DNA from: Octopus vulgaris
Lineage: Eukaryota
Length of the DNA: 64,000 nucleotides
Direction: 5' to 3'
Assembly (NCBI GenBank): GCA_951406725.2
Contig: OX597835.1
Location: 31,620,001-31,684,000 of the forward strand
Part shown: positions 1 to 64,000 of the stretch, piece by piece
How positions within the stretch are numbered: the stretch's first letter is position 1
How the letters are laid out: each line of letters begins with the position of its first letter
Position numbers and translations under genes: made by a program
Notes under the pieces: generated by a model
What the model was told of the DNA's origin: nothing
Seen by the model: the letters and a program-made list of their open reading frames with translations, nothing else
The model's database searches: none

Positions 1-654
1 CGTAGTCAGACGAAATACTGCTAAGCGTCTGGACCGGCGTGCTAACGATTCTGTCAGCTCGCAGTCTTAACAAAAACAAAAACAACAACATTAATGCTTT
101 CTACAAAAGGTATATGGCCCGAAATTTGTGGGGAGGGGGTAGGGTAGTCAATTAAGTCGACCCCAGTGTTTTACTGGTACTTAATCTTTATTCTCATTAT
201 TTGTAGTTTATGGACACTCCTCTGTACTGTAGAATATCACATTATATATATAAAATATACAATAACCCCAATCACAAAAATGAGTATCGTAAAGAGAACA
301 TCATTTAGTATCTTTGATAAATTAAAAACAATATTGAAAGCCTCAGTAAGAGTCAAGATTCGTTTACAGTTTATTTTGCAACTCGATGCTCTGCTCTACA
401 CCATCCAGCAATTCCTGTATGCTCTTCCTCTCATTCACTTAGTCCAGAGGTGGATTTTGTCATAGAGGTGGATTTTGTCTTAGAGGTGGGCTTTGTCTAC
501 ATCGTGCTACGAGGTGATGCATCACTTAGATGCATCACTTAGAGTTTCATCACTTGTTCTTTCGAGAGCAGTTGGGAAACTCTCCCTGTTCTGCGAAACG
601 AAGCAACGTATTTTCCTTCCTGCACGTTGATGGATAAATTTCTATCAGCTTTAT

Positions 655-834
655 TCTTTTACTCTTTTACTTGTTTCAGTAATTTGACTGCGGCCATGCT
701 GGAGCACCACCTTTTAGTCGAATCAAATCGACTCCAGGACTTATTCTATGTAAGCCTAGTACTTATTCTATCGGTCACTTTTGCCGAAGCGATGTTGGGG
801 GGACAAACACAGATACACACACACACACACACAA

Positions 835-871
<37 letters not shown>

Positions 872-1050
872 GATATATATATATATATACGACGGGCTTC
901 TTTCAGTTTCCGTCTACCAAATCACATGGCTTTGGTCGGCCCGAGGCTATAGTAGAAGACACTTGCCCAATGTGCCACGCAGTGGGACTGATCCCGGAAC
1001 CATGTGCTTCGTAAGCAAAGGTACTTACCACACAGCCACTCCTGCGGCTA
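655..1050 (-). mobile_element. tRNA-derived SINE family B with internal (TA)/(TG) tract
   Basis: Head gcaggagtggctgtgtggtaag, core ttgggcaagtgtctt, tail ctccagcatggccgcagtca..ctgaaacaagtaaaagag. Confidence 0.85.
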
Positions 1051-1890
1051 TGGATATCTAAACATCTTTTAGATTAGTATCACTAGCGAAAACAAAATGT
1101 GTGTTACTGATATTGTCTGCGACGTGTAACTTTGTATTCCTATGTGAATTTAGTGTATTCATAGTTGCTTTATTTTAATTTTCCTCTTGTTTTTTTCTTT
1201 CAGCATTCTGTTTTTGAATTAGTTTTCGCATTTTCAGAGTCCATTTATTTTGAGGAGGCGTATCCAGTTTGTGCTCCCATTCTTGTAAGAATCTCACTCC
1301 TATTGTTCTACTAGTAGAAGAAGCCGTATTGCACAGCTCGTAATGAAAAAAAGAGAAAAGAAAACGGTTAAAATAAAACAATGTCTAAAAAATGGATCTT
1401 CTGTTTATCTCAGATATCGGGTTTTACGTCCACACGTTTCGAAGGTTCTTGTTTGCAAAAAAAAAAAACTTTGTAAAAGTTTATCCAGTAAAAATTGGTA
1501 ATAATCTAACATTCTGCCAGTAGTTTCTATAGGTGTGCGTATGCTTCTAAACACAAAATACAACTACAACAGCAACAACAACTCTAACACTATTAATGAT
1601 AATAATGATGACGATGATGATCATGATCATGATGATTATGATATGATAACGACAAGAACAATAAGAATTAGTGATATAAATTACCAGGATAACACAAATA
1701 TAATAATACAAAAGATAGAGAACACAAATATATAACGTATGACAGCAAATAATGGTTTCCAACTTTGGTACAAGGCTAGCAATTTCAGGCGAGAAGGTAA
1801 CCCCTGCGCTCAACTGATGCGTATTTTGTCGACACCAAGAAGATGAAAGGCATAGTCGACCTCAGCGGTGCTGCTGCTGCTGCTGTGGTG

Positions 1891-1941
<51 letters not shown>

Positions 1942-1954
1942 ATAATAATAATGA

Positions 1955-2668
1955 TACTTTCATTATTGACCACCAGGGCCAAATACAAAATATAGAGGAC
2001 GATACGCAGGCGAGGGACAGTGAGGTTAAAGTGTAAACAGCAAGACAAAACAATTGACAACTAACAATATATAATTCCTCAATTGGTGGAAGATCCACCG
2101 AGAGGTGACCAATGCAAACTCACCCACTTTGGGCCCCTAACACCAAAGCACCTCAGGTAGGGACCCCCTCCTCATGCTATCCGACCTACAAGCACACACT
2201 TAGAGTAGGCTCATTCAGATGGGCCTTCCTCGCTTACATTCCCCGAATTTCGACAAACTTACCGGGTGACAGCATCTCCCTTTCCAGTCTCACCTCCCTT
2301 GTCAGGTGGAACCTGAAAAAGTTAATGAGGCCTTGACCAAAGAGGAAGGTACTCGTCTTCAACCCTTTCAATCGCGTCCATCGTACAACTTCGTTCATAA
2401 TAGCCATCAAACAGAGAAAAACTGCTTTTCTTTCCTGGCCAAAGGAAGGAGGCGGAGCAATTTTCGCGATGGAATGAGACGATAGCTGGATCCGTCCTAC
2501 ATGTGACAATAACTGTTTGACGAAGCCCCACAGGTTAGCAATGAACGGACACTGTACTTGTGCATGCAGAATGATTTCCTTGCTCCCCAAGCTCCCCAAG
2601 GCGTCTGACAGCACATTCGTGCCCTTCGGTAGCACTGCCAGGCCAGATATTTTTGGATATTATCCATG
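1955..2668 (-). mobile_element. Related Tx1-like LINE 3' fragment between (AAT)n tracts
   Basis: HAQVQCPFIANLW..WTRLKGL..GQGLINFF.. homologous to 46140-46560, but with a different 3' UTR. Confidence 0.75.
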
Positions 2669-2669
2669 C

Positions 2670-3413
<744 letters not shown>

Positions 3414-4271
3414 AAAGAATGCAATCAAAGACCTAAATATATTGGGAGAAAGAGAAATCTATATAAACAAAATGGAATATATTGAGCAATAAACAAACAA
3501 AAAAAATGCTAGGGAAACAGTTAAGCTAAAGAGCAACTTGAATATTCATGTTGTTTGAATTGCTGAAGATTTTGACTGTAGAGCGTGACTCGATGACATG
3601 AAATTGTTCTCCGAATCACGTTAATGTTTTCATAAGAAATAAGGATGACAGTTTGTTGTCTTTATGATCTGAGTTCAAATTTTGTCGAGGTCGGCTTTTC
3701 TTTTTAGCCTTTCGGGCCGTTAATCTACATAACATTTACACGGGAGCTAACAACATTTCGAAGCGACGTTTCGATTCAGTTGTGCTCTCCATTACTGAAA
3801 CCAACCTCAACTCATACGACCTTAAGCCACAAAAAGCTGTCCAAATTTATTACGTAAATTTCTTAATGTAAATAAATTAGGCACATGTATGAATTGTTAA
3901 ATATGTATTTATAATATACTTTTCATCTGCTGTCGTTTTATATTCTTGATGCACTCATACAATAATTAATGAGTTTGTATGTGTGTATGTTTGTGTAGAT
4001 GTGTACGATTGTAATAATTATCTGTAACACAGCAGATAGAATATGGATGGTAAATCAAATTAAAACACTTGTCAATGTTATATAGTGGTCATCTTTTGAG
4101 ATGTTATATCAATCATCGTTTGTTACCGAAAGAACCCTGGCTCACACTTACAAACATTTACACACTTCACTTGTACAGGAACACACATACACACGTATAC
4201 TTACACAGAGATGAAACACTCTTTGACTTTTCACTTCAGCGTTGAATATAAACGATTTCCCTTCCATTGCC

Positions 4272-4314
<43 letters not shown>

Positions 4315-4771
4315 TCACATACATCCCTTTTACATATACACACATATACACATACAGAGTTGAAACACTGATATTTTCAGCGAAGAATTTCCATCATCCC
4401 GCTACCAAGTATGATATCACACCTTCCTTCCTTTCTCATTCATGTGTTGAGACGGAGAAAAACACAAGAGTATTATTATAGTAGATACTGGCGTTAGTAA
4501 AAAAATTCGGAGTCCCAAGCAGTCGTGTTATAAACAAATATGAGGTTGCCTCGATGTCTCCGCAACAGTATAGTTATATAACACAGAGGTGATAAATAAC
4601 CAAACCTAGGGAAAGCGTTTGTTAGCTGACATCATCCGTAGAAGGGTTAATTTCTATGATATTAAACCCATTAGATTTCACCTGGACAATTTATTATTGC
4701 TGCTGGGAGCTGGCGCACCAATTGTCGTGAAGTCGGTTGTAGAGTCACATAGGTCATAAGTCGACTATGAC

Positions 4772-4804
<33 letters not shown>

Positions 4805-5285
4805 CATACAAACACATACAATAGCGCCACACACATGCATACACATATACACTTACACACACGAATAAACATGCATACATGCTCACTCACACACACGGGC
4901 ACATACATACACATAAAAGTTGGACTTTCAATTTCCGTTCTACAAAATCTACTCATAAGGATTTGGTGGGCTCTTGGTCATAGAAGAAGTGACTTGCCTT
5001 TTGTTCCCTGAAGCAGAGAACCGAACCCGAAACCACATAGTACAGAAGTAAAATCATTCAGTACACAGTCCTTCATGCTGTATATCACCGACATAATGTT
5101 CAATATATATTATTGTACTGGACATCACGTTATGAAGTGTTTTTTCACTTCAATGAAATAAAATCACGTCTGTGTGAAATATCCATTACCTAACTATATA
5201 TACACACACTCACACATACATATACACAAACACACACACACACTCACACACGCACATATATATATATATATAGATAGATAGATAC

Positions 5286-5317
<32 letters not shown>

Positions 5318-5677
5318 CTATGAGAGTGAGTATGTACATATATAAATATTACGTATGCATTTGTGTTAGACATTATGTTTCTGTGTGTGTATATACGTAT
5401 ATATGCACATACTTACCTGCCAAGTTACATACATTCATATATGTATACACATATGCAGACAGAATAGCAATATTTGAATGAATCATCCATAAACAGAATG
5501 AACAATTTGACCTTTGTAAATCTGTGTGGTTTCGTCAGACACTGATCAAAATTATTGACTCCAGAGTGGAAAAGATATATAGAATGCGTCTGTAGCATTT
5601 ATGTCTCTGCCAAATATATTAGCTCTGTGTGAAAGTGGGGATTATTACGTCCACACTTAATATACACACATCTATCC

Positions 5678-5679
<2 letters not shown>

Positions 5680-5721
<42 letters not shown>

Positions 5722-5985
5722 ATATATACACACACACGCACATGTACGTATATATAGAGATCATATATAAATATATGTGTGTGTGTGTTTGTGTGTGTAT
5801 CTTATGTATATACATACGTACTTATATATGTATATATATATGCACATATATACATAAACATATATATATCTGTGTATGTATATGTACGTGTGGATATATA
5901 TATATATATATACATATATATCTGTGTATGTATATGTACGTGTGGATATATATATATATATATATACATACATATATATACATAT

Positions 5986-6055
<70 letters not shown>
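5680..6055. repeat. Compound (TA)n microsatellite, representative of dozens in the window
   Basis: Direct reading. Confidence 0.95.
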
Positions 6056-6825
6056 GTAAATATACTGAACTAAAGTTATAATATTTGTCCACTTACTTTG
6101 GAGCATCGTATGTCGAACGTGGCTGTATAAATTATATTTGGTATCACTTAGTTCCATAATTCAAAAGATATTCAACACTACGTATTCTCATCGGAATCGC
6201 CAAGTCCATTTACCAAGGAAAAAAAAAAAAAGATAAAGCAAAAACCCACAAACAACAAAAAACAACCAGAACAATATCGACGTATCTTCGCTCTGTGATG
6301 ATTTTCATATAATTTTCCAAATTTGTTTATTTAGTCTGAATTCGTTTTTTTTATTTTACCTCTATAACTTTTGTGCAAAGTGTAAATTCCTGACTAAACA
6401 GATCTAATTATGAAAAAACTATAGACGAAATACCCTAAACTTTTGTTATGGTAATTAGTACGTCGGTTCATTATATCATATAATAGCATTCTGTGCCGGA
6501 GTAATGTGTTCTTCTTTTGTGTTCGTTACGATCTCTCACAAAATTACGTTTGTATTTTCCTAAGGAAACAATAGTAGATAAATAACTTTAACCTTATCAA
6601 CGCATTGAATATCATAATATTTTATAAGGATATTTACGGAGGAGAAAAAGAGAAAAGTATAAATAAAAGTAAACACTGGACCACGCAGCAATTTTAACGG
6701 ATGTTCAAACTATATTGGGAGTAAATAAGAAATGAAACAATTGAACGTTATCAAGAAGCACAATGGGACAGTGAGAAGATATGTTTTTTTAAAATATGGA
6801 TCTGCTCCGTAAGCAGGGATCACAT

Positions 6826-8920
<2,095 letters not shown>

Positions 8921-9979
8921 CACCACAACCTTCTCTCATTCTTTCCTCCTGCATCTTGCAGCTCACCTGCGACGGACCGGCGTCCCGTCCGGGTGGGGGA
9001 CCTATACGCCAAAGCAACAGGGAAACTGGCCCTTATGAGCTAGGCGTGGCCCGAGAATGAACCAACTTATTTGTAAAGCTCGATACTTATTCTATTGGAT
9101 ACTTTTGCCGAATCGTTAAATTACGGGGACGTAAACACACTAGCACCGGTTGTTCAGCGGTGGTAGGGGACAACCATAGACACAAAGACACACACGCACA
9201 TACTACGAGCTACTTTCAATTTTCGTATGCCAAATCCACTCACAAGGCTTATAAACCCGGCTCTCTTGTAAAAGGCACAGACCTATGGTGCCACGCAGTG
9301 GGACTGAACCTAGAGCTATCTGGTTACAAACTGAGAGTATACCGTATAAGCCATTTCCTCTGTATTGATTGACTAAAAACTAGTAACAATGTATAGCGCC
9401 CTCCTAATTATAGGAGTAGACAATGGTGTATCACAGTAAACGGTAGAAGACAAATGTGTCAGAACTACCGTAAGTAAATACCAATTTAATTAAAGCTGAC
9501 AACATTAAGTTGGATATGTACACGGAAATGAGAAAATCCAAAAAGAACCACAGACAGGAACATTTAAGTGTAAAAGAAACTGATTAGATATACACAGATA
9601 AGCGAATGAGAAATTTTTAAAACAAATAGTACGTAGTGAAATTAGATAAATATTTAAAAGAAAAAAAAATGCTAAAGTCAATGCTTAGTACCACCAATAT
9701 TATATAGGGCAGCTTCGGTATTTATTCTGTTTATTGTCGGAAGTGAATTAAAGCGTTTAGACAGAAACAGCTGTAAGTACAGCTTTTAAAATAAATCAAC
9801 TGTGCGCTGAAATAAATCATATACACCTACTTTGGTCACAGAGAGGAACGGGTTTCAAACAATAGAGTCCTACGCATTAACCAGAGTGAGGTAACGCAAT
9901 TTAATTAAGAGGACAGGAAGTTCTTGGTGTATCAAGGAAAATCGATGAAAAAAAATGAAAGAAAAAATTAATTGTGATT

Positions 9980-10400
9980 ATGGCTGTGTGGTTAAGAAGA
10001 TCGTTCTGAAGCCTTGTGCTTTCGTTTTCAGTTCCATTATGTGACACCTTCGACATATTTCTTTTTTACTATAGCCCCAGGCCAAATGATACACTGTGAG
10101 TGAACCTAGTGGACGGAAATTGTGTGGAAGCCCTCCTATGCGTGTGCGTATGCGTGTGTGTGCGTCGTGCGTATGTACGTGTGTGTGTGTGTGTGTTACT
10201 GCCTGTGATTGTTTCCAGCACCTACCAAACGCAGTTGGTTTCTTTACATCTCTGTAAATATTTCTAGAATAAGTACCAAACTTAAGAAAAGGTACGTAGG
10301 CATTTGGTTCGATTCATTCTTCTAAGTCCTTACAATGTAGTGCTCCAGTATGGCCGCAGTCCAGTGCCAATGACTGAAACAAGATAAAAGACAAAAGGTA
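9980..10400 (+). mobile_element. Old SINE family B copy (others at 4900-5070 and 9075-9360, minus strand)
   Basis: Diverged match to head, core and tail. Confidence 0.7.
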
Positions 10401-10673
10401 AGTGTTTGTGTTATACGGATTTTATGGTATAAGCAGCTCGATAATATAAAACATTATTGATATCACATACTTAATGTATATGTATGGTCAAACGGTGCAA
10501 ATTCGCGATATTTCGTCTTAGAGAGATCGCTTTTAAAATGTGTTGTCAGTGTGTATGTGTGTGTGTGTGGGGGGGAGCATAAGTCGAAGGCAGGCGAGGC
10601 GAAATCGTTCTAGAAGATAAAAGAAAATAAACATGGAGGTTTGAAACTAACAAGGATAGAAAAAACATAGTTT

Positions 10674-11092
10674 GGATCTTTTCGGTTTGAACGGCAGTTT
10701 TTAACATAATTTCTAGGTAACTAAAAAAATTTAAACTTCGTATACTGGTAGAATGTGTTTATAAAACATCTTTTTCTCTTGGCTTTATTGAGAAAATTCT
10801 ATAGTTTGTAAGATATTTGTCGGGTTTTTTTCTTCAATTTCTGCAATTTCAACCAATCAATGACGTCTATTGAGGTGAAAGCATTCTGTGCCGTATGAAT
10901 ATGTCCCTCGTTTAAGAAACAGATTGGGTTTATTTACATTTGTGAAGAAAAAAAAGATACCCTTCCCCCCACCCCTAACCCTAACCTTAAGACAGATTGA
11001 AATGCAATAGATCGATACTAGGGTCATAATTATGGGGTGACAATTTCATAAGACACCGCTAGAAAAAACTGCCGTTCAAACCGAAAAGATCC
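10674..11092 (+). mobile_element. MITE with 29-bp TIR (GGATCTTTTCGGTTTGAACGGCAGTTTTT) and 8-bp TSD
   Basis: Perfect TIRs; TSD catagttt on both sides; internal CCCTAA repeats. Confidence 0.92.
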
Positions 11093-11468
11093 CATAGTTT
11101 TCATAAGCTCAAAACAATAGAAATGGTGCCGTGGGATCAAGAACGGTAACAACCGCAATTTAAATCTATTATCTGTGAATGATGTCAATATAAATGCAGA
11201 GACGTACATAAATTGAACTGGAGAACTTCGACATCCTACTAAAAATAACATTATAAGGCCTCTAGATACATACTAAATAGACAATCCGTAGAATAATTTA
11301 AACATTCACTTTATAAATAAAATAGCAGTACCAGATACTGCACATCGTAATAGATATCATACATATTCCAAATAGATGGGTTTGAGATGTTTTGATACTG
11401 TCTTTTTGGCGTCGCTAATTCGATGCTGACTTATTTGACATCAGGCGTTTTAATGTTTCTCATTCGAT

Positions 11469-11503
<35 letters not shown>

Positions 11504-11567
11504 AAAGCTGTATAATTCTGCCTCCAATACTAAAATGTACTGTCACCTAAACATGTTGACAATCAAG

Positions 11568-12026
11568 GGATCTTTTCGGTTTGAATGGCAGTTTTTAACA
11601 TAATTTCCACGTAACTAAACACTTTTAAACTTAGTATACTGGTAGAATGTGTTTATAAAACATCTTTTTCTCTTGGCTTTATTGAGAAAATTCTATAGTT
11701 TGTAAGATGTTTGTTGTTATTTTTCTTCAGTTTCTGCAATTTCAACCAATCAGTGACGTCTATTGAGGTAAACAACATTCTGTGCCGTATGAATATGTCC
11801 CTCGTTTAAGAAACAGATTGGGTTTATTTACATTTGTGAAGAAAAAAGATACCCTTCCCCCACCCCTAACCCTAACCCTAACCCTAATCCTAACTAATCC
11901 TAACTAACCCTAACCCCAACCCTAAAAGAGATTGAAATGCAATAGATTGATTCTAGGGTCATAATTATGGGTGACAATTTCATATGACACCGCTAGAAAA
12001 AGCTGCCGTTCAAACCGAAAAGATCC
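11568..12026 (+). mobile_element. Same MITE family, expanded CCCTAA tract
   Basis: TIRs; TSD caatcaag. Confidence 0.92.
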
Positions 12027-12655
12027 CAATCAAGTTAGCCTTGCCAAGTTGTCAGCGTTTAAACACCTTTGCACAATCGTCTCATCACGCTATTCAATAA
12101 CATTCAAATCAGTACGTAGAACAAGTTGCTGCACACGTCTTACTTTCATCAGACTAGCACTAAACGCGGCTGTTACGCATGGTACAAACCAGAAGCACAA
12201 GTAGAAACTGCATCCGCACTTCAAATATTTCCAATACTTTAGCACAGGTAGGCTATGCACACAGAAATTCGTAGAATACGGATAATACTATAAATTAAAC
12301 CAAACACATCAAGCCATAAACAAAAACCTACCCCTATCTAAGGAACATAGAATGGTTCTCGGTTTTTGCAAAGAAAGCATGTATCACAAATACAATAAAA
12401 CTACAAGAATATAAAAACAAACAATAATAGTATTGATAGTGATAATAACTGAATAAACAATAAAATTATCCGTAATATCTTTACAGGTTATAAAACATAT
12501 GTTGGAGAATCATGACATTTGATCATAAAATGGATGGAGGAGCTTAAAATTGCTAAACAACGTCATAATTCTGGTGGAAATTCTTTCATAAATTTTCTTT
12601 TACAATTCACATATTCGTGTTTATATTCTGCTGCCATAAATTTTCCCGAATATAC

Positions 12656-12711
<56 letters not shown>

Positions 12712-12720
<9 letters not shown>

Positions 12721-13530
12721 TAATAAATAAAACATATGCATATATATATACATATATGTACGTACCTACCTCTACATCTATATATACACGCATATATGAG
12801 TACAGGACACCAAAAAAACGTCGAAGACAATGAGAAACGAAAACATAGACACAAACCCAAGGAACTGGACATTTTTCTTAAACAACAAAAAAATAGAGTA
12901 CAGGACAAATAACACAAGGAAAAAGAACCCCTTCTTCAGTCGCCATGGTTTCATCTACTCTACGTTTCGAAGGTGAAGGCGAGATGTATCTTCGATAAGA
13001 AACTTTCCTTCCTGCGAAAAGCAAGTCAAATAAAATTTGAGATCTTTTTGCAGAGGGGTAAACATGGTAACAAAAACAGGACAGTAACGACAGTACAGAA
13101 TATAAGCAGTAAAAGACAGGACAAGGAAAATAACAAGACAAGAGGGGCTGTTAACGCCGAACGAAAAAAAAGTATTACGAACGCTAATTTCTGCAAAAAG
13201 ATCTCAAATTTTATTTGATTTGCTTTTCGCAGGAGGGAAAGTTTCTTATTGAAGATACGTCTCGCCTTCACCTTCTAAACGTAGAGTAGATGAAACCATG
13301 GCGACTGAAGAAGGGATTTTTTCCTTGTGTTATTTGTCCTGTACTCTATTTTTTTGTTGCTTAAGAAAAATGTCCAGTTCCTTGGGTTTGTGTCTATATT
13401 TTGGTTTCTCATTGTGTTCGATGTTTTTTTGGTGTCCTGTACTCATATATGCGTGTATATATAGATTTAGAGGTAGGTACGTACATATATGTATATATAT
13501 ATGCATATGTTTTATTTATTAATATATTAT
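12712..13530. repeat. Inverted repeat with ~340-bp arms (12712-13054 / 13190-13530) and a 135-bp spacer; probable pLTR-only PLE insertion
   Basis: Arms are reverse complements, roughly 95% identical by eye; between (TA)n tracts. Confidence 0.85.
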
Positions 13531-13573
13531 ATGACGGAACGCACGCATCCCATTCTAAGTAAGATTGTTCTTG

Positions 13574-13626
<53 letters not shown>

Positions 13627-13702
13627 TGTGTGTGTTTTATTCTTGGTTAATCTTATGCCCTGAAAAATGAATGTTCATGAATATCTATCTATCTATCTAT
13701 CT

Positions 13703-13806
<104 letters not shown>

Positions 13807-13852
13807 GGAGGCTACAGAGGAAACGCATTTACAAAACTCACATTCCAATGCG

Positions 13853-13883
<31 letters not shown>

Positions 13884-14060
13884 CAATGTATACACATATA
13901 TATATATATGCATGTGTGTGTGTGTGTGCGTGCGTTTTTCTGTGCGCGTATGTATGTATGGGTAAAAATTGCAAAAAAAAACAACAAAAAAGAAAAAGCA
14001 GAGACAAGAGAAGGAGCAACAAACAAATTGTATCAGTTTTACGCTCAACGAAAATGGAAG

Positions 14061-14098
14061 CTTACGACGTTTCGAACCTACGCTCTTCTTCAGAAGGG
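14061..14098 (-). ncRNA. Minimal hammerhead in a pLTR remnant (~13970-14270)
   Basis: Minus strand CTGAAGA-a-GAGC gtag GTTC-GAAA-CG-TC; stem I weak. Confidence 0.6.
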
Positions 14099-14580
14099 AA
14101 TGTGGAGTGACAACAGGTGATGAAGAGAGGGAAAAATACGGGGAGAGATAAAAACGTATCTGGATTAACAGTTGCACATTTTGAACTGACCGGTAGGAAT
14201 GAAGTGATCGGAGACAGGGGTGGGAAGGGTGTCATCTTTAACGTGGCAAAAGCAAAAGTGTGTCTGCATGTGTGTGCATATGAGGATAATATGTTCGTGT
14301 ACACCTATATATATCTATGTACTCACACACGCACTCATAAATATACATATATGTGTGTGTGTGCGTGTGTGTGTGTGAGAGAGAGAGATAGTTTGTCTAA
14401 TGCATAAATATGACGAGCATTGAGTGTAAAAGTATTTGATACATGAGTAGCGTTTAATATTTATTGTAGATTGTTGACAGTAACTCTCAATTTTCGGAGG
14501 TTGTGGTAAAATCAGTCTGCGCCATGTATGACGGCGAATCTTTGGAATTAATGTCCACAATCTACAATATGTACATATGT

Positions 14581-15100
<520 letters not shown>

Positions 15101-16713
15101 AGAAAAAAGATATAAGCCCGTGTATGAGAATGTAGATATATATAGGTGTAAATGAACGCATGATTGTGTATATAAAGTAATCTATTTTACCTTTAGAATT
15201 ATAAAAACGAAACGAGCTTTGGCGCGAATGCGAGCAAAGCTTTGGAGTCAACTCAGAGTTGCTTTTCTTGGTATCTGATGTTGAAGAGAACTAATGAGTG
15301 CGAAATGCATATAGCAATTTAATTGAAGCGCTCTGAGATGAATATGGTGCATTACCACCTTTTTGTCTTTGTTCATAATTCTTTCTGGATCATACATTGT
15401 CATGAAAAACCTTTAGTAGTCTTTATTTTGTATAACTGAAATTATTCAAGTTTTATCCGAATCGAATATGATCGAGAATTCAAGTGGTCGAATGGGGTAT
15501 CTCTGGAGTTATGTTACTCGATAGAGTATGCAGCCCAGAGCTCAGTGACATGTTGTATGAACATCTCGGAAAAAAATAAATCACTGGAGAGGCTTCGTGG
15601 TCAAAACCAACCGGCAGGAAAGCCAGGAGTAGACCACGAGCAACAAGATTGGATTAAGTCCTTGTGTACGGTTTGTTTCGCATGTGGACGCTTGATGCGG
15701 CTGGGTTCATCCTAGATTAGTGTTACCAGCTTAGTTGTTCCAGGTTAGTGGTTATGTTTCACAGAGACGACCAGGTCCACCAGTGTTATCCATCAGTGGC
15801 GGTCAAGTGCCAGCCCTTCTGCATCTACCAAGGTGACATCGATCCTCTGGGGATCTTCGTTAATCGCATCCGGCCATCTGGTGTGGGGACTGCCTCGTGG
15901 CCTCTTCCAGCCCACAGCTGCTGCGTCTAATGTGAGTAAGAACTCGATGGAAGGTGTAACTGAGGAATCTACTCCAACAGTTCTTCCAGGAATTTCTGGG
16001 CGAAGAAGAAGAGTAGGTGTGATATATTTTGGTAACTAAATTTCAAAATTATTACGTAGATAAATCTGTCACTGGCAAAACCAGAACTAAATTCTTTAGA
16101 CCGTTTACACAAAAAGAACATTAGAATACTTGAATATAAATAAGTCTACAAGAAAATCAATACGTAGCCAGCAAGAATTATAACGACATCCTTAACAACG
16201 CCATTGTTGCCGATGAAAATATTAAGGGTGTCTGCTGAATAATTACAACAATAATGTGGTGCATTAGAAAATATGACACGACTCAAGAGAATTATAATAG
16301 TGTAAACGAAGCAAACAGCTACTGATTTTAGTTTTTAATGACCATCTTTGAAATAATAGCAAGAACTCTACCTCTGTTCAAGTTAGTGTCTCTAAAATGG
16401 GAGAAATTCTTCAGAATACATAAATTGCTGCAGTTATATTGACGTACAGATAAGATACTTATTCGCATTGCAATATGAACATGCAGAGTCATTGCATATA
16501 TATATATATGAACTTATTGTAGATTGTTGATATTAATTTCAATGATTCGCCGTCATATATGTTGCAGATTTATTTTAGCACAACCACCGAAAATTGGAAG
16601 GTATGGTCAACAATCTGCAATGCATATTAAACCCCATACCTGTATAAAATTCTACACTCAATGCTCATCATATTTATGAATGCACGCACACACACACCAT
16701 GCACACACACATG

Positions 16714-16757
<44 letters not shown>

Positions 16758-16967
16758 TACATATATATACACACATATATACATATATATATATATATAT
16801 GTATAGATGCGTGTATGAGCGTGTTTGTGTATGCGTTAGAGTACAGAGGTATTTATAGGCATTCACGAACACATTATCCCTTCAGAAGAACCCCATTTAA
16901 GCTACTTATATACCTAGTTGTACCACTATCCTATATTTATATTTATATGTGTTTGTGTATATATATG

Positions 16968-17399
<432 letters not shown>

Positions 17400-17449
17400 A
17401 AATGGTCTCCTTATTCAGTCCGAATATATATATATACACTTACTTATGG

Positions 17450-17760
17450 GGAGGCGCAATCGTCCAATGGTTGGGGCAGCGGACTCGCGATTGTAGGATC
17501 GCGGTTTCGATTCCCAGACCAGGCGTTGTGAGTGTTTATTGAGCGAAAGCACCTAAAGCTCCACGCTTCTCCGGCAGGGGGTCGTCGCGATCCCTCCTGT
17601 ACTCTTTTGCCACAACTTTCTCTTACTCTTTCTTCTGTTGGCCTGCTCGCTTAGGCAATGGGGTGGCGCCATTTGAAGGCTAAAACAATGCGAAGTGCAT
17701 TGTGACCAGCGACGTGTAGTAACATCTGATAGCCTGGTCGGTCACGGTGATCACGGTGAT
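17450..17760 (+). mobile_element. tRNA-derived SINE family C
   Basis: Head ggaggcgcaat..tggtt.gggcagcggactcgcg..ggtttcgattccc; tail (cacggtgat)n. Confidence 0.8.
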
Positions 17761-17971
17761 ATGTATACTTATATATTGATCGATAGATACATACATACAT
17801 ACAGGCATATATGCATTCATGACCACTACAAGCAACACAGATAGGATCTATGCAATATGAAATTATGGGGGCAGATGCATAAGGTCAGTCCTAACAACTA
17901 TTGAATATCGCATTGCATCGCTCAGACATCATCTGCTGCGCAGTAAAGAAAAATGTGTACATTCCAGGTAT

Positions 17972-18372
17972 ACTCTTTTACTTGTTTCAGTCATTTGACT
18001 GCGGCCATGCTGGAGCAACGCCTTTAGTCGAGCAAATCGACCCCAGGACTTATTCTTTGTAAGCCACGTACTTATTCTATCGGTCTCTTTTGCCGAACCG
18101 ATGGGTTACGGTGACGTAAACACACCACCATTGGTTGTCAAGCGATGTTGGTGGGGGGGACAAACACAAACACATAAATACATACACACATACATATATA
18201 CATATATACGACGGGCTTCTTTCAGTTTCCGTCTACCAAATCCACTCACAAAGCTTTGGTTGGCCCGTGGCTATAGTAGAAAACACTTACTCAAAGTGCC
18301 ACGCAGTGAGACTGAACCCGGAACCATGTGGTTGGTAAGCAAGCTACTTACAAAACAGCCACTCCTGCGCCT
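17972..18372 (-). mobile_element. SINE family B
   Basis: Matches family; flanking ggtata duplicated. Confidence 0.85.
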
Positions 18373-18778
18373 GGTATACGCAAAAGTAACAGTAACAATG
18401 TCTTCAGAGTTGGAGAAGAACTGCTGTGCAAGTATTCTGAGAACAGAATTGTCACCTGCAACCCGAAGGAGGCTGGACTGGCCTACGAGGAAAAGAAGCT
18501 TGGAGGAAAAAAAGAAATCATACCAGCAGAATGCAAAGCATGGGTATATACACTGTAAGCAAGATAGCAACAGCATTGACACGAAGTGTAGATCCTCCTG
18601 AGTCTGCCATAGTTACGTTACATCCCACAGACACAAACACCCACGCAGACACACACACATATATAAATAAAGGCTTTCTGAGCGAGAAATCACTCGGTTA
18701 CTAGTCCAGCTTTGGCATTGCCGTGACGTTCCTTTAAATGTATTGATATATGGGCAACTACGTACACACACACACACA

Positions 18779-18835
<57 letters not shown>

Positions 18836-19409
18836 ATGCATGATCATATATATACTGTGTAGTTGTGTGTGTGTGCACATGCGTGTATGTATGCGTGTTC
18901 GTTCGTGTGTGTGTGCATCTGCATGTATGCGTGTGTATTTGTGTGCTCCTAAAATTACTGACAACAGATGGAAGAAGGTAGACATGTCAGAGATTATGCA
19001 AACGCTTCTGGAATAACGGTGACATCTACTTACTGCTGGAAACTCATTCATCAATTTAATAAGTATCAGTGTTACTAACCTCACCAGGAATCGAACCGAC
19101 CACCACCACCAACAACAACAACGCCAGCACACAACTAACGTCACCAAAACCATTAACCCCATCGCGACCACCGTTTATAACAGTATCAACATCAATGAGA
19201 AGACTGAGACAAACGATGATGACAGGAATAACAACCACAACAACAACGCCGCTAACAACATTAGCACCGACACCAATACCAGTAGCAGCACTATAACCAA
19301 CCATTACCGTCGCTACCACCACTACCACAACCAACACTACAACGACCACTCACTACAACCACCATCACTAGGACGCCTCCGACTTTACCATCACCAAAAC
19401 CACCACTGT

Positions 19410-19730
19410 GGAGGCGCAATGACCCAGTGGTTAGGGCAGCTGACTCGCGGTCGGAGATTCGCGGTTTCGATTCCAAGACCAGGCGTTGTGTGTGTTCATT
19501 GAGCGAAAACACCTAAAGCTTCACAAGGCTCCGGCAGGGGGTGGTGGCGACCCCTGTTCTACTCTTTCGCTCCAATTTCTCTCACTCTTTCTTCCTGTTT
19601 CCTGAGTAACGCTGCGATGGACTGGCGTCCCGTCCAGCTGGGAGGAACACATACCCCACAGAAACCGGGAAACCAGGCCCATGAGCCTGGCTAGGCTTGA
19701 AAAGGGCGCATAAATAAATAACTAAATAAA
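19410..19730 (+). mobile_element. SINE family C with a different tail
   Basis: Same head; tail ..aaagggcgca(taaa)n. Confidence 0.8.
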
Positions 19731-20006
19731 TAATAGAACCACTACTACAACAACCAGTACAACCACCAACATCCAACAGCAACAACAACAACACTCGCCC
19801 ACAACCGTGAAAACCACCATTAGAATCCCTAAAATAACCACCATCACCTCCGTCACCAAAACCATCAAAGCCACAACCAGAAACATCACTATCACCACAA
19901 CCACCACAACCACCACTGATAAAAACACTCGACCATAAATACCATAAGCAGCACTGCAACCACTAGCACTACTTCCGTCACCAACATCAGCACAACCACT
20001 AAGACC

Positions 20007-20236
20007 TATTTCTTTACTACCCACAAGGGGCTAAACATAGAAGGGACAAACAAGGACAGACAAACAGATCAAGTCGATTCCATCGACCGCAGTGTGTAAC
20101 TGGTACTTAATTTATCGACCCCGAAAGGATGAAAGGCAAAGTCGACCTCGGCGGAATTTGAACTCAGAACGTAACGGCAGACGAAATACCGCAAAGCATT
20201 TCGCCCGACGCGCTAACGATTCTGCCAGCTCGCAGC
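20007..20236 (-). mobile_element. SINE family A, full length
   Basis: Matches 22941-23180; TSD ctaagacc. Confidence 0.88.
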
Positions 20237-20358
20237 CTAAGACCACCACAGCGAAGGAGTTCACCATAATAGTCTAGTTCGGCTTCAGATTATAGCTCCT
20301 CAATTGTGACTACTTCATTGCTTGATGGTTTAGCAAAATCGCAGCTGTCAGTATATAA

Positions 20359-21143
20359 CACAAGGGTAGTGTCAAAAATTATCCGCACTTTCGCTATAAG
20401 ATATCTTTATTATTGTTACACTCCCTTCTGCGCATGCGTGTTTATAGCTGGTACTATTGCGATCACGTGATCAAAGTTTGAGTTTGATCGCGCGATTTTT
20501 CTTTCTGGTTTTACTGTGTAAGCATGGCTGCTCCACTAGCGATGTGCACCAAAGTAGAACAAAGTGCAATGGTGAACCGGTTCCCTATTACTATGTCTCG
20601 AGATTGCTCAATTCTCTCGTATATATTTCTTTATTGCACAAGGGGCTAAACATAGAAGGGACAAACAAAGACAGACAAAGGGATTAAGTCGATTACATCG
20701 ACTCCAGTGTGTAATTGGTACTTTATTTATCGACCCCGAAAAGATGAAAGGCAAAGTCTGTGGTTGAGGATGACGGGTGTCTTGCTTCCTCTTACTGCGT
20801 CACGCTTGTCCGGCCACATTTAAACTTCTCGATCCACTCGAACGTACGTCTACGTGGTAGTGCAATGTCCCGGTATCGTGCTAAAAGCTTCCGGCGAATG
20901 TCAGCACCTGACACATCTTCCGACCAGAGAAATCGGATCACTGCTCTTTGTTCTTATTTGCTGCACATCGCTAGTGGAGCTTACACTGTAAAGCCAGAAA
21001 GAAAAATGGTGCTATAAGGCTGAAACTTCGATCACATGACCACAATAATACCAACTATAAGCACACATGAGCAGAAGGCAGTTTGACAATCATAAAGATA
21101 TTTTTATGGCGAAAGTGCGGATAATTCTTGACTTCCTTTCGTA
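20359..21143. mobile_element. Palindromic mariner-derived element (two left ends facing each other) with a nested SINE fragment
   Basis: ~200-bp diverged inverted arms; minus strand encodes EQRAVIRFLWSE.VSGADI..FEWIEKFK.GRTSV (mariner HTH N-terminus). Confidence 0.8.
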
Positions 21144-21639
21144 TTTACCATATGAATCAGTGGTTGATAAGAGATTTCAGCTCCCATTTCTAGCAATGTA
21201 TGTGCAACCCTACACTGTCACTCACAATTAGCGACAATTGAATTTTTTCCTTTTAGTTTATATTGCATATGATCGCCTGCATTATTTTATAATTTTAATA
21301 TTACCGTTTTGCGGTATCATCTGTTGATTCACATGCTAAATAGTATATATTGACAATCGGGATTTAGCCATACCAACAATTGATGGAGCAGTCACCACTG
21401 ATAAGCTTTAATTCTTAGCGAAACTAGACTAGTACGGTAATCTCACTCGCTGTGGAGCGGTTATCTCCCCTTTCAGTACACAGACATGTGCTTACTGCGG
21501 CTATAAAGGCTTAGCTCTTATTTCTAGCAATGTAGGTGCTACCCTACATCGATAGTCACAATTTTTGACAATAGTATATATTAACATATACAGATATACC
21601 AGCTGAGGTCACCACACAATTCCAGACTAAGAACGGCGC

Positions 21640-21935
21640 TGGAAGCGGCCCAACGTCAATACACTATAAAAAAGAAAGTGTAACATTGCAACAGATGAAC
21701 TACAGGGAGAGGATTAAAAGAACTACGACTTCATCTCTGGAGCGAAGATGGAACGGATATGTAATAATCTGCAATATGGAAAATTCTGGAAGGGCTACTG
21801 CAATAACTTAGGGTTCAAGGTTCCACCGCCCGTCAAAGCTCTGCAACAAAAGTTAAGAAACCTACACAATGTCAACGTAGATATCTTCAAAAAGTATTAG
21901 ACCGGAAAAAAATGTAGATGAGCTGCGGCCTAATG
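21640..21935 (+). mobile_element. Decayed relic of the same LINE 3' region
   Basis: Sequence collinear with 7450-7870 (aactacagggagagg, ctggagcgaagatgg, gggttcaaggtt, agctgcggcc). Confidence 0.55.
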
Positions 21936-22156
21936 GGACTACTGGACTGAAGATTACGCACACGCGCACACACTCACATACATATATTCATATACGCACA
22001 CAGGTGCACGCACGCGTATACACATATATTTGTATATGTTTGTACTTTGCGTCCATTGTTTTGTTTTTATATGTTAATCTATGTATCTCTCTGTATAGCT
22101 AGACCCTTTGCATTTTTTATTAGACGCACGTGCGCGCGCACACACATGCATAGTTG

Positions 22157-22200
<44 letters not shown>

Positions 22201-22264
22201 CGCATAGATATATATACGCATATATACAAGTACATGATATAATATATGTATATATATATGTATA

Positions 22265-22312
<48 letters not shown>

Positions 22313-22492
22313 TATACATACATACATACATATATATCTTTATACATATATATATGCACATACACATACACATAGTTACATACATTACATACATACATGC
22401 GTGTGTGAGTGAGTGTTCAGGATTCTCACACACACAGACATAAATATATACATATACACACACGTGCACACGTACACACACACACACACATG

Positions 22493-22532
<40 letters not shown>

Positions 22533-22940
22533 CATTTATACACACTGAAAGGGTTAGATTTATAGACAGTGAAACAGTAGGAAGAGGAAAAAGGGAGAAA
22601 GATAGAGAGAGAGGGGGAGAGAAAGAAGGAAAGAGAGAGAATGTGAAAGAATAAGGCTTATGAGAGCAATCGGAAGCTATGTAGATTTTGAGTTTGTTTT
22701 ACTGGATTCCATGGGAATATGGCGAAACGTAACTTAAGTAGATGAGTGGAGTAAATATTGGAATAAACAATAGAACATATTGGAATATAAATAGTGCCAT
22801 AGAGTTGTCGGCCGGAGAATGTGTATTTTACACTCAATATTAGTTACTAGTAATGGACAAGCACACATGCGCATAAAAAACGTATGCAGTTACACGCTGT
22901 GTTTCCTATATATTTCCGTCTGTTTATATGTGTGTCCTTT

Positions 22941-23611
22941 GAGGTGGCGAGCTGGCAGAAACGTTAGCGCGCCGGGCGAAATGCTTGGCGGTATTTCGTC
23001 TGCCGTTACGTTCTGAGTTCAAATTCCGCCGAGGTCGACTTTGCCTTTGCCTTTCATCCTTTCGGGGGTTGATAAATTAAGTACCAGTTACGCACTGGAG
23101 TCGATATAATCGACTTAATCCGTTTGTTTGTCCTTGTTTGTCTCCGTTGTGTTTAGCCCCTTGTGGGTAGTAAAGAAATAGGTATTTCGTCTGCTGTTAC
23201 CTTGTGAGTTCAAATTCCGCAGATGTCGACTTTGCCTTTCATCCTTTCAGGGTCAATAAATAAAGTACCAGTTACGCACTGCGGTCGATATAATCGACTT
23301 AATCCCTTTGTCTGCCATTGTTTGTCGCTTCTGTGTTTAGCCCCTTGTGGGTAGTAAAGAAATATATATGTATGTCCTTAATGACTGCGAGCTGGCAGAA
23401 ACGTTAGCGTGCCGGGCGAAATGCTTAGCGGTATTTCGTCTGTCGTTACGTTCTGCGTTCAAATTCCGCCGAGGTTGACTTTGCCTTTCATCCTTTCGGG
23501 GTCAATAAATAAAGTACCAGTTACGCACTGGGGTCGATATAATCGACTTAATCTGTTTGTCTGTCCTTGTTTGTCCGTTCTGTGTTTAGCCCTTTGTGGG
23601 TAGTAAATAAA
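22941..23611 (+). mobile_element. tRNA-derived SINE family A, tandem trimer (middle copy 5'-truncated)
   Basis: Head ggcgagctggcagaa, B-box gagttcaaattcc, core gtcgactttgcctttcatcc, tail gtgggtagtaaagaaat. Confidence 0.9.
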
Positions 23612-24375
23612 TATATGTGTCTCCTTGCATATACACATCTATGCGTACGCAGTGAAACACAGGCATGTGCATATATACACACATAGCGTGTAAACTTTTT
23701 TATTTTTTATATTTGATTTCGCTTCTTTGAATGTGAGCATGCTGTGAAGAACGTGAAACTGCGTCGGATTTGAACGCAAAACGAGAAAGGATTTGACGAA
23801 ATAGCACACGGTTTGTTTTTTTTTGTTTATTTTTTTTCTCCGGGCTGTACTGATCTTAACACTCTGCTATTACTTCACACATGTGAGAGAGATGGATGGG
23901 TTTGATGGTAGTCTTTCGCATTCAAAGAGAGACACATCAGAAATATCTTACGAAAAACAAGCAGCGCAAATGATTTATTAATAGCGATAAATTGTCTGTG
24001 TTTTACATTAGTGAGATGCCTTCATCAAATCGGCATTGCCTGAATCGTTGCACTGTGTAGCACATGTCAGGTGTCGAAGTGATCGTAAAGCAACGGGCAA
24101 TGAAGCATTTCCCCCAACAACACAACCCACTTGCAGGCGCAGGGATTGAAAATACAATCTCGGAATCGTGAGCGCGGTACTAGGTCACGTGCCCGCTTTT
24201 TATGCAACATTTCAACGAATAAATGGACCAACTCATAGATATGCCGATAGTGGTTAAGAGCGCGGACTACTAACCCCAAGATTCCGAGTTCTATTCCAGC
24301 TAGAGTCCTGAATAATAATAATAATAATTTCGTATATTTTACCCCAGTGTCACTTTGATGGCATGCACTGCTCTC

Positions 24376-24414
<39 letters not shown>

Positions 24415-24485
24415 CAACAGCAATGATAATGATAATATCGAAAAATACCTTAGGAATGAGAAACCAGGTTTGAAATTTCCCCATG

Positions 24486-24530
24486 ACACCTGATGAAGGC
24501 TGGAGGGTATATCAGCCGAAACGTTATGTT
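24486..24530 (+). ncRNA. Minimal type I hammerhead ribozyme
   Basis: acac-CTGATGA-a-GGCTG gagggtatat CAGCC-GAAA-CG-TT-atgt; palindromic AACGTT stem III; one stem I mismatch. Confidence 0.7.
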
Positions 24531-24887
24531 AACAACAAACAAGATGAGGACAAATATCCGTCACATGTAAATAATGTAAATAAAGTAGAGTAGTGAAGTT
24601 CCTTCTGGAGTTATATGGACTTATATGGGCCGGTTTCCAGGTTTCCGTTTCGTATATATTGCTCACCTGGACAGGACGCTAGTCCCTCGTATGATTATCA
24701 TTTTTGCCAGCTGAGTGGACTGGAGGAATGTGAAATGAAGTGTTTTGCTCAAGAACACAACACTACGCCAGCTCGAGGAATCGAAACCTTGATCCTATGA
24801 TCATGAGTCCGACACCATAACAACTAAGCCACGCACCACCTTCATATACATGCATACATACATACATACATATTTACATACATGCAT

Positions 24888-24943
<56 letters not shown>

Positions 24944-25538
24944 TTTAGCCGAGATTAATCCATGTCCATGTTTTCATCTCAAACATAATGAAGAATGTAC
25001 GGAACTCATCATCTGCAACTGGTTGATGATTTTCGTTTTGGCTTCTGAAATAATTCTCTCTGATTCGGGGAGGACCTGCAGGGAACCCGCTAGTCTCTTC
25101 ATTTTTTACTTTTTGTTACACTCGCTCTTAGGATTTGGCAAACTTTCTCATAATGATATTTCGTCATATGCTGCCTTCGGAGTTAGAGTAATTTCTTGTA
25201 TTATCACATGATAAATGGATTCTTTATTGATGAACTTGTTGGAAAGAAGTCTTTTTGTATGATCTATCGAGGGAATAGTAAGCATGTAGAAATTAGTGAT
25301 GTTTCTAACAGAGAATTCAGTTATGGTCTGTTAAAGAAGAGTTTCGTACTTACAATAATTTTCTAGGGCTGAACGGCTGTCTTTTCAGTGTAACCATTTT
25401 CAGCACATCTAGTGAGCTAGTCGATTAGATCAACCCCCCAGTACTTCACTGGTACCTATTTTTTGTAATACCTATTTCACCAAGGATGAAAGGCAAATTG
25501 AACACGACAGAATTTGAACTCAGAAAGACAGAGGAAAT

Positions 25539-25582
<44 letters not shown>

Positions 25583-26065
25583 GCGTTTTGTTATGTCTGT
25601 GTGTAGGTATTTGAATACATTTATGTGTGTCTTTGTGAATGCTCGCTTGTGTATGTAGATATATTGATACATATGGAAATGTAGAACACATACACACATA
25701 CACGTTCATATATATACATACACTCACACACACACACACATATATATATATGTACACATACATACCTACATACATCTATCTCATACAGCGGGATATTATT
25801 ATTTATACAAACATACGAATAAATAGATAAACAGTTATACGCCTTACATATCATATTTATCTAAATATTAAAGTCATACTATTTTATACATCTAATAATT
25901 ATATTATGTAAATATTTGTACATCACAGTCATGTCTATATGATATCCCCGCCGTATCAGAGAAAACATAACACAATTTCAAAAATATCGATACATGAATA
26001 CTTTCAATATCACTTCAAATCACAGATGAATCATTGAGAGAATAAGAAACGGTGCATGTATACCT

Positions 26066-26158
<93 letters not shown>

Positions 26159-26280
26159 TATATACACAGATACATACATACATATATGCATAGGCACAAT
26201 CATACATGTATACGTACATATATATACGTATTTACAGATATGTATGTGTCTATACAAGTGTGTCTGTATATACATATATG

Positions 26281-26331
<51 letters not shown>

Positions 26332-26719
26332 AGATAGGGGTTGAAAATTCAACCCACCATGGGATAATATATATCCAATATACTCTACTCATATGTAATG
26401 GTGTATTAAAGTATTGATTGGGTATCATCGGATAGTTGATGTTTTATTGATTTAAGTATGTTTCTCCATTCTCTAATTTTGTAGTATATATATATATATA
26501 TATACTTATTGATAAAAGGATAGGATATATATGTTGTATGTATTATTCCAGTAATATATACATCAGTAAGATATATGTGTATCCATTTGTATATTCATTT
26601 ATCTCTCTTCTATCTGCCTATCACACAAGTTATATCCAGCTTACACACACATACAGCCACACACACACATGCATGTATGTATGCATATATACACACGCAC
26701 ACATATATTCTAGAATATA

Positions 26720-27090
26720 CTGTAAAGTTCCTGGCTTTAAAAGTATCGCGAAAGGTTTGAGCTTTAACCTTTACAGAGGCAGTAGGTCAGCTATTCAGGA
26801 GAAGATATTCAAAATCTGATGTCATACAATACATCTTTCTTCCTTTTGCAGATTTAAAGATCAATGGCGATTTTGGACCGGTTTGTAGCCGGAGAAGTTG
26901 ATTTGAAAGCTCGTTTAGTCACCATGAATGAAACTTGGCTTCATCATTCTGATTCCAAGATCAAGCAGGAATCAATGGAGTTTCGGACACATGCCATAAG
27001 TGTGTGAATCTGCGAGGGGAACATGGTGAATAAAATTATAATTATCTGCTCCTCCTGTATTTTCTGTAATAGTCAGGAAATATTCAGCAA
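26720..27090 (+). mobile_element. Mariner deletion relic
   Basis: RLVTMNETWLHHSD..KQESME resembles the IVTGDETW catalytic region; end aaagttcctggctt. Confidence 0.6.
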
Positions 27091-27140
27091 CCCTCATATA
27101 TGTATATATACATATATATATATACATAATACATACATAC

Positions 27141-27171
<31 letters not shown>

Positions 27172-27194
27172 CATATACATATGTATATACATAA

Positions 27195-27243
<49 letters not shown>

Positions 27244-27361
27244 TATATAATTTGAAATAGAAAGATAAATAATCTCGTTGCAGATTAATCAAAAGTTTAA
27301 CCGATACCTTGGTAGCAAAAATCACAGCAGAAGACAGCACGGTTGGAGGTACAACCATAGC

Positions 27362-27511
<150 letters not shown>

Positions 27512-27540
27512 ACGGGTGCTGCTGAAAATTTCCATATACA

Positions 27541-27745
27541 TGAGAGAGTGCTGAAAAGTTCCTGGGTTTACGGGGATCACGAAAGGCCTGGTTGAGGTCC
27601 AACCTTTTGAGTTCTTTCACAGGGTTTAGAAAAACTGATGGACTGCTGCAATAAGTGTGTAAATCTGAGAGGAGAAGTTAAATATAATCATAATCCTCTC
27701 GCGTTTTCTTTTACCGAAAGCCAGGAACACTTCAATACTGCTAGG
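27541..27745. mobile_element. Short mariner-type MITE related to the 26.7 kb relic
   Basis: gtgctgaaaagttcctgg ... ccaggaacacttcaatac imperfect TIRs. Confidence 0.55.
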
Positions 27746-28417
27746 ACGTGTTTAGGTATATGAAGTTACACAAAACTACATACATATACGTAAATATGTA
27801 GAATTGCCTAATATGAAGGCTTAAGGTGTTCGCTTCGCAATCACGACGTCCCGGTTCCGCTCCTTCAATTTTCACCGTCAGGTATATTGAATAAATGCTA
27901 ATCACTACTGAATGTGTTCCACTCGTATTTTATGAATGAAATTAGATAAATGAAAACTGTGCTGAAACCCCGAGAATGGCTTGCACCTTCTTTTCGAGGG
28001 GAGGGGCGAAGAAAAAAAGCAAAAACAAAAAAAAAACTAATGGTGATGTTTGTGGCAGAGTTGTCCGTAGTAGTAGTAGTAGTGGTTGACTGTGAAGCTG
28101 TCGTCTGGGTTCTTCCAATTTTCTCGTGGTGTCGGTGGCGGCGGTGTTGGCGTTCATGCTCACACCTGCACCTGTGTCGATCCTCCCCTTCTTCCTACCC
28201 CACTTCAGGAAGCTGTGGTGAAGGCAGGGTAGGGAAATCACTGTCGTAAGCGTTGTCAAGGGGACCGGCGTTCTTTGCAACGACGACGACTTCATGGCTT
28301 GAAGACCAAATGCTCAAAACAGAAAATGGCTAAGAAAGCCGAAAACAAATTTACAAAATCAGGAAACACGCCACACGGGGCAGGTTTCCAGTGCAAAGAA
28401 TTTTGCACAATCGAATG

Positions 28418-28580
28418 GGATCTTTTCGGTTTGAACGGCAGTTTTTTTTTCTAGCGGTGTCATATAAAATTTTCACCCACAATTATGACCCTAGTATCGA
28501 TCTATTGCATTTCAATATCTTTTAGGGTTAGGGTGGGTTAGGGGTGGGGGAAGGGTATCTTTTTTTTCTTCAGAAGTGTA
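28418..28580 (-). mobile_element. Truncated copy of the same MITE
   Basis: One TIR plus the TTAGGG-like segment. Confidence 0.85.
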
Positions 28581-29999
28581 CAACCTTGCGAGACACACCC
28601 AGTCTCACCTTGTTACGTGTCCCAGTCGCTCGAAGATGAAGATCCATCTGTTCCATCAAATATATTACCTCAATGAACGTTCACATGACTAATCATTCAA
28701 CAAATACACGTGACTTTTTGCGCAGTATCAATGTGACACGTGTGTATCACACGGTTGTATCTTGGAATTATAGAAGCAATGCATCCAATGGGCGTTATGC
28801 CCTTCTTTGTGTGTTGAGTTCACAATACAACAGTTCAAACAGAACCAACCATAAATTAAAGTTTTCAGAACTGACGCTTACCAGGATCGAACACGAAACC
28901 ACAAGCTTACGAATATAATCAGGTAACAATCAGTACATCAATAAAAATGAGTTTGAGAGCACATTAGAAGCACATCATTACTTTTAGCGTATCACTTTAA
29001 AGATTTTAAAATATATTCAGTTGAATTAATTGGTCTCTTCAGATTTCTTAATTGCGAAGGAATTATCAGCGGAATTTTAAAATTGGTTTTACTGGTTATG
29101 CTTCATTCTCAGACGACACTATTCGATGAATTGTGAAGCAGGAATTTTCTATATATATATTTTTCTGAATTATAAACTACACCTGCCCAAACAACTAATT
29201 TTGTTTTTCCTTACGTCATTTGTGCATAAAACTTGTCTAATTTTGTGGAAATTGACTTCGAAATCCGTTTACAAATAGGTTTGCTGGAAGTGAATACACC
29301 TGTTCTCCGAACTTTTAATATTTATGTTTGTTCTTAAGAAGGTAAGCCATTACAAACGCTCTACCTACTCGATGTTCTGTATCACCAACTTACACATGTT
29401 TGCCAAACGTATACACTCTTTCGAACAAATATATAACAAACTGCCTCCCGAACCATTTACAATAATTACACTAATATGACCTTCTAACATACAGGGGGAT
29501 TCAAATGTCGCCATACATAGGAACAATTTATCTTTTTATAAGAAACTGTTTATAAGAAAAGTTTTTTTTTCATTTAACAGGCTCAATATGGTTACCAGTG
29601 TTTAGAATACAATAAATAAAATAAGAAAACTAAAATGCTGGACGATTAAAACAAAATGATAAGATTTCGATCTTCATGTGTTCTAAAAGAATTTACAATT
29701 TTATTTGTTAGATAATTTGATGTAGAAATTACTGGTGTTTCTGAAGCAAACGTACATTGCATTGGTGTAAATTATTATTCTCCCAACTAATGTGAATCGG
29801 AAATTTCTTTTTCCAATATCACAGCTATATCAGTCTTCAAGTGTATAGACAGAAATTGTTTTCTAACCCCGCAACCTATCTTTTGCTGGTTGTGAGGATA
29901 GAAAATGATAATACGTTAAGGGTGACTAGAGTGTAAATTAAAGCATCTGGTATTTGCAGAAACAACCAGAAGAATTTTGCATATTTAACAAAATAATAA

Positions 30000-31140
30000 A
30001 AAAAAGATGTTTGCAAGTAATCAGAAACATTTTAGAGTAAGTTCAGGAGTGAAGATCAACATTGACTTTTCACTTCGTTGACTTTGAAAAGGCTTTCGAC
30101 TCAGTCTACCGTGATGAGCTGTGAGAAATAAGGAGATTGTTCGGCATTCCTCACAAGCTGACGAGGATTATGTCTTCTTCTTCTTCTTCTTCTTCTTCTT
30201 CTTCTTCTTCTTCTTCTTCTTCTTCTTCCCCTCCCCTTCTTCCAATCAGGACTCACGCCATTAGCCTCAAAGAATAATCTCTAATTCGAACCTACTCTAA
30301 GCTACTAAGAATGCGTGTGGCAACTTGAAGATCCACTCACCACACGCGACAGACTCGCGGTTGCACGGGCGCGAAAGCTACGTGGTTATCGTCATTCCGT
30401 AAACGGTGGCTTTTGACGGGTGGAGAGCTGAACCATCTTTCGGTACAGAGGATTCGCAATTTAGACTAGGGTCTGAAAGTTTACCACACCATTGTGTGTA
30501 ACACCATGGTTCCTCTGGTTTGTGGCAGAAGTAGGAAGAAAGAGTGAGAGAAAGTTGTGGTGAAAGAGTACAGCGGGGTTCACCACCACCCCCGCCGGAG
30601 CCGCGTGGAGCTTAGGTGTTTTTGCTCAATAAACACTCACCATGCCCGGTCTGTGAATCGAAACCGCGTTCTTACGACCGTGAGTCCGCTGCCCTAACCA
30701 CTGGGTCATTGCGACTCCACCGAGGATGATGTAGACCATGTACGACAAGAACAAGACAAGGGGGTTTAAGGTTACAACTAGTGTCCAAACAGGGATGTTC
30801 CGTGTGAGGCTCCCTCTTTCTCATGGCAATAGACTGGACCGTGCGAAGAACCACAGTAAGGCATAGGAACGGCATTAGATGGAACCTCACGAGCACGCTC
30901 GAACATCTCTACTTCATCAACGACGTAGTGTTGCTATCATCCACGTACGGATACACCCAGAGCGAGATACGTAGATTGGCAGAGAACGCGGACAGGAAAA
31001 TGTAAAACACTAAGGAAGAATAATAGAAGACAAGCTTGGCGACGACGAGGTGAAAGACGTCGAAAATTTGTTTACCTCGATCGGACACTCAACAAAAACT
31101 GAGGGGAAATGGAGGGATATAAAGAAGAGAATATCCAGTC
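30000..31140 (+). mobile_element. RTE-like LINE RT relic, split by a SINE insertion
   Basis: FVDFEKAFDSV..FGIPHKL (30074-30165); QGC..LFLMAIDW..GIRW..LEHL..DVVLLS (30790-30945). Confidence 0.7.
30174..30720 (-). mobile_element. SINE family C with a third tail ending in (GAA)n
   Basis: Head at 30540-30718; TSD cgaggat(t/g)atgt at 30162 and 30721. Confidence 0.8.
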
Positions 31141-31229
31141 TGTTTTAGCACAGACTTGGCAGACACGCGTCTCATACCCAAATCTTCAGTGGCAATGGAC
31201 TGAACTGAACCGTAACTAATCTGCACATT

Positions 31230-31770
31230 TTCTGATAACTCATGGATGGTGACTCGACGATTTCCCCTTACAACTTCACAAACACCTGCTATGTTCTTCT
31301 CAGTTCTTATTTCTTTATTGCCAAGAAGAGGCTAAACATAGAGGGGACAAACAAGGACAGACAAGGGGATTAAGTCGATTACATCGACCTCAGTGCGCAA
31401 CTGGTACTTAATTTATCGACTCCGAAAAGATGAAAGGCAAAGTTGACCTCGGCGGAATTTGAACTCAGAACATAAAGATAGACGAAAAACTGCTAAGCAT
31501 TTCGCCAGGCGTGCTAACGGTTCTGCCAGCTCGCCGCCTTAAATGTTCTTCTCAGTTCTGCTGGTTGCAGGTCTGTCTTCCAGAACGTTCGTGATTATCG
31601 ACATTTTTTTCGGTCAAGTTGGAAACGTCTGAACCACTCGTACACTTGTGTGCGGCTCGTACATTTCTCTCCATACACTTTCTGCAACTTTGCGTCGGAC
31701 TCTGAGCAGGTACCATCAAGCTTTTGGAAAAAATTGCTGCAGATTCTCTGCTCAACTTTCTCTGTCATGA
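31230..31770 (-). pseudogene. Mariner transposase N-terminal relic, interrupted by a SINE
   Basis: EQRIC..FQKL..LQKVYGEKC.SRTQVYEWFRRF. Confidence 0.75.
31308..31542 (-). mobile_element. SINE family A, full length
   Basis: 17-bp TSD atgttcttctcagttct (31291, 31543). Confidence 0.9.
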
Positions 31771-32865
31771 TCAATTCAGTGGTAAAACTAAATTCTCCAA
31801 GACATTTACCGTCACACTGTACCATTTTCTACCGACACACTCTTCTTGCATTTAACATGTCGCAATAAATTCTATTAAATTCGGATTGGAGGAAAATGTT
31901 GTAAAATTCAGCTACACCAAAACCTTTCAAGATCGTATTGTTACTTTACTAAATCCATCACAATTAATTCTAGCTTTGTGTTTGTTGTTTGAGGCTTTTT
32001 CTCCCTTCCGTTTATCAGTTTTTCTTGTATTTATTTTTGTATCCACCGTTCATTTTCAAATGTTATTATCTCACTCAGTATAATTCAGGAGAATTCCGGA
32101 TAACTTACAGGAATCAAGCGAGAGAATTGAAACATTATATATTTCGACGTGAATCCGCATTGCACTTTCTCCTTCCTCCACCTCTATACCTCACTGTGCA
32201 AATCCATTTATCTTCATTTTCGCACAAATGCCAGCTGGGATTTGTCAGTGGCAATATTAACACCGACAAAATACTCCAGTTGAAACGAATACCACATTTT
32301 GAAATTGCTATGTATACGTAGGACGTAAAGGGCCATATACGTTTCTCATACAATTTCACCAAATAAAGTTTAAAATGTCAAGTCAATTAAATCGTGGAGA
32401 ATCTACTAAGAAAACATTTTATGTAATGAAACCAGAGAGGAAACTGTCAGTTTGTCTTCGGAATTGGTTTAACACGGCTTTCTGGGGAACAAAGTGCAAG
32501 TTTTGGTTCATCTACAGATCTACAGCAGGGACACCGAGCAATAAGTTTCATCTCAAATGTGAACACAAGACAGGTTTTATACAAAAAATATTTTACTCAT
32601 TTTGACATTTAGTTGATTAATTTATTTTTTATTTTAATTTGTCAATAAGCTAATTAATTAGGTAGCGATTTATTTTGATTACGAATGAAAATTTCTGTAG
32701 ATTTCTATTCTTTCTGTTTTTTTTCTGAAAACATTTCAAAGCAATTATGAAAAAACTACAAGATTGTACGAGCCGCCAGAAATAGCAATCAACTCTCTCT
32801 CTCTCTCTCTCTCTCGTGCTCTCGCTCCCTCGCTCTCGCTCGCTCACTCTCTCTCTCTCGCTCGC

Positions 32866-32905
<40 letters not shown>

Positions 32906-33164
32906 GCTCTCTCTCGTAAATCTGTGAGATTATATAATGCTCTCCTCTTACGGATAAACAAAAATTAAATTTAACTGATGCATATTTATTGAAATCATAC
33001 CCTATTTACATAAGAAGAGGAGTAAGTTGGAGCGAGTGGGGGAGATCATAATTAACAGAAAAGGCTTGTTTTTCCCCCTATACGAAAGAAAATCTAAAAT
33101 AGTTGAAGAATATTGCATACGTCATACATTATAACAAACCTGAATTAATTTTTTTCATTCACGA

Positions 33165-33590
33165 ATTGGTTTCAAATTTTGGCATAAGGCCAGCAATTTA
33201 GTGGGGTGGGGTGCCAAGTCGTTTACATCGACCCCAGCGATCAGCTGGTGTTTATTTTATCGAACCTGAAAACTTAAAAGGCAAAGATGCCCCCGGCAAC
33301 ATTTGAACGTAAAGATGGACGAAATACCTACTTTTTTTACTACCCACAAGGTGTTAAACACAGGGGACAAACAAGGACAGACAAACAGATTAAGTCAATT
33401 ACATCGACCCCAGTGCGTAACTGGTACTTAATTTATCAACCCCGAAAGGATGAAAGGCAATGTCGACCTCGCCGGAATTTGAACTCAGAACGTAACGGCA
33501 GACGAAATACGGCTACGCATTTCGCCCGGCACGCTAACAATTCTGCCAGATGGACGAAATACCGCTAAGCTTTTTTCCCGGCGCGTTAAT
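33165..33590 (-). mobile_element. SINE family A nested in an older alternative-tail copy
   Basis: Younger copy 33330-33550 inside the older one; ggacgaaatacc duplicated. Confidence 0.8.
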
Positions 33591-34499
33591 TACCAAAATT
33601 AATAAATACGTATCGGATAGAACAAAACGACTAGAGGAAATTCCTTTTCTTCCAGAATGTCTTCGACTAAGGAATCGAATGTCTTCCTTAGACATGTACG
33701 TCGTAAAGGAGAATGTGTTCTGTGATGAAACAGCACGATCAGAATATTCACGTTCGAATCAGCCAGAACTTGAGTATAATTTTTGATGTGGTTTCTATTT
33801 GAATCATGCGGCTCCACGGCTTCTAGTCATCTACAAAGAAAAGGTGAGCGATATTATTGGACCCATTCCTCTGGCTTCTGTGTTTAGTGATTAGATCTTA
33901 CTGGGATAGGGGTCAGTCAGAGTACAAAGAATAGTATAAACAAGGTGTCCTTTTGGTAGTGTATAGTGTGAGATTTGTTTTCTTCATTGTCAACTCCAAG
34001 AAGTATCAGTGTTTGGTTTTGTGGTGGAAGGCAGCTATTAGTGGTGGTGGTGGTGGTGGTGGTGGTGATAGCTCATCGTTTTGATTCTCGTTGTTCAGCT
34101 TGCATATGACGATATATTATGTGTTGGCAGACATCAGCACAGATCAGCAAAGAATTTGTGTGCTGAAGTTATTGAAGAGAGCCACGAACTCTTGCTAGAT
34201 TCATTAGTCCAGGGCTGTTTGTGGCTGACGAGACACATGACGTTGAAACAATGGCTACTCCAAACTCTTTCGTACTTATGAATCTAGGGTGTTATAAATT
34301 CCTATTCACCATAAATGTGAAACCGTTCTATGGTGCCGAAGCAAAAATTAATTAATATATTCACAACCGAATCTTCCGCAACATAATAGGAATAAATATA
34401 CTGATTATCACCATTAATTTTAATAGTATTAAAATATGAGTTTTGTAATTACCTTCTTTTATATATTAGGTCGTCCCATAAATAATGCTGTTTGTTTAT

Positions 34500-34940
<441 letters not shown>

Positions 34941-35635
34941 CTAATATACTACTTATATTTATATACTAGTTATATTTTTCAAAATTAGGATAAAGTTTTT
35001 CTTTAATCTAAAATATACTCGCCTTTATTTTCTACAATGCCCTTTCATCCATCTGGTAGACTAGCAAGGCCCCTCTTACAAAATTTATTTGCACATGACG
35101 AGGACTTGGATACCATAAAAATTATACGGAGAGACAAGCGGCACACAAATGGCACATAAATGCCTGAATGGAGGTGGCACATGACCAGCTACTTCCGGGA
35201 AATAGAGCCAATGATTATAGCGGTAGAAACAGCAGATTGGAATCAGTTTTACAACGTTTTACAACGTTGCTTATGAATGAAGGCATTTACGATGCAGTCA
35301 CATACGGATATTTTGACCAATCTATAAAGAAAATAAATATACTTCCCTCGTAAGACCACATGCTTTTAAACAACTGTGAACGAGGAATGATCCCATTGTT
35401 TCACTTCTTACCACTAATCAAGATTTTCTAACGCCAACGCTCTGTTTCGTGCCAGAAGGCGGTAGCAGAATTTAGTCATTAAAATTGTAATTAAGATTGT
35501 GCCAATGCACAACTCATTATTTACAAAGTGAAATATGTCTGACACATCGAAATTAATTATTAAAGAACCTATAAATCTTAGTTATGACTTATGCATGAAC
35601 GGAATGATATCTCTACGTATTTATGATGATAGAAT

Positions 35636-35671
<36 letters not shown>

Positions 35672-36231
35672 GTACTATGAATTACTATGTATGCAATATA
35701 TTGGCTTCAAATTTTGAAACAAGGATAGCAATTTTGGGATGGGTTAATCGATTACATCGACCACACAGCTCAACTGCTGCTTGTTTTATCGATTCGAAAA
35801 CATAGAAAGCAAAGTCTACTTTTGCAGAATTTGAAGCCTAACGTAAAGACGGATGAAATGCCACTATGCATTTTGACCGGCGCGCTAACGATTTTACCAG
35901 CTCGCCATCTTGCTACGAATACAATACATTACTTATTTTTATTCTGTGGTGTTTCTTTTGACTGCGTACGTCATCACTCTACGCTTGATTCCATTGACAA
36001 CAGTGATACTGTATGTGTTTGGTTAACACATGGACATTCAAAGGCTCTTATTACATTATATAGTTATGCATACAGTTCTCAAATATTGCAACCGGTGTTT
36101 ATTATTTTTTCATGATTTTCCAAAATTATTAAGTCCAACAACGCATGAATTCCAGCTTAGGTCTGGAAGCTGACAGTTTTGATATCTGGGATCGAGTGAT
36201 TCATTGGAAATATCCTACCTGACTTTATATA

Positions 36232-36370
<139 letters not shown>

Positions 36371-36743
36371 TCGTAGGCGCGTGGGTAATGTAGGCGCGTG
36401 GCATAGTGGTTACGTTGTTGCATTCACGATCGTCAGAACATGGGTTCTATTTTTGGGCCGAACCACGCATTTTATTCCTGAGCAAAACACCTCATTTGAT
36501 GTTACTCCAGTCCCCACTCTGCTGTAAACGGGTAACTCTGTGATGGAATCGGTTTCTGATCCTGGGACTTTTGGCCCGATTGCCTAACGAGTGAGCTGGC
36601 ATCGTTCGAATGACAAACAAAAATCAATGCAAAGCGCATTGTGACCAATGAGGTATAACAGTTAATAGTCTGGTCAACGACACGATCGCGTGGTATTATA
36701 TATACATATATTCAAATGTATATATACATGTATACATATATAT

Positions 36744-39305
36744 TCCCGAAGTTCAGCGAACTATTTACACTGGCCATGCGTGACTCCCCTGATGTGATAG
36801 CTATCACCGAGACTTGGCTGACTCCAGCAGTAAAGGACTCAGAAATCCACCTACAGGGCTACGTCCTCTTCAGATGTGACAGAGAAAAAAGGCGAGGTGG
36901 AGGTGTTGCTGTTTATGTTAAATCTGATCACAAACCGCCCAGCGGTATTCTACCCACTAATGCTCAACCTACAACAAAATTCGATGCCGTCTATTGCAAG
37001 CTGAGTCTATCCGAGTTTTGCCTGCCCGTGTTAGCTGTTTACAGGCCGCCTCTTGCCGACCCCCAGGACGATGCTCATTTACTCGAAGCGATAAGATTCG
37101 TTTCAGCTTCTCATGACTGTTTGATTAATATCAAACAGCTTCAACGCTCCCACGATCGATTGGCCCGCATCAATTTGTACAACATCTTCCCGGTTCGGCC
37201 AGGCCCTTCTTGACGTGGCTGAAGATTCTTTTCTATCGCAACATGTTGAATATCCGACAAGGCATCGGTCTGGGTAGCAGCCATCTATGCTGGATCTGGT
37301 ATTCTCCCGCTATCCAAGATCAGTGTCAGACGTATCTGTGTGCACCCCTCTTGCCAAGAGTGATCATGCGGTCCTGAAGTTCGTCATGCACACAACTTTT
37401 TCTACGCTGACGACTACTTCGCTGCCACGTAGAGTCTTCTCTGCAATTAATCTTGAAATTCTAACCGAGGCTTCCGCGCTTCTGGACTGGCGATCCCTGA
37501 TGACGTTGTCCTCAGTTGACGAACTATGGTCATCCCTCAAAGCATATGTAATCTGGTTGACTGACCAGGCAGTTCCCGTTGGGCTTCCCAAGAAGAAGAA
37601 ACACAAGCCCTGGGTGACGAAGAAGGTTAAACGAGAACTTTTTCAACTATTTTCAAACAAGATGATGGTCGTGAACCCCCTCCATTTGATAGATCGGTAC
37701 CTCCAATGCTACGATTGGTCATCACGCGGGACGAAGTCAAACGTGTTATTCAAGGCCTCGATATCAACAAGGGTCACGGCCCTGACGGCATACACCCACG
37801 GGTTATCAAAGCGTTGGCTCCGGTCATCTGCGAGCCCTTAACACGTCTATTCAATATGTCATTGGCGACGGGTGTTATACCTGCGGACTAGAGAACAGCG
37901 ATAATCTGCCCAATTTTCAAGAAAGGGAGTCGCGAAGACCCGCTTAACTACCGACCGGTTTCCCTTACATCAATAATCAGCAAGATGTTCGAAACCATCC
38001 TTAAGAAAAGTATGATGCTCCACCTCCAAAACACAGCCTCTATCTCTGATTCCCAACACGGCTTCGTGCCGAAGAGATCATGCTTGACCAACTTACTGGT
38101 AATGGAAGAATTGGTGACGCGCATCCTCGATGATAGTAACGCTGTTGACATCGTTTTATTGGACTTTGCCAAAGCTTTTGACTCGGTAAACCACCGCCTA
38201 TTACTTGTCAAGCTTCAAGCATATAGTTTCCCTCCGGATATTGTACGATGGGTTGGTGCCTTCCTCTCAGATCGCTCCTTCCGAGTCCAAGTTAATGGTT
38301 CGCGGTCCGACGTCTCCAGTGTGAGCAGTGGCGTGCCTCAAGGTTCAGTGCTTGGGCCCTTATTGTTCTTAGTCTTCATAAATGACTTGCCAGACGACCT
38401 CACGCAACACACCCTTCTATTTGCCGACGATATCAAACTGGTCGCTCCTCGCGGTGATAGAGAGGATCTTCGTCGATGCCTCCACCAAATTTGGAGGTGG
38501 TCTAGCGAATGGGACCTGTGTCTGAACGTGTCAAAGTGCTGTCATCTGCCTGTTGGCTCTCCTCCTGCAACTCAACTTGATTTCGAGCCGGGTCGTCTGC
38601 TGCTGGAGAGGACCGATCAAGTAAAGGACCTGGGTATCTTGGTGGATTCCTCCTTTTCGCCTTCGGCCCAGTGCGTCCATGCTGCCAACAAAGCACGCGG
38701 AATTCTGTTCTTGATTCGACGGTCATTCGGAATGCTCACAGCAGCCATATTCCTACCACTCTATGTCACGCTGGTGAGACCCATATTGGAGTACGAGATT
38801 CAAGCCTCTTCTCCTTATCTCCTCAAAGACATACAGCATCTCGAAAGAGTCCAGAAGCTGGCTACCCGCATGGTTCATGGTCTCAAAAATTTGTCTTATG
38901 AAGAAAGGCTGAGGACGCTCGACCTTTATTCTCTAGAAAAACGCCCCCGCCGTGGTGATCTCATTCTCGCTCACAACATCATAAGCGGAAAGTGTAACCT
39001 CTCGAAAGAGCTGTTCTTCACTCCTGCTCCAGAACGTCGGCTGCGGGATCATTCCGAAAAGCTCTACCTGCGACGATTTCATCTCAATCGAAGGAGAGGA
39101 GCTTTCTCCGTCCGGGTTGCGGATCCGTAGAACAAGCTGCCAGACGAGATGGTGAAGATGCCGACGACCGCTTTGTTCAAAGTTTCCCTTGACCTCAAGT
39201 GGCCTGAACGCTTTACATGAACACCACCTTGTACTTAACTCCATGTCCCCCTACATGGCCTTGCTATTTGCTTTTGAGCCAAAAATTAACTAACTAACTA
39301 ACTAA
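36744..39305 (+). mobile_element. CR1/L2-group LINE ORF2 relic (APE endonuclease + RT) with (CTAA)n tail
   Basis: EN motifs DVIAITETWL, RRGGGV, VYRPP, LDLVF, SDH; RT motifs GPDGI, QHGF, LDFAKAFDSV, GVPQGSVLGP, LFADDIKL; frame 37706-39220 broken by two TAG stops; frameshifts and internal deletion upstream. Confidence 0.93.
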
Positions 39306-39374
39306 CATATGCATGTTTATATATACGCACCAAAATGTATACCTATCTCCATACATAAACAGACACAGATATGT

Positions 39375-39760
39375 ATTTCTGGCCATGTTGTCAGAATGAC
39401 TGATGAAAGAATACCCAAATTCTTCATGTATAGTTCGCATGGTAATTGGTGTAAGATTGCTTGTCGACCATGGATCACATATAAGAACAAGTTGAAGAAT
39501 AAGTCAATATAACTCACACCACCTTTGAGCCAACAGTCTTGAAGCGAACAAAATGGAGATCACTAAGTCAAAATAGTATAAGAGACTTTGTTTTAACCAG
39601 CATTAACAGGTTTAAGGATGCAAGGTAAAGGAGATAAGCGGTTGCAAACATACCGCCTGCACTGACTAGTAGTTCTCATACTTGCCACATTTACAGACTT
39701 CTTTGGAAACCGTTGGTGCGACTAAAATATCACATTCGACATAGCCATTATGGCTGGTAA
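39375..39760 (+). mobile_element. RTE-like LINE 3' relic
   Basis: GHVVRMTDERIPK..Y..G....RP..YK..LK motif. Confidence 0.55.
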
Positions 39761-40540
39761 AGTAAGTGTTGGTTATCGGTCCAACATAGAGCGAAACCGC
39801 TGGATAAATTCATCATATATATGTATTATATGTATTATAATTTTACAAAAATAGGAATGACCTTGACTTCGACGTTTCGGACTTCTACACTTCGTCAGAC
39901 TGTGGTGCATTTAGATGCGTCCTGGATTTATATAACCTCTGGTAAGTTGTTTTCCTCAGATAAGAAATACAAACAAACATAAGTGTGTATTGTATAAGAA
40001 AATCCTGTTAATCATTTTAAATATTTCATTGTTTATGATGTGAACAAAATGGTTTTTATTTTTATTTTCGCTACGCAAATGGAAATGCGCATTAACGTGA
40101 TATACGGGTTTACGAAGATGGAGTCTGTCACATTTTAATACCCTTTACACAGAACGCAAATGGTTACGTAAGAAAATTGAACGATATTGAATTTCAGAAA
40201 ACAATTCCAAATTTGGCGAAGTGGTGAAATTAAAGTTTTTGTGCTCGTGTTTGTGAGTGTTTCTGCGATTACACCGGCATGAATGTGGCGCATGTGAACG
40301 TATGTGTTTTGCGACTGCACCGGAGCGTGTGTGCGTGGAGGGGGGGAAGGAGGGAGGTTATAAATGCAAATGCAAGAAAATATGAAGCATTGATCACGAT
40401 GGTTAAACTTTGTTCCAAGTGCTTTGATGTTGTTTCGTGATGCTGTTTAAAGATGTGGGGTGGGTGGGATGCAAACAATGGCCATCATGAAGAAAATTAT
40501 GGCGTTACTCTCAGTCACGAGAACATCATGCAGCATATAT

Positions 40541-40588
<48 letters not shown>

Positions 40589-40599
40589 GTATGTGTATA

Positions 40600-40668
<69 letters not shown>

Positions 40669-40690
40669 GTATATATATATATAGAAATAA

Positions 40691-40761
<71 letters not shown>

Positions 40762-40972
40762 CTGTGTGTGTATGTATGCGCAAATGCATATGTGTCCATA
40801 CCGGCATATGTCTATGTGTAGATGTCTTCCCAGATATTTTGATATATATACGACGGATATGTTCCAGTTATTTTTTGAATTCGAATATAAAACATAAATT
40901 TGTATTTTTTGTTTTTTTGTGAGCCAGCGTGAGGTACCATGCAGAGTAGTGTTTACTAGCATGAATACTTAT

Positions 40973-41052
<80 letters not shown>

Positions 41053-41055
41053 GTG

Positions 41056-41097
<42 letters not shown>

Positions 41098-41265
41098 GTG
41101 TGTGTGTGTGGTGTGTGTGTGTGCGTGTGTGCATGTGTGTGTGTGTGTGCATGTGTGTGTGTGGTGTGTATATATTTGTATGTATTTGTGAAATGAATTT
41201 ACGAATGTTTGTGTGTGCATACATGAATACAGTTACGAAATTTCATATAGAATTTGATACAGAAT

Positions 41266-41334
<69 letters not shown>

Positions 41335-41337
<3 letters not shown>

Positions 41338-41558
41338 TCTTTACTAACCACAAGGGGTTAAACACAGAGGGGACAAACAAGGACAGACAAGCGGATTAAG
41401 TCGATTACATCGACTCCAGTGCGTAACTGGTACTTAATTTATCGACCCCGAAAGGATGAAAGGCAAAGTCAACCTCGGCGGAATTTGAACCCAGAACGTA
41501 ACGGCAGACGAAATACGGCTACGCATTTCGCCCGGCGTGCTAACGTTTCTGCCAGCTC
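41335..41558 (-). mobile_element. SINE family A
   Basis: Matches family consensus. Confidence 0.88.
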
Positions 41559-41708
41559 ATATATATGACGTATATATGTATGTATGTGTGTATGTCTATA
41601 AATATGCACATACATACGATATATATATACATACAGTCATATTTATATTACACTGGTGAGTGTGTTAACTAATAGAGCATTGAAACTGAATGATTCTCCC
41701 CAGACACC

Positions 41709-41745
<37 letters not shown>

Positions 41746-42171
41746 TGTATATGTATGTGTGTGTGGATATATAGGTTGCAATGTTGCATAAAAAAAATCA
41801 CTTATAGTTGCCACTAAGCACACACACATACACGCACACACTTGCACGCGCGCATACACATATATAAACTGGTGAAACAGAACTCAATACGTGGAAATAC
41901 ATAAATTCCGATATTGAAATCTACATAAAATTCCAGACTCGACTCAAGCGTATAGAATTTCTTTCACAGCTGATATATATATATACGGTATTCATAATTT
42001 CTGGAATCACACTCTCACATATTCCTGAAGGTAAACGACCACATATATGTATATATACACACTGCCCGATACGGAAATCAAACTGACTACCTCACTATTG
42101 CGAGCTCGACGTTCTAACTAGAGAGCTATGCGCCTCCATACATGCATGCATATAGATATTTATATATACAC

Positions 42172-42216
<45 letters not shown>

Positions 42217-42402
42217 ATGTTACATTACTTGGTAGTCAAGATAAAACTCTGAGTTTCAGATGCCGAAGTGGAAATCCACAACACCATCTCATCGGTTATC
42301 TGGCTATTTGAAAACGTTATGAAAAAATACCGTTAAAAATGAAGGGAAATTACTCTGTTATAACTCAAATTTCGTAAGTCTTTTAACGATTTCCAACATA
42401 AA

Positions 42403-44244
42403 TTGAAAAAAGATATTAATCATATAAAAAGCTCCAAGAAAAAAGCACTTTTTTCGGATAAAACCAAGAACTTATACCTGGTAGATAACAGCAAATACAC
42501 ACAACTTTTACACAACAGCATCATTAATAATTATACTAAGGCTAGGGCACAGACATATAACGAAATTAATAAAGAAGCTAGCGTCATCGCCGCTAAACTT
42601 AAATTAGATAAAAAAATAGAAGCCCTCCCCCAAAAAGAGGCCTTTATTACTATTAAAGATCACAAAGAAAACTTCCTTTCCAACCCTAAATGTAGGCTTA
42701 TCAACCCAGCCAAGTCAGAACTAGGGATTATTAGCAAAGAGATTTTAGATAAAATAAATACGAAAATTAGGACCGATACTAGGCTAGTGCAATGGTCCAA
42801 TAGTATAGAAGTCGTAGACTGGTTTAAAGCTATTAAAAATAAGAAAAAAGCGAGGTTTACACAATTCGATATTGTTGATTTTTATGCCTCTATCTCTAAA
42901 GAACTGCTAGATAAAGCCCTAATCTTCGCTAGTGACTTCATAGAAATTAGTACCAATGATAAGGATATAATCTTCCATGCTAGAAAGACATTACTTTTCA
43001 GTGAGAATGCAAAGTGGGTAAAAAACACCGACACGGAGGGCGCTTTCGATGTGAGCATGGGTTCATATGATGGGGCAGGCATCTGTGATCTAATTGGACT
43101 CTTTCTCCTAGATACCTTCGGTAAGACATTCCCTAACGTACATTTCGCCATCTACAAAGATGATGCCCTCGTTTTAACAGCTAATACAAATGGACCAGCA
43201 CAAGATCGTTTTAGGAAGGATATTATCCAGTTAATGAAACACTTCGGACTTAGTATAACTATAGACACTAACCTGACGGTTGTCAATTTCTTAGACGTTT
43301 CCTTAGATCTTAATAAAAATATTTATAAGCCTTATAGGAAGCCCAATGATAGACTAAGTTATATTAATGTAGGTTCATGCCATCCCCCTATAGTATTCAA
43401 AAATTTAGTTTAGAATATTAGTAAGAGGATTTCTAGCCTCTCATCTAATGAGGACATCTTCAATAGCGTTGCCCCAGTTTATAATAAAGCTTTAAAAGAT
43501 AGTGGTTTTAGCGAAAAAATAAAATATACACCTATCACTAGCCCAACAATAAGGAAAAGGAATAATAGAAATAGGAAGGTCATCTGGTTTACGTCCCCTT
43601 ACTCACCCGAGGTGGCCTTCAATATAGGTAAATATTTCCTAGCACTGATAGATAGACATTTTCCAGTTAACCATGCTTATAGGAAACTCTTCAATAGACA
43701 CAATTTAAAAATTAGTTTTAGTTCAACTACCAATTTTAAAAACATAATCAATCATAACATACAAAAAACACAAGAAGAAAACAGCTGTTCATGCAGGAAT
43801 AAAGAATTGTGCCCGCTAAATGGAGCTTGCATGTCCAAGACCATCATATATGAAGCTACCGTAAACTCTATAACCACTAAAGACACCGTTTCGACGAAGA
43901 AATACGTGGGCCTTACAGAGGGTAATTTCAAGGCCAGGTTCAATAACCACACTTTGAGCTTTAGGCACTGGAACAAAAGAAAAGCGACACAATTATCCAA
44001 TCATATTTGGTCTTTAAGAGATAAAGGTGTTGATTATAACATACAATGGAAGATTTTGGCCAGATGTAAGCCCTATACTAACGGCAGCGGAAGGTGCGGT
44101 TTATGCGACATGGAGAGATGGCTTATCTGGAAAAGCAGCTTAGACCCTACTACATGCCTAAATACAAGGACAGAGCTTTTCGGATCATGCCCACATGTGA
44201 CTAAATTTCTGTTACGTTTTTGGTCCCCTAAAGAAAACGGATAG
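42403..44244 (+). pseudogene. PLE reverse transcriptase + Cys-rich linker + GIY-YIG endonuclease; single in-frame TAG at 43411-43413
   Basis: Motifs TIKDHKENF, CRLINPAKSELG, FDIVDFYASI, MGSYDG, IYKDDAL, NFLDVSL; CSC..CPL.G.C linker; IIY..KYVGLTEGNFKARFNNH; CGLC; CPH. ORFs 42403 and 43612 share one frame. Confidence 0.93.
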
Positions 44245-44430
44245 AACATGCTTTCTGTGTTATGTTCCAAGAAGAATTTATATATTTTTATATATATTTT
44301 TATGTATTTTTATATAACTTTTATGATGAAAAATGCGAGCGATGTATAAGTACGCAGGCAAAGCAGAGTTATAACAGAGTAATTTCCCTTCATTTTTAAC
44401 GGTATTTTTTCATAACGTTTTCAAATAGCC

Positions 44431-44493
44431 AGATAACCGATGAGATGGTGTTGTGGATTTCCACTTCGGCATCTGAAACTCAGAGTTTTATCT
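44431..44493 (+). ncRNA. Hammerhead-like motif in the PLE pLTR (second copy 42239-42301, minus strand)
   Basis: agataa-CCGATG-AGATG...CATCT-GAAA-CTC a GAG-TT-ttatct; core is one nucleotide short of consensus. Confidence 0.5.
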
Positions 44494-44591
44494 TTACTAC
44501 CGAGTAATGTAACATATTGTATAGATAAATTTCCTCTATTTACATAATATTGAGGTCTCTTTCTTTCTTTTGTTATCTTACCGTTTTATCA

Positions 44592-44659
<68 letters not shown>

Positions 44660-45745
44660 CATGCATATATATCTGTATACATACAGTACAAGCATACATG
44701 CCTACACACACACACACACGCATATATATATATGTAAATACATCCTTACATATATATATATATACATACACGCAATTACATATACATATACATGTATATT
44801 TGTGTGTGTTTCCCATTTTCGCTGTCTGATTTGATTTAAAAGCAATTGTATTGTTTTAATGATTTGATCAATGTTATTGTTTTTAATTCAGAACATATCT
44901 AAAAATGGAGTTAAACAGATAGTTATACCTTTTGTTTCTCTCTTACGTTATATCCACTTCGTCTTATATGTTCATGTTTGTGAACGATTGTGTGTGATTA
45001 TGAGTGTTTGTATGTGTTTGTGAAGTTTCCCTATGTGTATGTATTTGTATGCGAGTGCGTGTGTTCGTGTGTGTGTTATGATAAGAATAAATAGGGGGCG
45101 AAACAGAAGGAATCTAACCAGGAGATTAGCGAGGTAAATAATCACAGTGAGTTATTTGTGAGAATGTCTCTAGTTATTGTTTAATTCCAGCTGTGTTTTC
45201 TGTGTAAAATATTTCCAAATGGTGCAGCCATTTTAAAAGCAGCATTTCAATTCATAAAAAAAGGAAAACAAAAAAATAAAAACACAAAATATGAGGACAA
45301 AAAACATGGCAAACTACAATTTTTTAAAACATTTCCACGAATTCTCTTTGACAAAGGGAAATATCATGTTATCAAGCAAGTTCTGATTTGGTTGCATTGG
45401 TAAAACATCATTTTTAAAAACAAAGAAATACACGAAGACCTAGCGATGCAGTTAAAAAAGAGCCTCTTCAAAAATATGTGAGACTGTTTGGGAAGCTACT
45501 GCACGATATCTTGATTGAAGTATCGTCTGTTTAAGCTTCGATTTGATCAACGCCATGTTAGTAGAATTCACTGGGCGGAAACGATGACAATGTGTGTTTG
45601 TGCGTGTGTGTGTATTTATGAAAATACATAGAGACGCATATTCACCCAGATTTATCCATAGATGGATAAATAGATAGATAGATAGATGGATGGATAGATA
45701 GATGGATGGACAGAAAGATAGATAGATAAGTAGATAGATAGATAT

Positions 45746-46751
45746 GTTTCTTTATTAGCCACACAGGGCTGCACACAGATAGAACAAATTACAAGGTAGA
45801 GCTTTTCTTTTGAAGGTTTAAGAAAGAAAAAAAAAAAAGGAAGGGGGAGTTTCGATCAAAAGGGATCGTAAAAGGAGAGAAAGAGGACAAAAAAAGGGGG
45901 GTTTAAAAAAAGGGGGGAGGAAAAAATTGATCAATAGGGATCGTTATCACAGAAATGTCAATATGAAGTGTAAAGGGGAGGACAGGTGAGGTTTACCCGT
46001 GCAAAGAAAAGCCTACGGAAAAGACCACGGTAACCTCGGTCAATGATGTCACATTTTATATTTCTTTTTTTTTTTTGCAAATAAGCAACTCTCTGTTTTC
46101 GATTTCTGGGTTCATAGGACTATGCTCAAGGTGGCTTCGTCATTCATACGTGCCATTCTTGCTACATTCACCCATCTTTTTAAAACATTCGCTAGACAAA
46201 ACTTGCCTCTCTACTCTCACTTTCCTTTTCAAGTGGTACTTGAAGAAGTTGATGAGAGATTGACCAGAGAGGAAAGTGTTTGTCTCCAATCCTTTCAGAC
46301 GCGTCCACCAGATACATTCTTTCGCCATAGCCACAAGGATGATAAACCGACTCGTCCCACACGTGACAGCAGTTGTTCGACATAAGCCCACAGGTCGGAA
46401 ATTGTTGGACACTGAACGAGTGCGTGCAGAACGGTTTCGTCGCTCTGACCGCATCTCGGGCAGGTCGGCCCCGTGTTTCTCGAGCCGTGTCTGTAGAGCT
46501 TATCCCGAACGGGTAGCGCTTCTCGGTAGCACTGCCAGGCCAGGGATCTCTGGAAGTTGTCCATGGGCCCTGGCCCGAAAGTCGTCCTGAACAGGCGGGT
46601 CAGGTACTCCTCGTCGACGTCCAGGTTCGCCCCGAGCTCGTCGTCGTACCTCCCCTCCACTAAACCCCTATAGAATGCTTTGGTTGTGTTGAAGTCACTT
46701 AAGGTCGACCCAGGACGGCAGAGTTGCTTGAGAGCAACGCGACACTCGCGG
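45746..46751 (-). mobile_element. Tx1-like (L1 clade) LINE 3' fragment in a (GATA)n tract
   Basis: zf-RVT motif ALPVRDKL..CPRCGQSDETVLHALVQCP..LW; T-rich 3' UTR ending aataaagaaac. Confidence 0.8.
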
Positions 46752-46796
<45 letters not shown>

Positions 46797-46835
46797 TAGA
46801 TAGATAGATAGATGGATAGATTGATAGATAGATAA

Positions 46836-47345
46836 GTTTCTTTATTGGCCACACAGAGCTGCACACAGATGGGACAAATTACAAGGTAGAGCTTTTCTTT
46901 TGGGGGATGGAAAAAACAAAAAACAAAAGAAACAAAAAAAGGTGGCGTAGGTTTTCGATCAAAAGGGATCAAAAGGAAAAAAAAGAACAAAAAATTAAAA
47001 AATTAAAAAAAGAAGAAAAGGAAAAGGAACAAAAGAAAAGAGAAATGAACAAAAGAAGAAAAAAGGGGGGAAAAGGGGAAGAGGAAAAAACCCTCAATAG
47101 GGATCGTGTATCACAGTGTTATGATGTATGGTGTAAAGGGGAAATCAAGTAAGGTTTATCTGTGAGAAGAAAAGCCTACGAAAAAGACCACGGTAACCTT
47201 GGTCAATATTGTTATATGTTACCACATTTGTTTGCAAGTGGGTAACCCTCTGTTTTCAATTTCTGGGTTCATAGGATTATGCTCAAGGTGGCTTCGTCAT
47301 TCATGCGTGCCATCCTTGCTACAGTCACCCATCTTTTTTTAAAAC

Positions 47346-47347
<2 letters not shown>
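46836..47347 (-). mobile_element. Second, shorter copy of the same Tx1-like 3' end in (GATA)n
   Basis: Collinear with 45746-46187. Confidence 0.8.
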
Positions 47348-47397
<50 letters not shown>

Positions 47398-47814
47398 ATA
47401 GATAGATGGACGGGTAGATAGATGGATGGATAGATAGGTAGATAGATAGTTAGATGGATAGATAGATTGATAGATTGATAGATAGATAAATGGATGGATG
47501 GATAGATAGATGGATAGACAGATAGATAGATGGATAGATATATATATATAGATAGATAGATAGATAGATGGATAGATAGCTAGATGGATGGATAGATAGA
47601 TAGATAGATAGATAGATAGACAGATAGAGAGAGAGAGAGAGAGAGATGGATAGATAGATAGATGGATAGATAGATAGATAGATACATACATACATACATA
47701 CATACATACATAGATACATACATACATACATACATACATACATACATACATGCATGCATGCATACATACATACATACATACATACATACATACATACATA
47801 CATACATACATACA

Positions 47815-47845
<31 letters not shown>
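47347..47845. repeat. (GATA)n/(CATA)n compound microsatellite
   Basis: Direct reading. Confidence 0.95.
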
Positions 47846-47859
47846 GTATGTGTGCACAC

Positions 47860-48225
47860 ATTCCTACATTCCCATCAAAAGATCTCTCAAGTGTAAGCGT
47901 AACAGGTTGGATATTGTTGTTCGCAAGAGAAAAGAAATTGCATGTTCCGTCATGGAGGTGAATATTTCTTTGAAAATCAAAGACCGAGGATAACTATAGA
48001 CAACTGCTTTGAAATCTCCAGCCTTTATATCCGGATTCCAGATTTACATTGATACCAAAAATACTTGGAGCACTTGGTTTTGACGTAAATATCCATCAGC
48101 CATTTTGAATAAGCTAGGATTTTCAGAAAAAGAAATGAACCTACTGATTCGCACATTACAATTACAATACGTAAGCGGAACAATAAAACTATGCAAGACC
48201 TCTCTCGGGTTTAAAATGTGACATT
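47860..48225 (+). mobile_element. R4/Dong-like LINE relic (restriction-like endonuclease C-terminus)
   Basis: NRLDIVV..CSVMEV..NISLKIK..NYRQLL..LYP..FTLIPKILGALG across a frameshift; resembles the NRPD..IPIVIGALG RLE motif. Confidence 0.55.
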
Positions 48226-48606
48226 GTTTTTGTTAGCTACATTCGATCGTTGGAGCTTTGTATCTTTGTTAAAAACTAGCTCCTTCTTCAGAGGAATAAT
48301 TGAAATGATTAAAAGCAGAATAGAACATACATGCATGTCTAGGTGTGTGAATTGTGTGATGTGTGTATGTGTGGAGAGAGAAAGAAAGAGGTCGTGAGTC
48401 AGTGGAGAAGAGAGAAGTGAAGGAAGACAAACAGAGAGAGAAGGAGAGTGAGGAAGGGGATATAATTTTCGTAGGAACGTGAAACGAGGTCATGTGAAGA
48501 CCTTAAAATCAAGCATCGGATGAAGGGATGGATATTCCCATGCACATTACCCGGAGAAGTCAAAAGTGCCCCTATTATATTGTACAGGTCGATGGTATAA
48601 CGGAAA

Positions 48607-48832
48607 AGGCGTCGAGCTGGCAGAATCGTTAGCACGTCGGGCGAAATGCGCAGCCGTATTTCGTCAGCCGTTGCGTTCAAATTCTACCGAGGTCGACTTT
48701 GCCTTTCATCCTTTAGGGGTCGATAAATTAAGGACCATTTACGCACTGGGGTCGATGTAATCGACTTAATCCGTTTGTCTGTCCGTGTTTGTCCCCTCTG
48801 TGTTTAGCCCCTTGTGGGTAGTAAAGAAATAG
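48607..48832 (+). mobile_element. SINE family A
   Basis: Matches consensus; TSD ggtataa(c/t)ggaaaa. Confidence 0.88.
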
Positions 48833-49656
48833 GTATAATGGAAAAGTTCAACATAAATGACAAAACCATGGAATGTGTTCCAAACAAGAGTTTTTCGCCC
48901 TCCAAATTCGCAATGTTAGATAATTATGAATACAGGAGGATCAGTTGGTTATAGTTTTTTTCATCGTATTCCCCTTTTTGATTCACAGACGTAATACAGC
49001 GGTCCATCAATTTTTCTCAGGCCTCTAAAAGAACTCGGAAGTTTAGGGCTCGAACCAGACCTTTCGCGATACCCTTAAAGCGAGGAACTTTCCATCACCT
49101 CCACGTATACACACCATAATCTAAGCACATTGTTTTTCCTCTGCATGCTTTGTACGTGAATCGTATTGCCTAGCAGTTAGGATGTTGCACTCACAATCAC
49201 AAAAACGGGGTTTCGATTCCCAGACTGGGTAGTGCGTTCTGTTCTTGAACAAAACACTTCAATACATGTCGCTTTCTAGCAGTCCACCCACCTGTAAATT
49301 AGTAACCCCGCGACAAACTAGCGTCGCTTTCACGGAAAATGTTATTGCTGTTACGTATACTCCATGGATACCGGATCATCGATCTTACTAATTCTAGTGT
49401 ACACGAGAAGGCATTTAATTTTACAGCTTCTTGCATGTGTGTGAGAACAAAAAGTCATCAGCGGAAAATTGTATTGCATCGCGGGTAAGATACTACGCAA
49501 ATAGTTATGGTGACATCCTTCGGTGCAGATGTGTCTCGTCTGATGACTTTTCAATAACTACTTTTAAATAACTACATACATACGCACACACATATACATA
49601 CGTATTTATGTACGCTTTTATATATTTATGTATATGTATACGTGTAAATATATGAA

Positions 49657-49701
<45 letters not shown>

Positions 49702-49844
49702 TAGTTATCGCCATACTAATATGGCATTCTTATAAAAATAAGCTCCATGAGGCCACCGCCTTAAGTTAGCTATTTGATACACAAACTGTACCCATATAAC
49801 CTTCGAACAAGGGAGGTCAGTCGCTCCACACTACTTGACCGGCA

Positions 49845-49886
49845 GCTACAGACGCGTTTCGGGGTATTGCCCCTTTTCAATGCAGC
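49845..49886 (-). ncRNA. Identical hammerhead copy on the minus strand
   Basis: Exact reverse complement of 50215-50256. Confidence 0.8.
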
Positions 49887-50214
49887 GTAGCCAGCCAGTA
49901 GGTGTCGCTTCCGACAATCTCTGTTCGATGGTTTTATTTACCTAGTTTCGGTGGAATACATCCACTTGTTTTCAATAATAGAAATATTAAAATAACTAAG
50001 TCTCTCTAAAGAGAACAGCGGCGTTCCCGAAAATAATAGTTATCGCCATACTAATATGGCATTCTTATAAAAATAAGAAAAAAGCTGTCCGCTTATTAGC
50101 TCCATGAAAACAAGTGGATGCATTATTGAAAACAAGTGGATGTATTCCACCGAAACTAGGTAAATAAAACCATCGAACAGAGATTGTCGGAAGCGACACC
50201 TACTGGCTGGCTAC

Positions 50215-50256
50215 GCTGCATTGAAAAGGGGCAATACCCCGAAACGCGTCTGTAGC
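50215..50256 (+). ncRNA. Minimal type I hammerhead ribozyme, U3-A8 core variant
   Basis: gctgca-TTGAAAA-GGGG caata CCCC-GAAA-CGCG-TC-tgtagc: stems I and II pair, stem III is palindromic, GUC cleavage triplet. Confidence 0.8.
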
Positions 50257-50482
50257 TGCCGGTCAAGTAGTGTGGAGCGACTGACCTCCCTTGTTCGAAG
50301 GTTATATGGATACAGTTTGTGTATCAAATAGCTAACTTAAGGCGGTGGCCTCATGGAGCTAATAAGCGGACAGCTTTTTTCTTATTTTTATAAGAATGCC
50401 ATATTAGTATGGCGATAACTATTATTTTCCGGGAACGCTGCCGCTGTTCTCTTTTAGAGAGACTTAGTTATTTTAATATTTC

Positions 50483-50521
<39 letters not shown>

Positions 50522-51206
50522 TACATATGTATGTATGTATGTGCGTGTGTATACCTGTGTCTGTGGAGAGAGAAAGAAAGCATTATGAAAAGGAAACTTT
50601 GTTTAGATAGCAATAAAATAAAATATAACCGTGCTGAAGATTAATTGTCATTTCCCATGGGTAACACCTATGTATATTGTACATCGTCCAAATGCTACTA
50701 ATGGCAGCTCATCGAATTTTGTAAAGTCATAAATGCATATACATCGACAGTGTGAAAAACGAGAGATGCCGGAAAATATATACTGAGAAACAAAGCGGAC
50801 AGAACAGAAAGACAGAGAGGGAGAGAGGAAGAGAGTCAGAAAGGGGAAATAAGAAAAGAGAGATAAAAATATGGGTACTTTCTCCACATTCGAATATTAT
50901 GCATTGTTAACAACATTCTAGATAGATTTTTTACATTTGTTTTAATTCATGCAGTTAATCAAAATCAATAATTGATTTAAAATATCTTCCACTCCATTAA
51001 AACATCAGATAATGCTTCAGAGCATTTTTAGGAAACATATTCAATATACATTAGTCTAAAACTAAAATTTAGGAAAAGTATATGCATACATGTATACGCT
51101 CATAAACATACATGAATATATACACATATACACATGTACTCATACGTGCACATGCGCACAGACACATACACACACATATAATTATAAATAAGGACAAAAA
51201 AATTTC

Positions 51207-51618
51207 GGATCTATTCGGTTTGAACGGCAGTTTTTTCTAGCGATGTCATATGAAATTGTCACCCATAATTATGACCCTAGTATCGATCTATTTCATTTCA
51301 ATCTGTTTTAGGGTTAAGGGTGGGGGGAAAGGTATCTTCTTTTCTTCAGAAATGTAAATAAATCCAGTCTGTTTCTTAAACGAGGGACGTATTCATACGG
51401 CACAGAATGTTTTCACCTTAATAGACGTCGTTGATTGGTTGAAATTGCAGAAATTGAAGACAAAAAAACAACAAATATTTTACAAACTATAGAATTTTCT
51501 CAATAAAGCCAAGAGAAAAATATGTTTTATAAACACATTCTACTAGTATACGAAGTTTAAAAGTATTTAGTTACGTGGAAATTATTTTAAAAAACTGCCG
51601 TCCAAACCGAAAAGATCC
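51207..51618 (-). mobile_element. Same MITE family, reverse orientation
   Basis: TIRs; flanking aaatttc duplicated. Confidence 0.9.
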
Positions 51619-51769
51619 AAATTTCTATGTTAACGTTCTGAAAACACTTTAGATTGTCTAACCACATACAATATTTTTCACTATAAATACACAGCGTGTT
51701 GAAAGGTATTCCTCGTTGACGAAAGAAGAATCCTCTTTGATTAATCTTTTATTTATCCCTCATATATAC

Positions 51770-52085
51770 TATTTTACTCTTTTACTTGTTTCAGTCATTT
51801 GACTGCGGCCATGGTGGAGCACCGCCTTTAGTCGAGCAAATCGAACCTAGGACTTATTCTTTGTAAGCCTAGTACTTATTCTGTCGGACTCTTTTGCCGA
51901 ACCGCTAAGTTACGGGGACCTAAACACACCAGCATAGGTTGTCAAGCGATGTTGGGGGGACAAACACACATACACAACATATACACACACATACATATAT
52001 ATACATATATACAATGGACGTCTTTCAGTTTCCATCTACCAAATCCACTCATAAGGCTTTGGTCGACCCGAGGCTATAGCAGAAA
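51770..52085 (-). mobile_element. SINE family B, 5'-truncated
   Basis: Matches family. Confidence 0.8.
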
Positions 52086-52379
52086 CACAGCGATGGATAT
52101 GTTATTCGCGAAGGCAGTATTAGGTAGTGCTAAGGAGTTGAAGTGGAGCTAGGAAAATATGGTGAAATAATTGATGTTGGGGTGGCTATAAGAGAGAATG
52201 TGCAAATGTAATCTTAAGAAGGAATATTTAGTATAAAATGTAGTATTGGTAGAAGGGATAGGTTGCAACTACGACCAGGTTGTAACCTAAGGTAAATTGT
52301 AATTAGGGAATTACTTAGATTTAACAAAATAGGCAAAGTAGAATCTGTGCTAACATGAAGGGATTACATCTGAAAATCT

Positions 52380-52740
52380 ATAATGTAATGAGGAGTTGCG
52401 ATTGCAAAGAATGGTGAGCGATTCCCTCAAACAATTTACCAACGCCGAGGTTAGTGTTGCACGGGGGAAACTTACTGGCGACGGACCAGGATAGGGTGTA
52501 GGGAATGCTTTGCGATTTGAGGTTGTGTATATAAGTTGCTAAAGAGGTAAATCATTTAGATGTTTAAATTGGAGAAAAAATTCATGTGTGCTCGGTAGCG
52601 GCGCTTGAAATCAACAGTGCCGCCTATGCAGACTCTTGCTTGGTGGGAGCGTGCTGTTACTACTCAGCATTTGTAGACTATATTTTTGCATAGACTTCAT
52701 TGCTAAGACGGCCAGATTCGAGTGATCTGATACAAGCGAA
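52380..52740 (-). pseudogene. Degenerate PLE GIY-YIG endonuclease relic (absent from the ORF track)
   Basis: Manual minus-strand translation gives IGGTVDFKRRYRAHMNF and SLATYIHNLKSQSIPYTLSWSVASK, matching the two other GIY-YIG domains in the window. Confidence 0.7.
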
Positions 52741-53279
52741 GAAGAGCGGGAGATATCAGTAACAAAGTTTGATTGAGAGTCGCGTGTCACTGATGATATA
52801 TATATATGTGGTTATATCGGTAGCATTACGGTCAGTCGCTTTAAGGTTGGTAGAACTGAATTAGGTGGGATACCTAAGGGTTGTATTATTGCAACTAAGT
52901 GGGGTTGGGGTTGGTTTTAGTTGGAAAGATCCTAGGGGCGAAAGATAGGAGATTAAGTTTGCGTCCATTTGAGGAGGCAGTTATCGTTTCCTTCTCATTA
53001 TTTACATGTTTATAAAATATTTTTCATATCATTCGTTTATTGGCCTCATATTTTCCATACCTGCCCACCTGGATTCCTGTTATAACCACTCTTTACCCTG
53101 TGGATGTGGTCCTCGTTAACGGTCTCGGAGTGTAAGTTCAAACCAGTTGAGCGCTCTTTTCTATATTGAGAATCACTGTATCTCATTTAATGACTCTCTC
53201 TCTCACTCTCTTGTTTATATATATATATATATACATACACACACATATATATATATATATACATATATATCTAAGAGAT

Positions 53280-53453
53280 TTTACGAAAAAAACAAAAGAC
53301 GAAGACAGGTGATGTACAAAACAAACAGATGTATTAGTATAACGCTCAGGAATAGAAAAAGTCTTATACGTTTCGAGCCTACGCTCTTTTACAGAAAGGG
53401 ACTGAAAAAACAAGGAAAGAAAATGTGTGCAGTCGCTAACGATCTATCATCGT

Positions 53454-53455
<2 letters not shown>
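53280..53455 (-). mobile_element. pLTR remnant with decayed hammerhead; same family as the 14.0 kb copy
   Basis: Minus strand CTGTAAA-a-GAGC gtag GCTC-GAAA-CG-TA; flanks resemble 13980-14100. Confidence 0.55.
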
Positions 53456-53509
<54 letters not shown>

Positions 53510-54194
53510 CACTCGTACATATATGCATACATGCATACATACATTTATACGTTCACAAATGCATGCATGCATATATATATGCATCCACACAGGTATACAC
53601 ACAAGCATTTACATACATAAATATATGTATCCATCAATAAAAGAAATGCTTTGAAATTACGAAATTATTTTCTCTTTCTTAAATTCCATTTATTGACAAA
53701 CAATTTGTCAATGAATCCAGGATGATTTTAGTCGATATTTATTTAGGAAGAAAATATTCGGATATCAATGTACCTATCAAATATTTTCATAAAATTTCAG
53801 GTACGACTGAAATGTTTACAGCTATTCTTGCAATACACATCTCTTCAAATATTTGTCTATCAATATCTGAGATAATTTCTACAGCAGAATTCTGAAAATT
53901 TGAATCGCTTCCTGTTATTGTGCAGTACCTTGTGCGAGAGTTATTTATATGTGTGTGTGTTCACGCGCGCCTGTGTGTATTTATACGTGTGTGCGAATTT
54001 GTGCATATGTGAATGTTTGTGATGAATGAGGAAAAACAAGAAAAATTACAAAGAACAAATTTTAAGAGTCGTGTTATTAGTATAACATTTGAAAGTAAAC
54101 GTTTCGTGCGTTAGTCCTTCATCAGAAATATACACACACATATACATATACAATACATACATATATCTGCACACATATTAATAAGTACATGCAC

Positions 54195-54260
<66 letters not shown>

Positions 54261-54322
54261 AGATAATATATGCATTCATGTACGTATACACATATATCTA
54301 TCTCACTCTCTCTGTCTCTGTA

Positions 54323-54357
<35 letters not shown>

Positions 54358-54496
54358 GTATATAATATATTTAATAAGTATAATGTAAATTTTTATACGC
54401 TACTATAAGTTTCATGTAGTGAGATCATGCCAAGTACTATCTTTAACACGTCTATCATCCTAGCACAATCGTCAGGTATTGCCCACATGACATAAC

Positions 54497-54550
<54 letters not shown>

Positions 54551-54551
<1 letters not shown>

Positions 54552-55046
54552 TAGCAGTATCGCCCGGCGTTGCTCGGGTTTGTAAGGGAAATAACTATAT
54601 AAGTATTTTTAGAGAGTTACTTCCCTTACAGATGCCAATTCGGGCTTTCTTAGCCATTTCTGTTTTGGTGTCTTCAAGCCATGAAGTCGTTGTTCTCAAA
54701 GAACGCTGGTCTCCTTGACAACGCTTTACGACGTTGATTTCCTTACACTCCCTTCCCCACAGCTTCACGAGGGAGGGAAGAAGGGGGAGAAGCAAACAGG
54801 TGCAGGTGTGACCATGGACGCCAACTCCGCCGCCATCGACATACGAAAAATTATGCATTAAAATGGAATAAAAAATGATGTTAAATTATTTTAAAAATCG
54901 TAGACTCATCGTAGATGCGCGCTAATACTCAGACGGGCTCGATATGAATCCCGACTATAAGATACCAGAATTTGGTTAAACTGCACCGCAAAATGTGGGA
55001 GTAGTTAGGAATCTAAATCGAAGGGGACAGACACTCACACAACTAC

Positions 55047-55100
<54 letters not shown>
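54551..55100 (-). mobile_element. Non-autonomous Helitron
   Basis: Minus 3' end has hairpin cccgagc-aac-gccggg then CTAG followed by T; 5' end tc(ta)n-aaattgtagttgtgtgagtgtctgtc; no TIR or TSD. Confidence 0.7.
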
Positions 55101-55125
<25 letters not shown>

Positions 55126-55991
55126 GGGAGAAAGAGAGAGAGAGAGATGATGGGGAGAAAGAGGGAAAGAGAAAGAGAGAGAGATGATATATATGTGTAG
55201 ACATACATACACACACAACAAACACGCACATAGATATATACCATTAAGTCATCGATTAATTAAAATCTTTTTACAAATATTTATAACCTGGAGAAAATGC
55301 ATGAACGCCGAATAATTCTATTCTGTAATCTCTATAAATAGGAACACTTCTATCCCTCTGAATACTCAAACATCATTTCACGTTTATATTTTGATATTTC
55401 CTTATCTCCTAAAATTCTATTTCCGAAACGAAATCATATGATAAACAGGTCAGTGGTCCCGGCGAAATGATAGAAATTTTTCATAGGTTTCTTATGTTTC
55501 AATCCCTTCTTGAATTAAATTCCAATTTTCAATGATAATCCGCTTGTCTTCTCTCTTTTATTGCGTCTCCTTGCGACGAATTATGCAGAGGTTTCTACTT
55601 ATGACAATAAAATATTGGCGTTTTTGTACGAGAAAAAACTTAAAAGTCTTGAAGTGGCAATTATCGTTTGTTGGAATCTCGTAGAAGATTATGGTTATCA
55701 TTCAAATCAGGATGTCACACTAAGCCGCGAAAAAGAAATCACAGAAAGTTCAAGAAAACAACACACTTCCAGCATTAAATGGAAACAGTTACATGTAAAC
55801 ACGTATACTTCGCAATTGGTTTCGTTACACGAGTGCATCTATGTGTATTTGTATATATATATATATATATGTACACGCATACACGTACCCATATGTGCCA
55901 TATACGACTATATATATAAGTATGCATACATAAATGCATATATTTGTGTGTGCATGTGTATTTATATATGCATGTATATATATATGTATGT

Positions 55992-56042
<51 letters not shown>

Positions 56043-56554
56043 TTTATGTATGTATATTATGCACATATATTCAAATACATCTGAATAAACACAAATATGT
56101 ATTGAATATCTAAAAGTGTGTACGTGTGTGTGTGTGTGTGTACATATGTATGCATTTTCATCGATTTTTTTTGCACGTGATATCCGTTTAAAGAACAAAA
56201 TTCTCCTGTAGAATTAATTATTAGTTCGAAATAATGGATATACACCTGAAATGTCTAATCTGTAGCAAGATTGAATTTTTTTTATAATGGACAGCTTTAA
56301 TTCCTCGTAGAAAAAGCCATCAGAAACATTAATTAAAATAACAACGGAAGTAACAGCAATAATGACTTAGAATTAATAGCGTAACTAAAATAGATGTTGG
56401 TCCGATGTTTAACCCTTGCATTAACGTTCTTAGGTGATGTCTATCGAATTCTACGAGCACAAATACATACACATACGCATACACATATCGGTGTGAATTC
56501 ACATATATTGGTGTACGTTTCTAAACCTGTACACAAGCATCACCTATCTATCTT

Positions 56555-56625
<71 letters not shown>

Positions 56626-56663
56626 GTTTGTCTGTCTGTTTGTCTGTTTGTCTGTCTGTTTGC

Positions 56664-56747
<84 letters not shown>

Positions 56748-56774
56748 GTGTGTGTGTGTGTGTGTATTTATATT

Positions 56775-56811
<37 letters not shown>

Positions 56812-56830
56812 GTGTGTGTGTGTGTGTGTG

Positions 56831-56879
<49 letters not shown>

Positions 56880-56973
56880 TGGAGTAAACACATAAATGTG
56901 AAACAAGGTGGAAAAATGAGTACTCAAATACCAGGCGTAGAGTAATATGCTAGAGTAAGAGAGTTAATTTGTT

Positions 56974-57026
56974 AACAAAACTGTCCGACGAACGGGAACG
57001 TGAAACTCTGAGTAACAGGTTTTGTT
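56974..57026 (+). ncRNA. Minimal type I hammerhead ribozyme, C4 core variant, in a pLTR remnant
   Basis: aacaaaactgt-CCGACGA-ACG ggaa CGT-GAAA-CTC t GAG-TA-acaggttttgtt. Confidence 0.7.
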
Positions 57027-57061
57027 GAATTTCTGCTGCTTTTAAATAAAGTATATATATT

Positions 57062-58169
57062 GTTATGAGTTTGGCTAAGTGCAGTTTCTTGGTGACCCAT
57101 TTTGGGTGTGGTGCCGGCATGTCTGGAAGAAAAGTGACAGTCCTTTGTTTAATGGGAGATTAATGGGACCTTGTGACTCCGTGCGGGTGAATTAGGGGTC
57201 GTTCTAGACACCCCTTAGATATGTGAGGAAGAATCTAGCAGTAGTAAGAAAAAGATAGAGTAAGGAATCTAAGAGCAGATGGAGAGGGTATTGGCAGTAA
57301 GAGAGGACGAGGGGCAGAGAGAAGAAAAGTAGTGAGAGAGATAGAGTATAAGGCTAAGGGACAGATTGAGGCGATAGAGATAGGCAGTAAGGGAGCAGGG
57401 CAGTTAGAGAGGAAGTGAGGTCTGGGCAGTTGGGAGTCGGTCGTCAGAGAACACAGTCGGATTCTTGGAAGTCGGCAAGGAGTTGGAATTTTAGGAGCAG
57501 GCTGGGATGCGAGAGAACTTGGCGGCACAGGGGGGAATATGTACAGAGGAATTAGCGGTACGGAGAGATGAGTGCAGAATGGGACACTGGCGATTCAGTT
57601 AGGAATTAAGGTATGTGATTGTGCATTGATACGTGTCACGGTGTATTGAACAGTGAAAAGAACAGTCAAGGACTTGTCGATATGTCGATTATCGAGTTGT
57701 GGTATTTATGTTCAGAATTGTGTTGATATGTGTAGAAAAAGAATATAAAGAACTGTGAACGTTATCTATTTGGAAAAAGAACTGTGTCTTCGGACGTGTA
57801 CCTGTGAAATACTGTATATGACTTGTTGTGTCTCCGGACTGATATATTGTTACATGCATGTTGTTAAATGCTTTGATCTGTGGTATACCCGTATGATGTA
57901 TTGATTTGTTGTTTGCCTTAAATGCTTTGATGTTGTAACCATTGATTGTCATATAAACTGTTGTTAAATGGAAGCTAGTGTTGCCGTTTTGCCTTGCTCT
58001 TTTGGTGTCTCGTTCGGTTGTGCCTCTGTATCTCTCTGTGTTGCTGCCGTTGTTATTGCAGTGTCTCTCCTCTCCTCTCTCCGACGAGTTTCCGTGGCGA
58101 GAATATTCGCTGATCGAGTCGGGCCTGTCTGAGGGATTCCGTACAGTTTTCGGAGGTCCCCTCGTAATA
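57062..58169. mobile_element. Probable solo LTR
   Basis: Starts tgttatgag and ends ctcgtaata (imperfect short inverted termini); ~1.1 kb, non-coding, composition distinct from flanks, inserted in (TA)n. Confidence 0.45.
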
Positions 58170-58173
58170 TATA

Positions 58174-58229
<56 letters not shown>

Positions 58230-59231
58230 GCCTGTAATATAATATATGCCTGTATGTGTATGTACGTATATATATGCACACATTATGCATATATACATTT
58301 GAATACTTCGTCACATATATGTATATAAATATATATGGTGTGGACGTATATGTATATGTTTAAATGTACGTTTATAATGAATCCATAATTGGTCGACACA
58401 GATTATTGTCAAGCAAACCACTTATTGGCGAGACAAAATTACGCAATGGAGACGGTAACATAATCCATTACCCATGCGCAGAAGGAATCGGTGAAGTATA
58501 ACCCTGGCTTTTAGATAAACCACTAATCCAAAGTTATTGTAATATATTAATGAAGGATAGAACTGCAAGTGTGGAGTAAAAGAATAAGGAAAAAACGAAC
58601 GGATTACATAATGGCTACAGCTGTTTAATTAAGACGTTTTAATTTGACATAAACATTATATAATCATTTATATTACGCAATAGCTTATGTAAATTTCACA
58701 TTCATCAGGCAACCAAGTAAAACAGGTGAAGAACGACTTGTTTCATTGTGTAATCAACAAATGAATTTTTAAATCACTATGAACGTGAATCGGTGGATAT
58801 GGGGATAATTCCGAAGGGTCTCAGGAATAAAGTTACACGGCAGGGTGGGTTGTTCGGAGGCTAGGGATTCACTCCATATCTACACTATACTTTTCCCCAT
58901 TGAGACCGTACAGCTCATGTGCAATGGAAAAGTTATTAGAATGCCGGGGTAAGTGATCGCAAGAAGACTTTGCATGATGCGTCAAATGGAAAGAGAACTG
59001 GGGTAGAACCAAAATGGAATGGTTGCATAAGATCTGTGGTTTCAGTTCGTCATGCTTGATAATCTACCTGGAAATTATAATGACGGTTGTTTCTGATATC
59101 ACCGTATGGGAGAGATACCTGACGAGTCTACCCCATCATCTATACCGTCACAGTTTTCAGGGTTTCATCGCACGAAAAATACGTTCATATTTAATGAAAC
59201 CATTCAATATTTCATAAACTAGAAATGCAAA

Positions 59232-59291
<60 letters not shown>

Positions 59292-59363
59292 TTATGTATT
59301 TATGTGTATGTATTAGTATATATATACATACATACATACATATATATGCATATATATATATAT

Positions 59364-59514
<151 letters not shown>

Positions 59515-59930
59515 TACTTGATTATTAGTGACGTGCATGGAATGTTTCTGCTTTAACGCACTGGAATCTTTTAAAAGCAAACCAAACTCAATCCGTGCAG
59601 AAATTTTTAAAGAGGAAGTCACGAAGAAAGGAGAAAGTAGGAAACAAGAAAAGAAAATAGGTAAAAAAAGGGGTAAACAAATGACGAAATGTAGGTAAGG
59701 GGAGAGAAGAACTAATTATCCCACTTCTTTGACATCCCATACAGAATATGTGTGGTGTGTCTTTTTTTTCATTATTTTTTCTTTTAATTAATTGTTTTCA
59801 TCCCGTTTTTATCAAAACTATTCATACAGCGCTACACAGATCTAAATGACTTGCTATTGAAATGTCCATAAAAACGGAAACATATGTAAATTTGCAAGCT
59901 TGTCATTAACAAAATCCTTTTAAGTGCAAG

Positions 59931-59978
<48 letters not shown>

Positions 59979-60115
59979 AGTGTGTTCGTTTGTGTGTGCG
60001 TGAGTCTGCGTGCGTTTGTGTGTATGTGTGTGAGTGTGTGTGTGAGTGTGTGTGCACATATACATATATATCTATAAATATTATATACAAATATATCTAT
60101 GTATAAACAAACATG

Positions 60116-60151
<36 letters not shown>

Positions 60152-60225
60152 TGTATATATATATATGTAAATGCATATATATATATATATGTATATACAT
60201 ATGCATATATATATATATACATATG

Positions 60226-60307
<82 letters not shown>

Positions 60308-60622
60308 TTGTCTGCGGAGAATCATTCTCTTTTAGTGCCTTATAATTTATTACACTCACCGACAAAATTTCCACTCATTTCCTTCTTTATATTTCTAACA
60401 TTTTCCCAGCCATTTCAGTTGTTGTTGAGAGTCAACATCTACCGAAAAACTTGCAAGACGCAACGAAAACTTGAGAAAAAAATTGAAGGAAATAATTGGA
60501 AATTTTACTGGTGATTATGTTAAATTATAAAGCACTAAAAGAGAATGACTCTCCCAAGACACAACAGTATATGCTTCAACACACGAACTGGCATATATAA
60601 TCTTGCAAGCCAAATCCCCAAA

Positions 60623-60663
<41 letters not shown>

Positions 60664-60849
60664 CGTGTGTATGTATGTATATACATATGAATATATATAT
60701 ATATACGTATACGTATATATATCTATAAACACATGCACCGACGATAATATTCTTGTCTCAGATTAATAAATTTTTAATCTAGAAGAGTGTAACGTAACAC
60801 ATGAGATTAATGAAAAATCGCTTTAATTATAAATGAAAATGAAGCAAAT

Positions 60850-60895
<46 letters not shown>

Positions 60896-60953
60896 TTGTA
60901 AAAAAGAAGTTTGAAAACGCCACTATATTAGATAAATTTTAATTTTTTTATGA

Positions 60954-60998
60954 ATTTTACATGTTTCGGTTCTTGAAAAAACGAACCTTATCAAAAAT
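60954..60998 (-). ncRNA. Minimal hammerhead, U3-A8 variant (copy 1)
   Basis: Minus strand attt-TTGATAA-GGTTC(10 nt)GAACC-GAAA-CATG-TA-aaat. Confidence 0.7.
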
Positions 60999-61844
60999 AT
61001 TATAAAAGGTGCAACGGAAAAGTTCATAATCGTTTCTTACTTGTCTCAATAGAATCCATGTGGTGGTGTTTTGTCGGTAGTTAGTATAATCGCTATATTA
61101 CTGTTGAGTGTAGTGAAGAAGTCCATTATTGTTTCTTGCTGGTATCCAAAGGAACCGCTTTTTTGTTACCTTGTGTTCCAATGGTAGCAACAGTAGTGAT
61201 TGTTAGTTGTAGTAGTAGTAACCTGTGGCTGTTACTGTTGGTCGTAATTTTGGCAACCTTGGTGGTGGTTGGGGTTGTAGCAGTTAAGTTAAGCTGTGGC
61301 AGCAGCAGTAGCAGTAGTGGTCGGTTCACTGGCACTGCTCACCAGACGTATATATTTTGACCAAACTTCAACGAATACAAGGAAAAGACCTATATGTATC
61401 CTGTAAGGAAACCAACCAAGCAGAACGACAAGCTTGACCGTGAGTTGAAGAAAAACGTCATCAATTTTTTAACGAACCAAATCAGATCTGACCCATAACT
61501 GTATCCTGTAAGGAAACCAACCAAGTAGAACGACAAGCTTGACCACGGAAGAAAAAATTCATCAATTTTTTAACGAATCAAAATCAGATTGCTCGCAGAA
61601 AAAAATTTATAAATTCATCTTTCCCTAAAACATACCATATGCAAGCGGGAGTATGTTTAAAGATGTGTATGTAATATACATATGAATATATATATATATA
61701 CGTATACGTATATATATCTATAAACACATGCACCGACGATAATATTCTTGTCTCAGATTAATAAATTTTTAATCTAGAAGAGTGTAACGTAACACATGAG
61801 ATTAATGAAAAATCGCTTTAATTATAAATGAAAATGAAGCAAAT

Positions 61845-61892
<48 letters not shown>

Positions 61893-61950
61893 TTGTAAAA
61901 AAGAAGTTTGAAAACGCCACTATATTAGATAAATTTTAATTTTTTTATGA

Positions 61951-61995
61951 ATTTTACATGTTTCGGTTCTTGAAAAAACGAACCTTATCAAAAAT
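61951..61995 (-). ncRNA. Minimal hammerhead, U3-A8 variant (copy 2)
   Basis: Same motif as 60954-60998, in the second tandem unit. Confidence 0.7.
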
Positions 61996-62869
61996 ATTAT
62001 AAAAAGTGCAACGGAAAAGTTCATAATCGTTTCTTACTTGTCTCAATAGAATCCATGTGGTGGTGTTTTGTCGGTAGTTAGTATAATCGCTATATTACTG
62101 TTGAGTGTAGTGAAGAAGTCCATTATTGTTTCTTGCTGGTATCCAAAGGAACCGCTTTTTTGTTACCTTGTGTTCCAATGGTAGCAACAGTAGTGATTGT
62201 TAGTTGTAGTAGTAGTAACCTGTGGCTGTTACTGTTGGTCGTAATTTTGGCAACCTTGGTGGTGGTTGGGGTTGTAGCAGTTAAGCTGTGGCAGCAGCAG
62301 TAGCAGTAGTGGTCGGTTCTCTGGCACTGCTCACTGACGTCACATAATTCCAAACCAATCAAAACCAAACTTCAACGAATACAAGGAAAAGACCCATAAC
62401 TGTATCCTGTAAGGAAACCAACCAAGCAGAACGACAAGCTTGACCACGGAAGAAAAACGTCATCAATTTTTTAACGAACCAAATCAGATCTGACCCATAA
62501 CTGTATCCTGTAAGGAAACCAACCAAGCAGAACGACAAGCTTGACCACGGAAGAAAAACGTCATCAATTTTTTAACGAATCAAAATCAGATCTGCTCGCA
62601 GAAAAAAAAAATTTATAAATTCATCTTTCCCTAAAACATACCACTGCAAGCGGGAGTGACTGTTTAAAGATCTGAGAAATTGTAATTCCCCCACCTCCAC
62701 CCTTTTTTTACTATTTTAATTCTCACACTGTGGCCGTAGCAGCAATAGTAGTGACTACGGTGGTTGTAGTAGTAGTGCTGCTAGTGGAAGCAGTCGTAGT
62801 GGTCGTGGTGGTTGTAGTAGAATTTCATTTTTCCTTTTCGGAAGACCAATGTTTTGTTTTAATATTCCT

Positions 62870-63668
62870 GAACACCCTGAATAATAATATGATAAAGAAA
62901 TATAATAATAACAATAATAATGACAGTTTTAATAATAATAAGAAGGAAAATAAGAATAAAATTTGGTTAATAGTTCCTTATGGTGCTCAAGTTAAAACGA
63001 ACATTATTAAAGAGACTTTAGATATTATTGAACTATTTATTCGAGATAATCATAAATATAAAAACATTTTCTCTAGTAATAATTTTGGAGTAAGTTATTC
63101 CACCACTAATAGTGTAGGTAACATTATTTCTTCTTTTAACAAATTTAAACTGAATAATTTTTATAAAAATAAATTATATAATAATACCAATAATAAAGAT
63201 AAGACACTAATTAACTGTACATGTAGAGATAAAACTAAATGTAAATTAAATAATAAATGTGATATTAACGATGTAATGCATAAATGTATAGTTACATTAC
63301 ATGATGAGAATAATATTAATAATAATAACTCAAACGCGATATATATAGGGTCCACTTCCTCTAAAATAAAATTAAGAATCGCACAACATATGAATTCATT
63401 TAAAAATAAAAACTTAATTAACTCCACTGGACTTAGCAAGTACATTTGGGGACTTAAATCCCAAAATATTAATTATAATATATCTTGGGAAATAATTAGT
63501 AAAACTAAATCATATAGTATAGGAGCGAATTTTTGTTATTTATATTCTAATGAGTTTAAGGAAATTTTATTTTATAAGCATAATAATTTACTGAATATCT
63601 GTGATGAGCGCAAAATAAAATGCAGACACAAGTTACTTTACTTATATAATAATTTTTTTGATAAATAA
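62870..63668 (+). pseudogene. 5'-truncated PLE C-terminus: RT thumb end, Cys linker and GIY-YIG endonuclease
   Basis: IWLIVPY, CTCRDKTKCKLNNKC, IYIGSTSSKIKLRIAQHMNSF, LSKYIWGLK, ISWEII, KCRH; collinear with the 43612-44244 protein. Confidence 0.85.
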
Positions 63669-64000
63669 TGAATATTTCTTAGCCTTAATTAGCTCCCTAT
63701 TTGTTGTTTTATGTAATAGTATTCTAAATATAGCAGGTGATTTGTAGTACATATTATATTAGTTTATTTTAGTTATTTAGGTTCTGTTTTTAAGTATAGT
63801 TAGATTATATATAGTTGTTCATTTTATTACTAAATATTTTATTACTAAATATATTTTTCATAAATATTTAATGGTTTATTGAATATAGAGTTTGGTAAGT
63901 TACAATTTTATTTATTTTATATATTTTTTTATATATTTTGTTATATTTCTGTTATAACTTCGTTAAATTATAATTTTTGTTATATTAATCTATTTGTATG

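Follow-up and report, generated by a model that had tools for sequence, protein, structure and literature searches.

How does a short non-coding hammerhead unit come to lie, as two inverted arms, between tracts of TA microsatellite? The question is raised by one insertion in the window (the whole 64-kb stretch of DNA analyzed here, which is microsatellite-rich and comes from an assembly of 2.8 Gb in 227 contigs). It touches two points that are open in the literature: how retrozymes enter the genome, and how the tandem, inverted and one-tailed structure of Penelope-type insertions arises, the latter named as unexplained in the part consulted of 10.1101/2021.04.23.441226. The element class, the U3-A8 core of its hammerhead and the one-sided tail have all been described before; the insertion record is unusually clear. 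With its fixed ends and its haplotype markers, this small, young and abundant family lets insertion models be checked by counts in the genome. We consider it likely that the locus is a young insertion of a non-LTR retrozyme, at which the enzyme of a Penelope-like element (PLE) primed both cut strands of the target on one RNA at two fixed sites.

The insertion and its family

Two inverted arms pair over 242 nt with 99% complementarity (49738-49979 with 50122-50363), their outer ends abut (TA)n, and ATTATTGAAAAC lies at 50122-50133 on the plus strand and at 49968-49979 on the minus strand; the inverted arms and the repeated letters are as the first-pass annotation had read them. Between two (TA)n tracts lie a minus arm of 412 nt and, to its right, a plus arm of 361 nt, with a slip duplication of 22 nt where they meet (Table 1). 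Arm A is 5'-truncated at unit position 224, passes from 362 to 1 and has its 3' end at site A (unit ~300). Arm A has lost 22 nt near 49745, 3 nt at another place and single bases at two more, and it has a substitution of its own, so that the arms are near-identical, as had been claimed, yet they are not mirror images.

Several details of the earlier description change. The unit, put at about 360 nt, has an exact period of 362 nt, and its plus copy starts at 50128 rather than 50131. What was taken for a head-to-tail junction near 49972 is the ordinary interior of a circularly permuted array, in that unit 361 is site B, after which all arrays simply continue with unit 1; if the RNA is ligated, the joint is expected at the cut site between 50250 and 50251, not at unit 361/1. 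The recurrence of the same letters near 50125 is real, but is explained as the slip duplication of the inner junction.

Table 1. Positions of the features of the insertion within the window
Feature	Position	Strand	Basis or detail
Left (TA)n target tract	49660..49695	.	sequence
Arm A	49696..50107	-	412 nt; unit 224>362>1>300
Hammerhead of arm A	49845..49886	-	core 49880-49874; predicted cut after C 49851
Inner junction with 22-nt slip duplication	50106..50127	+	unit 1-15, one base, unit 357-362
Hammerhead-like stretch, conserved	50126..50163	+	same 5' core, 5-bp hairpin, GAAAC, no helix I
Arm B	50128..50488	+	unit 1-361; 3' end is site B
Type I hammerhead	50215..50256	+	motif scan; predicted cut after C 50250
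Hairpin common to two sister families	50398..50413	+	12 nt before site A
Site A	50418..50430	+	unit 291-303; outer end in 66/145 arms
Site B	50479..50488	+	unit 352-362; outer end in 73/145 arms
Right (TA)n target tract	50489..50520	.	sequence

A 35-nt core of the unit has 784 exact matches in the genome, compared with 0 for a reversed control, and a search with the whole unit gave 1775 candidate places, of which 40 were scored. We analyzed 87 loci, made up of 27 best matches (3 of 30 were dropped as duplicates) and 60 picked by position; for the latter, the first 100 matches in the list were grouped into 63 clusters, and the first 60 of these were used. These loci comprise 62 simple tail-out palindromes, 21 single arms and 4 complex arrangements. 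Tandem arrays without an ORF, up to 7 or more units long and with variable permutation points, are seen across the sampled copies, as had been anticipated. The reading of the unit as ORF-less is borne out by a longest stop-free stretch of 55 codons, and a longest stretch from ATG of 38, in the six frames of a natural dimer; its youth agrees with 1.5% substitutions relative to one natural copy at the 60 position-picked loci. Older subfamilies, at 74-86% identity, were reached via variants seen in public contigs, and they keep the closed 362-nt layout.

The first-pass annotation had set against its own reading the case in which the unit is always the pLTR of an autonomous PLE with fixed ends. 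No PLE frame is contiguous with the unit at any of the 60 position-picked loci within flanks of ~2.5 kb, where PLE pieces occur at 6 loci and at least 340 nt away, nor at any of 55 older-subfamily loci, 3 of which hold separate PLE pieces. The unit is thus a tandem repeat within 150-450 bp with a type I hammerhead in each copy and a highly self-paired monomer by predicted fold, and it has no protein coding or LTR structure as judged from the stop-free lengths and the absence of a contiguous PLE frame. On these testable features it is a young member of the described non-LTR retrozymes, resident in TA microsatellites and carrying a predicted ribozyme.

Between 77 and 90% of the unit's words are present in sequence runs of six organisms; the young family may span close relatives, or the samples may be differently labelled. 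Elsewhere in the window, nested inverted repeats surround a LINE-like 3' end at 6824-8920, and the translations at 37278-39130 and 46295-47002 belong to what we take to be CR1-like and other LINE reverse-transcriptase fragments.

The predicted hammerhead

A motif scan found one type I hammerhead in each arm, and one per unit, with the GUC ending at 50250 as annotated. Helix I is formed by 50215-50220 and 50251-50256 and can be extended to about 50200/50270. The core, at 50221-50227, reads UUGAAAA (U3-A8) in place of CUGAUGA, a swap that is a described natural variant in the part consulted of PMC4209133. It is followed by a 4-bp helix II (50228-50240), GAAA at 50241-50244, a palindromic helix III at 50244-50249 (AC-GC-GU) and C17 at 50250. 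The description of this hammerhead as well-paired holds for stems I and II; it does not extend to helix III, which closes poorly in the monomer. Rfam did not call a hammerhead, returning 0 hits at the gathering threshold and none of this kind among 34 hits at E<=10.

We aligned the window copy with 24 older-subfamily copies, which gave 24 distinct rows after one duplicate locus and one internally deleted copy were excluded. Stem positions pair in 95.1% of 569 cells; the figure is 89.6% for shuffled alignments and does not exceed 45% for slid controls. Changes on both sides are found in 6 of the 24 pairs. The U3-A8 pair is retained in 24 of 24 rows. The two bases of loop III are self-complementary in every one of the 22 rows that have letters there (AU in 12, UA in 7, GU in 2 and GC in 1). 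Since the aligned rows belong to few subfamilies, this covariation amounts to a handful of independent events. The joint variation of the stems and of the palindromic loop III suggests selection on the hammerhead at the level of RNA. A double hammerhead is the best predicted fold for two copies, at -59.1 kcal/mol compared with -53.0 kcal/mol for two monomers, and the monomer running from cut to cut is predicted to fold at -119.1 kcal/mol (z -5.5), a value that none of 100 shuffles reached. We infer from these sequence features that the RNA may cleave itself after the GUC through paired hammerheads.

Two published results, each taken from the part of the source available, count against the reading preferred here: 8 of 9 predicted retrozyme dimers of Xenopus failed to cleave in vitro (10.64898/2026.07.22.740005), and cleavage by the PLE hammerhead is dispensable for insertion in vitro (PMC11167929).

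Other candidate signs of a ribozyme did not hold up. The hammerhead-like stretch at 50126-50163 has no helix I, its GAAAC is altered in the oldest copies and the motif scan did not call it, and it is probably not a ribozyme. The 5' ends of arms were considered as a mark of cleavage, with 13 of 145 falling at unit 122-131 where 4.0 are expected, but other clusters are as strong or stronger, including 26 ends at unit 158-168, at a self-complementary hexamer. Microhomology in helix I explains the ends near the cut site, and we do not take them as a sign that the RNA was cleaved. At unit 1-5, an apparent surplus of 5' ends is an artifact of discarding matches under 25 nt.

In run X8, from another organism and presumed to be RNA, a contig of depth 7.2 has A>G changes clustered over the hammerhead (window 50170-50303), the pattern that A-to-I editing of double-stranded RNA would leave, though such editing is unproven. 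Inherited edits of this kind were not seen in the genomic copies, where 9 extra matches over 11 A sites compare with 3 over 5 T sites. The window also contains, on the minus strand at 60880-62660, a tandem element of ~1 kb with a U3-A8 hammerhead-like motif and palindromic helix III (near 60945-60995 and 61945-61995), and related copies are present at loci L128, L139 and L224.

Two fixed ends and a probable common template

The outer ends of the arms are placed with high regularity. Across the 87 loci, 139 of 145 arms end at site A or B compared with 6.6% expected, and in 122 of the 145 (TA)n follows directly after the outer end. The inner ends, unlike the outer ones, are spread around the unit. 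Sites A and B are 63 nt apart; both follow CUAUUAU-like sequence and both end in sequence resembling (TA)n. In 57 palindromes each end falls at one of the two sites; of these, 56 use both sites (AB), one has B at both ends (BB) and none has A at both (AA), and 5 further palindromes have one end outside A/B. Those from the position-picked set are AB in 38 of 38 cases. The autonomous Hydra element of the window follows the same rule at 15 of 16 loci with both ends visible, with its sites ~67 nt apart. At the inner junctions, overlaps of 1-16 nt are present in 44 of 62 by raw count, and three junctions join at the self-complementary hexamer (unit 162-167). Where retrozymes have a target-site duplication, it is larger than 4 bp; most ends here lie in TA runs, and of the 12 palindromes shown that lack TA runs on both sides, two (L015 and L195) are, by raw count, flanked by short repeats.

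These traits, namely tandem and inverted insertion, a tail at one end and a bias to TA microsatellites, are those of Penelope-type insertions, as had been proposed for this ORF-less, non-autonomous unit. The A/B rule corresponds to the tail on one end only that is known for PLEs (10.1101/2021.04.23.441226, PMC3846280), and A and B match the two internal start sites of the reverse transcriptase of a purified PLE, for which cutting and extension of both target strands are described and a dimer is predicted in the part consulted of PMC11167929.

The two arms of a locus also appear to share a template. Within loci they disagree at 1 of 264 diagnostic sites, compared with 33% (minimum 17%) in 2000 shuffles among 38 loci. 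Ten rare variants are present in every covering copy of both arms, and at the window locus the private base at 50345 in arm B is also found in arm A. A further 152 rare variants are restricted to one arm, which fits later mutation, as expected, but is not diagnostic. Gene conversion between the arms, or a single source locus that dominates a germ cell, could alternatively give such concordance. The A/B ends and the shared haplotypes would both fit a Penelope-type mechanism in which one RNA, uncut or circular, primes the two strands of the target.

What form this RNA takes is addressed by the cut site, which is crossed intact by 108 of 145 arms and at least twice by 42 of them, with 0 indels at 179 crossings; cut linear monomers are therefore unlikely as the usual template. 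A monomer circle at some generation is suggested by private variants that occupy every unit of an array: five are present in all units of L154, two in 7/7 units of the long arm of L174, and one in 4/4 copies across both arms of L196. Three variants that are specific to one unit and are common to both arms in register (L003, L165, L208) fit a multimer template better than a monomer circle; the other shared variants of this kind comprise three that are not in register, a doubtful one and two alignment artifacts. Both templates, circle and multimer, were probably used. The head-to-tail joint is present in 4/4 sequence runs, drawn from three organisms and seen as contigs only, and genomic tandems give the same joint. 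Retrozyme circles are described, and a circular route is proposed, in the part available of PMC7229834.

The same element and enzyme might instead use linear read-through multimers as the sole template, the hammerhead being kept for another step and circles not serving for insertion. The three in-register variants agree with this, as do the weak helix III of the monomer and the fact that unprocessed RNA was the main substrate of one PLE in vitro (PMC11167929, in part). The array-filling variants of L154, L174 and L196, however, need a bottleneck of a single unit followed by copying over more than one unit, and 5'-truncated copying of linear multimers only shortens arrays; we regard this account as rather unlikely. 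Self-priming, which the part consulted of PMC3846280 proposes for Penelope, would make the inverted arm a fold-back copy of an antisense template or of the cDNA made first; this is improbable. Fold-back would account for the shared haplotypes and for the overlaps at the center, including the three at the hexamer, and arm lengths are compatible with it in 43 of 56 AB loci. In the other 13 (12 of the 38 position-picked loci, and the window locus among the 13), however, the lengths are impossible for either arm as template of the other; the longer arm may be either one (23 versus 20), and fold-back gives no reason for the second arm to end at the other site in 56 of 57 palindromes. Least probable is that the unit is the solo pLTR of an unseen autonomous PLE, with arrays grown locally by unequal crossing over: the retrozymes of Xenopus do have pLTR relatives and are proposed to have amplified locally (10.64898/2026.07.22.740005, in part), and our PLE comparison took in two intact families against 13,092 to 33,902 candidate places, but a contiguous PLE frame is found at 0/60 position-picked and 0/55 older-subfamily loci, the older subfamilies share the closed layout, and the outer ends of arrays fall exactly at A or B and their inner ends in incomplete units.

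Priming of both strands on one RNA would proceed as follows. Arrays would be transcribed, and two hammerheads would pair through the palindromic helix III and cut after GUC, yielding monomers that a host ligase may close into circles, as the covariation and other retrozymes suggest. A (TA)n-targeting PLE protein, acting in trans, would then cut both strands of the target, and of the two strands one would prime at A and its partner 63 nt beyond, at B; here the ends are observed and the enzyme is presumed. Both cDNAs would pass the intact cut site on a circle or an uncut multimer, in a crossing seen for up to 7 turns. They would stop at the variable points observed and join head to head, mostly via the short overlaps seen at the junctions, leaving a palindrome with a tail on one end only.

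A further proposal is possible, though we lean against it: a PLE dimer would grip one circular RNA at both A and B, each protomer priming one strand of a double-strand cut and rolling round, and at least three long-lived retrozyme families of this genome would have evolved as RNAs, with no parent element homologous to them, recruiting the enzyme through a shared hairpin. If true, Penelope-type insertions owe their tandem copies, their inversion and their tail on one side to a single event.

Sister families, a candidate helper and known systems

Two sister families are distant relatives of the unit. One, with a 358-nt period and a U3-A8 core, has 2020 candidate places (L007:96-363, L212-L223), and the other, with a 352-nt period and a canonical C3-G8 core, has 3502 (L008:2420-2710, L255-L284). 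Identity to the unit is 66% over the hammerhead region (E 4e-5) for the 358-nt family, and 60% (E 0.005) for the 352-nt family. The AB rule holds in 9/9 palindromes among 12 loci of the former. In the latter, 15 palindromes from 28 loci, a set selected for B arms, comprise 12 AB, no AA or BB, and 3 others; its B ends were read from the listing as unit 293-298. A relative in L008 that looked longer was considered as an autonomous 3' end and proved to be this 352-nt retrozyme family. The hairpin before site A, common to all three families, is a candidate signal for the reverse transcriptase.

The enzyme had been attributed to local Neptune-type machinery, an assignment that does not stand. In the part consulted of 10.1101/2021.04.23.441226, the Neptune clade is marked by DKG and a CX2-5CxxC linker and the Hydra clade, which inserts into (TA)n, by DKT and CxCX5C. 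The family of the element at 42211-44560 has a period of 2590 nt, and many of its copies, 97-99% identical, keep an open frame of 717 aa. This frame contains SDKT and CSCRNKELC, the DKT and CxCX5C of the Hydra clade (as judged from motifs). A Pfam search gave a sub-threshold GIY-YIG match only, and none of the relatives retrieved with the 717-aa protein bore a name. The family looks recently active. The window copy itself has one stop in frame, an inverted 5' copy and a C4-core hammerhead CCGAUGA (CCGAAGA in most copies). Its pLTR and hammerhead show no significant likeness to the unit (best E 0.25), and none of the hammerhead, tail and hairpin of the unit recurs in the Hydra-type families compared, of which two are intact and a third is represented by a fragment. 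By target, architecture and youth the Hydra family is the best helper candidate, with no sequence in common with the unit. A direct assay could draw on a substrate of just 362 nt and on a candidate enzyme, apparently active, that the same genome encodes.

Other PLE-related sequences lie nearby. A 3' piece of a second Hydra-like family is present at 62676-63668, and a subfamily related to it has open frames of ~840 aa, an asparagine-rich insert and a canonical hammerhead. The palindrome at 12710-13532, between TA tracts and with 215-nt arms at 97%, has a hammerhead-like motif by eye and is probably a PLE end.

In the literature covered, which is partial, we found no description of the 362-nt family or of both-strand priming on one retrozyme RNA; the family is possibly catalogued in Repbase or Dfam. 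As far as the consulted parts of PMC7229834 and 10.64898/2026.07.22.740005 (the latter on 31 vertebrates, 3 insects and one coral) extend, the unit resembles animal non-LTR retrozymes in being a non-coding tandem repeat of 150-450 bp with a type I hammerhead in each copy, a GC content under 50% and no LTR. Its size is like that of the mussel family (350-390 bp), and retrozymes and the unit both co-occur with PLEs. It differs in its U3-A8 core and in its dispersed, short and mostly palindromic arrays with two fixed ends in (TA)n; insertion ends of the A/B kind are not described in those parts. In contrast to the 21 Xenopus cases, no homologous pLTR was found for the unit.

With PLE insertions, as described in the portions available of PMC3846280, Craig et al. 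(10.1101/2021.04.23.441226) and Frangieh et al. (PMC11167929), the unit shares partial tandems, an inverted 5'-truncated copy, a tail at one end, two internal start sites, an AT-rich target and microhomology at the inner junction. It differs in having no ORF and a tail of 63 nt rather than 30-40. For the unit, both the A/B rule and the sharing of a template by the arms are backed by counts. With the Poseidon enzyme in vitro, the start site did not differ between the strands and was not homologous to the target (PMC11167929), whereas both sites of the unit end in sequence resembling (TA)n. The non-autonomous MRC1-type elements of Chlamys, in the available part of 10.1101/2021.04.23.441226, generally resemble autonomous families at the 3' end and, unlike the unit, belong to a clade mostly without hammerheads.

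The hammerhead itself resembles those of metazoan PLEs, among them the U3-A8 variant of Schistosoma mansoni (PMC4209133, in part), in its U3-A8 core, a tendency to an unpaired base before helix II, palindromic 15.2-16.2 and loop 3, and a dimer-type architecture. Compared with the metazoan PLE hammerheads of that source, the 362-nt unit is set apart by its closed non-coding form, its long extended helix I and its 4-bp helix II.
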